Shown: one piece after another, positions 1 to 64,000 of the stretch | Position numbering within the stretch: the first letter of the stretch is position 1 | Layout of the letters: each line of letters opens with the position of its first letter | Assembly: GCA_964426415.1 (NCBI GenBank) | Contig: CAYRQM010000003.1 | Location: 9,935 to 73,934, forward strand | Direction: 5' to 3' | DNA length: 64,000 nucleotides | Source of the DNA: an uncultured Christensenella sp. | Lineage (GTDB): Bacteria; Bacillota; Clostridia; Christensenellales; CAG-138 | Program-made: the position numbers and the translations under genes | Notes under the pieces: generated by a model | Databases searched by the model: none | Told to the model about the DNA's origin: nothing | The model's input: only the letters and a program-made list of their open reading frames with translations

Positions 1-1841
1 TTCTACCGTTTCTTCTCGATATTGGTGCACATACAGGTCGTGATAGTACCCGTTTTGCGCCAACAGCTGCTCGTGCGTGCCGCTTTCTTGAATCTTGCCG
101 TCGCGGATGACCAAGATGCGGTCTGCGTTGCGAATGGTGGAAAGCCGATGCGCGACAACGATGCTGGTGCGTCCCGCAAGCACCGTGTCGATGGCATTTT
201 GGATGAGCTGTTCGGTCTCGGTGTCAATCGAGCTGGTGGCTTCGTCCAACACGAAGATTTGCGGATCGGCAAGGATGACGCGCGCAAAGGACAAAAGCTG
301 CTTTTGCCCCGTGGATAGCAGCACGCCGCCTTCGCCCACTTCGCTGTCGTAGCCGTCCTTTTGCCGTTCGATAAAGTCGTCGGCGTGTACCATCGCGGCG
401 GCATGTCGAACCTGTTCGTCGTTGGCATCGGGCTTTCCGAAGCGAATGTTGTCCCGAATCGTGCCCGAAAACAGGTGCGGCGATTGCAGCACATAGCCCA
501 GCCCCGACTGAAGCCAAAGCTGAGAGCGTTCCCGATAGTCGCGCCCGTCGATGAGGATGCGGCCCGCCGTCGGTTCATAGAAGCGGCAAATCAGATTGAC
601 GATGGTGCTTTTGCCTGCGCCCGTTTCACCGACCAGCGCGACGGTTTCACCTTGTGAAATGTGCAGGTTGAAATCCTCTAAAATCGGCTCGGTCTGCTTG
701 TAATAGAAATCGACGTGCTCAAACGTAATCTCGCCTTTGAGCGGTTCCCAGTTCTCGCGCTTCGGGTCCATGGTGGTGCCATACTTGGCTTCCGCTTCGG
801 GCGAGTCCACGATGTCGCTCTTGGTATCCAGCAGCGAAATGACGCGCTCGGCGCTTGTTTGTGCGCTTTGGAAGTCGGCAAAGATGCCCGCAAGCTGTTG
901 GATCGGGTCGAACAGACTGGAGGCGTAGTTGATGAAGGAAACCAGCGTTCCTGCAGTGATCACGCCGATGAACGTTTCCGTGCCGCCGATGGAGGCTTCT
1001 ACGCCCGCACCGCCCAGAATCAGCGCGGCGGCGGTTCCAACAGCGCCCAAAGAAATGACAAGGGGGAAGAGCGTTGCGGAAAGCACCGAAGCGCGGATGC
1101 TTGCCTTTTTCATGCCCGTGGTCAGATCTTCAAATTCGGCGTTGTTGCGTTTCTCCCGCACCAGCGTCTTAGTGGTCATGGCGCCCATGATGCCTTCGTT
1201 GAACGCGCTTGTGATGCGGCTGTTTTGCTTGCGCGCAATGCGCTGCTGCTTGAGAATGGCACGCTGCAGCACGATGCTGACGGCGGCAAGCGGCGGAATG
1301 ACCGCGAAGACGATCAACGCCAATTTCCAGTTGAAGAGCAGCATGGCGATGATGGTGAACAGAATATAGAAGCCCGACCACAGACAGTCGCAGATGCTCC
1401 AAGCGATCATGTCGCTCAATCGTCCGACGTCGCTGACCATACGCGCCATCAGATAGCCCACAGAGGTTTTGTCGTAGAAGGAGAAGGACAGCTTTTGCAG
1501 GTGCAAAAACGTTTCCTGCCGCACCGCATATGCGATCGACATTTCCAAATCGCCCGTCCGTGCAATGAATTGGATGGTGCAAAACCCTTGCGCAAGCACG
1601 GCGCACGCGTAGAGCGCCAAGAATCCCCACAGCCCGTCGATGGTTGGCGTGCCGGACGGATTGACGAAGTTGTCGATGGCGTAGCGCGTAAAGAGCGGAT
1701 AGGCGGCGTCCACCACGGCGACAAAGACCATGGCACAGATGATTTTTGCCAACAGCTTGCGATCGCGCACGGCATATTGATATAGGCGCTTCCAAATCGC
1801 GCCGTCGATTTTGTTGTTTTGGAAGTCGCGTTCTTCGATGC

Positions 1842-1845
<4 letters not shown>
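1..1845 (-). CDS. ABC exporter, fused permease/ATP-binding protein (3' end runs off window)
   Basis: Own translation of the minus strand from ATG at 1845 (MSIEERDFQNNKIDG...). It is absent from the ORF track because no stop lies inside the window. N-terminal TM region, Walker A GETGAGKST, signature LSTGQKQ, Walker B IFVLDEATS. ATGA overlap with the upstream partner gene. Confidence 0.9.
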
Positions 1846-3659
<1,814 letters not shown>

Positions 3660-3660
3660 A

Positions 3661-5907
3661 TCAGAACATCTCTTGCGGATTGACCTCTAAGGAGACCTCC
3701 GCACAGTCGTTTTTGTGGGATGCGTGGAACGCGTAGACGGCGCGTACGACTTCGGGCAATCGTTTCGTGCGCAGCACCTTCAGCAGAATCTGGTAGCGCG
3801 CAAAGCCGGATATTTTGGCGACGGGCGCTTCGGCTGCACTGAGCAGCAGAATGTCGTTTTCACCCTCTGTGCCAAGCAAGGTGCGCAAGGTTTGTTCCAA
3901 CGCCTTTGCGTCCTCCAAGCAGGCGTCGGCGGCGCGCTGCTCCGCATGGTCTGCAAACACGATGCGCAGGAACATGGAGAACGGGGGATAGAGCATCTTT
4001 TTGCGCTCCATAATCTCGTATTGGTAGAACCCGTTGTAGTCCTGCTCCTTCGCAAAGCGGATGACGGGATGCTGCGGCGCATACGTTTGCAAAACGACGA
4101 CGCCCTTTTGCGCGTCGCGTCCCGCACGGCCCGCCACCTGCGTCAACAGCTGAAACGTGCGTTCAGGTGCGCGAAAGTCGGGTAAATTCAGCGTGGTATC
4201 GGCGGCGACAATGCCGACCAGCGTGACGTTGGGGAAGTCGTGCCCTTTGGCAATCATTTGCGTGCCAATCAACACCTGCGTCTCTTGGCTTGCAAAGGCG
4301 GACAAAATGCGGTCATAGCTGCCCTTTGCCTGCATCGTGTCCGCATCCATGCGCAGACACTTCACGGTGGGGAACAGCCGCTTCACCGCTTCTTCGACCT
4401 GCTCGGTGCCAAGCCCAAACTGCTTGATAAAGCGCTTGCCGCAGTTGGGACAGGTGACGGGCAGCGGCTTGACCGCGCCGCAATAGTGACAGCGCGTGCG
4501 TCCTTCCGCCTTGTGATAGGTGAGGGAAATATCGCAGTTGTCGCACTTTTGGACGTATCCGCAGCTGCGGCAGGAGACAAACGTCGAGTAGCCGCGGCGG
4601 TTGATGAACAGCATCGCCTGATGCCCGTTTGCAATGCAGGTGGAAAGCGCTTCGACCAGCTTGTCGGAGAAGATGCCGTTGTTGCCCATCAAAAGCTCGT
4701 CCTTCATATTGACGACCTCTACGGTGGGCAGCGGGCGGCCCTCCACGCGATTCGGCAGCGTGCAAAGCGTATAGCGTCCCGAAAGCGCACGGTAATAGCT
4801 CAACAGGGACGGCGTTGCGCTTCCGAGCACCAGCGTGCCATGACATTGCTTGACCCGTTGCGCGGCAACCTCGATGGCAGAGTAGCGCGGCGTCTTTTCG
4901 CTTTGGTAGCTGGTCTCGTGTTCCTCGTCCACGATGATGAGCCCCAGCCGATCGGTCGGCGCGAAGACGGCGCTGCGTGCACCGATCACGATGTCTGCAA
5001 CGCCCAAGCGAATCCGCCGCCATTCGTCGAATCGTTCGCCGACGGACAAACGGCTGTGCAGCACGGCGATGCGATCGCCGAAACGGTCTTGGAAGCGCCC
5101 AACGGTTTGCGGCGTCAGGGAGATTTCAGGAACCAACACGATGGCTTGGCGGTTTTGCTCGATGCAATGGGCGATGGCGGTTAAATAGACTTCCGTTTTG
5201 CCGCTGCCCGTGACGCCGTGCAACAGGACGGTATCGGCGCCTTCGCCGCGCAAGGATGCCCCAATGGCGGAAACGGCGTGCATCTGCGCGTCGTTGAGCG
5301 TGTGGGCTTTGGCAGGCAGCGTCTTGGTGTACGGGCGGCGAAAGACGGAAACGGTGTTCTCCGTCAGCAACCCCTTTTTCACCAACGTCTTTGCGGCGGA
5401 AGCGTATTGCGGACACATCTTAGAAAGATCCGCAACGGCGACTTCGCTGTTTGCTTGTCCCATGATGGACAATACTTCATACTGCCTTGGGGCGCGCTTT
5501 TGCTCGCTGCAGGCGGACTGCCAATCCACGCCTTCGGCAAGCCGCACCGTCAAAACGGTCTTTTCACGCACGCGCTGCCCTTTCAGCTGCGCGGGTATCA
5601 TGACGGAGAGCGCGTCGATGAACAGGCAATGATACGCTTTGCACATCCAAGCGGCGAGCGTCAGCTGGTCGGGCAGAAGGACGGGGTAGGGCTCGATGAT
5701 ACGGGCAATCTCCTTGATTTTGTCGGCGTCCACGTCGGTCTCGTCGGTCAGGGCGACCACAAAGGCTTCCGTGGGTTTGTTGCCCGCGCCAAAGGGCACC
5801 ATGACGTGATGCCCAAGCTGCACAGGAAGCGCTTGCGGGATCGCGTAAGTAAACCGTCGATCCACGGCGGCGTTTGCTGTTTCAATGATGACCTGTGCGT
5901 AGCGCAT
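3661..5907 (-). CDS. priA: Primosomal protein N' (replication restart helicase PriA)
   Basis: 748 aa. Walker A GVTGSGKT, DEEH box IVDEEHE, Cys-rich zinc region CRSCGYVQKCDNCD...CHYCG. Position after rpoZ as in Bacillus. Confidence 0.95.
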   Translation of the reverse strand: MRYAQVIIETANAAVDRRFTYAIPQALPVQLGHHVMVPFGAGNKPTEAFVVALTDETDVDADKIKEIARIIEPYPVLLPDQLTLAAWMCKAYHCLFIDALSVMIPAQLKGQRVREKTVLTVRLAEGVDWQSACSEQKRAPRQYEVLSIMGQANSEVAVADLSKMCPQYASAAKTLVKKGLLTENTVSVFRRPYTKTLPAKAHTLNDAQMHAVSAIGASLRGEGADTVLLHGVTGSGKTEVYLTAIAHCIEQNRQAIVLVPEISLTPQTVGRFQDRFGDRIAVLHSRLSVGERFDEWRRIRLGVADIVIGARSAVFAPTDRLGLIIVDEEHETSYQSEKTPRYSAIEVAAQRVKQCHGTLVLGSATPSLLSYYRALSGRYTLCTLPNRVEGRPLPTVEVVNMKDELLMGNNGIFSDKLVEALSTCIANGHQAMLFINRRGYSTFVSCRSCGYVQKCDNCDISLTYHKAEGRTRCHYCGAVKPLPVTCPNCGKRFIKQFGLGTEQVEEAVKRLFPTVKCLRMDADTMQAKGSYDRILSAFASQETQVLIGTQMIAKGHDFPNVTLVGIVAADTTLNLPDFRAPERTFQLLTQVAGRAGRDAQKGVVVLQTYAPQHPVIRFAKEQDYNGFYQYEIMERKKMLYPPFSMFLRIVFADHAEQRAADACLEDAKALEQTLRTLLGTEGENDILLLSAAEAPVAKISGFARYQILLKVLRTKRLPEVVRAVYAFHASHKNDCAEVSLEVNPQEMF

Positions 5908-5916
5908 AACCCCTCC

Positions 5917-5952
5917 AAAAAGAAATACCCGTCACGATTGCGTAACGGGTAT
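5917..5952 (-). terminator. Hairpin plus U-tract between rpoZ and priA (possible attenuating terminator)
   Basis: The minus strand reads ATACCCGT-12nt-ACGGGTAT followed by TTCTTTTT, then the GGAGGGG SD of priA. Confidence 0.45.
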
Positions 5953-5969
5953 CGGATGTTCACAGCGAA

Positions 5970-6164
5970 TTAAACCTCTTTCGATGCGACAATCGTGATT
6001 TGCCCGTTGTACAGCTCGTTGACTGCCACGGAAACCGGCTTGCGATCCCCGAGCTTGTCGGGATGATCCTGCAAGTAGCGTGCGCGTGCGGCGACGCCGG
6101 TGACCAAGGTGTAACGGCAGCCTGCCAAAGCAACCAGTTCGTTGAGAGAAGGACGATTCATCAT
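5970..6164 (-). CDS. rpoZ: DNA-directed RNA polymerase subunit omega
   Basis: 64 aa starting MMNRPSLNELV...RYTLV..AARRARYL-like. Immediately after gmk with an ATGA overlap, the conserved gmk-rpoZ pair. Confidence 0.85.
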   Translation of the reverse strand: MMNRPSLNELVALAGCRYTLVTGVAARARYLQDHPDKLGDRKPVSVAVNELYNGQITIVASKEV

Positions 6165-6787
6165 AGTGTGTTACCTCCAATTAGAGTTAGAATTTGTTCT
6201 TGGTTGCGCGCTGTTGCGCACAGTTCGGCGTCGATGATGGCTTCCATCTGGCGCACGGCGTCTTCGACCAAATCGTTGACGACAACGTAATCGTAAAACG
6301 GAATCTGCTGCATTTCGGAGAATGCGGTTTGCGTGCGGATTCGGATTGCCTCGTCGGATTCGGTGCCGCGTCCGATCAAGCGGGCGTGCAGCGTTTCCAT
6401 GGAGGGCGGTGCGATGAAGATGAGAACGGCGTCGGGACAAGCCTCTTTTACCTTCCGCGCACCCTGCACGTCAATCTCCAAGATGACGTGATTGCCTTTC
6501 TTGCGCTCTGCCTCTACATAGGCACGGGGCGTGCCATAGTAGTGCATTCCAAAGACGTGCATATATTCAAGGAACGCGTTTTGCTCGATCATTTGTCGGA
6601 ACGCTTCGGGCGTTTTGAAGAAGTAATGAACGCCGTCCGTTTCGCCTGTTCTTGGTTTGCGCGTCGTCGCCGATACCGACATTTTGATTTCGGGATGGCG
6701 TGCAATCAGCGCGGTATCGATCGTTCCCTTGCCGACGCCTGCCGGCCCGGAAACGACCAGCAACAGTCCATCTTGCTTGAGCCGCAT
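6161..6787 (-). CDS. gmk: Guanylate kinase
   Basis: P-loop GPAGVGKGT, with the rest of the sequence alignable to Gmk. Start trimmed to ATG 6787 (GGAGG 7 nt upstream); the track start at 6823 would overlap remA. Confidence 0.9.
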   Translation of the reverse strand: MRLKQDGLLLVVSGPAGVGKGTIDTALIARHPEIKMSVSATTRKPRTGETDGVHYFFKTPEAFRQMIEQNAFLEYMHVFGMHYYGTPRAYVEAERKKGNHVILEIDVQGARKVKEACPDAVLIFIAPPSMETLHARLIGRGTESDEAIRIRTQTAFSEMQQIPFYDYVVVNDLVEDAVRQMEAIIDAELCATARNQEQILTLIGGNTL

Positions 6788-6795
6788 ACTGCCTC

Positions 6796-7053
6796 CTATT
6801 CCTCCGTTGGTTCGGCGTTCCATCTGTGCGCGATGGTTTCGGGCTGGAGCGCCGAAAGAATGATGTGTGCGCTGTCCATCACCAGAACGGCGCGGGTCTT
6901 ACGCCCACAGGTGGCGTCGATGAGAAGGTTGCGTTCCCGCGCATCCGCAATGATGCGCTTGCTGGGTGCGGCGTCCGGCGCGACGATTGCTATGATGCGC
7001 TGCGCTTGGACGATGTTGCCGAACCCGATGGAAAAGAGGGATACTTCCTTCAT
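6796..7053 (-). CDS. remA: RemA/DUF370 family regulator (YlzA-like)
   Basis: 85 aa. IGFGNIV...[17 protein letters not shown]...[31 protein letters not shown] matches B. subtilis RemA nearly residue by residue. Confidence 0.9.
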
Positions 7054-7056
7054 AGT

Positions 7057-7932
7057 TTACTCCAAATTTTGGATTTGTTCCCGCAGCTTTTCGACTTCGG
7101 CTTTACAAAGCAGGACGGCGGAAGTCAATGCAGCGTCGTTCGCCTTGCTGCCGATGGTGTTGCACTCTCGGTTCATCTCTTGTACGATGAAATCCATTTT
7201 GCGTCCAATCGGCTCGTCGGCGTCCAAGTAAAGAAGAAATTGGTCGATGTGGCTCTTGAGCCGCACCAGCTCTTCGTCGATGCAGCAGCGATCCGCAAAG
7301 AGCGCCACCTCGGTCGCAAGCCGCGCACGGTCGATCTCGGTATCCGAAAGCGCTGCGGCAATGCGCTCGTTGAGCTTCTTGCGATACGCTTCGGTGACAT
7401 ATGGCGCACGCTCCAAAATGGTTTCGCGGTATTCGCTCATGCGGGAAACGCTTGCCAAAAGCGCAGCCTTCAGGCGTTCGCCCTCCGCAATGCGCATGAC
7501 GCACAGTGCGTCGATGGCGTCATTCAGCGCCGCATTGGTCAGCGCAAGCAGCACGTCGCTGTCCTCGTCGGCAGGAAGAATCTCGGTCACATCGGGCAAC
7601 CGCAATACGGCAGAAAGCGTGAGATCGTCCTTTAGGGCAAGGGATTCGTTTGCCGCACGCGCCGCCTTGACGTATGCCATAAGCAGCGGTTCGTCGACGC
7701 GCACCGTATTGGCGTCGTCACGCGTGTTGCGATAGTTGACAAAGACGTCGATGTGCCCGCGGCTTAACCGTTCGGAAAGGACGCGGCGAATCGTGTCTTC
7801 GATACAGGAAAGCATCCGCGGCAAGCGCATGCCGATGTCCAAAAAACGATGGTTGACGCTCTTCAGCTCGATGGTCAATTCCCGTCCGTCGACTGCGGCA
7901 ACGCCTTTGCCATATCCGGTCATGCTTTGCAT
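7057..7932 (-). CDS. YicC/YloC family stress-induced protein (endoribonuclease-like)
   Basis: 291 aa. N-terminus MQSMTGYGKG is typical of YicC. C-terminal DUF1732-like helical region ending EVEKLREQIQNLE. Synteny with remA-gmk. Confidence 0.9.
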   Translation of the reverse strand: MQSMTGYGKGVAAVDGRELTIELKSVNHRFLDIGMRLPRMLSCIEDTIRRVLSERLSRGHIDVFVNYRNTRDDANTVRVDEPLLMAYVKAARAANESLALKDDLTLSAVLRLPDVTEILPADEDSDVLLALTNAALNDAIDALCVMRIAEGERLKAALLASVSRMSEYRETILERAPYVTEAYRKKLNERIAAALSDTEIDRARLATEVALFADRCCIDEELVRLKSHIDQFLLYLDADEPIGRKMDFIVQEMNRECNTIGSKANDAALTSAVLLCKAEVEKLREQIQNLE

Positions 7933-7955
7933 ACCAAATCCTCCACTGAATCTTC

Positions 7956-7985
7956 ATTATAACATGCCTGTACAACAATTGACAA
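7956..7985 (-). promoter_or_regulatory. Sigma-A type promoter of the yloC-remA-gmk-rpoZ operon
   Basis: Minus strand: TTGTCA, 18 nt, TATAAT with TGt extended -10. About 25 nt upstream of the GGAGG SD. Confidence 0.5.
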
Positions 7986-8001
7986 GCAAAATCATGAAAT
8001 A

Positions 8002-13152
<5,151 letters not shown>

Positions 13153-13155
13153 GCT

Positions 13156-13710
13156 TTACTCCTGTTCGTTGTTTGTGGGGGCGTCGTTGTGCATCAGCTT
13201 GTCCCAAATGAGATCGTAGAGCGCGCCGCTTTGGGCGTTCCAGTTGCTTCGCATCGCAAGCGCCGCCTCTTGGGACGCCACGGAAAGCGTGATGCCGAAG
13301 ATGACCTGTTCGTTTTCTTGTACCGACAGGCGCAGACTGTAGCCGCCCAATCCGTCGGGCGCCATGGAAGAGGACACCTGCGCTTCCCGCAGAAATTCGT
13401 CGCGGTGCAGCGATAAGTAGGCGGACAGCTTTTCACGTTGGGAATGGGGGATGGAATCAGCAAACATCTTCAGCGCGTCCCGTCCCGCGTCGGTCAGCCC
13501 GTAACAGGCGCCAAACGAACGGGGAAACGCCGCCAAGAACCCATCTTCTTCCAGCTCAGGGAGCACCGTTTCAAAGGTGAAATAGTCCATGCAATCGTTG
13601 GAAAACGATGTGCGGTACAATTGCTCGTGGGTGAGCGGCGTGTCGGCAAGCTGCAGAATGGTCAGCAACAACAATTTGCTTTTTGTGTCGCCATGGGTAA
13701 AATACGGCAT
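13156..13710 (-). CDS. DUF4364-like hypothetical protein
   Basis: Start trimmed to ATG 13710 (GGAGG 6 nt upstream). Winged-helix-like N-terminus (LLLLTILQLADTPLTHEQL). The family call is from memory only. Confidence 0.55.
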   Translation of the reverse strand: MPYFTHGDTKSKLLLLTILQLADTPLTHEQLYRTSFSNDCMDYFTFETVLPELEEDGFLAAFPRSFGACYGLTDAGRDALKMFADSIPHSQREKLSAYLSLHRDEFLREAQVSSSMAPDGLGGYSLRLSVQENEQVIFGITLSVASQEAALAMRSNWNAQSGALYDLIWDKLMHNDAPTNNEQE

Positions 13711-13778
13711 AACATACCTCCATATGTGAGAATAGTGTATCATAAATGTGAAAACTTCTCAAGGGGATTCAAATTTCT

Positions 13779-13806
13779 TTGACAAAAATTCCGTTTGCGG
13801 TATAAT
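13779..13806 (+). promoter_or_regulatory. Strong sigma-A type promoter of the sortase gene
   Basis: TTGACA (13779-13784), 16 nt, TATAAT (13801-13806). GGAGGG SD at 13819 and ATG at 13830. Confidence 0.6.
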
Positions 13807-13829
13807 GGGGACATGACTGGAGGGTTGAC

Positions 13830-14807
13830 ATGACTACAGACAAAAAGAAAAATGTTCCGACGCTCATTTTGATGATCGTGCTGATTGCAGTGATCGTCAT
13901 TTGCGTTGTTGCCATTTCCATCATTGGGGTCAAGTGGGCTTGCGAGTGTGTCAATGATCAGACGCAGGCAGAACAGTTCACCGATGGAAACAACACGGAA
14001 GATGCATATGCCGACTTCGAAGCCCAAAAGAGCTATGTGCTTGCCGTGCAGCAAGCGGAGGCGACGGCGTCTTCGGATATTCCCGGCATGACCGATCCGG
14101 ACGCAACGACAGTTCCCGACGCAACGCAGGATGCAGATGCAACCGATTCCGCTTCCGCGACTTCGAAACCGAGTTCGGGTGGTTCGAGCAGCACGTCCAA
14201 GCCGAGCAGCAGTTCGGGACAGACGTTCACGCTCAAAACCATTTCGGTAGATTTCTCGCAACTGCTTTCGCAAAGCTCTGACGTCGTTGGCTATCTGTAC
14301 CTGCAAGACAGCAAGATCAGCTATCCTGTGGTACAGGCTTCCACCACCGATCCCGCCTTCTATCTGCATCACGCGTTTGACGGCACGGACGCCGACTCCG
14401 GCGCTTTGTTCATCGACGCCAATGCAAGCGGCACCTTCTCCAATTCCAACACGGTGATCCACGGGCATCGCATGAACAGCGGCACCATGTTCGGCAAGCT
14501 TAAGAGCTTCGCCAAGAAGAGCTATTTCGAAACGCACCGCATCATGACGCTGTACACGCCGTCCAAAAACTACTACGTCTACATTTTTGCAGCGTACGAG
14601 ACGGACATCGGCAGCGGCTATGAGCAGCAGACCTTCAGCAGCTCGGCGGCGTACCAAGATTTCCTCACCGCGTGTCAGGTCAAATCCGCGTACAGCACGG
14701 GCGTTGTCCCCACGACGGATGACAAGATCATCACGCTGTCCACTTGCGTTGCGGGGCGCGACACCAAACGCTTCATTGTGCAGGGTGTTCTGCTTCCCAT
14801 GGCATAA
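13830..14807 (+). CDS. srtB: Class B sortase
   Basis: 325 aa. N-terminal TM anchor, low-complexity S/T/D linker, catalytic HGHRM and TLSTC motifs, conserved Arg near the C-terminus. Confidence 0.85.
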   Translation: MTTDKKKNVPTLILMIVLIAVIVICVVAISIIGVKWACECVNDQTQAEQFTDGNNTEDAYADFEAQKSYVLAVQQAEATASSDIPGMTDPDATTVPDATQDADATDSASATSKPSSGGSSSTSKPSSSSGQTFTLKTISVDFSQLLSQSSDVVGYLYLQDSKISYPVVQASTTDPAFYLHHAFDGTDADSGALFIDANASGTFSNSNTVIHGHRMNSGTMFGKLKSFAKKSYFETHRIMTLYTPSKNYYVYIFAAYETDIGSGYEQQTFSSSAAYQDFLTACQVKSAYSTGVVPTTDDKIITLSTCVAGRDTKRFIVQGVLLPMA

Positions 14808-14947
14808 AAATTGCGCTGTAAGCCGCCTTTCGGGGCGGCTTATGCGTCAAAAACATCCAACTTCATGATACGCCTGTGGATGCGCAGCAGCGATCCCGCA
14901 CAACGAACCGGAGAACGCGGCGGCGACACGTTCGACAAGGAGGAAAC

Positions 14948-16333
14948 ATGAAAAGAATTCTCGCATGGATCATGGCGCTTTGCATGGCGCTGATCTGCGT
15001 TCCGCTGACCGCCACCGCGCGTGCAGAGGACAGCGCTTCCCGTGCAAGCAAGTACGACTACTATTGCTATATGCCGAATGTCTATTCGGACGAGATCACT
15101 GTCACCATCAAAGGCAAACAGTATCTGCGCTATCCCGTCAAGGTCTGCGATTTGGCGTCTGTGACGTCGGTTGGCGGCACTTCGGTCGGCGGTCTGATCA
15201 TCGACTGCGGGAACCTCTTCCTTGCATACGAAGCGGATAAGATCACCTATGTGATGGACAACGTCACCACGCGTGAGAGCTGCTTTTCAAACCTGTCCTA
15301 CAGTCCGTTGAGCGGTTCGATCAACAGCTCGGACTATTCTGCTGTTCGTGGGCAAACCACCAATACAAAAACGGATTCCGCTTATGGCACGCTGACGACT
15401 TACAACTTCGCATTTGTGTCCGACAACAACGCTGGCTTGGCGCCCAACGCGGACAATGAAATGGCGTGTCTATACTTCGCAATTCCCGATCTCCCGGACG
15501 GCACCGTCCTGCATTTCGAGTTTGTCAATGGGATTCGCGCTATGGACGGTTCGACCTTCGAAAGCCAACTGTTCGTGATTGACCGCGCCGATATGCTCAG
15601 CAAGAACAAAACCCGCACCCCGATCGACTTCGAACAAGCGCATATCGGATTCATCAATGGGACGATCACAATGGGCACAGAGCCGGTTGCGACCGCCACG
15701 CCGAATGCAACTGCGGCGCCCACATCCACCCAAACGCAAAGCACCACGATGGGCGCTTCCACCGCAACGCCCGCTGCAACAACGCATTCCACCGCAACGG
15801 CAGGCACGGTCACCGCAACGCCCAACGGCACCTGTTCGACCAGCCACGTTTGGGCGGACGCCGCCACTTTGACGGCAGCGACCTGCACTGCGGCGGGTTC
15901 CAAGAAGCAAGTTTGTTCCAACTGCGGCGCGACGCAAACCGCGGTCATACCGGCATTGGGGCATGAGATGAGCGACTATCAAATCGTGACGGCAGCCACC
16001 TGCGCCGCCACGGGCGTCAAGCGCAGCACCTGTTCCCGCTGTGGCTATTCTGTGGAACTGGCGGTGCCAAAAGACCCGAACTGCCATTCCGAATTGGTGG
16101 CAGCACACGGCGTCGCCGCGACCTGTATCAAGGCGGGTCTCACACCCGTTTGCCACTGTTCCGCCTGTCACAGGGTCTCCATCCCGCAAACGGTGATTCC
16201 CGCGTTGGGACACAACTGGGATGCAGGCGTCGTGATTACGGCGGCAACCGCAACACAAGAAGGCGTCATGCAGTACACCTGCCTGCGCTGCGGCGCCACC
16301 AAGCGCGCTTCTATTCCTGCGACCAATCCGTAA
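14948..16333 (+). CDS. Secreted protein: beta-rich N-domain, T/P/A linker, C-terminal Cys3-His repeat modules
   Basis: Start trimmed to ATG 14948 (AAGGAGGA SD). Signal peptide MKRILAWIMALCMALICVPLTATARA. Modules of the form ATC-x2-G-x5-C-x2-CG...IPALGH repeat four times (last copy degenerate) from about 15830. Confidence 0.7.
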   Translation: MKRILAWIMALCMALICVPLTATARAEDSASRASKYDYYCYMPNVYSDEITVTIKGKQYLRYPVKVCDLASVTSVGGTSVGGLIIDCGNLFLAYEADKITYVMDNVTTRESCFSNLSYSPLSGSINSSDYSAVRGQTTNTKTDSAYGTLTTYNFAFVSDNNAGLAPNADNEMACLYFAIPDLPDGTVLHFEFVNGIRAMDGSTFESQLFVIDRADMLSKNKTRTPIDFEQAHIGFINGTITMGTEPVATATPNATAAPTSTQTQSTTMGASTATPAATTHSTATAGTVTATPNGTCSTSHVWADAATLTAATCTAAGSKKQVCSNCGATQTAVIPALGHEMSDYQIVTAATCAATGVKRSTCSRCGYSVELAVPKDPNCHSELVAAHGVAATCIKAGLTPVCHCSACHRVSIPQTVIPALGHNWDAGVVITAATATQEGVMQYTCLRCGATKRASIPATNP

Positions 16334-16360
16334 TGCGCCTTCCAAACTTTCATAACAGCA

Positions 16361-16395
16361 AAAGCGACGCCATTGCATGACGTCGTTTTTGTTTG
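16361..16395 (+). terminator. Rho-independent terminator after the secreted-protein gene
   Basis: AAAGCGACG, 11-nt loop, CGTCGTTT followed by TTTGTTTG. Confidence 0.6.
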
Positions 16396-16479
16396 TCTGC
16401 ACGTTCCCATTTTGTAGAGACGGTGCCGCGGCTTGCGTGCGCATAGATTATGCAGAAAGGGACGCAGAGAAGTCCGTCT

Positions 16480-16554
16480 GTCATCCTGAGGCTGTGCCGA
16501 TGGATCTTGCGTGCAGGCGGGAGATTCTTCCTCGCTGCACTGCGTCAGAATGAC
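16480..16554. repeat. 75-nt interspersed hairpin element (GTCATCCTGAGG...GGATCT...GATTCTTC...CGTCAGAATGAC), copy A
   Basis: Same termini and internal boxes as the copies at 19845-19919 and 20018-20092. The ends are imperfect inverted repeats. Confidence 0.7.
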
Positions 16555-16599
16555 TGCGCGCGATTATGACAGCGCGTGTTGCGAAAGGCACATCATCCC

Positions 16600-16724
16600 A
16601 ATGCCGGCAGGCATTTCACATGGCAAAGCCATATTTCACTTGCAAAGCAAATTTCACTAATCCCGCAGGGAATAATTTCGCTGAAAAACGCACCCTTGTC
16701 CTATGGACAAAGATGCGTTATTCT
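16600..16724. repeat. Conserved tRNA-trailer module: hairpin, 4 x ATTTC(A/G)C iterations, terminator
   Basis: Architecture and core sequence are shared with 22998-23121. ATTTCAC-like boxes at 16613, 16633, 16651 and 16675. Confidence 0.6.
16684..16716 (-). terminator. Terminator of tRNA-Pro
   Basis: Minus strand: GCATCTTTGTCC-ata-GGACAAGGGTGC followed by GTTTTTCAG. Directly after the tRNA 3' end. Confidence 0.65.
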
Positions 16725-16801
16725 TGGTCTGGGTGAGAAGATTTGAACTTCCGGCCTCTTGAACCCCATTCAAGCACGCTACCAAACTGCGCTACACCCA
16801 G
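16725..16801 (-). tRNA. tRNA-Pro (anticodon GGG)
   Basis: Hand-folded cloverleaf. Acceptor CTGGGTG/CACCCAG, D stem GCGC/GCGT, anticodon stem CTTGA/TCAAG with loop ATGGGGT, T arm GGAAG-TTCAAAT-CTTCT, encoded CCA. Confidence 0.9.
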
Positions 16802-16873
16802 AGATCGGAACCGAGTGTTATATTACCATTCACGACCGCATTTGTCAAGCAAAAGAAATCGCAAATTGAAAAA

Positions 16874-17998
16874 TTATGCCAGTGCGCGAATCGCCTGCAC
16901 CATCGCGTCCACCTCCTGTTCCGTGGTGGCAGGGGAGAAGCTGAATCGCACCGTCCCTTGCGGAAACGTCCCAAACGCCTTGTGCGCATCCGGTGCGCAG
17001 TGCAGCCCGCACCGCGTCAGAATCCCGTATTCCGTTGCCAGCTTGTCCGCCGCTTCCGCGTTATCGCGGCGCACAAAATCCAAAGAAAACACGCCGACTC
17101 GCGCCGTAGGCTCGGTCGTTCCCAAAAGGCGCACCTGCTTCACATCCGCAATCCCTTGCAAGAAACGACTGCAAAGCGCAATCTCGTGCGCACGGTTCTT
17201 TGCGGGCTGAAAGTCGTCCAATGCGGCGCCCAAGCCGTAGATGGCGGGCAGATTGAGCGTGCCCGCTTCAAACCGATCGGGCAAAAAGCGCGGCACTTCT
17301 TCGCTGTAGGAAAGCGAGCCTGTCCCGCCGACGAGCAGCGGCGTCAACTGCTTTGCAAACGCATCCGAGAGCAGCAGAAGGCCCAGCCCCTGCGCGGCGC
17401 GCAAACCCTTGTGCGCTGGCATACAGAGGGCGGCAAGCCCAAATTCCTGCATGTTGAATGCGAAATGTCCTGCCGTTTGCGCGGCGTCCAGCACCACGGG
17501 CGTCCCATACGGGCGCAGCTTCGCCATCAGCGCTTCGATGGGCTGCATGACGCCGCTTACGTTGGAAGCGTGGGTCACAATGCACAGCTTGACACGCTCC
17601 AAGGCACGCGGAAAATGCACCAAATCCATCGTGCCGTCCGCATTGGCGGGAATGCGCAGAATCTTCGCCCCAACCTGCACCAAAGGCCGAATCACCGAAT
17701 TGTGTTCGAACGAGCTGACCAGCACGACGTCGCCGGCGCCCACAAAACCCTTGATTGACATATTCAGAGACTGCGTCATGCCGCCCGTAAAGATCACATG
17801 CTTGGGGTCGCAGCCAAACAGCACGCCCAGCCGTTCCCGAATCGACAGCACCGTTTCGCCCGCATCCGCAGACGCGGCATAGCTGCTGCGCCCCACGTTC
17901 ATGCAAACGCAATCCAAGTATCGCTTCATCGCGTCGGATACGCCATCCGCCTTGGGGAAGGACGTCGCCGCATTGTCCGCATAAATTTCCTGTAACAT
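16874..17998 (-). CDS. Class V aminotransferase-fold PLP enzyme (cysteine desulfurase / selenocysteine lyase-like)
   Basis: 374 aa. N-terminus [30 protein letters not shown] and MPAHKGL (putative PLP-Lys region). Divergent from yedE. Confidence 0.85.
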
Positions 17999-18002
17999 TT
18001 TT

Positions 18003-18078
18003 CGTTATCCTCTCTTGCAAATAACGTCTACTTATGGTATTATACCACCAGAGCGTTATTCTTGCAACATGATAACGC
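18003..18078. promoter_or_regulatory. Two-fold symmetric divergent promoter pair with two inverted repeats
   Basis: Plus: TTGCAA (18015-20), 17 nt, TATTAT (18038-43). Minus: TTGCAA (18062-67), 17 nt, TATAAT (complement of 18039-44). Each -35 lies inside an inverted repeat: CGTTAT...ATAACG (18003-18026) and GCGTTAT...ATAACGC (18053-18078). Confidence 0.55.
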
Positions 18079-18096
18079 AAATTAAGGAGGTTGAGT

Positions 18097-19230
18097 ATGG
18101 AACAAAAGAAAAGCAAGCGCATTTGGGGATGGCTTGCGATCATCCTGACGGGCGTTTGCGTAGGCGTTGCGGCGGTTGTGCTGAGCGCCAACGGGAATCC
18201 TGCAAACATGGGGTTCTGCATCGCATGTTTCCTGCGTGACATCGCAGGCGCACTGAAGCTGCAAACGGCTGCAAACGGCGACGGCGCAACGATTCTGTCG
18301 TATCTGCGTCCTGAGATCATGGGCTTGGTGCTCGGCGCAACGATCCTCTCGCTGATCCGCAAAGAGTTCAGACCGCAGGGCGGTTCATCTCCGTTCACAC
18401 GGTTCTTTGTGGCGATTTTCGTGATGATTGGCGCATTGGTATTCCTTGGCTGCCCGCTGCGCATGGTCATCCGCATCGGCAGCGGCGATTTGAACGCGCT
18501 GTTCGGACTTTTGGGCTTTGTCATTGGCATTGCGATTGGCATTCTGTTCCTCAAGCTTGGGTTCTCCTTTGGCAGAGCGCACAAGCAGAGCATGGCGGAG
18601 GGCTTGCTGTTCCCGATTCTGATGGTGGCACTGTTGTTCTTCGCGTTTGGCATTTCGCAAAACTGGTTTGGAATGGCGAGTCTGTTCGGCGTCAGCACGG
18701 CGGGCCCCGGTTCCAAGTTCGCGCCCATTCTGCTTTCGCTCGCCATTGCACTCGTGATTGGCGCGCTGTGCCAAAATTCGCGGCTTTGCATGGTGGGCGG
18801 CATTCGTGACGCGTTCCTGTTCCGCGATTTTCATCTTCTGTCCGGTTTTGCCGCGATTCTGGTCACCGTATTCCTCGGCAACGTCATTCTCAAGGGTACG
18901 GCAAACTTCTTCTCGTTCCCGGCGGCAGGCAATACGGTCATCTCCAATCCCGAAAATCTTTACAACGTATTGGGCATGATCTTGGTTGGCTGGGGTTCCG
19001 TCATGCTGGGCGGCTGCCCGCTGCGTCAGCTCATTCTGGCGGGCGAGGGCAACACCGACTCCGCAATCACCGTGGTCGGCATGATCGTGGGCGCAGGGCT
19101 TGCGCACAACTTCAAGCTGGCTTCCGGCGCCGACGGCATCGGCAAAGGCCCCGTCTTGACGGTAATCATCGTCGGGTTTGTGGCGTTTGCACTCATCTCT
19201 ATTCTGAATTTGCAAAGAAAGAAGGCATAA
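18097..19230 (+). CDS. yedE: YedE/YeeE family membrane protein (putative selenium/sulfur compound transporter)
   Basis: About 377 aa polytopic membrane protein with paired GCP(L)R motifs (FLGCPLRM, LGGCPLRQL) typical of YeeE/YedE. Start at ATG 18097 after AAGGAGG. Confidence 0.85.
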   Translation: MEQKKSKRIWGWLAIILTGVCVGVAAVVLSANGNPANMGFCIACFLRDIAGALKLQTAANGDGATILSYLRPEIMGLVLGATILSLIRKEFRPQGGSSPFTRFFVAIFVMIGALVFLGCPLRMVIRIGSGDLNALFGLLGFVIGIAIGILFLKLGFSFGRAHKQSMAEGLLFPILMVALLFFAFGISQNWFGMASLFGVSTAGPGSKFAPILLSLAIALVIGALCQNSRLCMVGGIRDAFLFRDFHLLSGFAAILVTVFLGNVILKGTANFFSFPAAGNTVISNPENLYNVLGMILVGWGSVMLGGCPLRQLILAGEGNTDSAITVVGMIVGAGLAHNFKLASGADGIGKGPVLTVIIVGFVAFALISILNLQRKKA

Positions 19231-19232
19231 CC

Positions 19233-19436
19233 ATGGTAGACGCAAGAGGCTTTAGCTGTCCGATGCCCGTATTGATGGTGCAAAAAGAAATCAAAAAGAA
19301 CGCACCGTCCACACTGGATGTGACCGTAGACAACATGACGGCGGTGCAGAACATCACCCGTTATGCGTCGTCGCAAAACTACGCGGTCGCAGTACAAGAA
19401 AACGATGGAGAATTCGTCCTCACGTTGACCAAATGA
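19233..19436 (+). CDS. yedF: TusA/SirA-like sulfurtransferase (YedF-like)
   Basis: 67 aa with the CPMP (CPxP) active-site motif near the N-terminus. Immediately after yedE. Confidence 0.8.
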   Translation: MVDARGFSCPMPVLMVQKEIKKNAPSTLDVTVDNMTAVQNITRYASSQNYAVAVQENDGEFVLTLTK

Positions 19437-19669
19437 AGTACGTTGCCACATTTTACACCCACGTCGCCGCGATGATGACCCATCGCGCCATGCAAAAGGC
19501 AGGCGTACCCGCAAGGCTTGCGCCTGTCCCACGGATGCTTTCCTCCAGCTGCGGCACCTGCGTGCTGTACGAAGCGGAACATCCGTGCGAAGCGCTGCTT
19601 GACACCGATGTCGAGCAGGTGGCAAGGTGTGACGGCGAAACATACACCATTCTGAAGCGAAACGATTGA
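19433..19669 (+). CDS. DUF3343-like putative Se/S carrier protein
   Basis: 78 aa with PVPRMLSSSCGTC, the motif I associate with DUF3343. ATGA overlap with yedF. Confidence 0.75.
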   Translation: MKYVATFYTHVAAMMTHRAMQKAGVPARLAPVPRMLSSSCGTCVLYEAEHPCEALLDTDVEQVARCDGETYTILKRND

Positions 19670-19675
19670 TCAAGC

Positions 19676-19702
19676 AAAAACGGCGGCATGTCCGCCGTTT
19701 TT
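19676..19702 (+). terminator. Rho-independent terminator after the yedE operon (left copy of the duplicated hairpin)
   Basis: AAAAACGGCGG-catgt-CCGCCGTTTTT. Confidence 0.75.
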
Positions 19703-19767
19703 GCGCATTGCGAGAACACCCGCGTACACGATTATTGTGGAAGGATCGCAAAAAACACCCGCATTTT

Positions 19768-19795
19768 GTAGGGGCGGATACCATCCGGCAGCCCG
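19768..19795. repeat. TGTAGGGGCGGAT...ATCCG palindromic REP-like unit
   Basis: tgtaggggcggataccatccggcagccc. Related units occur at 43449-43467 (perfect GGGCGGATA-t-TATCCGCCC), at 43499-43521, and in degenerate form near 16419. Confidence 0.6.
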
Positions 19796-19844
19796 TGTTT
19801 GCGCACACGTTTTTCGGAAAAGGCATGCGATTTTTGCGCCCTCT

Positions 19845-20222
19845 GCCATCCTGAGGCAAAGCCGAAGGATCTCGCGCTTACACGAAAGATTCTTCCTCGC
19901 TTCGCTTCGTCAGAATGACAACGCGGTGCGGCGACGAGGCTTGCGAGGACGCTCTGAGAACCAAAAAGGCGGCGAAGATGTCATTACAAGAATTCCTTCA
20001 TTTCTTCATTCCCATCTGTCATCCTGAGGCAAAGTCGAAGGATCTCGCGCTTGCACGAAAGATTCTTCCTCGCTTCGCTTCGTCAGAATGACAACGCGGT
20101 GCGGCGACGAGGCTTGCGAGGACGCTCTGAGAACCAAAAAGGCGGCGAAGATGTCATTACAATACTTCCTTCATTTCTTCATTCCCGTCTGTCATCCTGA
20201 TGCAAAACCGAAGGATCTTGAA
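19845..20222. repeat. Tandem direct repeat, period 173 bp, about 2.2 copies
   Basis: Copies start at 19845, 20018 and 20191 (the last is truncated after about 30 nt). Copies 1 and 2 differ at about 6 of 173 positions. Each unit is the 75-nt hairpin element plus a 98-nt spacer. Confidence 0.85.
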
Positions 20223-20244
20223 CGTTCGCAGGATAACAACGGAG

Positions 20245-20269
20245 AAACGGCGGTATGTCCGCCGTTTTT
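20245..20269 (+). terminator. Second copy of the yedE-operon terminator hairpin
   Basis: AAACGGCGG-tatgt-CCGCCGTTTTT. 30 of 31 nt identical to 19678-19708. Confidence 0.6.
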
Positions 20270-20295
20270 GCGCATAAATATATTCTTGCGGACAG

Positions 20296-20324
20296 TTGAA
20301 ATCCGATGTGCGAAGGAGTAGAAT
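20296..20324 (+). promoter_or_regulatory. Candidate promoter of the AGCS symporter gene
   Basis: TTGAAA, 17 nt, TAGAAT. GGAGGGG SD precedes ATG 20355. Confidence 0.5.
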
Positions 20325-20354
20325 TTAGCTGTAATTCATACGGAGGGGTGCGGG

Positions 20355-21833
20355 ATGCAAGCGGTAACGAAAATCATCACTTGGATCAACGACAATATCA
20401 CGTGGGGGATTCCTATGCTGGTGCTCATGATCGGCACCGGCATCTTTTTGTCCATTCGGCTCAAGTTTTTGCAGTTCACCAAGGTGCGCCATATCCTGCG
20501 CTGCACGGTGGGTCGGATGTTCTATCGCAAGGGCGATTCACACGGCGCCGTATCTCCGTTTCAGGCGATGTGTACCGCGTTGGCGGCGACCATCGGAACG
20601 GGCAGCATCGCGGGCGTAGCGGGCGCCATTGCACTGGGCGGCCCCGGCGCCGTCTTTTGGATGTGGATTTCTGCGCTTGTGGGCATGATAACCAAGTTCT
20701 GCGAGGTCACGCTTGCCGTCCATTTTCGTGAACGCAACGCAAAGGGTGACTGGGTGGGCGGCCCCATGTACTACATCAAAAACGGGCTTGGCAAGAATTG
20801 GCAGTTTCTTGCCGTGCTGTTTTCGCTGTTTGGCGCGTTCGCCGCATTCGGCATCGGCAACATCGTGCAGTCCAACCAAATTACCGTCTCCATTTTGCAG
20901 ACATGCAAGAGCTTTGGCGTCGCGGATGAAAACATCCTGCGCTACATCGGCTACGGCGTGGCAGCCGTCATCACCATCATCACCGCACTGGTTCTGATGG
21001 GCGGCATCAAGCGCATCGGCAGCGTGACGGAACGGCTTGTGCCCATCATGAGCATCCTGTACATCTTGGTCATGCTGGTGGTCGTGCTTGCCAATCTGCG
21101 CGTCATCGGAAAAGTATTCGAAAGCATCTTCGTCGGCGCCTTCACGCCGCGGGCATTTACGGGCGGCGTTGCGGGGATCACCATCTTTTCCGCCATGAAA
21201 AACGGCGTCGGGCGCGGCGTGTTCTCCAACGAAGCGGGGCTCGGCTCTGCACCGATTGCGCACGCGGCTTCCAACACCGACTCGCCCGTCAAACAGGGCT
21301 TCTTCGGCGTGGTGGAGGTATTCTTTGTCACCATCGTCATCTGCACCATGACCGCGCTGACCATTCTGTCGCCGTCGTTCAGCCATCCCGAGCTGTTCTC
21401 GATCCCGTGGGGGACGGCAGCGGACGCCCAGCTTACGATGCAGGCAGCTTCTACGGTGTTCGATTCGCGCATTGCTGCGCTGCTCATTTCGGTGGCTTTG
21501 GCGCTGTTCGCGCTGTCCACCATCCTGTCTTGGGGGCTGTACGGCGTGCGCTGCATGGAATATCTGCTTGGATCCAAGTCAATCATCCCGTACAAAATTG
21601 TGTTTTGCCTGCTGCTGCCCGTCGGCGCAATCGTGCAAAACTCCGCATTCGTGTGGGGACTTGCCAACCTGCTCAATTCCCTCATGGCAATTCCCAATCT
21701 GATTGCACTGCTGCTGCTTTCGGGCGTTGTGGTGCGGCTGGTCAAAAATTACTTCATCTTTCAAAACAGCATTCGCATGCTCAAGGGCAAAGAGCCGCGC
21801 AAGCGCGCCAACCTACGATTTTACGATGGCTGA
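20355..21833 (+). CDS. Alanine/glycine:cation symporter (AGCS family)
   Basis: 492 aa polytopic protein. N-terminus ...WINDNITWGIPMLVLMIGTGIFLS and motif TIGTGSIAGVAGAI are typical of sodium:alanine symporters. Confidence 0.9.
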   Translation: MQAVTKIITWINDNITWGIPMLVLMIGTGIFLSIRLKFLQFTKVRHILRCTVGRMFYRKGDSHGAVSPFQAMCTALAATIGTGSIAGVAGAIALGGPGAVFWMWISALVGMITKFCEVTLAVHFRERNAKGDWVGGPMYYIKNGLGKNWQFLAVLFSLFGAFAAFGIGNIVQSNQITVSILQTCKSFGVADENILRYIGYGVAAVITIITALVLMGGIKRIGSVTERLVPIMSILYILVMLVVVLANLRVIGKVFESIFVGAFTPRAFTGGVAGITIFSAMKNGVGRGVFSNEAGLGSAPIAHAASNTDSPVKQGFFGVVEVFFVTIVICTMTALTILSPSFSHPELFSIPWGTAADAQLTMQAASTVFDSRIAALLISVALALFALSTILSWGLYGVRCMEYLLGSKSIIPYKIVFCLLLPVGAIVQNSAFVWGLANLLNSLMAIPNLIALLLLSGVVVRLVKNYFIFQNSIRMLKGKEPRKRANLRFYDG

Positions 21834-21843
21834 TCCAAACAAA

Positions 21844-21877
21844 AGCGCCCCCCAATTCGGAGGGCGCTATACTTTTG
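21844..21877. terminator. Hairpin terminator between the convergent symporter and membrane-protein genes
   Basis: AGCGCCC, loop, GGGCGCT followed by ATACTTTTGGG, with an A-run on the other side. Confidence 0.55.
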
Positions 21878-21880
21878 GGT

Positions 21881-22414
21881 TTATGCCTTTTTTAGCTTTT
21901 TGACTTGATCGGCGTTGAGATATGCACGCAGAACCTTGCGGAGCTGTGCGTCGTCGGCTTGGGTCAACTGCTTTTTCGGAATGGTGTATGCGAAATCGTC
22001 CTTCATAAAGAGATAGAACGCAAACGGCGTTTCCTCGGCGCGGAGGATGTATTTGTATTTGGAAACGTTCGTGCCCGTTTGGGTGGTGGCGGTGATGCTG
22101 TCCTTGTCGAAGACCAAGTCCTGTCGGAAGGTGTACAGCGTGCCCTTCTTGTAGAGTTTGTTGAGACGGAACGTGACCTTGAACAGGAGAATATAGACGT
22201 TCCAAAGAATCAGCCCCAAAAGCCCCGTCAACGCGCCATACAGCAGCGCGTAGCCGATGGGATGCTGCATAAGGAAGCGAAGCAGCAGCGTGACCAGCGC
22301 GAACACGACCGCGAATACAAAGATGCAAGTGAGGATGTGCTGCTTTTTGATGACGTGCAGGTTGAACAGAAAATTGTCCTTTTTGGTGACTTGAACGCTC
22401 TTACGAAATTCCAT
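21881..22414 (-). CDS. Hypothetical membrane protein (YcxB-like)
   Basis: 177 aa. Two central TM helices followed by a soluble C-domain. The family call is tentative. Confidence 0.5.
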   Translation of the reverse strand: MEFRKSVQVTKKDNFLFNLHVIKKQHILTCIFVFAVVFALVTLLLRFLMQHPIGYALLYGALTGLLGLILWNVYILLFKVTFRLNKLYKKGTLYTFRQDLVFDKDSITATTQTGTNVSKYKYILRAEETPFAFYLFMKDDFAYTIPKKQLTQADDAQLRKVLRAYLNADQVKKLKKA

Positions 22415-22488
22415 AGACGCCTCCTACCCTTAATGTGGATAGTATAACAGATTCCGCAACCGGTGTAAAGCATGCATTCCTGCAAAAA

Positions 22489-22884
22489 CTACTTCAATTC
22501 CTGCTTGGACTTTGCGTTGGTCTTTTCAAGGAAACGTGCGCTGCCGATGATGAATCGTTCGTGAGATGCGCGGGCAACGACGCCCTCTTCGTCAAAGGCG
22601 GTGATGTCAAATGCCAGCTTGCGCCCTTCTATGCAGAACAGCGTACTTTCGCAGCGCACCGCCATGCCAATCGGCGTCGCCGCCTCGTGGGAAATATCCA
22701 TGCGGGTGCCGACAGTGCTTTCGCCGTCGTTCAAAAAGGGCTGCACGCTTGTCCACGCCGCTTGCTCCATCCAAGCCACCAGCTTGGGCGTCGCCAAAAC
22801 GTCCAACGAGCCGCTGCCTTGCGCCAGTGCCGTATCCTGTGGCGTTACCGTGTGTGCCGACTGTCCCTTGACGCCAATTTCCAT
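22489..22884 (-). CDS. Hotdog-fold thioesterase (FlK-like family)
   Basis: 131 aa. GSGSLDVLATP.LVAWME...VGT..DISH.AATP.G pattern of small hotdog thioesterases. Own promoter TTGACG-17-TAAACT upstream. Confidence 0.7.
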   Translation of the reverse strand: MEIGVKGQSAHTVTPQDTALAQGSGSLDVLATPKLVAWMEQAAWTSVQPFLNDGESTVGTRMDISHEAATPIGMAVRCESTLFCIEGRKLAFDITAFDEEGVVARASHERFIIGSARFLEKTNAKSKQELK

Positions 22885-22997
22885 TTCCGTTCCTTCTTTC
22901 TATATGTTTCTGCGCACAGTTTACCCGATTGCGGATTGCGCGTCAAGCGGTTTGCGGAGGGGGAAGGGGAGTTTCTGCGGTATGAGATATTCCTGTT

Positions 22998-23121
22998 ATG
23001 TGCCGCGGCACATTTCATGGCGCAGCTATTTCATGCGCCGCAGGCAAATTTTACAAATCACACAAGGGATTTATTTCACTGAAAAACGCACCCTTGTCCA
23101 TCGGACAAAGATGCATTTTTC
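22998..23121. repeat. Conserved tRNA-trailer module (second copy)
   Basis: Palindrome ATGTGCCGCGGCACAT. ATTT(C/T)A(C/T) boxes at 23012, 23028, 23048 and 23073. The core ctgaaaaacgcacccttgtcc...ggacaaagatgc is identical to that in the 16600-16724 copy. Confidence 0.6.
23082..23114 (-). terminator. Terminator of tRNA-Ala
   Basis: Minus strand: GCATCTTTGTCC-gat-GGACAAGGGTGC followed by GTTTTTCAG. Confidence 0.65.
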
Positions 23122-23198
23122 TGGTGGAGCTTAGGGGATTCGAACCCCTGATCTCTACACTGCCAGTGTAGCGCGATAGCCAACTTCGCTAAAGCCCC
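23122..23198 (-). tRNA. tRNA-Ala (anticodon GGC)
   Basis: Hand-folded. Acceptor GGGGCTT/AAGCTCC with the G3:U70 Ala identity pair, D stem GCGA/TCGC, anticodon loop CTGGCAG, T arm AGGGG-TTCGAAT-CCCCT, encoded CCA. Confidence 0.92.
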
Positions 23199-23267
23199 GA
23201 ACAACTGGTATTATACGACATCCGTTTCAAATTGTAAAGACTTTTTTGTTGGGATTGTATCAGATTT

Positions 23268-26036
23268 TTGAACTTTCAAAGAATGCGGGACAAGTTCAGA
23301 AAAGTATGGTATACTTGTCACATGGAAAAAGGGAAGACAAAACAGCATACGACGGCGCGTCAGCCGGTGTCCCGACCCGCTGCGGCGAAGCGGCTTTACT
23401 TGACCGATCGGCGGGCGAGAAAGCCTTTTGTGTTGGACATTTTGTTCACTTCGCTCAAGCTGCTGCTTGTGGCGGTGCTTGTGGTGGGCTTTGGCGGCAT
23501 GGGGCTCGTCTACGGCGTCGCCAAGGCGTACATCGACACCACGCCCGAGCTGGACGTCACGCAGCTGACCATCAGCGACCGCACATCCTACCTGTACGAC
23601 ATCAACGGCGCCGAGATCATGACGGTATCGTCCATCGAGTACCGCGACTGGGCGAGCATTGAGGAGATTCCCGAAATGCTGCGCAACGCGTTTATCTCGG
23701 TCGAGGACGTGCGCTTTTATAAGCACAGCGGCGTCGATTTCAAGCGTCTGTTTTCCGCTGCTTTAGAGATTTTGGGCAACAGCAATTCGTCGGGCGGCAG
23801 CACGCTCACGCAGCAGCTCATCAAAAACAAGATTCTTGGCTCGGAGCGCACCTACAAGCGCAAGATCCAAGAAGCATTCTTGGCGCTGCAATGCGAAACC
23901 GTCATGGAAAAGAACGAAATCTTAGAAGCCTATTTGAACGACATCTATCTTGGCGGTTCCAACTACGGTGTCAAGGCTGCCGCGAAGGACTTTTTCGGCA
24001 AGGAGCTCAACGAGCTGACCGTGCGGGAATGCGCCATGCTTGCGGGTCTGACGCAAAACCCGTATCGCTACAATCCGCGGCTGAACTACTATTGGGAAAC
24101 GTACGGCAGGGACGCCGACGCCTACGAATCCTACACCGTGGCGCGCACCAACACCGTATTGAAGCGCATGTATGAAAACGGCAAGATTACGCGGGAGCAA
24201 TACGAATCCGCACTGGCGGAGGACGTCAAAATTCTCGCGGTGTCCGAAAACTCCAAGATGTACGACATGGCGTATTTCGTGGAATACTGCATGGAGGACG
24301 TCATTACGCATTGGCTGAAGGTGGACGGCGTTGCGAACACGTCCGCCAATCGCGCCATCTACGAAAACAAGCTGCGCACGGGCGGCTACCGCATCTACAC
24401 GACGGTCGATCCCACCATCCAAAACACGGTGCAGACCAGCCTGTCCGAATGGGATTCCTATCCCAACCTTGCGGACATGAGCCAAAGCGTCATTACCGAG
24501 GAAGTCTCCGAAAGCGTCACCATCGAAACCATCGAGCCGCAGGCGGCTGCCGTGGTCATCGATCAATCCACGGGCGAGATTCGCGCCATCGTCGGCGGAC
24601 GCACCGAGCCGTCCGTTCGAAAAGGGCTGAATCGCGCCTCGCAAAGCTATATGGAGGTGGGCTCCTCCATCAAGCCGCTGTCCATCTACGGCGTCGCTTT
24701 GGATAACGGCGCATCCACCGCCACCATCGTCGCCAATGCAGACGGCGAAATCAACGGCTGGGGCGGCGAAAACGGCTATCCCAGCGGCGGTCTGTCCTCC
24801 AGCAAAACCTACGGCCCCGTTTCGATTCGCACCGGGCTGTCCAAGTCGCTGAACGTGGTGGCAGGACGCTTGCTGTTCTCGTCCTATGTGGGCGTCGAGC
24901 GCGCGGTTTCCTATCTGGAACGGCTGGGCATTTCCGAAAGCCAAATCAACAAAGACGGCCCCGGGCTTGCGCTTGGCACGTCCGGCATCACGCCCATTCA
25001 GATGTGCGCGGCGTATGCGGCAATCGCCAACAACGGCTACTATCTCGAACCGTTGTCCTTTACGAAGGTGACGGACAGCGAAGGCAACGTCATTTTGGAC
25101 GCCAACGTCCTGCGTGCAACCGCCGTCAAGGTCTATAACGAAAGCTCGACCGCCTATCAGCTTGTCGATCTGATGACCCAAGCGGTGACAAGCGGCACGG
25201 GCACGAAGGCAAAGATCGACGGCTATCAGGTGGCAGGGAAGACGGGCACCAACTCCGACTACGCCAGCGTGTACTTTGCGGGCATGACCTGCGCCTATAC
25301 GGCGGTGGTTTGGATTGGGCACGATTATCCGACCAACAAATTAGAAACAGGCTCGTCGGGCGGTGATTATGCCGCGCCGCTGTGGCAGGATTTCATGAGC
25401 AAGATCATGCAGGGCGTCGAAAGCACCGCCATCATCCAAGAGACGCATGAATCGCTGGGCATGGTGCAGCGCACCGTATGTCCCGTTTCGGGCAAGCTGG
25501 CGACGGAAGCGTGCGTCCACTACCAAAGCAATGGCAGCAAGTTTGAGCTGATTACCGATTGGTTCGACTATGCGAACGTGCCGACGGAATACTGCGATAT
25601 GCATGTGACGCTTTCCATTTGCAGCAAGTCCAACTGCATCGCGTCCGCACAGTGCGACCCCGACAACGTCTCCCAAATCACCTATGTGCTGCTGCATCCG
25701 GGCAACCAGTTCTACGACTTGGAAGACCGCATTCTCACCAAAATCTTCGGCGATACTTGGGTGCGCACCGACAAGACGGTGGAGCAATACATTGCGGAAT
25801 ATCCCGTCTGCACGCAGGAAGAAACGTTCGATTCGCTGCGTGCCCGCTGCGACGCTTTGATTGCGTCCGCAGAGACGCTGCTAAATACTGCGACCGCCAT
25901 GACCGACTACGAGCGGCAAGAGCTGCGTGAGCTGATTACGTCGGCGCAGGACGCAGCCACCTATGAAAAGCTGCTCTCCGCGTACAATCTGCTGTACGCC
26001 CAGTACACCGCCATGATGGGGCTGTACGGCGGGTAA
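23268..26036 (+). CDS. Penicillin-binding protein 1A (bifunctional glycosyltransferase/transpeptidase)
   Basis: GT51 motifs EDVRFYKHSGVD and GGSTLTQQL. Transpeptidase motifs SSIK and KTGT. TM anchor near the N-terminus. About 200 aa Cys-containing C-terminal extension. The true start may be ATG 23322 (MEKGKTKQ). Confidence 0.9.
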   Translation: MNFQRMRDKFRKVWYTCHMEKGKTKQHTTARQPVSRPAAAKRLYLTDRRARKPFVLDILFTSLKLLLVAVLVVGFGGMGLVYGVAKAYIDTTPELDVTQLTISDRTSYLYDINGAEIMTVSSIEYRDWASIEEIPEMLRNAFISVEDVRFYKHSGVDFKRLFSAALEILGNSNSSGGSTLTQQLIKNKILGSERTYKRKIQEAFLALQCETVMEKNEILEAYLNDIYLGGSNYGVKAAAKDFFGKELNELTVRECAMLAGLTQNPYRYNPRLNYYWETYGRDADAYESYTVARTNTVLKRMYENGKITREQYESALAEDVKILAVSENSKMYDMAYFVEYCMEDVITHWLKVDGVANTSANRAIYENKLRTGGYRIYTTVDPTIQNTVQTSLSEWDSYPNLADMSQSVITEEVSESVTIETIEPQAAAVVIDQSTGEIRAIVGGRTEPSVRKGLNRASQSYMEVGSSIKPLSIYGVALDNGASTATIVANADGEINGWGGENGYPSGGLSSSKTYGPVSIRTGLSKSLNVVAGRLLFSSYVGVERAVSYLERLGISESQINKDGPGLALGTSGITPIQMCAAYAAIANNGYYLEPLSFTKVTDSEGNVILDANVLRATAVKVYNESSTAYQLVDLMTQAVTSGTGTKAKIDGYQVAGKTGTNSDYASVYFAGMTCAYTAVVWIGHDYPTNKLETGSSGGDYAAPLWQDFMSKIMQGVESTAIIQETHESLGMVQRTVCPVSGKLATEACVHYQSNGSKFELITDWFDYANVPTEYCDMHVTLSICSKSNCIASAQCDPDNVSQITYVLLHPGNQFYDLEDRILTKIFGDTWVRTDKTVEQYIAEYPVCTQEETFDSLRARCDALIASAETLLNTATAMTDYERQELRELITSAQDAATYEKLLSAYNLLYAQYTAMMGLYGG

Positions 26037-26137
26037 AATCTTGTCAAAATGGTGAACATGACGCAACAAACTGTAAATACATCTTCCCAATCGCTGCGCA
26101 AGTCGCTATAATAAGCAAAAAGACAGGAGGGGCAACC

Positions 26138-26821
26138 ATGGCAACCAGAATCTTAATCTGTGACGACGAACCGGTCGTACACGAATCCCTGCGCATCTAC
26201 TTCGAAGCGGAAGGCTACGAGGTGGTGGACGCCTACGACGGCGAAGAAGGGCTGCAAAAGCTGGACGACAGCATTTCTCTTTGCATCCTTGACATCATGA
26301 TGCCGAAGATGACAGGCATTGACGTCTGCCGCGAGGTGCGCAAGCGCTCTTCCGTGCCCATCATCATGCTCACGGCAAAGGGCGAGGAAATCGACCGCAT
26401 TCTGGGCTTGGAGCTTGGTGCGGACGACTACATCGTCAAGCCCTTCAGCCCGCGGGAAGTGGTGGCGCGTGTCAAGGCAATCCTGCGCCGCATCGAAGCC
26501 AAAACCGAATCCAAGGATCCCAACGTGGTCACCTACAACGGGCTTTCCATCGACCTGAACAGCTATACGGTGCTGCTGAAGGGCGAACATGTGATTTGCA
26601 CGCCAAAAGAAATCGAAATTCTCTATATGCTGGCGTCGAATCCGGGACAGGTCTTTACCCGCGACACGCTGTTGTCCCGCGTATGGGGTTACGATTTTGC
26701 AGGCGAGACCCGCACGGTGGACACGCACATCAAACGCCTGCGTGCCAAGCTCGATTCCGAAGGCCTTGGCTGGAGCATCAAGACCATCTACGGCGTCGGC
26801 TACAAATTCGAATTGGAATGA
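26138..26821 (+). CDS. OmpR/PhoB-family response regulator
   Basis: 227 aa. Receiver domain (DDEP..., ILDIMMP, K in VKPF) plus winged-helix output (TVDTHIKRLRAKL). Confidence 0.9.
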   Translation: MATRILICDDEPVVHESLRIYFEAEGYEVVDAYDGEEGLQKLDDSISLCILDIMMPKMTGIDVCREVRKRSSVPIIMLTAKGEEIDRILGLELGADDYIVKPFSPREVVARVKAILRRIEAKTESKDPNVVTYNGLSIDLNSYTVLLKGEHVICTPKEIEILYMLASNPGQVFTRDTLLSRVWGYDFAGETRTVDTHIKRLRAKLDSEGLGWSIKTIYGVGYKFELE

Positions 26822-26827
26822 TCCGTC

Positions 26828-28771
26828 ATGAAACGTAAGGGCGAGCTATTTCGCAGATCGCTGATTATATGCGTCGTGCTGCTGCTGCTTGCAAACATTC
26901 TGTTGCTCGGCGCATATACATACTTTGGGCGCAAGACGTTCATCTCCTTGGAGCAGGAACGTCTGATGGGTCTTGCAGACGGCGCGCAAGAGCTGTTTCG
27001 CAGCCCCATCCGCGACCATGACAACGCCTTTGCGGAATATCTGGACGCCATTTCGTTGTCCAACAACACCTCTTACATTCTCATCTATTCCGTTGCGGAC
27101 GGGTTCGATATGGCGGTGGATTCCAACATCTCCGATTATGCCTACAATGCCTATCTGCGGCAGGTCGCCGTTTCGGTCATCAACGGCAGCAGCATCGACT
27201 CCTCCAAATTTGCCCTTTCCGACAACGAATCCGCCATCTGTGCAGGCAGACCGCTGTACATCAGCGGGGTAGAAAAGCCCGTCGGCGGGCTGATTCTTGT
27301 CATGGGCATCGACGATGTAGACTATGCGTTCTCGCGGCTCAACAGTTCGCTGTGGATTTCTGCGCTGTGCCTGCTGCCGATTCTGCTGCTGACGGCGTAT
27401 TTTTCCATCAGCCAAGTTTCGCAGCCCATCAACGAGATGACGACCGTCGCAAAGCAGCTCTCAAAGGGCAACTTTGACGTCCGCGCCAACGAGCAGTATC
27501 CGGGCGAGATCGGCATTTTGGCACGCACGCTCAACAACATGAGCGGTGCGCTGACCTCCACCATCCAACAATTAGAAAGCGAAAAACGACAGCTTGGCTA
27601 CATCCTGTCCAGCTTCAGCGAAGGCGTCGCCGCCATCAACAACAAGGGCGAGCTGACGCATTACAACCCGTCTCTGATGAAGATGTTCGGCACGGTGGAC
27701 GTCCATACGCCCATGGATTTGGTGCCCGATCGCGCCATTTGGGACGCGTTCGACGCGGTGCTCGATTCCAAAGAGCCGCGCACCTTCCACTATAATCTGC
27801 CGGGCGACCGTGTGCTGTGGATTTCCATCGTGCCCGTCCTGTCCGAAAGTGAAGGCTGCGTGGGCGCCGTGGGGCTGTTCAAGGACGCCACCGATTTTGA
27901 ACGGCTCGATCGGATGCGCAACGAATACGTCGCAAACATCAGCCACGAGCTGCGCACGCCGCTGACCGCCATTCGCGGGCTTTTGGAGCCCTTAAACGAC
28001 GGCATGGTCAAGGACGACGAAGCCAAGCAGCACTATTACGCCATCATGCTCCATGAGGTCGAGCGTTTGAGCCGCCTCATCACCGATATGCTGCAGCTCT
28101 CCCGCCTGCAATCGGGCACGGAAAGCATGGATATGACCCTGTTCGACGTGAACGAGCTGCTTGACGACGTGGCGCAGGGCTATCAATCCATCGCCAAGAA
28201 AAAGAGTATTCGTTTGGAAATCGACACGGTGGAAGGGCTCGCCGACGTGATGAGCGACCGCGACCGCATCGAACAGGTGCTGGTGATTCTGCTGGACAAC
28301 GCGCTGCGCTATGCCAAATCGACCGTGCGCCTGCTCGTCAAGGACGACGTGCGGCAGGTTTGGATCAGCGTGTGGGACGACGGCTGCGGCATCAACGAAA
28401 AAGACCGTGCGCGTCTGTTCGAACGCTTCTACAAGGTCGATCAGTCCCGCAAAGAAGGCGGCAACGGGCTTGGGCTGTCCATCGCAAAGCAAATCATGGA
28501 CAAGCTGGACGAATCGCTGGACGTGGACAGCAAGGAAGGGGCGTGGACGTGCTTCCGCCTCTCCATCAAGAAATACGTCAGCAACGCCATCCCGCTTAAT
28601 TCCGTGCAGGACATCGTCCTCACCAGCGACGACGCCGTCAAGCAAGAACTGCCCAAGAACCCCAAAGAAGACATCGAGCAGGACGTTCCCATCGACGCCG
28701 CCTTTGTGGAAGAACCGCCAAAGCCGCAAAAAAAGCCGCAGGAACCAAAGCGGCGCAGCAAACATTCATAA
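26828..28771 (+). CDS. Sensor histidine kinase
   Basis: 647 aa. Two TM segments flank an extracytoplasmic domain. HAMP-like region, H-box SHELRTPLTAIRG, G-box GLGLSIAKQIM, K/P/E-rich C-terminal tail. Confidence 0.9.
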   Translation: MKRKGELFRRSLIICVVLLLLANILLLGAYTYFGRKTFISLEQERLMGLADGAQELFRSPIRDHDNAFAEYLDAISLSNNTSYILIYSVADGFDMAVDSNISDYAYNAYLRQVAVSVINGSSIDSSKFALSDNESAICAGRPLYISGVEKPVGGLILVMGIDDVDYAFSRLNSSLWISALCLLPILLLTAYFSISQVSQPINEMTTVAKQLSKGNFDVRANEQYPGEIGILARTLNNMSGALTSTIQQLESEKRQLGYILSSFSEGVAAINNKGELTHYNPSLMKMFGTVDVHTPMDLVPDRAIWDAFDAVLDSKEPRTFHYNLPGDRVLWISIVPVLSESEGCVGAVGLFKDATDFERLDRMRNEYVANISHELRTPLTAIRGLLEPLNDGMVKDDEAKQHYYAIMLHEVERLSRLITDMLQLSRLQSGTESMDMTLFDVNELLDDVAQGYQSIAKKKSIRLEIDTVEGLADVMSDRDRIEQVLVILLDNALRYAKSTVRLLVKDDVRQVWISVWDDGCGINEKDRARLFERFYKVDQSRKEGGNGLGLSIAKQIMDKLDESLDVDSKEGAWTCFRLSIKKYVSNAIPLNSVQDIVLTSDDAVKQELPKNPKEDIEQDVPIDAAFVEEPPKPQKKPQEPKRRSKHS

Positions 28772-28778
28772 TATATTG

Positions 28779-28822
28779 CCTCCTTGCGTATGATTTCACA
28801 ACAGATGCAAGGAGGTTTTTTT
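28779..28822 (+). terminator. Terminator whose 3' arm is the SD of the next gene
   Basis: CCTCCTTGC (28779-87), 19-nt loop, GCAAGGAGG (28807-15), then TTTTTTT. ATG of the downstream gene is at 28823. Confidence 0.7.
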
Positions 28823-29707
28823 ATGGAACGCAAGCGGTATCCAAAGCATGGTAAAGGCGGCAAGAAGGGGAAGGGGACAGGCGGTACCGTCCTTGTGGCG
28901 TTGGCGTCCGTCGTGCTGATCGCGCTGTTGGTGGTGTTGTCGCCGCTGGGCGATACGCTTTCCGAAAAGGGGTGCGTCCCGCTCTTTCAAAGCGCCAAAG
29001 CGAAGGAGAACGAACAAACCGTCGACGCCATGAAGCAGCAGGAAGCCACGGGCGACGGAACCGCAACGGCTGCGCCCACCGCGGATACAAAGCAGGTGAC
29101 GCTTGTGGCAAGTCCGTTTTATCTTTTGCAAATGGGTGCATACTCCACGGAGGAAGCCGCGCTGGAACGATCGCTCACGCTGCTTGGCATCGGCGGCGCA
29201 GGCTACATCTTCACGGACGGCGATCTGTATCGTGTTTTCGCTGCCGGATATTTGGACGAAACCGCACTACAGTCGGTCGAAAGCCAAGTGCGCGCCGACG
29301 GCTTTGAGTGCAGCGCCTATGCCACCGAACAGCTGACGGCAAAGATCACGCTGACGGGCGACAACGACGCGCTTGCGGTGGGCGAAACGGCTTTGACGTG
29401 CCTCAACGAGACGCCCAAGGCGCTTTGCGAATACGCGCTGCAGTTTGACAAGGAAGGGAAGGCGCCTGCCGATTGCGTCGCGCCCATCACCGAACTGCTA
29501 AAGAACGCCAATGCGTCCTACGCCGCGCTGCAACAGGCCAATGGGGACAGCCTAAAGCCCATCGCCGACACGCTGCAGAAATATTGCGCCGCCCTCTCGA
29601 CATTTTTGGAGGAACATGATACCATAGACCAAGGGACTTGTGCCGCACAGATCAAATATTTGCAGCTCGAAGTCATCTTTCTCTATCTGTGCTTCTTCCA
29701 AACATAA
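28823..29707 (+). CDS. Membrane-anchored SPOR-domain protein
   Basis: Start at ATG 28823. Basic N-terminus, one TM segment, SPOR-like segment FYLLQMGAYSTEEAA...GDLYRVFAAGYLDETALQSV. Confidence 0.6.
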   Translation: MERKRYPKHGKGGKKGKGTGGTVLVALASVVLIALLVVLSPLGDTLSEKGCVPLFQSAKAKENEQTVDAMKQQEATGDGTATAAPTADTKQVTLVASPFYLLQMGAYSTEEAALERSLTLLGIGGAGYIFTDGDLYRVFAAGYLDETALQSVESQVRADGFECSAYATEQLTAKITLTGDNDALAVGETALTCLNETPKALCEYALQFDKEGKAPADCVAPITELLKNANASYAALQQANGDSLKPIADTLQKYCAALSTFLEEHDTIDQGTCAAQIKYLQLEVIFLYLCFFQT

Positions 29708-29729
29708 CGCAAAGGTTATAATATATATT

Positions 29730-30179
29730 ATGGATGTTGTATCAATCTACACGGATGGCGCGTGCTCCTGCAATCCGGGGCCCGGCGGCTGGGGCTGCGT
29801 GCTGCTGTATCAAGGGCATCGCAAGGAAGCCAGCGGCGGCTGTGCCGAAACCACCAACAATCGTATGGAGCTGATGGCAGCCATTTGTGCGCTGCAGCTT
29901 TTGAATCGGCAATGCGACGTCGCGCTGTACACGGACAGCGCGTATCTGTGCAACGCGTTTCGGCAAGGTTGGCTTGCACGGTGGCAGCAAAACGGATGGC
30001 TGACCGCCAACAAGCGCGAAGTCGAAAACCGCGACCTGTGGGAAGCGCTGCTTAAGCTCACAAGCCAACATCGCGTCACGTTTCACAAAGTAAAGGGTCA
30101 CGCCGACAACGCCGAAAACAATCGCTGCGATCAGTTGGCACGCGCCGCAATCGCAGCCCAAACCAAGCCGCAAGCATAG
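29730..30179 (+). CDS. rnhA: Ribonuclease HI
   Basis: Start trimmed to ATG 29730. IYTDGAC..NPGPGGWG, NNRMELMA, YTDS and KGHADNAENNRCDQLA supply the DEDD catalytic residues. Confidence 0.9.
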   Translation: MDVVSIYTDGACSCNPGPGGWGCVLLYQGHRKEASGGCAETTNNRMELMAAICALQLLNRQCDVALYTDSAYLCNAFRQGWLARWQQNGWLTANKREVENRDLWEALLKLTSQHRVTFHKVKGHADNAENNRCDQLARAAIAAQTKPQA

Positions 30180-30231
30180 CCGCAAATTTCGCGCCGCGTC
30201 GAAAAACCATAAAATCATGGCAAATTTGTAA

Positions 30232-30277
30232 ACAACTATTCGTTAAACTTGTCTTTAACGAATAGTTGTGTTAAAAT
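30232..30277 (+). promoter_or_regulatory. Perfect 16-bp inverted repeat embracing the -35 of the recombinase promoter
   Basis: ACAACTATTCGTTAAA (30232-47) and TTTAACGAATAGTTGT (30254-69). TTGTCT (30249-54), 17 nt, TAAAAT (30272-77). Confidence 0.5.
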
Positions 30278-30365
30278 ATAGGCATGGTGCAATGGCACTT
30301 CCCGACTTGTGCGTGTCGAAAAATCGGCGTCCTTTGCGGTTTTGCAGAATTTGGAGGCTTTGACG

Positions 30366-31463
30366 ATGCAGGATTATCAAACGGAAAAGAAATTTGACTA
30401 CACGGAGCGCTTGCGGGCGATTCTTGCGGAGCTGCCGCCGTTTTGCGGTCTGTACTTCCGTGCGCACGAAACCACCACGTCCATCTTGACGCGCTACGGC
30501 TACGCGGTCGATCTGCGCAGCTTTCTGCAATTTCTGACGTCGGGCGACGTCGATGGATTTCCCAAAATGGAAAGCAAGTCCTTCACCCTCTCCGACCTCA
30601 ACCGTGTGCGCTCGTTGGACATCGAGCTGTACTTGGAACACATTTCCCTCTATCAAAAGCAGGTGCAGAGCGGCAAAAAACGTGTAGAAAACCAAGAACG
30701 AGCGAAAGCACGCAAATTATCGGCAATCCGCTCGTTTTTCAAGTATTATTATCGGCAGCAGCTGATCGAGAACAACGTCGCCGCCTTGGTGGACACGCCG
30801 AAGCTGCACGAAAAGGCAATCATCCGATTGGACAACAATGAAGTGGCGGACTTGTTAGACACCGCCGAGTTTGGCGAAGGGCTCAGCAAGCGGCAGCAAT
30901 CGTATCACGATGCCACCAAGGTGCGGGACGTCGCCATTTTGACGCTGTTTTTGGGCACGGGCATTCGGATCAGCGAGCTGGTGGGAATCGACCTAAACGA
31001 CGTCGATTTTGAACGGGATTTGTTTGTGGTGACGCGCAAGGGCGGCAACCAAGAAACGCTTGCCTTTGGGGACGAGGTGCGAACGGCGCTGCTTGCCTAC
31101 CAAGCGGAGCGTGCGCGCATCACGCCGCTTGCGGGCAACGAATCGGCGTTCTTTCTTTCGATGCAGCGCAAGCGCATCACGACCCGCGCCGTTGAAAACT
31201 TGGTCAAAAAATACGCGTCCGTCTCGACGCCGCTCAAAAAAATCACGCCGCACAAGCTGCGCAGCACCTATGGCACGATGCTCTATCAGGAAAGCGGCGA
31301 CATTTACTTGGTGGCAGACGTTTTGGGGCACAAGGACGTGAACACCACGCGCCGCCATTACGCCGCCATGACGGAGGAAAAAAGCCGCACCGCCACCAAG
31401 TACATCCACCTGCGTGAGGATGATGCGCCAAGCGACGATTCCGACACGCCGCAGGAGGACTAA
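30366..31463 (+). CDS. Tyrosine recombinase (XerC/XerD family)
   Basis: Start at ATG 30366 (GGAGG 8 nt upstream). Catalytic R (GTGIRISEL), HKLRST, GHKDVNTTRRHY. Confidence 0.85.
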   Translation: MQDYQTEKKFDYTERLRAILAELPPFCGLYFRAHETTTSILTRYGYAVDLRSFLQFLTSGDVDGFPKMESKSFTLSDLNRVRSLDIELYLEHISLYQKQVQSGKKRVENQERAKARKLSAIRSFFKYYYRQQLIENNVAALVDTPKLHEKAIIRLDNNEVADLLDTAEFGEGLSKRQQSYHDATKVRDVAILTLFLGTGIRISELVGIDLNDVDFERDLFVVTRKGGNQETLAFGDEVRTALLAYQAERARITPLAGNESAFFLSMQRKRITTRAVENLVKKYASVSTPLKKITPHKLRSTYGTMLYQESGDIYLVADVLGHKDVNTTRRHYAAMTEEKSRTATKYIHLREDDAPSDDSDTPQED

Positions 31464-31723
31464 ATCTTTTCTTCGTCCAAATACACGCCGTCGATGTCGA
31501 TGTCCACATAGTCGCCTTCGGGCTCTAAGCAGCGGAAGCAGTTGTCGCAAATCTTGTTCGGATCCAAGATGCAGCGGTCGTCGTCCTCCTCCGCGTCGCA
31601 TTTGCCGCAGTTGTCGCAGACCTTTTGCAGGTCGTAGATGCAGCGGTTGTCGCATTCGCCGCAGTTGATGCACGTTTCGTGCAAGCCCAGCACGCAGCGT
31701 TCGGTCGAATCATTTTCGGTCAA
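31460..31723 (-). CDS. Small acidic cysteine-rich protein, three Cys4 repeats (unassigned family)
   Basis: 87 codons. TTG start with GAAGGG SD 6 nt upstream. Repeats RCVLGLHETCINCGEC, RCIYDLQKVCDNCGKC, RCILDPNKICDNCFRC. D/E-rich tail. Divergent from lexA. Confidence 0.6.
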   Translation of the reverse strand: MTENDSTERCVLGLHETCINCGECDNRCIYDLQKVCDNCGKCDAEEDDDRCILDPNKICDNCFRCLEPEGDYVDIDIDGVYLDEEKI

Positions 31724-31738
31724 AGAAATCCCTTCTTT

Positions 31739-31752
31739 CGAACAAATGTTTG
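31739..31752. promoter_or_regulatory. LexA operator (Cheo/SOS box)
   Basis: CGAACAAATGTTTG against the Firmicute consensus CGAAC-N4-GTTCG (one mismatch). It overlaps the lexA -35 and lies 15 nt upstream of the Cys-rich ORF start. Confidence 0.7.
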
Positions 31753-31778
31753 CATTTTGGGAATTGCTGTGGTATACT
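31750..31778 (+). promoter_or_regulatory. lexA promoter
   Basis: TTGCAT (31750-55), 17 nt, TATACT (31773-78). GGAGG at 31789. Confidence 0.6.
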
Positions 31779-31798
31779 GAAACTGAACGGAGGTGCGT

Positions 31799-32416
31799 AT
31801 GAAACCTTTATCCGCTGTCCGCAGCAAAATATACCAATTCATCCGCCAAGCCCAATCCAAAAACGGCTATCCGCCCACCGTGCGCGAAATTTGTCTCGGC
31901 GTGGGGCTTTCCTCACCCGCTTCGGTGCAGTATCACCTGCGCGCTCTCGAAGAAGACGGCTATCTCGTCCGCGATCCCAACAAGAACCGCGCCTACACGC
32001 CCAATGTGCGGCAGTCGTCCTTTGCGCCCGATGCGGTGCCGCTGCTTGGCAAGGTTGCGGCGGGCTATCCCATCAACGCCGAGGAAAACCGCGAGGACGC
32101 CTTCCCCGTTCCCCCCTTGCTGCGGCACGGCACCACATCCGAAGATGCGTTTATGGTGCGCGTGCAAGGCGAAAGCATGACGGGCGCAGGCATTCACGAC
32201 GGCGATATCCTTGTGGCGGAACGCGGCCGTGCGCTGTGCGGAAACGACATCGTGGTCGCACGGGTGCATGGCGAGGACGTCACGGTCAAGCGACTGCGCC
32301 AAGACGGCAGCACCGTCACCCTCATTCCCGAAAACGACGCCTTCTCCCCCATGACCTTCCCTGCCGCCGAGGTAGAGATTATGGGCGTGGTTTCCGGCTT
32401 GATGCGCCGCTATTGA
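31799..32416 (+). CDS. lexA: LexA repressor
   Basis: Start at ATG 31799. Winged-helix N-domain (GYPPTVREI), Ala-Gly cleavage site VAAGYP, Ser in GESM, Lys in VKRL. Confidence 0.93.
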   Translation: MKPLSAVRSKIYQFIRQAQSKNGYPPTVREICLGVGLSSPASVQYHLRALEEDGYLVRDPNKNRAYTPNVRQSSFAPDAVPLLGKVAAGYPINAEENREDAFPVPPLLRHGTTSEDAFMVRVQGESMTGAGIHDGDILVAERGRALCGNDIVVARVHGEDVTVKRLRQDGSTVTLIPENDAFSPMTFPAAEVEIMGVVSGLMRRY

Positions 32417-33645
32417 CGCAGCGCCTCCACAATCTTTTCTGCCGCCAGCAGCGCGTGCTCATAGGTGAGCGCACCTTGCAGATAGCCCACATAGGGTGCG
32501 CGAATCGGCGCGTCGGCACTGAGCTCTGAGGTCGCGCCCTGTACAAATGCGCCTGCCGCCATGATGACCGGGTCGTCGTAGCCGGGCATTGCCCAAGGCT
32601 CGGGCGTTACAAAGCTATCGATCGGCGCCGCTGCCTGTACTGCCTTGCAAAAGGCAATCAGCTCTTCCTTGGTGTGAAACTCCACAGACTGTACAATGTC
32701 GCTCCGCGCATCCTGCACGGACGGCATTGTTTTGTATCCCAGCAAAGTGAACAGTGCCGAAAACAGCACCGCGCATTTGAGGCATTGGCTCACCGTATGC
32801 GGCGCCAAGAACAGCCCCTGATAGAACGGCCGATAGGAAGCGGCGTAGGAGCCGATCTCACGGCCGCAGCCGGGCACGGTTTGTCGATAGGACACCGCTT
32901 CGATCAGATCCTTTCTGCCCGCGATATACCCACCCGTGGGCGCCACGCCGCCGCCACAGTTTTTGATCAGGCTGCTTGCCATCAGATCCGCGCCGACCGC
33001 AACGGGTTCCTGCGCTTCGGTAAACTCGCCATAGCAGTTGTCCACAAAAAACAGCACATCGCTGCGCACCGCTTTGAGCGCGGCAATGCAGCGTCCGATC
33101 TCGTCGACGGAGATGGCGTTGCGCCATGCGTAGCCACGAGAACGCTGCAAATAGACCATCTTGATGCGCGGCGATTTTGTAAGCTGCTGCTTTGCGGCTT
33201 CGACGTCGATGGCGTCCTTTTGCAGCGGGATCGCCGTGAAGTGGATGCCGAAGCGGTGCAGCGCATTGGGCAAATCGCCCTCCATACCGACGGCGTTTAC
33301 CAACGTATCGTAGGGCGTTCCCGTGACGGAAAGCACCTCGTCCTGCGGCTCTAAAACGCCGCTCAACGCCAAATAGATGGCGTGGGTGCCATTGGCAATC
33401 TGCGGGCGCACCAAGGCGTCCTCGGCGCCTAAAGCGTCTGCAAACACGCGATCCAGCGTGTCGCGTCCGATGTCGTCGTAGCCGTAGCCCTCCGTGGGCG
33501 CAAAGTGCCGCGCCGACACGGCGTTCTTTTGGAATGCGTTCAAGACGCGGCGCTGACACAGCAGCGCGTTCTGTTGGATTTTTTGAAATGCGTCCGACGC
33601 CAGCGCTTCCGCTTGGCGCAGGATGGCTTGATTGGATTCGTTCAT
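32410..33645 (-). CDS. Met gamma-lyase-family PLP enzyme (YnbB / aluminium-resistance-protein family)
   Basis: Start trimmed to ATG 33645 (AAAAGGAG SD, ATGA overlap with miaA). N-terminal region ...HFAPTEGYGYDDIGRDTLD is typical of this family. Confidence 0.75.
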   Translation of the reverse strand: MNESNQAILRQAEALASDAFQKIQQNALLCQRRVLNAFQKNAVSARHFAPTEGYGYDDIGRDTLDRVFADALGAEDALVRPQIANGTHAIYLALSGVLEPQDEVLSVTGTPYDTLVNAVGMEGDLPNALHRFGIHFTAIPLQKDAIDVEAAKQQLTKSPRIKMVYLQRSRGYAWRNAISVDEIGRCIAALKAVRSDVLFFVDNCYGEFTEAQEPVAVGADLMASSLIKNCGGGVAPTGGYIAGRKDLIEAVSYRQTVPGCGREIGSYAASYRPFYQGLFLAPHTVSQCLKCAVLFSALFTLLGYKTMPSVQDARSDIVQSVEFHTKEELIAFCKAVQAAAPIDSFVTPEPWAMPGYDDPVIMAAGAFVQGATSELSADAPIRAPYVGYLQGALTYEHALLAAEKIVEALRQ

Positions 33646-34592
33646 GATAACTCCTTTTGTATGACGTCCAACACGGCATCTTCGAGCGCGTTCAAATCGG
33701 GATATGCGTCCACCGAAAACCACTGCGTGTTGGGGTTGCGGCGAAACCACGTCAGCTGCCGCTTGGCAAAATGGCGCGTCGCCAGTTTGATTGCCTGCTT
33801 CGCCGCATCAAGCGTTACGCGCCCGACATAGGCGTCGTAAAGCTGTGCGTAGCCGATGGATTGCAGCGCGGGCAATTCGGGCGTTAAGCCCTGATCAAAG
33901 AGCCCGTATGCTTCCGCCACAAGCCCGTTTTGAACCATCGCATCGACCCGCTCATCGATGCGCGCATACAACGTTTGCCGATTCATCGTGAGCCCGATGC
34001 GCAAAACGTGAACCCGTTGGGTTTCCTCCTGCACCGCTTGAAAGCGGCGGTTCAGCGCGGAAATGGGCTGCCCCGTGATGCGATAGACCTCTAACGCACG
34101 CACAACGCGCTTTGCGTCATTTGGATGCAGCCGCGACGCCGTTTCCGCATCGACCTTCTGCAGCGACAAAAACACGGCGTTCTTGTCCGCTTCGTAATCT
34201 GATTCGATGGCGGTGCGTATCGCCGCGTCAGAGGGCGCGCAGAACGTCATATCGGCAAAGATTGCGTCGCAGTACATGCCGCTGCCGCCCACCACGATGG
34301 GCAGACGGCGTCTTGAGAGAACGTCGTCCAGCGCAGCGTTTGCAAGCGTTTTAAACTGCGCCACCGAAAACGACGTGTCCGTCACATCCGCGCAGTCCAA
34401 AAGATGATGCGGCACGCCCTGTCGCTCCGCCAAGGTGGGCTTTGCCGAGCCGACGTCCAGCCCGCGATAGACGGCGACGGAGTCCGCCGAAAGGATTTCG
34501 CCGTCCAATCGCTTTGCAAGCTGTACGGAAAGCGCGGTTTTGTGGCACGCGGTGGGCCCCACCACGCAAACCACAAGCGGCAAACGGCTCAT
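33642..34592 (-). CDS. miaA: tRNA dimethylallyltransferase
   Basis: 316 aa. P-loop GPTACHKT, then SADSVAVYRGLDVGSAKP. Confidence 0.92.
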   Translation of the reverse strand: MSRLPLVVCVVGPTACHKTALSVQLAKRLDGEILSADSVAVYRGLDVGSAKPTLAERQGVPHHLLDCADVTDTSFSVAQFKTLANAALDDVLSRRRLPIVVGGSGMYCDAIFADMTFCAPSDAAIRTAIESDYEADKNAVFLSLQKVDAETASRLHPNDAKRVVRALEVYRITGQPISALNRRFQAVQEETQRVHVLRIGLTMNRQTLYARIDERVDAMVQNGLVAEAYGLFDQGLTPELPALQSIGYAQLYDAYVGRVTLDAAKQAIKLATRHFAKRQLTWFRRNPNTQWFSVDAYPDLNALEDAVLDVIQKELS

Positions 34593-36415
34593 ACGATCCT
34601 CCGAAACATTTTCTCAAGCTCCGTCTTGGTGATGCGCACCAGCACGGGCCGTCCGTGCGGACACGTCAACGGCAGCTCGCCGTTCAAAAATGCGGCAAGC
34701 AGCGCTTGGATTTCGGCTTCCGAAACACGCTCGCCCGCCTTGATTGCGTGCTTGCACGCACATTGCATCATGCGGCTCTTGGTGAGCGCTTCCTTTGGGT
34801 TGGCGTTTGGCACCTGCAAAATGTCCAGCACGGCGTGCAGATAGGATTCTTGCAGCATGACCCCGTTCAAAACGGGAACGGCGTTTAGCTCGACGCGCAA
34901 AGCGTCCGCAAGGCGAATGGAAAAGCCCAGCGCGGCAATATCTTTATCGTTTGCCTGAAGGCAAGCCAGCTCGGAGGGTGTCAGCGTCACCGTAAGCGGC
35001 AGCAGCAGCGACTGTGCGCCGATGCTGATTTCGCGGGCGGAAAGCTGTTGATACAGCTTGCGCTCGTGGGCGGCGTGCTGATCGACCAAGAACAGGTCGT
35101 CGCCGCGGGTGACGAGCCAGTATGCCGAAAATGCGCAGCCGACGATTTGGATGGGGACGTCGGACACAAGCGGCACAGAGACGGGCGTTTGCAGCTTCGC
35201 GCTTGGCGGCGTCTGCACCGAAAACGTGGGCACCTCCCCCACCCTGCCCGTGGAAACGAACGACGACAGCGTGCCGCTCGCTTCGTGCATGGCGTAGGTT
35301 TGGCGTGCGGACGGCGGCGCGTCGAAGGGTCGCTTTGGCGCAAAGGCTGCGGCGTCCGAATGCATAGTGGTGGGCGGTTCGATTTGGCGCGGCGTGATCG
35401 TTTGCAGCGCGTCTTCCACATGCCCCTGCGTTGCCGTCAAAGCCAATTTGCACGCCGCCAGCACCGAAGTGAACACGCGATTGTCCTCTGCAAAGCGGAC
35501 TTCGGTTTTGGCGGGATGGACGTTCACGTCCACTTCACGCGGCGAAATGGTCAAATTCAGCACGAAGAACGGGAATCGACCAACCAGCAGCCGCGTATCA
35601 TACGCCTGTTGTACGGCGGCGGAAAGAGCGGCGGAACGAATGGAGCGCCCGTTGACGAACAGCGTTTGGTATGCACGCGTGTTTTTGGACAGCTCCGGCA
35701 GCCCCAAGTACCCCGTGACGCGCAGATAGCCGTTGTCGTAGGAGACGGGAATGACCTGCTCGCCCACGGACTTGCCGTAGACGCAAAACAACGTGTTGAA
35801 AAGATCGCCGTCGCCATAGGTTTCGTAGACCGTGCGGTCGTCGTTGGTGTAGCGAAACGACACGTCGGGACGCGCCAAGATCATCTTTGCCAGATAGTCG
35901 CCGATGTACCCCGCTTCCGTGCGGGTCGATTTGAGGAATTTGAGCCGTGCGGGCACGGCGGCAAACAGCGCCTCCACCAAAAATGTGGTGCCGTACACGC
36001 AGGCGGCTTCTTCTTCGGAGAGGACGACGCCGTTTTCCAACACCAGTTTGTCGCCGACCTCGGCGTCCTTCGGTCGTGTCGTCATGGTCACGCGGGATAC
36101 GGCGGCAATGGACGCCAACGCTTCGCCGCGAAAGCCCAGCGTCGTGATGCGTTCCAAATCCTCTGCGGCGGAAATCTTGCTGGTGGCGTGGCGCAAAAAG
36201 GCATTTTTGCACTCCTCGCGTGGAATGCCGCAGCCGTTGTCGGTCACCGAAAGGCTTTGCATCCCGCCGCCGCGCACCGCGACGGTGATTGCCGTTGCGC
36301 CTGCGTCCAACGCGTTTTCGACCAACTCCTTCACCACGGACGCGGGGCGTTCGACCACCTCGCCCGCGGCAATCATGTTGGCGATATGCGGTTTCAGAAC
36401 AACAATGCGGCTCAT
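34589..36415 (-). CDS. mutL: DNA mismatch repair protein MutL
   Basis: 608 aa. GHKL ATPase motifs IAAGEVVERPASVVKELVENALDAG and DNGCGI. C-terminal dimerisation domain. Confidence 0.95.
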   Translation of the reverse strand: MSRIVVLKPHIANMIAAGEVVERPASVVKELVENALDAGATAITVAVRGGGMQSLSVTDNGCGIPREECKNAFLRHATSKISAAEDLERITTLGFRGEALASIAAVSRVTMTTRPKDAEVGDKLVLENGVVLSEEEAACVYGTTFLVEALFAAVPARLKFLKSTRTEAGYIGDYLAKMILARPDVSFRYTNDDRTVYETYGDGDLFNTLFCVYGKSVGEQVIPVSYDNGYLRVTGYLGLPELSKNTRAYQTLFVNGRSIRSAALSAAVQQAYDTRLLVGRFPFFVLNLTISPREVDVNVHPAKTEVRFAEDNRVFTSVLAACKLALTATQGHVEDALQTITPRQIEPPTTMHSDAAAFAPKRPFDAPPSARQTYAMHEASGTLSSFVSTGRVGEVPTFSVQTPPSAKLQTPVSVPLVSDVPIQIVGCAFSAYWLVTRGDDLFLVDQHAAHERKLYQQLSAREISIGAQSLLLPLTVTLTPSELACLQANDKDIAALGFSIRLADALRVELNAVPVLNGVMLQESYLHAVLDILQVPNANPKEALTKSRMMQCACKHAIKAGERVSEAEIQALLAAFLNGELPLTCPHGRPVLVRITKTELEKMFRRIV

Positions 36416-39012
36416 TTTTCGGCTCCCAATGCGTCAAGATAGGAATGGAGCTTTAGAAAAGCGTCCATCGGCGTCATTTCGTTCAGATTCAGTTTGTTGA
36501 GGTCGTTCAGGATGGACGTTTCCACCACCGATTGCGACGTTTGCGGCTTGCTTTGTTGTCGATCGGCGCCCTGCACCAACAGGTCGGACTGCTCAATTTC
36601 GGAAAGAATCTCTTTGGCGCGGCGGATGACCGTCTCGGGTAGGCCCGCCAGCTTCGCCACTTGAATGCCAAAGCTCTTGTCGGCACTGCCGCGCACGATT
36701 TTGCGCAAAAACAGGATGTCGTCGCCAATCTCTTTGACCTGAATGCGATAGTTGATGACCCCGTCCAGCTTACCTTCCAGCTCGGATAGCTCGTGATAGT
36801 GCGTGGCAAACAGCGTTTTCGCGCCGCACAAGATTGGGTCTGCAATGTGCTCCAACACCGACCACGCGATGCTCAGCCCGTCATAGGTGCTGGTGCCGCG
36901 TCCGATCTCGTCCAAAATGAGCAGGCTTTTCTTGGTGGCGTTGTGGATGATATTCGCCATTTCGCTCATTTCCACCATGAACGTACTTTGCCCCGAAGCC
37001 AAGTCGTCGCTCGCGCCGATGCGGGTGAAAATGCGATCGACGACGCCAATCTGCGCCGCGTCGGCAGGCACGAACGAACCGAGATGCGCCATCAGCGTAA
37101 TCAACGCCACCTGCCGCATGTAGGTGGATTTGCCCGCCATGTTCGGCCCCGTCACGATGAGCAACCGATTCGCTTCGGTGTCCAACAGCACATCGTTTGG
37201 AATGAAACCGTCCTTTTGCGCGCGTTCCACAATGGGATGCCGTCCGTTTTCGATGCGGATGATCGGCTCGTTCACAATTTCGGGCTTGACATAGCGGTTG
37301 GAAACGGCAACCTCGGCAAGCGATTGCAACACGTCCAACGTGGCAAGCAGCCGCGCATCCTCCTGCAGCCGTTCCGTGCAGGCAAGCAGCGCTTCTTTGA
37401 GATCGCCAAACAGCTGCGTTTCCAATTCGTACAGACGGTCGGCGGCGCCGACAATCTTTTGTTCCAATTCTTTGAGCTCGGGCGTGCAGTATCGCTCGGC
37501 GTTTGCCAAGGTTTGCCTGCGCTCGTAGTAATACGGCACGTTTGCAACGAAGGATTTGGATACCTCGATGTAGTAGCCAAAGACACGGTTGTAGCCGATG
37601 CGCAGCGTCTTGATGCCCGTCGCTTCGCGTTCCCGCGTGACGATGTTGTCCAGCCAATCCTTACTGTCGGAGGAAATGGCGCGCAGCTCGTCCACCTCGG
37701 CATTGTAGCCCTTGCGAATCAAGCCGCCGTCCTTGACGTTGATGGGCGGATTCGGGTCAACAACCGTTTCCATGAGCCCCACCACGTCGTCCATCGGGTC
37801 GAGCGTGCGGGAAATTTGGTCGATGAGCGCGGCAGGAATCCCAAACAGCAGCATGGTGATAGGCGTGATCTGACGGAGCGAATTGGACAGCGCAATGCAG
37901 TCGCGCCCGCCGATGGTGCCATACGCAATCTTGCTGGTCAAGCGCTCGACGTCATAGATGGCGTCCAAAAATTCGCGCAGAGAGCGGCGCGTGCGCAGAT
38001 CGGCATAGAAGGCGTCGACCGCTGCAAGCCGCGCTTCGATGTCGTCCTTGCTTTGCAGCGGGCAATCGACCCAGTTGCGCAGCATCCGTGCGCCCATGCT
38101 CGTTTTCGTCGCGTCCAAAAGATGCAGAAGCGTGCTCTTTTTGCTGCCGCCAAAGCGCAGCGGCTGCGTCAGCTCCAAATTGCGCCGCGTGGAACCGTCC
38201 AGCTGCAGATACGACGAACGGTTTAAGAATCGAATCGCGTGAATGTGCGACAGCCCGTTCTTTTGCGTGTCTTCTAAATATTGCAACAGCGCGCCTGCCG
38301 CACCGACGGCAAGCTGCTTGCCATCCAGCCCATATCCATTCAGCGACGCGACGCCAAAGTGGCGCATCAACCGCGTCTTTGCCTGTTCGGGCTGAAAGCG
38401 GACGTTGGGCATTTTTTCGATGTATGCCACGGATTGTAAACGCTTTTTGAGGTAATCCTGCTCGAATACCGATTCGTTGACGACGATTTCGGTGGGCGCC
38501 AATCGCGTCAGCTCGTCCAAAAGGTCGGCGGTGGCGTTCGCGCCGTACAGCTCGCAGGTGCAAAAAGCGCCCGTGGAAACGTCCGCATAGGCATAGCCGA
38601 TGCCGTTTGCCGTATAGTTCACGGCGAAGATGTAGTTGTTTGTGGCGCCGTCCAGCATCTTTTCTTCGATGATGGTGCCGGGCGTGATGACGCGGGTGAC
38701 GGAACGGGTGACCAGCCCCTTTGCCAAAGCAGGGTCTTCCATTTGTTCGCAGATGGCGACCTTGTGCCCCGCTTGAATCATTTTGTTGATGTAGGTATCG
38801 ACGGAATGATAGGGTACGCCGCACATGGGGGCGCGTTCTGGCTGCCCGCAGTCGCGCCCGGTCAGGGTCAGCTCCAAGATTTTGGCGCCTTCCACCGCGT
38901 CCTCAAAAAACAGTTCGTAAAAGTCGCCCAAGCGGTAGAACAGGAAGCAGTCGGGATATTGCGTCTTGACTTCCATGTACTGCCGCATCATCGGCGTCAG
39001 GTCGTTGGTCAT
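36412..39012 (-). CDS. mutS: DNA mismatch repair protein MutS
   Basis: 866 aa. N-terminus TPMMRQY...FYRLGDFYELF, Walker A GPNMAGKST, DEIGRGTS. Confidence 0.95.
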   Translation of the reverse strand: MTNDLTPMMRQYMEVKTQYPDCFLFYRLGDFYELFFEDAVEGAKILELTLTGRDCGQPERAPMCGVPYHSVDTYINKMIQAGHKVAICEQMEDPALAKGLVTRSVTRVITPGTIIEEKMLDGATNNYIFAVNYTANGIGYAYADVSTGAFCTCELYGANATADLLDELTRLAPTEIVVNESVFEQDYLKKRLQSVAYIEKMPNVRFQPEQAKTRLMRHFGVASLNGYGLDGKQLAVGAAGALLQYLEDTQKNGLSHIHAIRFLNRSSYLQLDGSTRRNLELTQPLRFGGSKKSTLLHLLDATKTSMGARMLRNWVDCPLQSKDDIEARLAAVDAFYADLRTRRSLREFLDAIYDVERLTSKIAYGTIGGRDCIALSNSLRQITPITMLLFGIPAALIDQISRTLDPMDDVVGLMETVVDPNPPINVKDGGLIRKGYNAEVDELRAISSDSKDWLDNIVTREREATGIKTLRIGYNRVFGYYIEVSKSFVANVPYYYERRQTLANAERYCTPELKELEQKIVGAADRLYELETQLFGDLKEALLACTERLQEDARLLATLDVLQSLAEVAVSNRYVKPEIVNEPIIRIENGRHPIVERAQKDGFIPNDVLLDTEANRLLIVTGPNMAGKSTYMRQVALITLMAHLGSFVPADAAQIGVVDRIFTRIGASDDLASGQSTFMVEMSEMANIIHNATKKSLLILDEIGRGTSTYDGLSIAWSVLEHIADPILCGAKTLFATHYHELSELEGKLDGVINYRIQVKEIGDDILFLRKIVRGSADKSFGIQVAKLAGLPETVIRRAKEILSEIEQSDLLVQGADRQQSKPQTSQSVVETSILNDLNKLNLNEMTPMDAFLKLHSYLDALGAEK

Positions 39013-39338
39013 ACGTTCTCCCTATGTTCGCAGTCGGAATGGCAGGTGCTGCAGTTGCAGTCGCACGGCATGGTCATAACGGCGCGCTCCAAAAGCGCTT
39101 TTTCCATGGATTCCTTCGCGTCGAAGTATTGCTGATACAGCGCATTTTTGGAAATGCAGCCGGAGAGATATTCGACGTCGTTGGTGAGCCGAATCGCCTC
39201 GGCGGCGTCGTATGCCTCGTCTTGCAGCAGCGTGACCAGCGCCTGCGACTTTTCGTGATATTCGTCAATGATTTTCATGAGCGCCGCATCCTTGCGGACT
39301 TGTTCGGACAGCTCCAGATAGCGTTTCAGTTCATCCAT
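39009..39338 (-). CDS. YlbF/YmcA-family protein with C-terminal Cys/His cluster
   Basis: 109 aa helical protein in the position of B. subtilis ymcA (between miaB/ymcB and mutS). Tail MPCDCNCSTCHSDCEHRENV. Confidence 0.6.
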   Translation of the reverse strand: MDELKRYLELSEQVRKDAALMKIIDEYHEKSQALVTLLQDEAYDAAEAIRLTNDVEYLSGCISKNALYQQYFDAKESMEKALLERAVMTMPCDCNCSTCHSDCEHRENV

Positions 39339-40743
39339 GGATCATTTCCCCCAACAGTGAATTCTTTTCGATGCGATCGACCCGCACCGTGACATAGTGA
39401 TCAAACAGCACAGGCGAGCCCGCAAAGTAGACCATTTTGAAATTGTTGTACTTGCCAAAGAGCATCGTGGTTTCGCCGCGCGCGTCGCAGCCCTCGACCA
39501 GCACTTCGCCGACGTGCCCCAAATACTTGCGGTTGTTCTCCCCCGTCTTTTTCGCCTGCAGCGCGTTCAGCGTTTGCAGCCGTTGCTTTTTGACCGATTC
39601 GGGCACTTGATCGGGCATGGAAGCAGCGACGGTGCCGACACGGGGCGAATAGGCAAAGGTGAAGGCGGCGGCAAACCCCACTTCGTCAATGAGCGAAAGC
39701 GTTTCTTGGTATTCGGCGTCCGTCTCGCCCGGAAAGCCTACGATCACATCGGTGGTGAATTCGATGTCGGGCACCAATGCGCGAAGCCGTTCGATGATGG
39801 TAAGATACGACGCGCGCGTGTATTTGCGGTTCATGCGTTTGAGCACCGCGTCACTGCCCGACTGCACGGGCAAATGCACATGGTGGCAAACGTGATTGCA
39901 TTCTGCGATGGCTTGCATGACGTCCTCGGTCAAATCCTTGGGATGTGAGGACATAAAGCGCAAACGCTTCAGCCCTGCGACGTCGTTGAGCTGTCGCAGC
40001 AGCGTCGCAAACGAAATGCCGTCTGGAATATCGTTTCCGTACGAGTTGACGTTTTGCCCAAGCAGGGTGATTTCCGAAACGCCCGCGGCGCAAAGCGCGG
40101 TCATTTCGGCGCGAATGTCCTCGGGACGGCGGCTGCGCTCACGTCCGCGCACATAGGGCACGATGCAGTAGGAGCAGAAGTTGTTGCAGCCGTACATGAT
40201 ATTGACAAAAGCGGAACGCGGATTGTCGCGCAGCATCGGCAATCCTTCCGCAATGGCGAAGTCGGATTCGTCGGTGACGGCAAGGCGTTCGCCGTTGCGC
40301 ACCTTGGAAAACAGCTCAGGCAGCCGATACAGCACATGGGTGCCAAAGATGAGATTGACGTGCGGGAACCGACGCAAAAGCTTTTTTGCCATGCCGTCCT
40401 GCTGCATCATGCAGCCGCAAATGCCGATAATCAGCCCCGGATTGGCTTGCTTTTGATCTTTGAGCGCGCCGATATTGCCCATGAGCCGCTTTTCGGCATG
40501 GTCGCGCACGCAGCAGGTGTTGTACAAAATGACGTTGGCAGATTCCTTGCAGTCGGCTTCCAAATAGCCAATCTCGCTTAAGACGCCCTTGATGGTTTCG
40601 CTGTCGCGGACGTTCATTTGGCAGCCAAACGTTTCGACAAAAAAAGTTTGGTGCAGCGGTGCAAGCTCGGCACAAAGTGATTCTGCAATGGATTTCTGAC
40701 GCTGTAATTCGGATGCGGGGACAAAAACACGTTCTGACATCAT
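39331..40743 (-). CDS. miaB: tRNA-2-methylthio-N6-dimethylallyladenosine synthase
   Basis: 470 aa. N-terminal UPF0004 Cys triad, radical SAM CNNFCSYCIVP, C-terminal TRAM domain. Confidence 0.93.
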   Translation of the reverse strand: MMSERVFVPASELQRQKSIAESLCAELAPLHQTFFVETFGCQMNVRDSETIKGVLSEIGYLEADCKESANVILYNTCCVRDHAEKRLMGNIGALKDQKQANPGLIIGICGCMMQQDGMAKKLLRRFPHVNLIFGTHVLYRLPELFSKVRNGERLAVTDESDFAIAEGLPMLRDNPRSAFVNIMYGCNNFCSYCIVPYVRGRERSRRPEDIRAEMTALCAAGVSEITLLGQNVNSYGNDIPDGISFATLLRQLNDVAGLKRLRFMSSHPKDLTEDVMQAIAECNHVCHHVHLPVQSGSDAVLKRMNRKYTRASYLTIIERLRALVPDIEFTTDVIVGFPGETDAEYQETLSLIDEVGFAAAFTFAYSPRVGTVAASMPDQVPESVKKQRLQTLNALQAKKTGENNRKYLGHVGEVLVEGCDARGETTMLFGKYNNFKMVYFAGSPVLFDHYVTVRVDRIEKNSLLGEMIHG

Positions 40744-40888
40744 ACGACTCCTATTTTGTTCTTTTCATTTTACATCAAAACGTTGGTTCTCACAAGTCCT
40801 ACTTTTGCAAGTTGCAAAATTTGGCGGTTATAGTTTTTTTCAAACTGCAGAAATTAAGAGCATCACAAAAACAAAGGAGGTGAAACAC

Positions 40889-41080
40889 ATGGCACGTAAC
40901 GGCGCATTGGTTCCCGAATCCAAGAGCAAGCTGCAGTCGTTCAAGAGCGAAGTCGCTTCTTCCCTCAACATCGACCTGAAGCAGGGCTACAACGGCGATC
41001 TGACCTCTCGTGAGGCAGGCAGCATCGGTGGCGAAATGGTGAAGCGCATGATCGCGTATGCGGAGAAAAACCTTCACTAA
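40889..41080 (+). CDS. Alpha/beta-type small acid-soluble spore protein
   Basis: Start at ATG 40889 after AAAGGAGG. 63 aa. KLQSFKSEVASSLNI...SREAGSIGGEMVKRMI hallmark. Confidence 0.9.
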   Translation: MARNGALVPESKSKLQSFKSEVASSLNIDLKQGYNGDLTSREAGSIGGEMVKRMIAYAEKNLH

Positions 41081-41102
41081 TCATTGAAAGGAGAACTCTA
41101 CG

Positions 41103-41315
41103 ATGGCAAGAAACGGAGCTTTGATCCCCGAAAGCAAGCAAGCCTTGCAAAGCTTCAAAAGTGAAGTAGCGAATTCGTTGAATATCGACCTCAAGCAGGG
41201 CTATAATGGCGACCTTACCTCCCGCGAAGCCGGTTCGATTGGCGGCGAGATGGTCAAGCGTATGATCGCATATGCACAAAATAACATGGTTGATTCCAAG
41301 TCCATGATGAGATAA
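41103..41315 (+). CDS. Alpha/beta-type small acid-soluble spore protein (second copy)
   Basis: 70 aa paralogue of the preceding gene, with the same SREAGSIGGEMVKRMI motif. Confidence 0.9.
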   Translation: MARNGALIPESKQALQSFKSEVANSLNIDLKQGYNGDLTSREAGSIGGEMVKRMIAYAQNNMVDSKSMMR

Positions 41316-41336
41316 AGGATCGATCGATTCCATGCG

Positions 41337-41364
41337 AAAATCGCCGCCTCGTGCGGCGATTTTT
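41337..41364. terminator. Bidirectional terminator (SASP operon / recG)
   Basis: AAAATCGCCGC-ctcgt-GCGGCGATTTTT. The A-run and T-run flank the stem. Confidence 0.7.
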
Positions 41365-43351
41365 AGTTGCGTGCAATGTGCGAAAGCGAAATGTACCGCG
41401 TGACCGCCATCTGCAGCAGCGCGTTGTTTTCGACATTGGGCACCGATTGCACCTCCGCAGCCGCCGCCGATGCAGCGGTCAAAAGCTCCACCGAGCAGCC
41501 CGACAGGATGTTTTGCGTGTCCGCGTCGCCGCTTTGCCGCACGCCGAACAGATCGCCGTAGCCCCTTGTTTCCATGTCCTTTTGCGCCAGCACAAAGCCG
41601 TCCGTCGAGCCAAGCAATGCGCCGATGCGCGCTTTTGCGACTTTTGTCATATTGTCGGAAAGCAGGTAGCAGTAGGATTGCACGTCGCCTCTGCCCACAC
41701 GGCCGCGCAGCTGGTGCAGCGTCGCAAGCCCGAAATGCTCGGCGCCCTCGATGACCATGGCGGTCGCCGCCTTGACGTCAACCCCCACCTCCACCACCGT
41801 GGTGGCGACCAAAAATTCGGTTTTGCCCGCACGGAAGCGTTCCATCGCCGCCTGCTTTTGCTCGTCGTGCATCCTGCCGTGCAGGACGTCCACGGTGCAG
41901 TCGGGCAACAGCGTCGAAAGCTCTTTTGCAATTTCCGCAACGGACAGTCCCTCAAAGCCCTCGGTCGGCTCAATCAACGGGCAGACCACATAGGTGCGTT
42001 CGCCCACCTTTGCACGGGTCGCCAAATGGCGATACATGGCGATGCGTTTTTCGTGCGGCACGAACCGCGTTTCGATGGGTTTGCGTCCCTTTGGCAGCAT
42101 GTCTATCACGGACAAATCCAAATCGGCGTACAGCAGCAGCGCCAAGGTGCGCGGAATCGGCGTCGCGGACATGACCAACACGTCGGGACGCGCCCCTTTT
42201 TCTTCCAATTTTGCACGTTGTGCAACGCCGAACCGATGCTGCTCGTCGGTGACAATCAGCGCCAAATCGCAAAAGCGCACCTGCTCGGACAGCAGCGCGT
42301 GCGTGCCGATGACCACCGAAACGGTTCCGTCCTGCAGCCGCTTTTGCACCGCGGCTTTCTCGGCGGCGCGCATACTGCCCACATACAGCGCGCACGCATC
42401 GCCAAATAGTGCGCGGATCGTTTCATAGTGCTGCTGCGCCAAGATTTCGGTAGGTGCAAGCAGTGCGCCTTGCTTTTGACACGCAGCCGCAATGGTCAGC
42501 GCGTACAGTGCAATCAGCGTTTTGCCCGAACCGACGTCGCCCTGCACCAGCCGATTCATCGGCACGGCGGACGCCATATCCCGTTCCACCTCGTCCATCA
42601 CGCGCACCTGTGCCTCGGTGGGCACAAACGGGATGCGACGCAGAAAGCGTGCGCGGATGCCCGCGGTTTGGAACGCGACGCCCGTAAGCCTGCGGTGGTT
42701 CTCTCGAAATTCGGACACCGCCAAAAAGTACAAAAGCGCTTCCTCAAAGGCGACGCGCCGCTTGGCTTCCATGAGCGATGCGGTGTTCGTCGGCTGATGC
42801 AGCGCGACAAGCGCACAATCAAGAGGCAGCAGCGCATATTTGGCGCGTAAGGACAGCGGAAGTGTGTCCGAAATGGCGGTATCCTTGAGCGCTTGCGCAA
42901 TCGCCGTGCGGAAAACGGGCTGCGTCAGTCCCTTTGAAAGCGCATAGATGGGAACGATGCCCTCCGTCTGCTTGAGAATTTGCGGGTTGTACAGCACCGT
43001 GCCGCGCTGTTTTGTGACACGGCCGTGCACCAAAAGAACGGCGCCTTGCTTGACTTGTGTGGAACGGTATGGCTGGTTCATCCAGCGCAGGGTGAGCTTG
43101 CCGGTTTCGTCGAACGCCTGCACGGACACGATGTACATGCCGCGGCTGAAAAAGACGGACGGATTGGAACGCGCCGTGACCTTGAGCGTCACGGTTTCGC
43201 CCTCCTCGGCGTCCTTGACCGCGGTCACGTCGGAAAAATCCAAATACTCCTTCGGGTAGTACCGAAGGAGATCGTCTGCAGTATAGATGCCCAGCTCTTG
43301 CAGCAAGGCGATGCGTTTGGGCCCGATCCCGGAAATGTCAGATAGCTGCAT
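41363..43351 (-). CDS. recG: ATP-dependent DNA helicase RecG
   Basis: Start trimmed to ATG 43351 (MQLSDISGIGPKR). The track extension translates a repeat. Walker A GDVGSGKT, DEQHRFG. Confidence 0.92.
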   Translation of the reverse strand: MQLSDISGIGPKRIALLQELGIYTADDLLRYYPKEYLDFSDVTAVKDAEEGETVTLKVTARSNPSVFFSRGMYIVSVQAFDETGKLTLRWMNQPYRSTQVKQGAVLLVHGRVTKQRGTVLYNPQILKQTEGIVPIYALSKGLTQPVFRTAIAQALKDTAISDTLPLSLRAKYALLPLDCALVALHQPTNTASLMEAKRRVAFEEALLYFLAVSEFRENHRRLTGVAFQTAGIRARFLRRIPFVPTEAQVRVMDEVERDMASAVPMNRLVQGDVGSGKTLIALYALTIAAACQKQGALLAPTEILAQQHYETIRALFGDACALYVGSMRAAEKAAVQKRLQDGTVSVVIGTHALLSEQVRFCDLALIVTDEQHRFGVAQRAKLEEKGARPDVLVMSATPIPRTLALLLYADLDLSVIDMLPKGRKPIETRFVPHEKRIAMYRHLATRAKVGERTYVVCPLIEPTEGFEGLSVAEIAKELSTLLPDCTVDVLHGRMHDEQKQAAMERFRAGKTEFLVATTVVEVGVDVKAATAMVIEGAEHFGLATLHQLRGRVGRGDVQSYCYLLSDNMTKVAKARIGALLGSTDGFVLAQKDMETRGYGDLFGVRQSGDADTQNILSGCSVELLTAASAAAAEVQSVPNVENNALLQMAVTRYISLSHIARN

Positions 43352-43359
43352 GATAGAAG

Positions 43360-43576
43360 AGCCGCCCGTAGGCGGATATGGGGGCACATGGTTCGTTTCT
43401 TGTCATCCTGCGGCTTGCCGAAGGATCTGAAACGGAACCAAGGCACGCGGGCGGATATTATCCGCCCCTACGAAACCCGTCGACCGACAGGTGCGCACGG
43501 CGGGCGGATGCGATCCGAACCCATAAGTATCACAACGCAGGTCATGCGATGCAACAAACAAGCCGCCCGTAGGCGG
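43360..43576. repeat. Composite REP-like insertion flanked by 16-bp direct repeats
   Basis: AGCCGCCCGTAGGCGG at 43360-43375 and 43561-43576. Between them lie a half hairpin element (43402-43430), the palindrome GGGCGGATA-t-TATCCGCCC (43449-43467) and a degenerate second unit. Confidence 0.6.
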
Positions 43577-43579
43577 CTT
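43552..43579 (-). terminator. Terminator after the yloU-yloV operon
   Basis: Minus strand: AAGCCGCC-tacg-GGCGGCTT followed by GTTTGTTG. Confidence 0.6.
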
Positions 43580-43583
43580 TGGG

Positions 43584-45242
43584 TTATTCCACCGAAAGAT
43601 AGTAGTAGTAGAGCGGCTGCCCGCCTGCCGTCGGCAGAAATTCTGCTTCGGGGTAGACGTTTTGCAGCGTATCGACCAAAGCTGCGGCGTCGGATTCCTC
43701 GACTTGATCGCCATAGTACAGATTGACGATGGGATCCTTCAGCCCGCGCTTCTCGATCATTTTGCCCAACAGAGACTGCACCGCTTCTTCGACCGAAGAG
43801 GCAACCGCAGCGATTGCGCCGTCCAAAATGCCGATGATGTCGCCCTCTTTGATGTCGTTGCCGTTGAACCGTGTTTCGCGCACCGCATAGGTGACGGAGC
43901 CGGACACGATCTCTTGGATGGCGTCTGCCATGTTCTCGGAATTTTCGTCAACGGACAGATCGGGGTTGAATGCGATGGCTGCCGCGATGCCCTGCGGAAT
44001 CGTTTTGGTGGGCAGCACCACCACATTGCATTCGCACAGGTTTTGCGCCTGCTGTGCCGCAAGGATGATGTTGGAATTGTTGGGCAGCACAAAGACGTTG
44101 CGCGCATTGCAGTGCTTGATGGCATTCACGATGGTGTCGATGCTGGGATTCATGGTTTGCCCGCCCGAAATGAGCGCATCCACCGCGAAATTCTTGAAGA
44201 CGTTGTCGATGCCCTCGCCCACGCTGACCGCGATCATGCCATATTCCTTTTCGTTGCGCTTGCGCGTTTCCAAAAGCTGGCGGTTCTGCTCGCGCATGTT
44301 CTCGATTTTGAGCTTGTCAAGCTCGCCGAAGCGCATGGCAAACTGCAAAATCTTGCCGGGGCAGTTGGAATGGACGTGGACTTTGACAAAATCGTCGCCA
44401 TACGCCACCACCACCGAATCGCCCACTTTGACCAAATGGTCGCGCAGCAGGTTGAGATCGTCTTCACTGAAGCCATCGATGAGGCGCACGATGAAGAACT
44501 CGGTGCAGTAGCCAAACGCGATGTCCTCCGTGCTGAAGGAATCCAAGTTGGCGCCCTCCCCCATCTCCATGTCGTCCGTCGACACGGTGGGCGTTTCCGC
44601 CTCGTAGAGATCGGGCAGCTCCTCGCCGTCCAGTACGGCCTTGAACCCGCGATAGATGGTCAAAAGCCCCATGCCGCCGCTGTCCACTACGCCCGCTTCT
44701 TTGAGGACGGGCAGCAGATCGGGCGTCTTGTTGAGCGCCTGTTCGCCAGAAGACAGCACCATGTCCAGCGCGTCGTCAAAGGACAGGGACGGGCTCTTGG
44801 CAAGCGCGAGCGCCGTCGCTTGCGCAATCATGCGCGAAACGGTGAGAATCGTGCCTTCCTTGGGGCGCATGACCGCCTTGTAGGCGGCGTTCGTGCCCGC
44901 TCCGATTGCGGCGGAGAGCAGCGCGGCGTCCATGGAATCTTTGCCCTTGCAAACCTGTGCATAGCCGCGGAACAGCTGGGACAAAATAACGCCCGAATTG
45001 CCGCGTGCGTTGCGCAGCGCGCCCATGGATACGGCGTCCATGACCGTACTGACGGAAACGTTATCCGCCATGTTGCGCAGTTCCTTCACGGCGCCTTGCA
45101 TCGTCATGGACATATTCGTACCCGTATCGCCATCCGGTACGGGAAATACGTTTAATGAGTCGATGTACGCCTTATGCTTTTCTAAATTGGCTGCACCACC
45201 CAAGAACAGGTCTTTCAGCATGCCGCCATTGATGCTTTTCAT
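43584..45242 (-). CDS. DAK2-domain protein YloV
   Basis: Start at ATG 45242. DGDTGTNM motif of the Dak2 domain plus the C-terminal DegV-like/YloV domain. Synteny asp23-yloV-recG. Confidence 0.9.
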   Translation of the reverse strand: MKSINGGMLKDLFLGGAANLEKHKAYIDSLNVFPVPDGDTGTNMSMTMQGAVKELRNMADNVSVSTVMDAVSMGALRNARGNSGVILSQLFRGYAQVCKGKDSMDAALLSAAIGAGTNAAYKAVMRPKEGTILTVSRMIAQATALALAKSPSLSFDDALDMVLSSGEQALNKTPDLLPVLKEAGVVDSGGMGLLTIYRGFKAVLDGEELPDLYEAETPTVSTDDMEMGEGANLDSFSTEDIAFGYCTEFFIVRLIDGFSEDDLNLLRDHLVKVGDSVVVAYGDDFVKVHVHSNCPGKILQFAMRFGELDKLKIENMREQNRQLLETRKRNEKEYGMIAVSVGEGIDNVFKNFAVDALISGGQTMNPSIDTIVNAIKHCNARNVFVLPNNSNIILAAQQAQNLCECNVVVLPTKTIPQGIAAAIAFNPDLSVDENSENMADAIQEIVSGSVTYAVRETRFNGNDIKEGDIIGILDGAIAAVASSVEEAVQSLLGKMIEKRGLKDPIVNLYYGDQVEESDAAALVDTLQNVYPEAEFLPTAGGQPLYYYYLSVE

Positions 45243-45264
45243 GTTCAATCCTACCTCCAAAGCG

Positions 45265-45621
45265 TCAGACGACGCGGATGCTTTCTACGAAAATGTTGAC
45301 ATTTCGTACCGAAACGCCCGTGAGGTCTTCGATGCGGTACCGAACATTTTGCTTGGCGTTCGTCGCAACGGCAGGCAAAGAAACGCCATACTGAAGCGCG
45401 ATGTGCAGCGAAATGTCAATCTGCTGGTCGTTGACCTTTTCGACCTTGACGCCCTTTTGCAGATTCTCTTTGCCGAACAGCTCGACGAATGCGTCACCCG
45501 CCGTGCGTGCGCACATCCCGATAATTCCGTAGTTTTCGACTGCCGCGTAGCCCGCTAAGGTCGCAATCAAATCCTCCGAGATGGTAATGGTGCCATTTTC
45601 ATTCATGACAGTAATCGGCAT
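45265..45621 (-). CDS. Asp23/Gls24 family envelope stress protein (YloU-like)
   Basis: 118 aa with typical Asp23 length and sequence pattern. Precedes yloV as in Bacillus. Confidence 0.88.
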   Translation of the reverse strand: MPITVMNENGTITISEDLIATLAGYAAVENYGIIGMCARTAGDAFVELFGKENLQKGVKVEKVNDQQIDISLHIALQYGVSLPAVATNAKQNVRYRIEDLTGVSVRNVNIFVESIRVV

Positions 45622-45669
45622 AATAGAGCCTCCTTTACTTAATAAACAATACGGGGAACAGGCAGTCCG

Positions 45670-46410
45670 TTATTCGTCTTCTTCCCAATTCCCGTTGTGG
45701 AAAACTTCTTGGACGTCGTCGTTGTCGTCCAACCGTTCCAAGAACCGTTCGATCTTTTCGATGGTTTCCGAATCGTCGATTGTCGTCGGATTCTGCGGAA
45801 TCATGCTGACTTCTGCCGACAGGAACGTGTAGCCAAGGGCTTCCAGTGCTTCGCGCACGGTGGAAAAGTCGTTCGGCTCGGTGATGACTTCGAATGCGTC
45901 GTCCTGCGCGTTGAAATCGGATGCGCCTGCGTCCAGCGCTGCCATCATCACTTCGTCCTCGTCCATCAACGCGGTGCGCTCAATGATAATCTGCCCCTTT
46001 TTATCGAACATCCATGCAACGGAACCGGAAGCGCCCATGTTGCCGCCGCTCTTCGAGAAGATGTGGCGCATTTCCGCGGCGATGCGATTGCGGTTGTCGG
46101 TGACGACATTGACGATGACGGCAAGGTTGCCGGGGCCGTAGCCCTCATAGACGACTTCTTCGTAGTTGATGGAGTTGGCGTCGCCGCACGCTTTTTTGAT
46201 GGAGCGCGCAATGTTGTCGTTGGGCATGTTCGCCGCTTTCGCCTTGGCAATGACGTCGCGCAGCTTGGAGTTGTTGATCGGGTCGCCGCCGCCGCCCTCT
46301 TTGACGGCAATGGCGATTTCACGGCCGATCTTCGTAAAGACTTTCCCCTTTTGCGCGTCGGTCTTCTCTTTTTTGTTTTTGATGTTTGCCCATTTGGAAT
46401 GTCCGGACAT
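45670..46410 (-). CDS. YebC/PmpR family transcriptional regulator
   Basis: N-terminus MSGHSKWANIKNKK is diagnostic. 246 aa. Confidence 0.92.
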   Translation of the reverse strand: MSGHSKWANIKNKKEKTDAQKGKVFTKIGREIAIAVKEGGGGDPINNSKLRDVIAKAKAANMPNDNIARSIKKACGDANSINYEEVVYEGYGPGNLAVIVNVVTDNRNRIAAEMRHIFSKSGGNMGASGSVAWMFDKKGQIIIERTALMDEDEVMMAALDAGASDFNAQDDAFEVITEPNDFSTVREALEALGYTFLSAEVSMIPQNPTTIDDSETIEKIERFLERLDDNDDVQEVFHNGNWEEDE

Positions 46411-46433
46411 ATTCGTTCCTCCTAATCAGTAGT

Positions 46434-47105
46434 TCAAAGCATTTCTGCTGCTTCTTCATCTAAAATGAATGTGGCGTCCCCATGCAGCTGCAACAGGCTT
46501 GCGGGAATCACGCTGGAAACCGCACCCTTTAGGATGCGCTCCGCCGCCTCTTTGCAAGCATCGCCCAAGAGCAGCACAATCAAACGCTTGGACTGCATAA
46601 TGGTGTTCACGCCTGCGGTCACGATCTTGTCGCCTTCGAACAGCTCGACATGGGTGATGGGCGCCGGGTCGCTGCCCACGGGATTGTAAAGCAGGCTGCC
46701 GTCCTGCCGCACCGCAAGCAGCAGGGTGTCTAAACCGCCGTCGGCAAGGATGCGCGCATCAAAGGCGCTGCAAATCGTTGCCCAGTCGCCCCCGTCGGAA
46801 ATGGGGACAAAATAGCGGTCGGCGCGGATCGCCGTTTCGGCAAACAGCTGCTTGCCCAGCCGATCGGCAATGGACAAATCGCGCGCTTCGGACGGAACGA
46901 ATTCCGACATTTGGTACACGCGCACGCTGCCCCAATTGAGCAAACCGTCCTTTGTCATCGCGGAAAGCGTTTCGTACACGCCGTCAAGCGAAGGATCCCA
47001 ATCGACGCCCAGCGTGCAGGCAGGGTCTTTGAGCAGCGCTGACGCAACCAGCGTGGCGGCTGCGACGCTTGCCGTATGGCGATCGTGATAAACCAGTACG
47101 CTCAT
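46434..47105 (-). CDS. NagB/6-phosphogluconolactonase-superfamily protein
   Basis: 223 aa. The pattern LGVDWDPSL..VYETL....G.L.W..V.VYQMSEF resembles LGLPTG.TP..Y..L..........V..FNMDEY of NagB. Catalytic status unknown. Confidence 0.6.
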   Translation of the reverse strand: MSVLVYHDRHTASVAAATLVASALLKDPACTLGVDWDPSLDGVYETLSAMTKDGLLNWGSVRVYQMSEFVPSEARDLSIADRLGKQLFAETAIRADRYFVPISDGGDWATICSAFDARILADGGLDTLLLAVRQDGSLLYNPVGSDPAPITHVELFEGDKIVTAGVNTIMQSKRLIVLLLGDACKEAAERILKGAVSSVIPASLLQLHGDATFILDEEAAEML

Positions 47106-48046
47106 TCGAATTCACCCGTCGCGCAAACCGTTTCGATGAACAGCAGCACGTCTTGATAGACCTCTGTACGGTTCGTTTCGTTGAGCACCTCGTGTCGGGC
47201 GCCCGCATAAAGCTTGAGAACGGGCTTGTGTCCACTCTTTTTGAGCCAGCCTTCGACTTGGCGCACGCCCTTGCCCATCCCGCCGACGGGATCGTGATCG
47301 CCTGCAATGAGCAAAATGGGGCGTTTGGGCACGCGCCTTGCCCAGTTCATGTCGGAGATCTCGGAAAGCCCCGTAAAGAGGTCGAGGAAGCCGTAGGAGG
47401 TAAAGACGAAGCCGCAAAGCGGATCGGCAATATACTTGTCTACGTTTTCTTCGTCGCGGGAAAGCCAGTCGAACGGCGTGCGGGAAGGCTTGATTTTTTT
47501 GTTGTAGGAGCCGAAGCTCAACGCGTCCAGCTTAGCGTTGGGCTCTTTGCCGTGCCCCTTTTTGATGGATGATTTGGCAAGCATCTTGGCAACGCCCAAG
47601 GCGGGGTTCGCGCCTGCCGTACCCGAAAAGATGAAGCCGTCAAACTCGTGACCGAGCCGTCCCGCGTAGGTACGGGCAAGAAAGCTGCCCATGGAATGTC
47701 CGAACAGGATGAAAGGAAGTGCGGGATAATCGGCTTTGATGAGCGCATGCAGCGTTTGATTGTCTTTGATGAGATTGTCCCAACCGTTTTGTTCGCCAAA
47801 GTACCCCAGCGGCTGACCCTCTGCGACGGATTTCCCGTGTCCCGGGTCGTCCATGGCACAGACCAAAATGCCGTTGTCCGCCAAGAATGCGGCAAAGTCT
47901 TGGTAGCGATCGATGTGCTCCGCCATCCCATGCATAATCTGCATGCAGGCACGCGGTTCATCGGGAATCCAAACACGATAGCGAATGTCGCAAATGCCGG
48001 TTGCCGACGGGAAACGCTTGTCACGAATCACAGTTGCCATGCGCAT
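47102..48046 (-). CDS. Alpha/beta hydrolase (lysophospholipase/monoacylglycerol lipase-like)
   Basis: 314 aa. HGMAEH oxyanion region, nucleophile elbow GHSMGS, C-terminal D and H. Confidence 0.8.
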   Translation of the reverse strand: MRMATVIRDKRFPSATGICDIRYRVWIPDEPRACMQIMHGMAEHIDRYQDFAAFLADNGILVCAMDDPGHGKSVAEGQPLGYFGEQNGWDNLIKDNQTLHALIKADYPALPFILFGHSMGSFLARTYAGRLGHEFDGFIFSGTAGANPALGVAKMLAKSSIKKGHGKEPNAKLDALSFGSYNKKIKPSRTPFDWLSRDEENVDKYIADPLCGFVFTSYGFLDLFTGLSEISDMNWARRVPKRPILLIAGDHDPVGGMGKGVRQVEGWLKKSGHKPVLKLYAGARHEVLNETNRTEVYQDVLLFIETVCATGEFE

Positions 48047-48178
48047 ACCTCCACAAATAATGATATTGAATCATATCACACATGGCGAAAAAGTGCAAGG
48101 GAAAGGAAGATTTTTTCACATTGGGCGCGAAAATGCCCCGTCTGCCGATGCGCAAACAGGGCGTAACCGCATACCATA

Positions 48179-48730
48179 TTACAGCGCAATCGTCTGCTGC
48201 GCCTGCAGCAATTCCGGGTCGCGTGCGTCGTGGGTTACGACAATCGCAAGGGTTGCACGATGGATCAGCGCCAAGACACGCGCCTTGTTCTCTTCGTCCA
48301 GCCCCGCAAACGGCTCATCCAGCAGCACCACATCCGTGCCAAACGCAAACGCCCGCGCCAGTGAAACACGCTGCATCTGTCCGCCCGAAAGCGTCGCCGC
48401 CCTTTGCTCGCGCACGTCCTCTAAGTGCAAATCGATGCAAAGCGCCGAAGCGGTTGCCACATCGGAAACGGACGCGATGTTGTCCTGCGCCGTGCGCCAG
48501 CCCAGCAAGCGCGGTTCTTGAAACGCAACGGACACCTTGCGATGCGACAGTCCCTCTACCGTTCCGCTATTTGGCTTTAGAAGCCCTGCCAGCACGCGCA
48601 GCAGCGTGGTTTTGCCGCGTCCCGATTCGCCCATGATGCAGACGACGCCAGCATCCGGGATGGACAGGTTCAGCCCATCCAGTACGATTTTTTCGCCGAA
48701 GCGAACGGTCAAATCACGACAGACGATCAT
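48179..48730 (-). CDS. ABC transporter ATP-binding protein (NitT/TauT-like importer)
   Basis: Start trimmed to ATG 48730 (ATGA overlap with the permease). Walker A GESGRGKTT, LSGGQMQR, VVLLDEPFAGLD, VTHD. Compact 183 aa nucleotide-binding domain. Confidence 0.85.
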   Translation of the reverse strand: MIVCRDLTVRFGEKIVLDGLNLSIPDAGVVCIMGESGRGKTTLLRVLAGLLKPNSGTVEGLSHRKVSVAFQEPRLLGWRTAQDNIASVSDVATASALCIDLHLEDVREQRAATLSGGQMQRVSLARAFAFGTDVVLLDEPFAGLDEENKARVLALIHRATLAIVVTHDARDPELLQAQQTIAL

Positions 48731-49470
48731 CCTGCACGCCCCCTTTTGCCAAGCAGCTTCTTGAGTCCAAATTCCATGAGCAGTGAGCAAAGAATGACCA
48801 AGATCGTCCAAGCAAACAGGTCGGGCGTGTCCAAGTAGACCTTGCAGTTGTACATTTCGTTGCCGATGCCAAATTGGGGAAACGCTAATATTTCCGCGGT
48901 AATGACCGCCTTCCACGCAAAGCCCAATGCGGTGGACGCCGCCGCGCCAAACGCGGGCAGCACCTGCGGCATCTGCACCAAAAACAGCTTGCGCAAGGCG
49001 GGATAGTAGATGGTCGCCATCTCGTCGAGCTTTGGGTCCATCGCCAAAATCGCCTGTTCCGTCGCCTGCCACACGAGCGGCACGACCATAATCATGGACA
49101 CCACCACGGGCACGGCGTTGGAAACCACGGCAAAGAACAGCACCAAAATGAACGACGTGATAGGCGTCGTTTTGACGATGGTGCGCAGCGGTGAAAGCAG
49201 AAAGGACATCGTCTTCCACCGTGCGGTCAAGACGGCAAGCAGCACGCCGAGCACGCAGCCCAGCAAAAAGCCCAGCAGCAGACGCAAAAACGTGCTGCCG
49301 ATGGAACGCCAGCACGCGGCGCTTTGCACGATGCGCACCATGGACGACGCCGTTTCATAGGGCGACGGGAACAGCAAGCTGCTGTTCACCAACATGGACA
49401 GCAGCTGCCAAGCGCCAAGGTAAATTGCTGTAAGCAGCAGAATTTGTATCGGTTTAGGAAGCCGATGCAT
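48727..49470 (-). CDS. ABC transporter permease (NitT/TauT-like)
   Basis: Six-TM BPD-type permease. Start is uncertain (ATG 49470 preferred; the track gives 49521). Confidence 0.8.
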   Translation of the reverse strand: MHRLPKPIQILLLTAIYLGAWQLLSMLVNSSLLFPSPYETASSMVRIVQSAACWRSIGSTFLRLLLGFLLGCVLGVLLAVLTARWKTMSFLLSPLRTIVKTTPITSFILVLFFAVVSNAVPVVVSMIMVVPLVWQATEQAILAMDPKLDEMATIYYPALRKLFLVQMPQVLPAFGAAASTALGFAWKAVITAEILAFPQFGIGNEMYNCKVYLDTPDLFAWTILVILCSLLMEFGLKKLLGKRGRAG

Positions 49471-50404
49471 AGTAGAAATCGTCCGCAGGCAGTGCGCCGC
49501 CGACCGATTGCGGGTTCGCATCGAACAAAACGGTCAGCATCGCCGCGACCATTTGCTGCATTTCAACGCCCGTCTTAAGGCAGATGTTGCAGTTGGGGAT
49601 TGCCTTTTTCGCAATGGCTTCCTTGCCGATGATGCCCTGTGCCACCACGACGGCTGCCGCGTCCTCCTCGGTCAGCACGCGATCGGCAGACGCTTTGGCG
49701 TCGGTCAGGAACGCGGAAATGACTTCGGGATGCGCTTCGGCATAGTCCTTCCGTGCAATGTACACGCCCTGCACCAGCTCGGTGTCGTTCCACTTTGCCC
49801 AGACGTCGTTGGCGGAAAACGCTACGCGCAGCGTGTCGCTTTGCGCCGTTGCAATGGAGACGTGCGGTTCGGGCAGCAGCGCCACCTCTACGGAGCCGTC
49901 CGCAAGCTTTGCAATCAGGTCGGAATTGTCGGACAGGTATTCCACCTGCACCGCATCGGTCAAGCCCTCTTTGTCAAGCAGGTATTCCAACACATATTGC
50001 GGTGTGGAGCCTTTGCCCGTCGAATAGACGGTCTTGCCCGCCAAATCGGAAATGGAGTTGATCTCGGCATTGTTGGTCACGAAGTACAGTACGCCAAGCG
50101 TGTTGACGGCAAGCACGACGATGTTGCCCTCGGTCTTATTGTACAGCGTCGCAGCCAAATTGACCGGCACGGCGGCAATGTCCAGCTCGCCGTTGACAAT
50201 CTGCGCCACGATTTGGTCGGGTGCGGTAAACAGGGAGACGTTGTAGCGATCCGCCTGCTCCGCCATGAGGTATGCAGCGCCGACGCCGGTCGGGCCTGCC
50301 AAAACCGCCACGTTGGCGGGCGTCGTTTCGGTTGATTTGGGTGTGCAGGCGGCGACGCCAAGCAGCAGTGTCAGCGCAAGCAGGATGATGATGGTCTTTT
50401 TCAT
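49454..50404 (-). CDS. ABC transporter substrate-binding lipoprotein (NMT1/THI5-like)
   Basis: Lipoprotein signal MKKTIIILLALTLLLGVAAC. Periplasmic-binding fold similar to sulfonate/nitrate/taurine binders. Confidence 0.8.
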   Translation of the reverse strand: MKKTIIILLALTLLLGVAACTPKSTETTPANVAVLAGPTGVGAAYLMAEQADRYNVSLFTAPDQIVAQIVNGELDIAAVPVNLAATLYNKTEGNIVVLAVNTLGVLYFVTNNAEINSISDLAGKTVYSTGKGSTPQYVLEYLLDKEGLTDAVQVEYLSDNSDLIAKLADGSVEVALLPEPHVSIATAQSDTLRVAFSANDVWAKWNDTELVQGVYIARKDYAEAHPEVISAFLTDAKASADRVLTEEDAAAVVVAQGIIGKEAIAKKAIPNCNICLKTGVEMQQMVAAMLTVLFDANPQSVGGALPADDFYYASAS

Positions 50405-51075
50405 AGTTCGGGTTCCTCTTCTTTCCTTTGGATGATGATTTTTTTGCCGTCACGGCAAACTTTTCCTTCGGTGATGAGCGTATCCAATGCACGGTACAGC
50501 GTGGCACGGCTGATGCAAAGCGATTCGGACAGGATGGTGTAGCTTGGCGCCGCGTAGACGCCGTTCACCGCTTCGGATTCGAGAAATGCCAGCAGCTTCG
50601 CCGATACAGAATTTTTGGAAAGCGCGTCCAACCGTCGGTTCAAAAAGCGGATGCGGGAATTGAGATAGTGGAGAAAGTTCGTTAAAACCGATTCCTCCTG
50701 CCGCATCAGACGCAATAGCTGCGCTTCGGAGATGCGCAGCACCCGCACATCCGTTCGGCAAACGACGTCGATCACATAGCGCAACTCGCCGCCAAACAGC
50801 GACGCCGCACCGAACAAATCGTTCCGCTGCAGCGTGCTCATGTGCATCAGCCCGTCCTCCCCCGTGCGAATGACGTCCGCCGACCCGCGCAAGATCACCC
50901 CTAAAAAATGTGTGGTGGAATCCCGCGTCAGCAAAAAGGCGCCTGAAGGGTAGGCAGAAACCGTGATCGTCTCCTCCGAAAGCCAAGCGCGTACACGCTC
51001 CACATCGACGCCCTGAAAGAGCGCCGTTTCCGTTAGCTGCCGCGCATAGCGCTTTGCGTTGAGAATGTTATCCAA
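50401..51075 (-). CDS. Crp/Fnr family transcriptional regulator
   Basis: cNMP-binding-like beta-roll followed by the HTH SRATLYRALDTLITEG. Start is uncertain: TTG 51075 gives a typical length of about 224 aa, while the track start at 51180 would abut the maf promoter. Confidence 0.7.
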   Translation of the reverse strand: MDNILNAKRYARQLTETALFQGVDVERVRAWLSEETITVSAYPSGAFLLTRDSTTHFLGVILRGSADVIRTGEDGLMHMSTLQRNDLFGAASLFGGELRYVIDVVCRTDVRVLRISEAQLLRLMRQEESVLTNFLHYLNSRIRFLNRRLDALSKNSVSAKLLAFLESEAVNGVYAAPSYTILSESLCISRATLYRALDTLITEGKVCRDGKKIIIQRKEEEPEL

Positions 51076-51128
51076 ACACGTACATTCCGTTTCATATGAT
51101 ACAGAAATAGTACCATTTATGTTGGCTC

Positions 51129-51158
51129 TTGTCAAGAGCTTTTGAAAAATGTTATAAT
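51129..51158 (+). promoter_or_regulatory. Promoter of the maf-uvrC operon
   Basis: TTGTCA, 18 nt, TATAAT. AAGGAGGG SD lies 7 nt before ATG 51182. Confidence 0.6.
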
Positions 51159-51181
51159 GCATCCACAAGGAGGGATGCAAG

Positions 51182-51757
51182 ATGGAATTGGTATTGGCGT
51201 CTCAATCGCCGCGTCGGCGCGAAGTGCTGACTTTGATGGGCATTCCCTACACGGCAGACGTTTGCACCGAGCCGGAAGCAGCCGATTTGGGCTGTTCCGC
51301 CGCGGAGATGGTGCAGCGGCTTGCCTATGACAAGGCAAAAAATGTGTTGCAGCGGCATCCAAGCGCGTGCGTGCTTGGTTCGGACACGGTGGTGCTGTTG
51401 CAGGGCGAAATTTTGGGCAAGCCTCACAGCCCCGACGAGGCGAAAGCCTATCTGCGTCGGATGCAGGGGCAAAGTCACGATGTTTACACGGGCGTCGCGC
51501 TGCTTAAGGCAGACTACACCGACATTCGCTGTGAAGTGACCCATGTGACGTTTCGCCCCATGAGCGAACGGGAAATCGACTGGTACGTCGGCACGGGCGA
51601 ACCGCTGGACAAGGCGGGCGCTTACGGCGTGCAGGGGCTTGGCGCGGTGTTTGTGGAGCGCATCGAGGGCAATTATTTCAACGTCATCGGCTTGCCCGCG
51701 CCCACCGTTTACGACATGCTGAAGCGCGCCAAAATGCTCAAGGAGGATCGCACTTGA
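51182..51757 (+). CDS. maf: Maf-like nucleoside triphosphate pyrophosphatase
   Basis: 191 aa. LASQSPRRREVL N-terminus and GAYGVQG motif. Confidence 0.9.
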   Translation: MELVLASQSPRRREVLTLMGIPYTADVCTEPEAADLGCSAAEMVQRLAYDKAKNVLQRHPSACVLGSDTVVLLQGEILGKPHSPDEAKAYLRRMQGQSHDVYTGVALLKADYTDIRCEVTHVTFRPMSEREIDWYVGTGEPLDKAGAYGVQGLGAVFVERIEGNYFNVIGLPAPTVYDMLKRAKMLKEDRT

Positions 51758-52077
51758 TGGAGTTGTTTCTTGTATTTCTCGCCGCCGCCGTGGTGATTGC
51801 GCTGTATGGGCTTCTCACTTGGCTGCCGCAGTGGGCGTTTCTGATGCTGGGCAAAAAGTTAGAGGTGGAGTTGCTTCAAGAGGGCTATTCCAAGAAAAAG
51901 CTCAGCCGCTATTTGGGCGTCACGCTGCTGATTGCCGCAGGCTTGCTGCTGCTTTGCGGCGCGGTGATCTTCCTTTGGTCGTCGATGCCGTTTTACGCGC
52001 CCTTTGTCGTTTCCGGCGCGTGGGCGCTGTTTGCCATCTACCGGCTCAAAAAGCATCCGGAACAAGTCATGGAATGA
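51754..52077 (+). CDS. Small hypothetical membrane protein
   Basis: About 107 aa with three hydrophobic segments. Start and stop overlap maf and uvrC. No recognisable motif. Confidence 0.5.
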   Translation: MMELFLVFLAAAVVIALYGLLTWLPQWAFLMLGKKLEVELLQEGYSKKKLSRYLGVTLLIAAGLLLLCGAVIFLWSSMPFYAPFVVSGAWALFAIYRLKKHPEQVME

Positions 52078-53906
52078 ACGCTGTCATTGCCGACAAATTA
52101 GAGCTGCTTTCCTCCTCCCCCGGCGTCTACAAGATGTTCGACGAACAGGGTGAGGTCATCTATGTCGGGAAAGCCAAAGTGCTCAAAAACCGTGTGCGGC
52201 AATACTTTCAAGTCAACAAAAATCACACGCCCAAAGTGCTTGCCATGATCTCCCACATCGCAGACTTTGAAACCATCGAAGTCCACAGCGAGGCGGAAGC
52301 GCTTTCTTTGGAAAGCAATCTCATCAAGCAGTTCATGCCCAAATACAACATTCTGCTGAAGGACGACAAGCAGTTTCCCTATTTTCGGATCGATCTACGG
52401 CAAGACTTCCCGCGCATCGACATCGTGCGCCGCGTCAAGCAGGACGGCGCCACCTATTTGGGGCCGTACATCGTGGGCGCGTCCGCGCAGGAAGAGCTGC
52501 GGCTTGTCTACGACTTGTACCCCATTCGCCACTGCAAAAAGAGCATGGAGCGCGCCATTCATCGGCAGGAGCGTCCGTGCCTACTGTATCACATCGGCAA
52601 ATGCTGCGCGCCTTGCAGCGGTGCCGTGACTCGTGCGCAATACCATGCCTATCTGCACGAGATTGTGCGGCTGTTGGACGGCAAGGCAGACGATCTTTTG
52701 CCGCTGCTTGACCAAAAAATGCAGGAAGCCGCCGAAGCGTTGCAATTTGAGCGGGCTGCCATGCTGCGGGACAAGCGCAAGGCGCTGTTGGCGCTGCGCG
52801 AAAAGCAGGTGGCAATCTCCACCAAAAATCTGCGTGCGGACGTGTTCGCCTGCGAACAGCAGGACGGGAACTATGCGGTCTTTGCGCTGTATGTGCGGCA
52901 CGGCAGCATCGTCGGCACGCACCTGTTCCCCATGACGACGGAGGTGGAAACCGAACCGTCCGATGTGCTGTATGCGTTTTTCATGCAGTATTACGGCAAT
53001 GCCGAAATCGAAATTCCGCCCGTGCTGCTTTGTGCCGCATTGCCCACCGACGCGCCGTATCTTGCCGAATGGCTTTCGTCGCGCAGCGGGCGAAAGGTGC
53101 AGATTCTAAAGCCGCAGCGCGGTGAAAAGCGGCTGTTGACCGATATGGCTTCGCAAAACTGCATCGCTTCTTTGGAAAAGAACGCCGCGCTGACGCGCCG
53201 TGCTTGGGAACGCGACGAAGGCGCCGTCGAACGATTGGCTGCCGCGTTGGACTTGGACACGGTGCCCACGCGTATCGAATGCTTCGACAACTCGCATCTG
53301 ATGGGGACGAATACCGTTTCGTCCATGGTGGTGTTCACGAACGGCAAGGCGGACAAGCAAGCCTATCGCCACTATCGCATCCGCACCGCGGCGGGCGGCG
53401 ACGATCTTGCCGCCATGCGCGAAGCGCTTTCGCGCCGCTTTGAAAAGCAGGACGTGCTGCCCGATTTGCTCATTTTGGACGGCGGCAAAGAGCAGCTCAA
53501 GGTGGGTGTCGAAGTGCTGCGCGAACAAAATCTTTCGCACATTCCCATCTGCGCATTGGCAGAATCCGAGGAATGGCTCTATTTGCCCAACCGCGACGAA
53601 CCCATCGTGCTGCCGCGTGCCGACGCAACGCTGCATTTGGTGCAGCGCATCCGCGACGAAGCCCACCGCTTTGCCATCTCGTACCATCGCAATCTGCGCA
53701 GCAAGTCGGCGCTGTACTCGCAGCTGGACAACATCGCGGGCGTAGGCGACAAGCGCAAGCGCGCCCTGTTCGATGCGTTCTTGACCATCGACGCCATCAA
53801 AACGGCAGACGTCAAAAAACTGCTTGCAGTGAAGGGTATGACAAAACCCGTCGCCGAAGCAGTGTATCGGTACTTTCATGAAGCGGAACGCGAACCGCAG
53901 CGTTAG
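52074..53906 (+). CDS. uvrC: Excinuclease ABC subunit C
   Basis: Start trimmed to ATG 52074. GIY-YIG (GVYKMFDEQGEVIYVGKAKVLKNRVRQY), UVR domain, RNase H-like endonuclease domain, C-terminal HhH. Confidence 0.93.
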   Translation: MNAVIADKLELLSSSPGVYKMFDEQGEVIYVGKAKVLKNRVRQYFQVNKNHTPKVLAMISHIADFETIEVHSEAEALSLESNLIKQFMPKYNILLKDDKQFPYFRIDLRQDFPRIDIVRRVKQDGATYLGPYIVGASAQEELRLVYDLYPIRHCKKSMERAIHRQERPCLLYHIGKCCAPCSGAVTRAQYHAYLHEIVRLLDGKADDLLPLLDQKMQEAAEALQFERAAMLRDKRKALLALREKQVAISTKNLRADVFACEQQDGNYAVFALYVRHGSIVGTHLFPMTTEVETEPSDVLYAFFMQYYGNAEIEIPPVLLCAALPTDAPYLAEWLSSRSGRKVQILKPQRGEKRLLTDMASQNCIASLEKNAALTRRAWERDEGAVERLAAALDLDTVPTRIECFDNSHLMGTNTVSSMVVFTNGKADKQAYRHYRIRTAAGGDDLAAMREALSRRFEKQDVLPDLLILDGGKEQLKVGVEVLREQNLSHIPICALAESEEWLYLPNRDEPIVLPRADATLHLVQRIRDEAHRFAISYHRNLRSKSALYSQLDNIAGVGDKRKRALFDAFLTIDAIKTADVKKLLAVKGMTKPVAEAVYRYFHEAEREPQR

Positions 53907-54382
53907 TCCTCTGTTGGGATGTGTTCGCGCAGGTAGGCTTGAATCTCGCTGACGCCGTCGATGGCGAACAGCGTGTAGCGTGCGCTTTTTGTATTGAGCA
54001 CCAATGAAGGAAAGAATCGAAAATAGCCCGTGTTGACGTTGACCACGGCGAAGCTGACGATCTCGGAAACGTCGGCGGAGAACGGCGTGCCGCTGCTCAT
54101 GCGCGGATTGGGATAGCTGACGCCGTCCAAGCGTTCGCCCTCGATCCGGAGCATGGTGCGCTTCATGGCAGTTTGCACTTTGAACGACATGATAATCTGC
54201 CACATGAAGAACAGAAACAGCACCACAATCGTGATGGATTTCACGCCCAACGTAATCTGCTCGCCGCGAAAATAGGGCAAAAGCAGCAGCACAGCCAAAA
54301 TGGGCAGGCAGACCACATAGACCCACAGGGTGATGCCTGCGTTGAAAATGGTATGTTTGCTTGGTGTAAATGTCTGATTCAT
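53903..54382 (-). CDS. Hypothetical membrane protein
   Basis: 159 aa. Two N-terminal TM helices and a soluble beta-rich C-domain. No SD upstream of the ATG (a C-rich hairpin arm sits there instead). Confidence 0.5.
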   Translation of the reverse strand: MNQTFTPSKHTIFNAGITLWVYVVCLPILAVLLLLPYFRGEQITLGVKSITIVVLFLFFMWQIIMSFKVQTAMKRTMLRIEGERLDGVSYPNPRMSSGTPFSADVSEIVSFAVVNVNTGYFRFFPSLVLNTKSARYTLFAIDGVSEIQAYLREHIPTED

Positions 54383-54390
54383 ATTAGGAG

Positions 54391-54416
54391 GGGGAGCGCA
54401 GAAACGCTCCCCTTTT
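54391..54416 (+). terminator. Terminator-like hairpin (T-tract on the plus strand only)
   Basis: GGGGAGCG-cagaaa-CGCTCCCC followed by TTTTGG. It lies between two minus-strand genes. Confidence 0.4.
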
Positions 54417-54437
54417 GGTTGGTTTGGTGAATGGAGA

Positions 54438-56495
54438 TTACTCGTCGTCTTCGTCTTCGCGCTTGGAAGCTTCGATGATCTTCTTGGCTTGCTCGGCGGG
54501 GACGTCTTCGTAACGGGTGAACTCGCTGCGGAACGAACCGCGTGCCTGCGTCATGGAGCGCAAGTCGGTGGCGTACTTGAACATCTCGGAAAGCGGCGCT
54601 TCCGCCACGATCTCGGTGCCGCCGTTTTGCGGCGTCATGCCCAACATTCTGCCGCGGCGACGGCTGAGGTCGCCCATGATGTCGCCCACGTTGTCGTTGG
54701 GAACCCAGATGTAGAAGGTGTAAATCGGCTCGGTCAACGCGGGATTCGCCTTGGCGCAGGCTGCCTTGTAGGACAGTCTTGCCGCGCTCTTGAACGCGAC
54801 TTCTTTGGAGTCGACGGGGTGATACTTGCCGTCGTACAGCGTCGCCTTGATGCCGACCATCGGATAGCCCGCCAATACGCCGTGCACCATTGCTTCGCGC
54901 AGACCCTTTTCGACGGCGGGAATGTATTCCTTGGGGACGACGCCGCCGACGATGGCGTTGACAAACTCGAAATCGGTGCCTTCGGGCGCCGGCTCAAACC
55001 GCATCTGTACGACGCCGAACTGACCGCTGCCGCCGGATTGCTTTTTGTGCTTGCCTTCGGCTTCCGCCATGGCGCGAATCGTTTCACGGTACGGGATGCG
55101 CGGATCGGACAGCGCCGCTTCGACGTTGTTCTTGTTGCGCAGCTTCGCGCAGGTCACATCGATGTGCATTTCGCCAAGGCCCCGCAGCAGAACGTCGCCC
55201 GTTTCGGGGTTCTTTTCGATTGCCAAGGTGGGATCTTCTTCTAAGAGCTTGTTCAGACCGCTGATGACCTTATCGTCTTCACCCTGCTTCTTGGCGGTGA
55301 TTGCAATGCTGATGCAGGGTTCGGGGAAGTGAATCTTCTCGATGGCGATGACGTCGCTTGCGTCGCACAGCGTGTCGTTGGTGTTGGTATATTGCAGCTT
55401 GGGCAGCGCGCCGATGTCGCCCGCGTTGAGCTTGTCAACGGGGATGGCTTTCTTGCCGCGCAGCATGTTGGGCGTGGTGGACTTTTCGGTTTTTTCGGCG
55501 TCGACGTTGTAAAGGGACGTGGAAAGATCCAGCGTGCCGCGATGCACCTTGATGATGCTTTGCTTGCCGAACTGGTCGTTGACCGTCTTGTACACGGAGC
55601 AGACCATCTTGCCTTCACGTGTGAGCGCAACTTCGGCGTCGCCCTTAAAGGCTTTGGGCAGCTTTGCATCCGCCGCGGTGGGCAGATAGTGGATGATGTT
55701 GTCCAAAAGGGTGACAACACCGATGTTCTGCACGGCAGACGTGCAGCAAACGGGCGTGATATCGCCGTCCAATACGCCCTTCGAAAGACCTTGGAGAATC
55801 TCCTCGCGGGAAAGCTCCATCGTCTCGAAGTACTTTTCCATCAGGTCTTCGTCCGCCTCGGCTGCCGCCTCGGTCAGCTTCTCGTAAAGCGTTTGCGCTT
55901 CGGCTTCGAGAGAGGACGGGATTGCAATTTCTTTTTCGGATTTGCCTTCGAAAAGCTTGGCGTTCATGTTGATGAGATCGACATAGCCCTTGAACGCGCC
56001 TGCTTCCATGATGGGAAGCTGAATCGGCACGACGGAAACGCCGAACTTCTCGTTAATTGCTTCCATCGTCTTTTCGAAGTTGGCATTTTCACGGTCCATC
56101 TGGTTGATGACCATCATGCGCGCCTTTTTTTGTTCTTTGCACATCGCCATGGTCTTTTCAGCGCCCACGGCAGGGCCCGAAACGGCGCCGACTACGATGA
56201 GCGCTGCGTCTGCAAGCGCCATCGCCGCCGTCACTTCGCCATAGAAATCGAAGAAGCCCGGTGCGTCGATCAGGTTGATCTTGGTGTTTTTCCATTCCAA
56301 GGGAGCAAGCCCCATGTTGATGGAGATGGAACGCTTGACCTCTTCCGGATCGAAGTCCGTCGTGGGCGTGTTGTTCGGGAACCGATCGACCAAGCCTGCG
56401 TTGTACAGCATCGCTTCGACCAGTGTGGTCTTGCCTTCGCCGCCATGTCCAAAGACCCCGATGTTGCGAATCTCATTCGCGGTGTAGAATTTCAT
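54438..56495 (-). CDS. Elongation factor G family GTPase (paralogue type)
   Basis: 685 aa. G1 GHGGEGKTT (instead of AHIDAGKTT), G3 DAPG, domains II-V recognisable. Confidence 0.88.
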   Translation of the reverse strand: MKFYTANEIRNIGVFGHGGEGKTTLVEAMLYNAGLVDRFPNNTPTTDFDPEEVKRSISINMGLAPLEWKNTKINLIDAPGFFDFYGEVTAAMALADAALIVVGAVSGPAVGAEKTMAMCKEQKKARMMVINQMDRENANFEKTMEAINEKFGVSVVPIQLPIMEAGAFKGYVDLINMNAKLFEGKSEKEIAIPSSLEAEAQTLYEKLTEAAAEADEDLMEKYFETMELSREEILQGLSKGVLDGDITPVCCTSAVQNIGVVTLLDNIIHYLPTAADAKLPKAFKGDAEVALTREGKMVCSVYKTVNDQFGKQSIIKVHRGTLDLSTSLYNVDAEKTEKSTTPNMLRGKKAIPVDKLNAGDIGALPKLQYTNTNDTLCDASDVIAIEKIHFPEPCISIAITAKKQGEDDKVISGLNKLLEEDPTLAIEKNPETGDVLLRGLGEMHIDVTCAKLRNKNNVEAALSDPRIPYRETIRAMAEAEGKHKKQSGGSGQFGVVQMRFEPAPEGTDFEFVNAIVGGVVPKEYIPAVEKGLREAMVHGVLAGYPMVGIKATLYDGKYHPVDSKEVAFKSAARLSYKAACAKANPALTEPIYTFYIWVPNDNVGDIMGDLSRRRGRMLGMTPQNGGTEIVAEAPLSEMFKYATDLRSMTQARGSFRSEFTRYEDVPAEQAKKIIEASKREDEDDE

Positions 56496-56598
56496 GTTTG
56501 TTCCCCCTGTTGGAATTTCTTCATAATGTTATCCGTCTACACGGATTCAGCCATTTTAGTCAAACATCAGTATAACAGATAATTTCGTCAGTGTAAAC

Positions 56599-57843
56599 CT
56601 AAACTTTCCACGAATTTACATATTCTTGTTGCGTTGTGTTCAATGCATCGATGGAAATGCCCATGGACGCCAGCTTCTTGCAGGCGACGAATCGGTCGAC
56701 GTCTTCGGGCACGGCGTACACGCGGGGTTCCTTTTGCGGGTCGATTGCCAATGCGCGTGCGCAAAGCGCCTGAATGGCGAAGCTCATGTCCATTATCTCG
56801 GCGGGATGACCGTCGCCCGACGCCAAATTGACCAGCCGCCCTTCGGCAAGCACATAGAGCCAACGTCCGTTTGCCATGCGATAACCGTCGATGTTCGGCT
56901 TCATGCGGCGCGTTTCCACGGCGATTTCTTGCAAGCGTTTGACGTCCACTTCGACGTCGAAATGACCCGCGTTGCAAAGGATGGCGCCGTTTGGCATGGC
57001 AAGCATGTGCGATTCCGTGATGACGTCGCGCATCCCCGTGACCGTGATAAACAGGTTGCCGCGCTGTGCCGCCTCTGCCATCGGCAGGACTTCGAACCCG
57101 TCCATCACCGCTTCGATTGCCTTAACCGGGTCGATCTCGGTGACGATGACCTTTGCACCAAGCCCCTTTGCCCGCATGGCGACGCCTTTGCCGCACCAGC
57201 CGTAGCCTGCCACCACCACGGTTTTGCCCGCCACGATGAGGTTGGTGGTGCGGTCGATGCCGTCGAACACGGACTGCCCCGTGCCGTAGCGGTTGTCGAA
57301 CAGGTGCTTGCACATGGCGTCGTTCACGTCGTACATGGGAAAGCGCAGCGCGCCGTCGCGCTCCATTGCCAAAAGCCGATGAATGCCCGTGGTGGTTTCT
57401 TCACAGCCGCCGCGAATCTTTGGAATGAGATGCGGCAAGGCGGTGTGCAGCGTGGAAACCAAGTCGCCGCCGTCGTCGATGATGAGATCCGGCTCGGTCG
57501 ACAACACGGCATGGATGCACGATTCGTATTCTTGTGCCGAGGCGCCGTGCAGCGCGTACACGCGCATCCCGCCGTGTGCAAGCGCCGCCGCCACATCGTC
57601 CTGTGTGGAAAGCGGATTGCTGCCCGTCACGACCATTTCGGCGCCGCCCGCCTGCAGCACGCGGCACAGATACGCCGTCTTTGCCTCCAGATGGACGGAA
57701 AGGGCGATGCGAAGCCCCGAAAACGGCTGTTCTTGCATAAAATCCTGCTCGATGCAGGCAAGGATCGGCATATTGCGCTTGACCCATTCAATCTTGTCTT
57801 CGCCCGACGGGTACAGCGTCAAATCGCGGATGCGGCTCTCCAT
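56599..57843 (-). CDS. ahcY: Adenosylhomocysteinase
   Basis: 414 aa. NAD-binding VAGYGWCGKG, HLEAKTA and SNPLSTQDDVAAAL motifs. Confidence 0.93.
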   Translation of the reverse strand: MESRIRDLTLYPSGEDKIEWVKRNMPILACIEQDFMQEQPFSGLRIALSVHLEAKTAYLCRVLQAGGAEMVVTGSNPLSTQDDVAAALAHGGMRVYALHGASAQEYESCIHAVLSTEPDLIIDDGGDLVSTLHTALPHLIPKIRGGCEETTTGIHRLLAMERDGALRFPMYDVNDAMCKHLFDNRYGTGQSVFDGIDRTTNLIVAGKTVVVAGYGWCGKGVAMRAKGLGAKVIVTEIDPVKAIEAVMDGFEVLPMAEAAQRGNLFITVTGMRDVITESHMLAMPNGAILCNAGHFDVEVDVKRLQEIAVETRRMKPNIDGYRMANGRWLYVLAEGRLVNLASGDGHPAEIMDMSFAIQALCARALAIDPQKEPRVYAVPEDVDRFVACKKLASMGISIDALNTTQQEYVNSWKV

Positions 57844-57866
57844 AAAAGTCCTCGCTTTTTTCTTTC

Positions 57867-57895
57867 ATTATAGCAAGCAAATAGGGCATTGTCAA
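57867..57895 (-). promoter_or_regulatory. ahcY promoter
   Basis: Minus strand: TTGACA, 17 nt, TATAAT, then the GAGGA SD. Confidence 0.65.
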
Positions 57896-57923
57896 AGGCG
57901 CAAATGTTTGCTAAACTAAAGCC

Positions 57924-58571
57924 ATGGAACCAATTTATGAACGCAACATCGGCGCGCTTTCGCTGCCGCAGCAAACATCGCTCCTCTCCCCCGTCGTCTG
58001 CATCGTCGGATGCGGCGGCGTCGGCGCCCGCACCGCCGAATTGCTCTTGCGCGCAGGCGTGCGCCATCTTTCTCTCATCGACGCTGCCGCCTTCCAAGAA
58101 TCGGATCGCAACCGTCATCCGTTTGCCACCGCCGCCAATGTGGGACGCTTTAAGGTGACCGAAACGAAACGGCGCTTGCTTGCCATCGATCCAAATGCCG
58201 CGCTTACAGCGTTCAAAAAACCCTATGCGCCCGCGTTCCTTTCAAACGCCGCGCTCTGCATCGACGCTGTCGACCAACCTGCCGCGCACATTGCGATTTC
58301 CGAAACCGCACCGTGTCCCGTGCTGCATGCCCGTGCGTTCGGATACCTTGTCACCGTTTTGCTGCAGGCAACGGGTGAAACGCGGCTTGCCGACCTGTAT
58401 CCCGATGCGCGTCCCATTCGCCACCCCGCGGGAAAGCTTGGCGCGCTGGATGCGTTTGCCGCGTCGCTGCTTGCCGCCGAAGCTGTGGTTTTGCTCAAAG
58501 AAGCAGAAAAGCCTCCCGTCACGGAAGGCTTTACAAAGCAGTATACGCTGCCGTATCAGTTCGAAAGATAG
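57924..58571 (+). CDS. ThiF/MoeB/HesA-family (E1-like) protein
   Basis: 215 aa. Rossmann motif IVGCGGVGA and downstream D(A)VD. No rhodanese or Cys-rich zinc module. Confidence 0.75.
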   Translation: MEPIYERNIGALSLPQQTSLLSPVVCIVGCGGVGARTAELLLRAGVRHLSLIDAAAFQESDRNRHPFATAANVGRFKVTETKRRLLAIDPNAALTAFKKPYAPAFLSNAALCIDAVDQPAAHIAISETAPCPVLHARAFGYLVTVLLQATGETRLADLYPDARPIRHPAGKLGALDAFAASLLAAEAVVLLKEAEKPPVTEGFTKQYTLPYQFER

Positions 58572-59773
58572 GCGACTGCCGCCTGCAGCTGGGTATCCAG
58601 CGCGTAGGGCAGGATGCGGATGGAATAGCCGCTTGCTTCTTCGCTCAGTTCTACCACTTCATCGGGTGTAATGCCCTCTTCCTGCACGCAGACGCCGCTT
58701 GGCGTATAGTATGCCTGCGTTGTAATTTTAATGTAACCGCCCGTGTCCTGCACATAGAAATAGGATTGCACGATGCCCTTGCCATACGTCTTGGTTCCGA
58801 TGAGATGCGCCACGTCGTGATCCTTCAGCGCGCCTGCCAAAAGTTCGCTGGCGGATGCGGAGTAGCCGTTGACCAGCAGCACGATGGGCAAATCCAAACC
58901 GTCCGTATCGGTGCGGTACACCACCTCGTCGCCGTTGCGGGAACGCAGCGACGTAATGACTTGATCCTTCGGCAGGAACAGATCGGCAATGTCGCACACA
59001 TCGCTCAGCGATCCGCCCAAATTGTCACGAATGTCCAAAATCAAAGACTGCATGCCTTGTTCGCGCAGTGCAGAAAGCGCCGTTTGCATCTCCTCCACGC
59101 AAATGCCATGGAACTCGGACAGGTAGATGTACCCGATGTTGCCGTCCAGCATTTTGTAGGAAACGGCAGGCGTATGTACTTTGCGTGCCGTCACGGTGCA
59201 GGTGATGGTTTGTTCGCCGCGGCGCACCACGATGGTGTTGACGTCGCCGTCGTTGACTTTGACCAGCGCAACGGCGTCCTGCAGCGAAAGCCCTTCGCAG
59301 GAGGTGCCGTTGATGGTGTCCAAAATGTCGCCCTCTTTGAGCCCCGCTTCGGCTGCGGGCGTTCCGTCGTAGACCACGCTCAGCATGTGCGTGCCGTCGT
59401 CCTGCAGCTGTATCATCACGCCGATGCCGGTGTAGTTGCCGGACTGCTCTTTGGTTAGCTCTGCGTACTCGTCGGCGGTGAAATACGCGGCGTACGGATC
59501 GCCCAAGGAGGACACCATGCCCTTCAGCGCACCGTCGATGAGGTTGGTATCGGTGTCGTCGATGAAATAAAAGTTGTCGCGGATGACCTTTGCCGCTTCT
59601 GCAATGGTGGCGGATTCGCTCGTCGTGGCGCGTGCGGCGCACAGTGCAGCCGTCGTTCCGACCAGCACAAGGGACAGCAGCCAGCAGATGACGAGAAGAA
59701 GCGTTTTGGGACGCTTCTTTTGGGGTGGGTCTGCCTGCGTATGGATTTCATTTGGGTCGAATTCTTCGATCAT
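58556..59773 (-). CDS. S41 family C-terminal processing peptidase
   Basis: Start trimmed to ATG 59773 (ATGA overlap with thrC). TM anchor, PDZ region, LILDIRDNLGGSL, Ser in GYSASASE, Lys in TYGKG. Confidence 0.88.
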   Translation of the reverse strand: MIEEFDPNEIHTQADPPQKKRPKTLLLVICWLLSLVLVGTTAALCAARATTSESATIAEAAKVIRDNFYFIDDTDTNLIDGALKGMVSSLGDPYAAYFTADEYAELTKEQSGNYTGIGVMIQLQDDGTHMLSVVYDGTPAAEAGLKEGDILDTINGTSCEGLSLQDAVALVKVNDGDVNTIVVRRGEQTITCTVTARKVHTPAVSYKMLDGNIGYIYLSEFHGICVEEMQTALSALREQGMQSLILDIRDNLGGSLSDVCDIADLFLPKDQVITSLRSRNGDEVVYRTDTDGLDLPIVLLVNGYSASASELLAGALKDHDVAHLIGTKTYGKGIVQSYFYVQDTGGYIKITTQAYYTPSGVCVQEEGITPDEVVELSEEASGYSIRILPYALDTQLQAAVAYLSN

Positions 59774-61248
59774 AGGCGCATAAGGGGTGCAATCACCCGT
59801 TCCTCCATTTCGGTTCGTGTAACCACGTCGGGATGCAGCGTGGGCTTGGACTTTAACGCCGCAAAGCTTTCGGGAATCGGCGTATGGGTACGCGCCGAAA
59901 GCAGCGCCGCATTTTGGAAATCGTCGTCGGTTGACGGTTCCAGCGCGTTCAGAACGGCGGTGGAAAACTTGTACGGATTCGCCGTGGACAGCAGAATGGT
60001 TTGCGTTGTGTCGCCCGTGATGGCTTGGTATCGTTCGTAGATGGTTTGCGCCACCGCCGTGTGGGGATCGATGAGATAGCCGTATGTGTCGAACGTGCGG
60101 CGAATCGCTGCGGTCGTGCCCTCCTCGGTGCACCAATCCGCAAAGAACACATCGGCAAGCGCCGTGCGCATCGAAGCGTCGATGGAAAAGCTGCCCGTTT
60201 CTTTGAGGGTGCGCATCCGTTCGGCGGTTGCCTGCGCGTCGCGTCCCAGCACTTCGAACAGAAGCCGTTCCAGATTACTGGAGAGCAGAATGTCGATGGA
60301 GCAGCTCATGTCGCGGTAGAACGGGCGGTTGACGTCGTACACGCCTTGACGGAAAAAGTCGGACAGGACGTTGTTGCGGTTGGACGCCAAGAGAAGCCGA
60401 TGGACGGGCAAGCCCATGCGCTTTGCGTAGTAGCCCGCCAAGATGTCGCCGAAATTGCCCGTTGGCACGCAGAAATTGACGTCGTCGCCAAGGGCGATGG
60501 CGCCCAACTTGACCAAGCGCAGATAGGATGAAACGTAATAGACGATCTGCGGCACAAGGCGACCGAAGTTGATGGAGTTCGCACTGGAAAAGAGATAGCC
60601 GCAATCGGATAACCGTTTGCGCACGTCGGCGTCGGAAAAGATTTGCTTGACCGCCGTTTGCGCGTCGTCAAAGTTGCCTTCCACCGCGCAGACGTCCACA
60701 TTGGCGCCCTCTTGGGTGACCATTTGCAAGCGCTGCGCCTCGGATACGCCGCCGTGTGGATAAAACACCAGCACACGCGTGCCCGAAACGTCCCGAAAGC
60801 CCTCTAAGGCAGCCTTTCCCGTATCGCCCGAAGTTGCGACGAGGATGTAGACCGTGCGGGTTTCGCCGATGCGATCCAAGGAATCGCGCATGAGATAGGG
60901 CAACAGCTGCAGCGCCACGTCCTTGAACGCCATGGTCGGCCCGTGCCAAAGCTCTAAAACGGTTTCGGTATCGGTGAGGCGATGCAGCGGCGTGACGGAC
61001 TTGTCGTCGAAGGACGCATATGCTTTTTGCGTCATGGCACGCAGCGCTTCTTCGCCCGTGTCGGGCAGATACCGTGCCAAAATGCGTGCAGCCAGCGCGC
61101 AGTAATCGTCTGCCAGCGGCAGAAGCGCGGGCAGATCAAGCGGCGGGAACGATGTGGGAACGTACAGCCCGCCCAGCGGGCAAAGACCGCGCGCGATCGC
61201 TTGCGCGGCAGAAACGGGAGCGCCGCCGCGCGTGCTGACGTATTGCAT
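59770..61248 (-). CDS. thrC: Threonine synthase
   Basis: Start trimmed to ATG 61248 (MQYVSTRG). PLP-Lys motif GPTMAFKD. Long-form ThrC. Confidence 0.92.
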   Translation of the reverse strand: MQYVSTRGGAPVSAAQAIARGLCPLGGLYVPTSFPPLDLPALLPLADDYCALAARILARYLPDTGEEALRAMTQKAYASFDDKSVTPLHRLTDTETVLELWHGPTMAFKDVALQLLPYLMRDSLDRIGETRTVYILVATSGDTGKAALEGFRDVSGTRVLVFYPHGGVSEAQRLQMVTQEGANVDVCAVEGNFDDAQTAVKQIFSDADVRKRLSDCGYLFSSANSINFGRLVPQIVYYVSSYLRLVKLGAIALGDDVNFCVPTGNFGDILAGYYAKRMGLPVHRLLLASNRNNVLSDFFRQGVYDVNRPFYRDMSCSIDILLSSNLERLLFEVLGRDAQATAERMRTLKETGSFSIDASMRTALADVFFADWCTEEGTTAAIRRTFDTYGYLIDPHTAVAQTIYERYQAITGDTTQTILLSTANPYKFSTAVLNALEPSTDDDFQNAALLSARTHTPIPESFAALKSKPTLHPDVVTRTEMEERVIAPLMRL

Positions 61249-61259
61249 GAAAGTCCTTT

Positions 61260-61670
61260 CTATTTGAGGTACGTTTGCAAAAACGGCGGAAGCATTTGGG
61301 GCGCGCCGCTGACGCAAAGCACCAAGGTGATGTCGTGCTGCACCGTGTACGCTTCCAACTGCGCAAACAGCTCGGGCAAAGTATCCAAGTCGTGACGGAT
61401 CAGGTTGTTGAACGCGTCGATGTAGACAAATTCAAGATCGTGATCGGATGCGGCGATCCCGCAGAGAAAGCCATAAAACATTTTGGGCCCGGACAACGCG
61501 TATTCCGTGGCGTTGATGAAACGAATGGCAAGGTTGAGATCGAACATGTAGCTGTCGTCGTCGTCGATGAATACGACGCTTCCTTTTGCCTCTGCGGCAG
61601 AGCGATTGGCAAGCTCCAGCATACGCTTGGTCTTGCCGGACCCCTTTTCACCGAAAATGATTTGGATCAA
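61260..61670 (-). CDS. Mini P-loop NTPase, unassigned family
   Basis: Start moved to TTG 61670 (GGAGG 7 nt upstream). Walker A GEKGSGKT, Walker B-like VVFIDDDD. About 136 aa. 11 nt upstream of thrC. Confidence 0.55.
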
Positions 61671-61780
61671 TTCAGCACCTCCCAATGGTTGTTACGCACA
61701 TTATATCCTATCCTGCAAAATCTTTCAAGCACTATCTTCCATACAGAATTGGGACAAGCCCCCTTGCTTTGCAAATTTGC

Positions 61781-61808
61781 TTGACAAAACCGTCGATTCG
61801 CATAATAA
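61781..61808 (+). promoter_or_regulatory. glyQS promoter
   Basis: TTGACA (61781-86), 16 nt, TAATAA(T). GGAGGA at 61823 and ATG at 61837. Confidence 0.55.
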
Positions 61809-61836
61809 TGGTAGGAAAGTTTGGAGGATGATATTT

Positions 61837-63225
61837 ATGGCAAGAGAATACACAATGGACAAGATCGTCGCGCTTTGCAAGAATCGCGGCTTCATTTTTG
61901 CGGGCAGCGAAATTTACGGCGGCCTTTCGAACACGTGGGACTACGGCCCGCTCGGCGTCGAGTTCAAAAACAACGTAAAACGCGCATGGTGGAAGAAATT
62001 CGTCCAAGAATCCCCCTATAATGTGGGCATGGACGCCGCCATTTTGATGAATCCGCAGACGTGGGTCGCCAGTGGTCACGTCGGCAATTTTAACGACCCG
62101 CTGATGGACTGCAAGGCGTGCAAGGCACGGTTCCGCGCTGACAAGCTCATCGAGGACTACGCTTGGAAGAACAGCATCGACATCCATCCCGACGCCATGA
62201 GCCATCAGGAGATGCAGGACTACATCGTGGCGCACAACATCGTGTGCCCCGAATGCGGCAAGCTTGACTTCACGCCCATTCGCAAGTTCAACATGATGTT
62301 CAAAACCTTCCAAGGCGTCAACGAGGACACCGCAAGCCAGCTGTATCTGCGTCCCGAAACGGCACAGGGCATCTTTGTCAACTTCAAAAACGTGCAGCGC
62401 AGCACGCGCCGCAAAATTCCCTTCGGCATCTGCCAAATCGGCAAGAGCTTCCGCAATGAGATTACCCCGGGCAATTTCACCTTCCGCACCCGCGAATTCG
62501 AACAAATGGAGTGCGAATTCTTCTGCAAGCCCGGCACCGACATGGATTGGTACGTCTATTGGAAAGACGCCTGCAAGAACTTCCTGCTCGCGTTGGGCAT
62601 GACGCCCGATCATATGCGTCTGCGCGAGCACGAAAAAGAAGAGCTGTCCCACTATTCCAAGGGCACGACCGACATCGAATTCCTGTTCCCGTTCGGTTGG
62701 GGCGAGCTTTGGGGCGTGGCGGATCGTACCGACTTCGACCTCAAGGCGCATGCTGCCTGCAGCGGTGAAAATTTCGAGTATCTCGATCCGTTCACCAACG
62801 AGAAATATGTCCCCTACTGCATCGAGCCGTCCTTGGGTGCAGACCGCGTGGCGCTGGCATTTTTGTGCGACGCTTACGACGAAGAAGAAATCGCCGAGGG
62901 CGACACCCGCGTTGTGCTGCATCTGCATCCCGCGCTTGCGCCGTACAAAGCCGCCGTGCTGCCGCTTTCCAAAAAGCTGTCCGAGCAGGCAAACGAGGTT
63001 TATGCAGCGCTGTCCAAGTCCTTCATGGTAGACTTCGACGATACGGGCTCCATCGGCAAGCGCTATCGCCGCGAGGACGAAATCGGCACGCCGCTGTGCA
63101 TCACCTACGATTTTGAATCGCTCGAAGATCACTGCGTGACCGTGCGCGACCGCGACACCATGGAGCAAGTACGCATCTCGATCGACGACCTGCGCGGCTA
63201 CATCGAAGCAAAACTCAACTTCTGA
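61837..63225 (+). CDS. glyQS: Glycine--tRNA ligase (homodimeric GlyQS type)
   Basis: Start trimmed to ATG 61837 ([21 protein letters not shown]). Class II motifs FRNEITPG and GADR. C-terminal anticodon-binding domain. Confidence 0.93.
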
Positions 63226-63232
63226 CCACTTT

Positions 63233-63259
63233 GCCTCCGCTTCGACGGAGGCGTATTTT
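63233..63259 (+). terminator. Hairpin after glyQS whose 3' arm carries the recD2 SD
   Basis: GCCTCCG-cttcga-CGGAGGC followed by GTATTTTA. ATG at 63260. Confidence 0.55.
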
Positions 63260-64000
63260 ATGGAAAAGAACGGCATTGTCCAAAGCATCATCTTCCGCAA
63301 CGCGTCAAACGGCTATACCGTGTTGGCGCTTGTTTCGGACGGCGCTGCGCTGCCATTGACGTGCGTTGGCGTGATGCCGCTGCTGAACGAGGGCGACCAA
63401 GTCCAAATGGAAGGCGAGATGGCGCACCACATTCGCTTTGGCGATCAGTTCGTCGTCCGCGCCTACCAACGGCAAGCGCCGTCCACCATCGGCGCCATCA
63501 TCGCGTATCTGTCGGGCGGCACGGTCAAGGGCGTAGGCCCCTCCATGGCGCGCATCATCGTCAGCCACTTTGGCATGGACACGCTGCGCATCATGGAGAA
63601 CGAACCGACACGGCTGACCGAAGTGCCCGGCATCGGCATGAAGAAAATGCGCATGATAGCCGATTCCTTCCTTTCGCAAAAGCAGCTCCGCGACATTCTT
63701 CTCGCGTTGGAGCCATATGGCGTGACCGTGGGACAAGCGCTGAAAATGCAGCAGGTCTATGGCGATCTGTGCCTTGCGAAGGTGCGTGAGAATCCCTATC
63801 AGCTCATCGACGACATCGAGGGCATTGGCTTTTTGACGGCGGATCGCATCGCGCAGAACGTCGCAGGCTTTGAGGTTGGCTCCCTTGCCCGCATCATGGC
63901 GGGCATTCGCTATGCGCTGCAGCGTGCGCGGGATGAACGCGGCGATTGCTATCTGCCCCGTCCCGTCCTGGAAAAGCACGCGTTTGCGCTTTTGGGTGCG
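63260..64000 (+). CDS. recD2: RecD2-type SF1B DNA helicase (N-terminal part, runs off window)
   Basis: Own translation MEKNGIVQSIIFRNASNGYTVLAL... with HhH segments (VPGIGMKKMRMIA, IEGIGFLTADRIA), typical of the RecD2/YrrC N-terminal region. No stop before the window end. Confidence 0.8.
   Translation, partial: MEKNGIVQSIIFRNASNGYTVLALVSDGAALPLTCVGVMPLLNEGDQVQMEGEMAHHIRFGDQFVVRAYQRQAPSTIGAIIAYLSGGTVKGVGPSMARIIVSHFGMDTLRIMENEPTRLTEVPGIGMKKMRMIADSFLSQKQLRDILLALEPYGVTVGQALKMQQVYGDLCLAKVRENPYQLIDDIEGIGFLTADRIAQNVAGFEVGSLARIMAGIRYALQRARDERGDCYLPRPVLEKHAFALLGA

What the first reader, a model, noticed from the sequence alone, without database searches (positions are those of the whole stretch)
31460..31800. 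Small acidic 3 x Cys4 repeat protein divergent from lexA, with an SOS box just upstream
An 87-codon minus-strand ORF has a TTG start at 31723 and a GAAGGG SD 6 nt upstream. It encodes three tandem units of the form R-C-x7-C-x-N-C-x2-C: RCVLGLHETCINCGEC, RCIYDLQKVCDNCGKC and RCILDPNKICDNCFRC. That gives 12 Cys arranged as 3 x Cys4. C18 to C28 have the classical 4Fe-4S spacing C-x2-C-x2-C-x3-C, and the tail is D/E-rich (DYVDIDIDGVYLDEEKI). A Cheo-type LexA box, CGAACAAATGTTTG (31739-31752), sits 15 nt upstream of the start codon and also overlaps the -35 of the divergent lexA promoter. In B. subtilis the gene divergent from lexA is the SOS division inhibitor yneA. Here that slot holds an unrelated protein that looks metal-binding or Fe-S-binding, so it is a candidate SOS-induced effector. 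I cannot assign it to a named family.
Basis: partly seen in the sequence, partly recalled or inferred. Interest (0 to 1): 0.7.

Follow-up and report, generated by a model that had tools for sequence, protein, structure and literature searches.

The report
Unnamed cysteine-rich protein beside lexA
A small, acidic, cysteine-rich protein from a very widespread but unnamed Clostridia family lies back-to-back with the DNA-damage repressor gene lexA; it probably shares lexA's operator in this genome, but that operator is lexA's own and what the protein does is still unknown.

Summary
The 87-codon minus-strand ORF (31460-31723) has a TTG start, a GAAGGG SD and 12 Cys in three C-x7-C-x2-C-x2-C units. 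It lies 75 nt from a genuine lexA. The box CGAACAAATGTTTG sits 15 nt from its start codon.

The ORF is a real gene. At least 5,364 small acidic proteins are related to it, and relatives occur in at least 433 species-representative Clostridia genomes, including C. acetobutylicum. No Pfam, NCBIfam, PHROGs, PADLOC or PDB family matches, and I found no paper on it. Most members have two units (8 Cys); close relatives have one; this protein has three.

The SOS reading is only partly supported. lexA is the divergent neighbour in 39 of 66 loci. But in 41 of 41 cases the box reads GAACnnnnGTTT with its GTTT end fused to lexA's -35. Its distance to the small gene ranges from 9 to 204 nt. It is absent from 36 of 39 loci where lexA is not adjacent. 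So it is lexA's autoregulatory operator.

In this window, and in Christensenellales, the box lies between any possible promoter and the start codon, so LexA co-repression is likely. In C. acetobutylicum the gene has its own promoter. The metal bound (Fe-S or Zn) and the function remain unresolved.

The parts
31460..31723 (-). Small ORF: 87 aa, TTG start, 12 Cys, pI about 4.05, no TM segment. Member of an unnamed Clostridia family.
   Evidence: Homologues. Called as an 87-aa gene in six metagenome contigs.
31652..31699 (-). Cys4 unit 1 (residues 9-24, RCVLGLHETCINCGEC). Corresponds to the first unit of the family core.
31598..31645 (-). Cys4 unit 2 (residues 27-42, RCIYDLQKVCDNCGKC). Extra unit absent from most members; 10 of 16 residues identical to unit 3.
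31529..31576 (-). Cys4 unit 3 (residues 50-65, RCILDPNKICDNCFRC). The most conserved unit in the family (C51, K57, C59, N61, C62, C65 invariant) and the only one kept in single-unit relatives.
31463..31528 (-). Acidic C-terminal tail with the conserved Y-x2-[IV]-x-I-D-x-[IV] motif (LEPEGDYVDIDIDGVYLDEEKI). Highest-pLDDT part of the AF2 models.
31730..31735 (-). Shine-Dalgarno-like GAAGGG, 6 nt upstream of the TTG.
31739..31752 (.). LexA operator CGAACAAATGTTTG (Cheo-type, GAAC-N4-GTTT). Its GTTT end is fused to the lexA -35.
31750..31778 (+). lexA promoter: -35 TTGCAT (the tool reads TTTGCA at 31749), 17-18 nt spacer, TG-extended -10 TATACT at 31773-31778.
   Evidence: The same architecture is present in C. 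acetobutylicum and in a Christensenellaceae-like metagenome chromosome, L005.
31799..32416 (+). lexA (205 aa from the ATG at 31799; SD GGAGG at 31789-31793).
30366..31463 (+). Xer-type tyrosine recombinase, convergent with the small ORF; the 3' ends overlap by 4 nt. It is the most frequent neighbour of the family.
32410..33645 (-). ynbB-like PLP enzyme (PF06838), same strand as the small ORF. In species where lexA is not here it directly precedes the small gene.

Best explanation
What it is. The ORF encodes a soluble, cytoplasmic, strongly acidic metal-binding mini-protein. It is built from autonomous Cys4 units (C-x6-8-C-x2-C-x2-C) followed by a conserved Y-x2-I-x-ID-x-[IV] acidic tail. It belongs to a very large, unnamed family restricted to Clostridia. 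The gene is an old resident of the conserved block mutL-miaA-(hfq)-ynbB | lexA | X | xer-rnhA.

What the box is. The box at 31739-31752 is lexA's own autoregulatory operator, fused to the lexA -35.

How it probably works here. The lexA/X intergenic region is compressed to 75 nt, and the operator abuts X's SD. Every transcript that can reach X must start at or upstream of the operator. LexA bound there should therefore block X as well. X would then be damage-inducible in this lineage, and also in Christensenellales, where a TTGACT-17-TATACT promoter places the box at about +5 to +17. X is not damage-inducible across the whole family.

What the protein probably does. Each unit most likely holds one metal centre, so three here. 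That centre is either a ferredoxin-like [4Fe-4S] cluster on the CxxCGxC triad plus the distal Cys, or Zn(Cys)4. The protein probably acts by binding a partner through the conserved tail.

Shown: gene reality, family size, synteny, the operator's register to the lexA promoter, and the operator's absence where lexA is absent. Inferred: LexA repression of X in this genome, metal binding and its stoichiometry, and any downstream role.
For: - Family and gene reality. All eight Cys columns covered by most members are invariant, together with K57 and N61. 265 of 331 members have exactly 8 Cys. Median pI is 4.3, and only one member (P0187) has a marginal hydrophobic stretch.
- Unit number varies between 1, 2 and 3 while each unit keeps four Cys, which argues for autonomous units.
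- Synteny: lexA is divergent in 39 of 66 loci, xer lies within 700 nt in 50 of 66, and ynbB is upstream in 31 of 66. The order is the same in C. acetobutylicum and another Clostridium.
- Recurrent neighbours found by clustering are xer, miaA, rnhA, ynbB and lexA.
- Operator: GAACnnnnGTTT followed by G in 40 of 41 loci, with TTG of the -35 inside or adjacent to the box. The PWM site is present in 43 of 45 lexA-adjacent loci, 3 of 39 non-adjacent loci and 8 of 384 controls.
- Geometry: the box lies 12 nt after a TTGACT-17-TATACT promoter in 13 loci of the Christensenellales-like group.
- In the window the box is 15 nt from the start codon and directly abuts the SD.
- Fer4-type HMMs are the most frequent sub-threshold matches (Fer4_6 in 10 of 29 members; best Fer4-type E = 0.097, PF00037 Fer4). 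There are weak PDB-profile hits to clostridial ferredoxins (E = 2-7).
Against: - No sigma-70-like promoter for the small gene was found on the minus strand of the window. Its expression and its response to LexA are therefore unproven.
- The strong overlapping lexA promoter could even out-compete it after induction.
- LexA sites are missing wherever lexA is not adjacent, and the gene has independent promoters in other lineages. SOS control is therefore not a family trait and may be incidental.
- All Fer4 matches are far below the gathering scores. The CxxCxxCxxxCP signature is not conserved.
- AF2 gave only pLDDT 54-58, and Foldseek found nothing. The fold and the metal are unknown.
Confidence: 0.55

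Rival explanations
1. Dedicated SOS effector. The protein is the functional replacement of YneA/SulA in these Clostridia: a LexA-repressed cytoplasmic inhibitor of division, replication or recombination that acts by binding a target such as FtsZ, RecA, gyrase or Xer.
For: - The divergent-from-lexA position is the one held by yneA, sosA, divS and chiZ (my knowledge; for yneA also PMC8457756).
- The arrangement is conserved in 39 of 66 loci.
- In Christensenellales the box lies at about +5 to +17 of a near-consensus promoter.
- A C. difficile lexA mutant filaments, and that paper names no effector (PMC4689574).
- The protein is small and acidic, like DinI and YacG (my knowledge).
Against: - The box tracks lexA, not the small gene.
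- No LexA site is present when lexA is absent.
- The gene has independent promoters in C. acetobutylicum and other lineages, and it is not in the published C. acetobutylicum LexA regulon.
- It is operon-like with ynbB in other species.
- It has no TM or LysM, unlike the known Gram-positive checkpoint proteins.
- C. thermocellum keeps a YneA-like gene in the divergent slot.
Confidence: 0.17
2. Housekeeping protein with purely historical adjacency. The gene is constitutively expressed, or read through from the co-directional miaA-ynbB operon, and LexA has no meaningful effect on it. The box serves lexA only.
For: - The operator's register to the lexA -35 is invariant.
- The small gene lies on the same strand as mutS-mutL-miaA-ynbB. 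It directly follows ynbB, even overlapping it by 4 nt, where lexA is missing.
- Strong sigma-A-type promoters lie beyond the box in many lineages.
Against: In the window any transcript entering the gene, including read-through, must pass the LexA-bound operator 15 nt before the start codon. In Christensenellales the promoter and box geometry is that of a classic repressible promoter.
Confidence: 0.23
3. Partner of a conserved neighbour. It may be a sulfur or Fe-S carrier working with the PLP-dependent C-S-lyase-like YnbB, possibly serving the Fe-S enzyme MiaB encoded in the same block. Alternatively it may be an accessory factor of the adjacent Xer-type recombinase.
For: - ynbB is immediately upstream and co-directional in 31 of 66 loci and translationally coupled in one species.
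- xer is adjacent in 50 of 66 loci.
- miaB, miaA and ynbB lie in the same block.
- The protein is Cys-rich with ferredoxin-like motifs.
Against: - All these genes are neighbours of one another anyway, so the association may be inherited synteny.
- xer orientation flips (36 convergent, 14 co-directional) and gaps are 6-514 nt, so there is no tight operon.
- 11 of 66 loci have none of the three neighbours within the set distances.
- There is no direct evidence for any interaction.
Confidence: 0.1

Closest known systems
YneA / SosA / DivS / ChiZ (lexA-divergent SOS division inhibitors of Gram-positive bacteria)
   Same: Small gene transcribed divergently from lexA across a short region that holds a LexA operator. 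A YneA-like gene occupies this slot in C. thermocellum (PMC8457756).
   Different: - There is no sequence relationship.
- Those proteins are membrane-anchored with extracytoplasmic (often LysM) domains. This one is soluble, acidic and Cys-rich with no hydrophobic segment.
- Its LexA box is lexA's own and is lost when lexA is not adjacent.
Clostridial 2[4Fe-4S] ferredoxins (Pfam Fer4 clan)
   Same: Small, very acidic, with repeated C-x2-C-G-x-C triads plus a fourth Cys. Fer4-type models are the commonest sub-threshold hits, and there are weak profile hits to 1FCA/1FDN.
   Different: - All scores are far below the gathering thresholds.
- The fourth-Cys spacing is x2 or x3 with no following Pro.
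- The distal Cys lies N-terminal to the triad.
- Units number 1-3.
- No ferredoxin fold was predicted.
Small Cys4 zinc-finger regulators with acidic tails (for example YacG, a gyrase inhibitor; DksA/TraR). From my own knowledge.
   Same: Size, one or more Cys4 sites, an acidic C-terminal segment, and action by protein binding.
   Different: No detectable homology. The Cys pattern is C-x8-C-x2-C-x2-C rather than two CxxC knuckles. The analogy is functional only and was not tested.
SCIFF six-cysteine peptides of Clostridia (TIGR03973). From my own knowledge.
   Same: Small, Clostridia-wide, with CGEC-like Cys motifs.
   Different: No NCBIfam hit. No adjacent radical-SAM maturase. It is much more acidic and has a different Cys pattern.

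Membership tests
LexA regulon (SOS gene) | LexA operator (GAAC-N4-GTTC/T) overlapping or downstream of the gene's promoter | tested here: inconclusive
   The operator is present 15 nt upstream of the start codon. No promoter for the small gene could be located. By geometry, any promoter must lie at or upstream of the box.
LexA regulon (SOS gene) | The operator is conserved with the gene across species, independently of other LexA targets | tested here: not met
   The site is present in 43 of 45 loci with adjacent lexA but only 3 of 39 without (one species, weak site inside ynbB). The box's register is fixed to the lexA -35 and variable relative to the small gene.
LexA regulon (SOS gene) | Induction by DNA damage, and LexA binding in vitro | not testable with these tools
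   Needs RNA-seq or qPCR with and without mitomycin C, plus EMSA or footprinting.
YneA-type SOS division inhibitor | N-terminal TM or signal anchor and an extracytoplasmic (LysM) domain | tested here: not met
   The maximum Kyte-Doolittle 19-residue window is 0.22, and there is no LysM or any other Pfam hit.
4Fe-4S ferredoxin (Pfam Fer4 clan; PROSITE-type C-x2-C-x2-C-x3-C-P) | HMM score above the gathering threshold | tested here: not met
   Best Fer4-type E-values are 0.097-1.6 for family members. The window protein scores 8.3 bits against a cut-off of 27.
4Fe-4S ferredoxin (Pfam Fer4 clan; PROSITE-type C-x2-C-x2-C-x3-C-P) | Conserved C-x2-C-x2-C-x3-C-[P] spacing | tested here: not met
   The x3 spacing occurs in the window's unit 1 but in only 92 of 338 motif instances in the family (x2 in 235). 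No Pro follows in the window protein or in the members read.
4Fe-4S ferredoxin (Pfam Fer4 clan; PROSITE-type C-x2-C-x2-C-x3-C-P) | Bound Fe-S cluster | not testable with these tools
   Needs anaerobic purification, UV-vis/EPR and metal analysis.
Unnamed Clostridia Cys4-repeat acidic protein family (defined here) | Core C-x6-8-C-x2-C-G-x-C-D-x(1,2)-C-x-L-D-x-x-K-x-C-D-N-C-x-x-C followed by Y-x2-[IV]-x-I-D-x-[IV] | tested here: met
   Phmmer E-values reach 9e-14. All invariant columns are present in the window protein (C28, C36, C39, C42, C51, K57, C59, N61, C62, C65).
Unnamed Clostridia Cys4-repeat acidic protein family (defined here) | Location in the ynbB / lexA / xer / rnhA neighbourhood | tested here: met
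   The window has all four neighbours. The same order is seen.

The most novel reading that the evidence does not exclude
The family is a new class of SOS checkpoint or DNA-transaction effector of Clostridia. On this reading it is a cytoplasmic, metal-cluster-bearing (possibly redox-sensitive Fe-S) mini-protein, released from LexA repression in lineages with a compact lexA/X region. It would bind a division, replication or Xer/FtsK recombination target through its conserved acidic tail. That would fill the role that membrane-anchored YneA-type proteins play in Bacilli.
Probability: 0.15. Interest if true: 0.8.

Novelty: new variant of a known kind. Interest (0 to 1): 0.45.

Why it matters
- No SOS division or checkpoint effector was identified for Clostridia in the papers read here. 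A C. difficile lexA mutant filaments, and that paper names no effector (PMC4689574).
- This work defines a family of at least 5,000 members, present in genetically tractable species (C. acetobutylicum, C. ljungdahlii), that holds the lexA-divergent slot and has no annotation or literature.
- The comparative data give a sharp, testable prediction. The gene should be damage-inducible where the box lies within or just downstream of its promoter (this organism, Christensenellales). It should be constitutive where it has its own promoter (C. acetobutylicum).
- Even if it is not an SOS effector, it is a near-universal Clostridia mini-protein with a modular set of 1-3 Cys4 sites. It is a good candidate for a new Fe-S or Zn domain family and deserves a database entry.

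Tried and rejected
- Profile libraries. Pfam, NCBIfam, PHROGs and PADLOC gave no family for the window protein or for four or five diverse members.
- PDB sequence profile search. Only insignificant hits appeared: eS26, Ku and ferredoxin at E = 0.2-7.
- Structure prediction. AF2 with 29 and then 122 sequences gave pLDDT 53.8 and 57.6, which is not usable. Foldseek against the PDB returned nothing. I did not run the AFDB fold searches on such a poor model.
- Literature. I searched the motif strings, locus tags near CAC1832, and LexA together with Clostridium. Nothing on this family turned up.
- SCIFF or another radical-SAM-modified peptide. Rejected: no NCBIfam hit and no adjacent maturase.
- Phage or defence origin. 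Rejected: one weak hit in 2.9 million viral contigs and no PADLOC hit.
- Fusion with DUF6062 in L043/L051. Rejected: a stop codon separates the two ORFs.
- A second, degenerate LexA site near the small gene's own promoter in C. acetobutylicum. None seen.
- Promoter for the small gene in the window. None reached the set thresholds (9 of 12 hexamer matches; score of at least 8). The best candidate by eye, CAAAAT at 31757-31762, has a poor -35.
- Exact look-up of the 87-aa sequence failed, although the gene is called in six contigs. This is probably a start-residue or indexing issue, and I did not pursue it.
Full report
**1. Observation**

A minus-strand ORF at 31460-31723 starts with TTG and has GAAGGG 6 nt upstream. 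It encodes 87 aa. Cys lie at residues 10, 18, 21, 24, 28, 36, 39, 42, 51, 59, 62 and 65, which makes three R-C-x7-C-x2-C-x2-C units. The protein has 25 D/E against 8 K/R, a pI of about 4.05, and no hydrophobic segment.

Seventy-five nucleotides away on the plus strand is a genuine lexA. TIGR00498 scores 176.6 bits against a cut-off of 110.95, and the S24 peptidase and LexA DNA-binding domains are present. Its likely start is the ATG at 31799, after GGAGG. The lexA promoter is TTGCAT, 17 nt, then TG-n-TATACT. CGAACAAATGTTTG at 31739-31752 overlaps its -35.

The 12-mer is not rare by itself: the window has 8 matches against 5.05 expected. Its significance has to come from comparison with other genomes. 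Gene callers found the same 87-aa gene in six metagenome contigs. Four of those copies are identical, and the most divergent has three conservative changes and three synonymous ones.

**2. The protein family**

- **No named family.** No Pfam, NCBIfam, PHROGs or PADLOC model matches the window protein or diverse relatives.
- **No solved relative.** A PDB profile search gave nothing significant.
- **Size.** A phmmer-type search found 56 small proteins. A profile search found 5,364 proteins at E <= 1e-6 among the 8,000 candidates scored, and 595 clusters at 50% identity.
- **Genomes.** These are Christensenellales, Oscillospiraceae, many unclassified Clostridia and a Desulfocucumaceae genome. Clostridium species are represented among the protein hits: C. 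acetobutylicum, C. ljungdahlii, C. felsineum and C. drakei.
- **Names.** Sources call the proteins 'hypothetical protein' or 'Zn-finger domain-containing protein'.
- **Core.** The core is C-V-L-x3-K-x-C-D-N-C-G-E-C-D-R-C-D-L-D-P-N-K-I-C-D-N-C-G-K-C, then Y-x2-I-x-I-D-x-[IV] and an acidic tail.
- **Cys count and charge.** 265 of 331 members have exactly 8 Cys. Median pI is 4.3. Only one member (P0187) has a marginal hydrophobic stretch, at its C-terminus.
- **Unit number.** The window protein, P0002 and P0193 carry a third unit. The loci closest to the window by xer and ynbB identity (L003, L004, L016, L021; 64-76%) carry only the last unit plus the tail. A unit number of 1-3, always with four Cys per unit, argues that each unit is an autonomous metal site.
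- **Not viral.** Only one weak hit appeared among 2.9 million viral contigs.

**3. Metal and fold**

The C-x2-C-G-x-C triad and the acidity recall clostridial ferredoxins. Fer4-type models are the commonest sub-threshold hits (Fer4_6 in 10 of 29 members; best Fer4-type E = 0.097, PF00037). All of them fall far below their cut-offs.

No Pro follows the fourth Cys in the window protein or in the members read. AF2 gave pLDDT 53.8 and 57.6, with only the tail above 70. Foldseek found nothing. Fe-S and Zn therefore cannot be told apart here.

**4. Genomic context**

| Neighbour of the small gene | Loci (of 66 with at least 1.5 kb on both sides) |
|---|---|
| lexA, immediately divergent | 39 |
| Xer-type recombinase within 700 nt | 50 (36 convergent, 14 co-directional) |
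| ynbB-like PLP enzyme upstream, same strand | 31 |

Clustering the neighbouring ORFs recovered xer, miaA, rnhA, ynbB, lexA, proC, mutL and valS.

C. acetobutylicum and another Clostridium show mutL-miaA-hfq-ynbB | lexA | X | xer. The window shows the same order, with mutS and miaB further along. In a common gut species (P0016, seen on 183 contigs) lexA and xer are absent from the locus, and the small gene overlaps the ynbB stop codon by 4 nt. The gene is therefore an old resident of this block and is co-directional with the miaA-ynbB genes. lexA is a frequent neighbour but not an obligatory one.

**5. Whose box is it?**

- **Sequence register.** I aligned 41 boxes in lexA orientation. All 41 read GAAC-N4-GTTT (three with AAAC), never GTTC. 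In 40 of 41 a G follows, so that TTG of the lexA -35 (TTGCAA, TTGCAT, TTGATT or TTGACT) begins inside the box.
- **Distances.** The box lies 42-109 nt from the lexA start, measured at the tblastn hit boundaries. It lies 9-204 nt from the small gene.
- **Site scan.** A PWM built from these sites scores at least 10 bits in 43 of 45 lexA-adjacent loci. It does so in 3 of 39 loci without adjacent lexA; those three are one species, with a 12-bit site inside ynbB. The control rate is 8 of 384 windows.

The box is therefore lexA's autoregulatory operator. The small gene does not carry a LexA site of its own.

**6. Does LexA nevertheless control the small gene?**

Three architectures appear.

| Type | Where | Geometry | Expected effect of LexA |
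|---|---|---|---|
| (a) | 13 loci of the Christensenellales-like group | Near-consensus TTGACT-17-TATACT pointing at the small gene, then the box 12 nt after the -10 (about +5 to +17), then the SD | Repression (classic geometry) |
| (b) | About 10 loci | Box ends 5-17 nt upstream of the -35 of a strong TTGCxA-17-TATAAT promoter, between back-to-back promoters | Repression possible |
| (c) | C. acetobutylicum and 5-6 others | The small gene's promoter lies 30-160 nt beyond the box | None expected |

For type (c), C. acetobutylicum has TTGAAA-17-TACAAT 66 nt past the box. A published C. acetobutylicum LexA regulon lists lexA (CAC1832), recA, uvrBA, CAC3343-3344 and sbcDC, but not the neighbour of CAC1832 (PMC3828012).

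The window resembles type (a) in that the box abuts the SD, with 15 nt to the TTG. No minus-strand promoter reached the scan thresholds. Whatever promoter is used, whether in the 46 nt beyond the box, inside lexA, or by read-through from ynbB, the transcript must cross the operator. LexA co-repression in this genome is therefore likely by geometry, but it is not shown.

**7. Comparison with what is known**

The position mirrors yneA, sosA, divS and chiZ. C. thermocellum has a YneA-like LysM gene in this slot (PMC8457756). The present protein is unrelated to those: it is soluble and Cys-rich, and its LexA link is lineage-dependent. It fails the membership tests for both YneA and Fer4.

A C. difficile lexA mutant filaments, and that paper names no effector (PMC4689574). 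A new cytoplasmic SOS effector in Clostridia would therefore matter. The comparative evidence here argues against a dedicated SOS role for the family as a whole.

**8. Verdict**

- The best reading is as follows. This is a member of a large, uncharacterised Clostridia family of modular Cys4 metal-binding mini-proteins, resident in the mutL-miaA-ynbB-lexA-xer block. In this genome it probably comes under LexA control because it shares lexA's operator in a compressed intergenic region.
- Its biochemical role is unknown. It could be an Fe-S or Zn protein. It could be a partner of YnbB or Xer, or a damage-response factor.

Interest is moderate. The family deserves a name and an experiment. The 'new SOS effector' reading has roughly a one-in-six chance.

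Noticed in passing
window 40778-40789 (minus strand): A second intergenic LexA-like box, GAACCAACGTTT. It fills the 17-nt spacer of a promoter-like TTGTGA-17-TGTAAAAT about 35 nt upstream of miaB (39331-40743; UPF0004 + Radical_SAM + TRAM), which heads the co-directional miaB-mutS-mutL-miaA-ynbB run. This could mean LexA control of the mismatch-repair and tRNA-modification block. Conservation was not checked.
   Followed up: partly
window 31460-31463 and 32410-32416: Both convergent gene pairs overlap at their 3' ends: xer with the small ORF by 4 nt, and lexA with ynbB by 7 nt. Neither pair has room for a terminator, and no terminator-like site was found apart from a weak one inside lexA (32092-32108, minus strand). 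Transcripts of each pair must therefore be antisense to each other. Induced transcription of the small gene would run antisense into xer.
   Followed up: no
L003, L004, L016, L021 (closest relatives by xer and ynbB identity, 64-76%): These loci have no lexA between ynbB and the small gene. Their small protein keeps only the last Cys4 unit and the tail, behind a long acidic N-terminus. So both unit number (1, 2 or 3) and lexA adjacency change over short evolutionary distances.
   Followed up: partly
L081-L083, 3736-5177: In the species carrying P0016 (183 contigs) the small gene overlaps the stop codon of the PF06838 ynbB-like gene by 4 nt. It follows three M42 peptidase genes, with no lexA or xer nearby. 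This suggests an operon with ynbB.
   Followed up: partly
L043 and L051, 3302-4054: A DUF6062 gene (PF19538, E = 1.6e-84) ends about 15 nt before the small gene on the same strand in two rumen Clostridiales MAGs. A stop codon separates the two ORFs, so this is not a fusion.
   Followed up: partly
Family members P0027, P0038, P0052, P0057, P0311 (Clostridium) versus P0003, P0008, P0240, P0243 (Christensenellales): There are lineage-specific C-terminal extensions. In Clostridium the extension is an acidic linker, then [FI]IDD[IV][DE]GLxEIL...YPG[LM]...KK. In Christensenellales it is W...TLPMTYGxRxRR with a basic end. The window protein has neither. These extensions may be partner-binding or nucleic-acid-binding add-ons.
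   Followed up: no
window 33642-33645: miaA and ynbB overlap by 4 nt, and there is no hfq between them. In Clostridium loci L084 and L086 hfq sits between miaA and ynbB.
   Followed up: no
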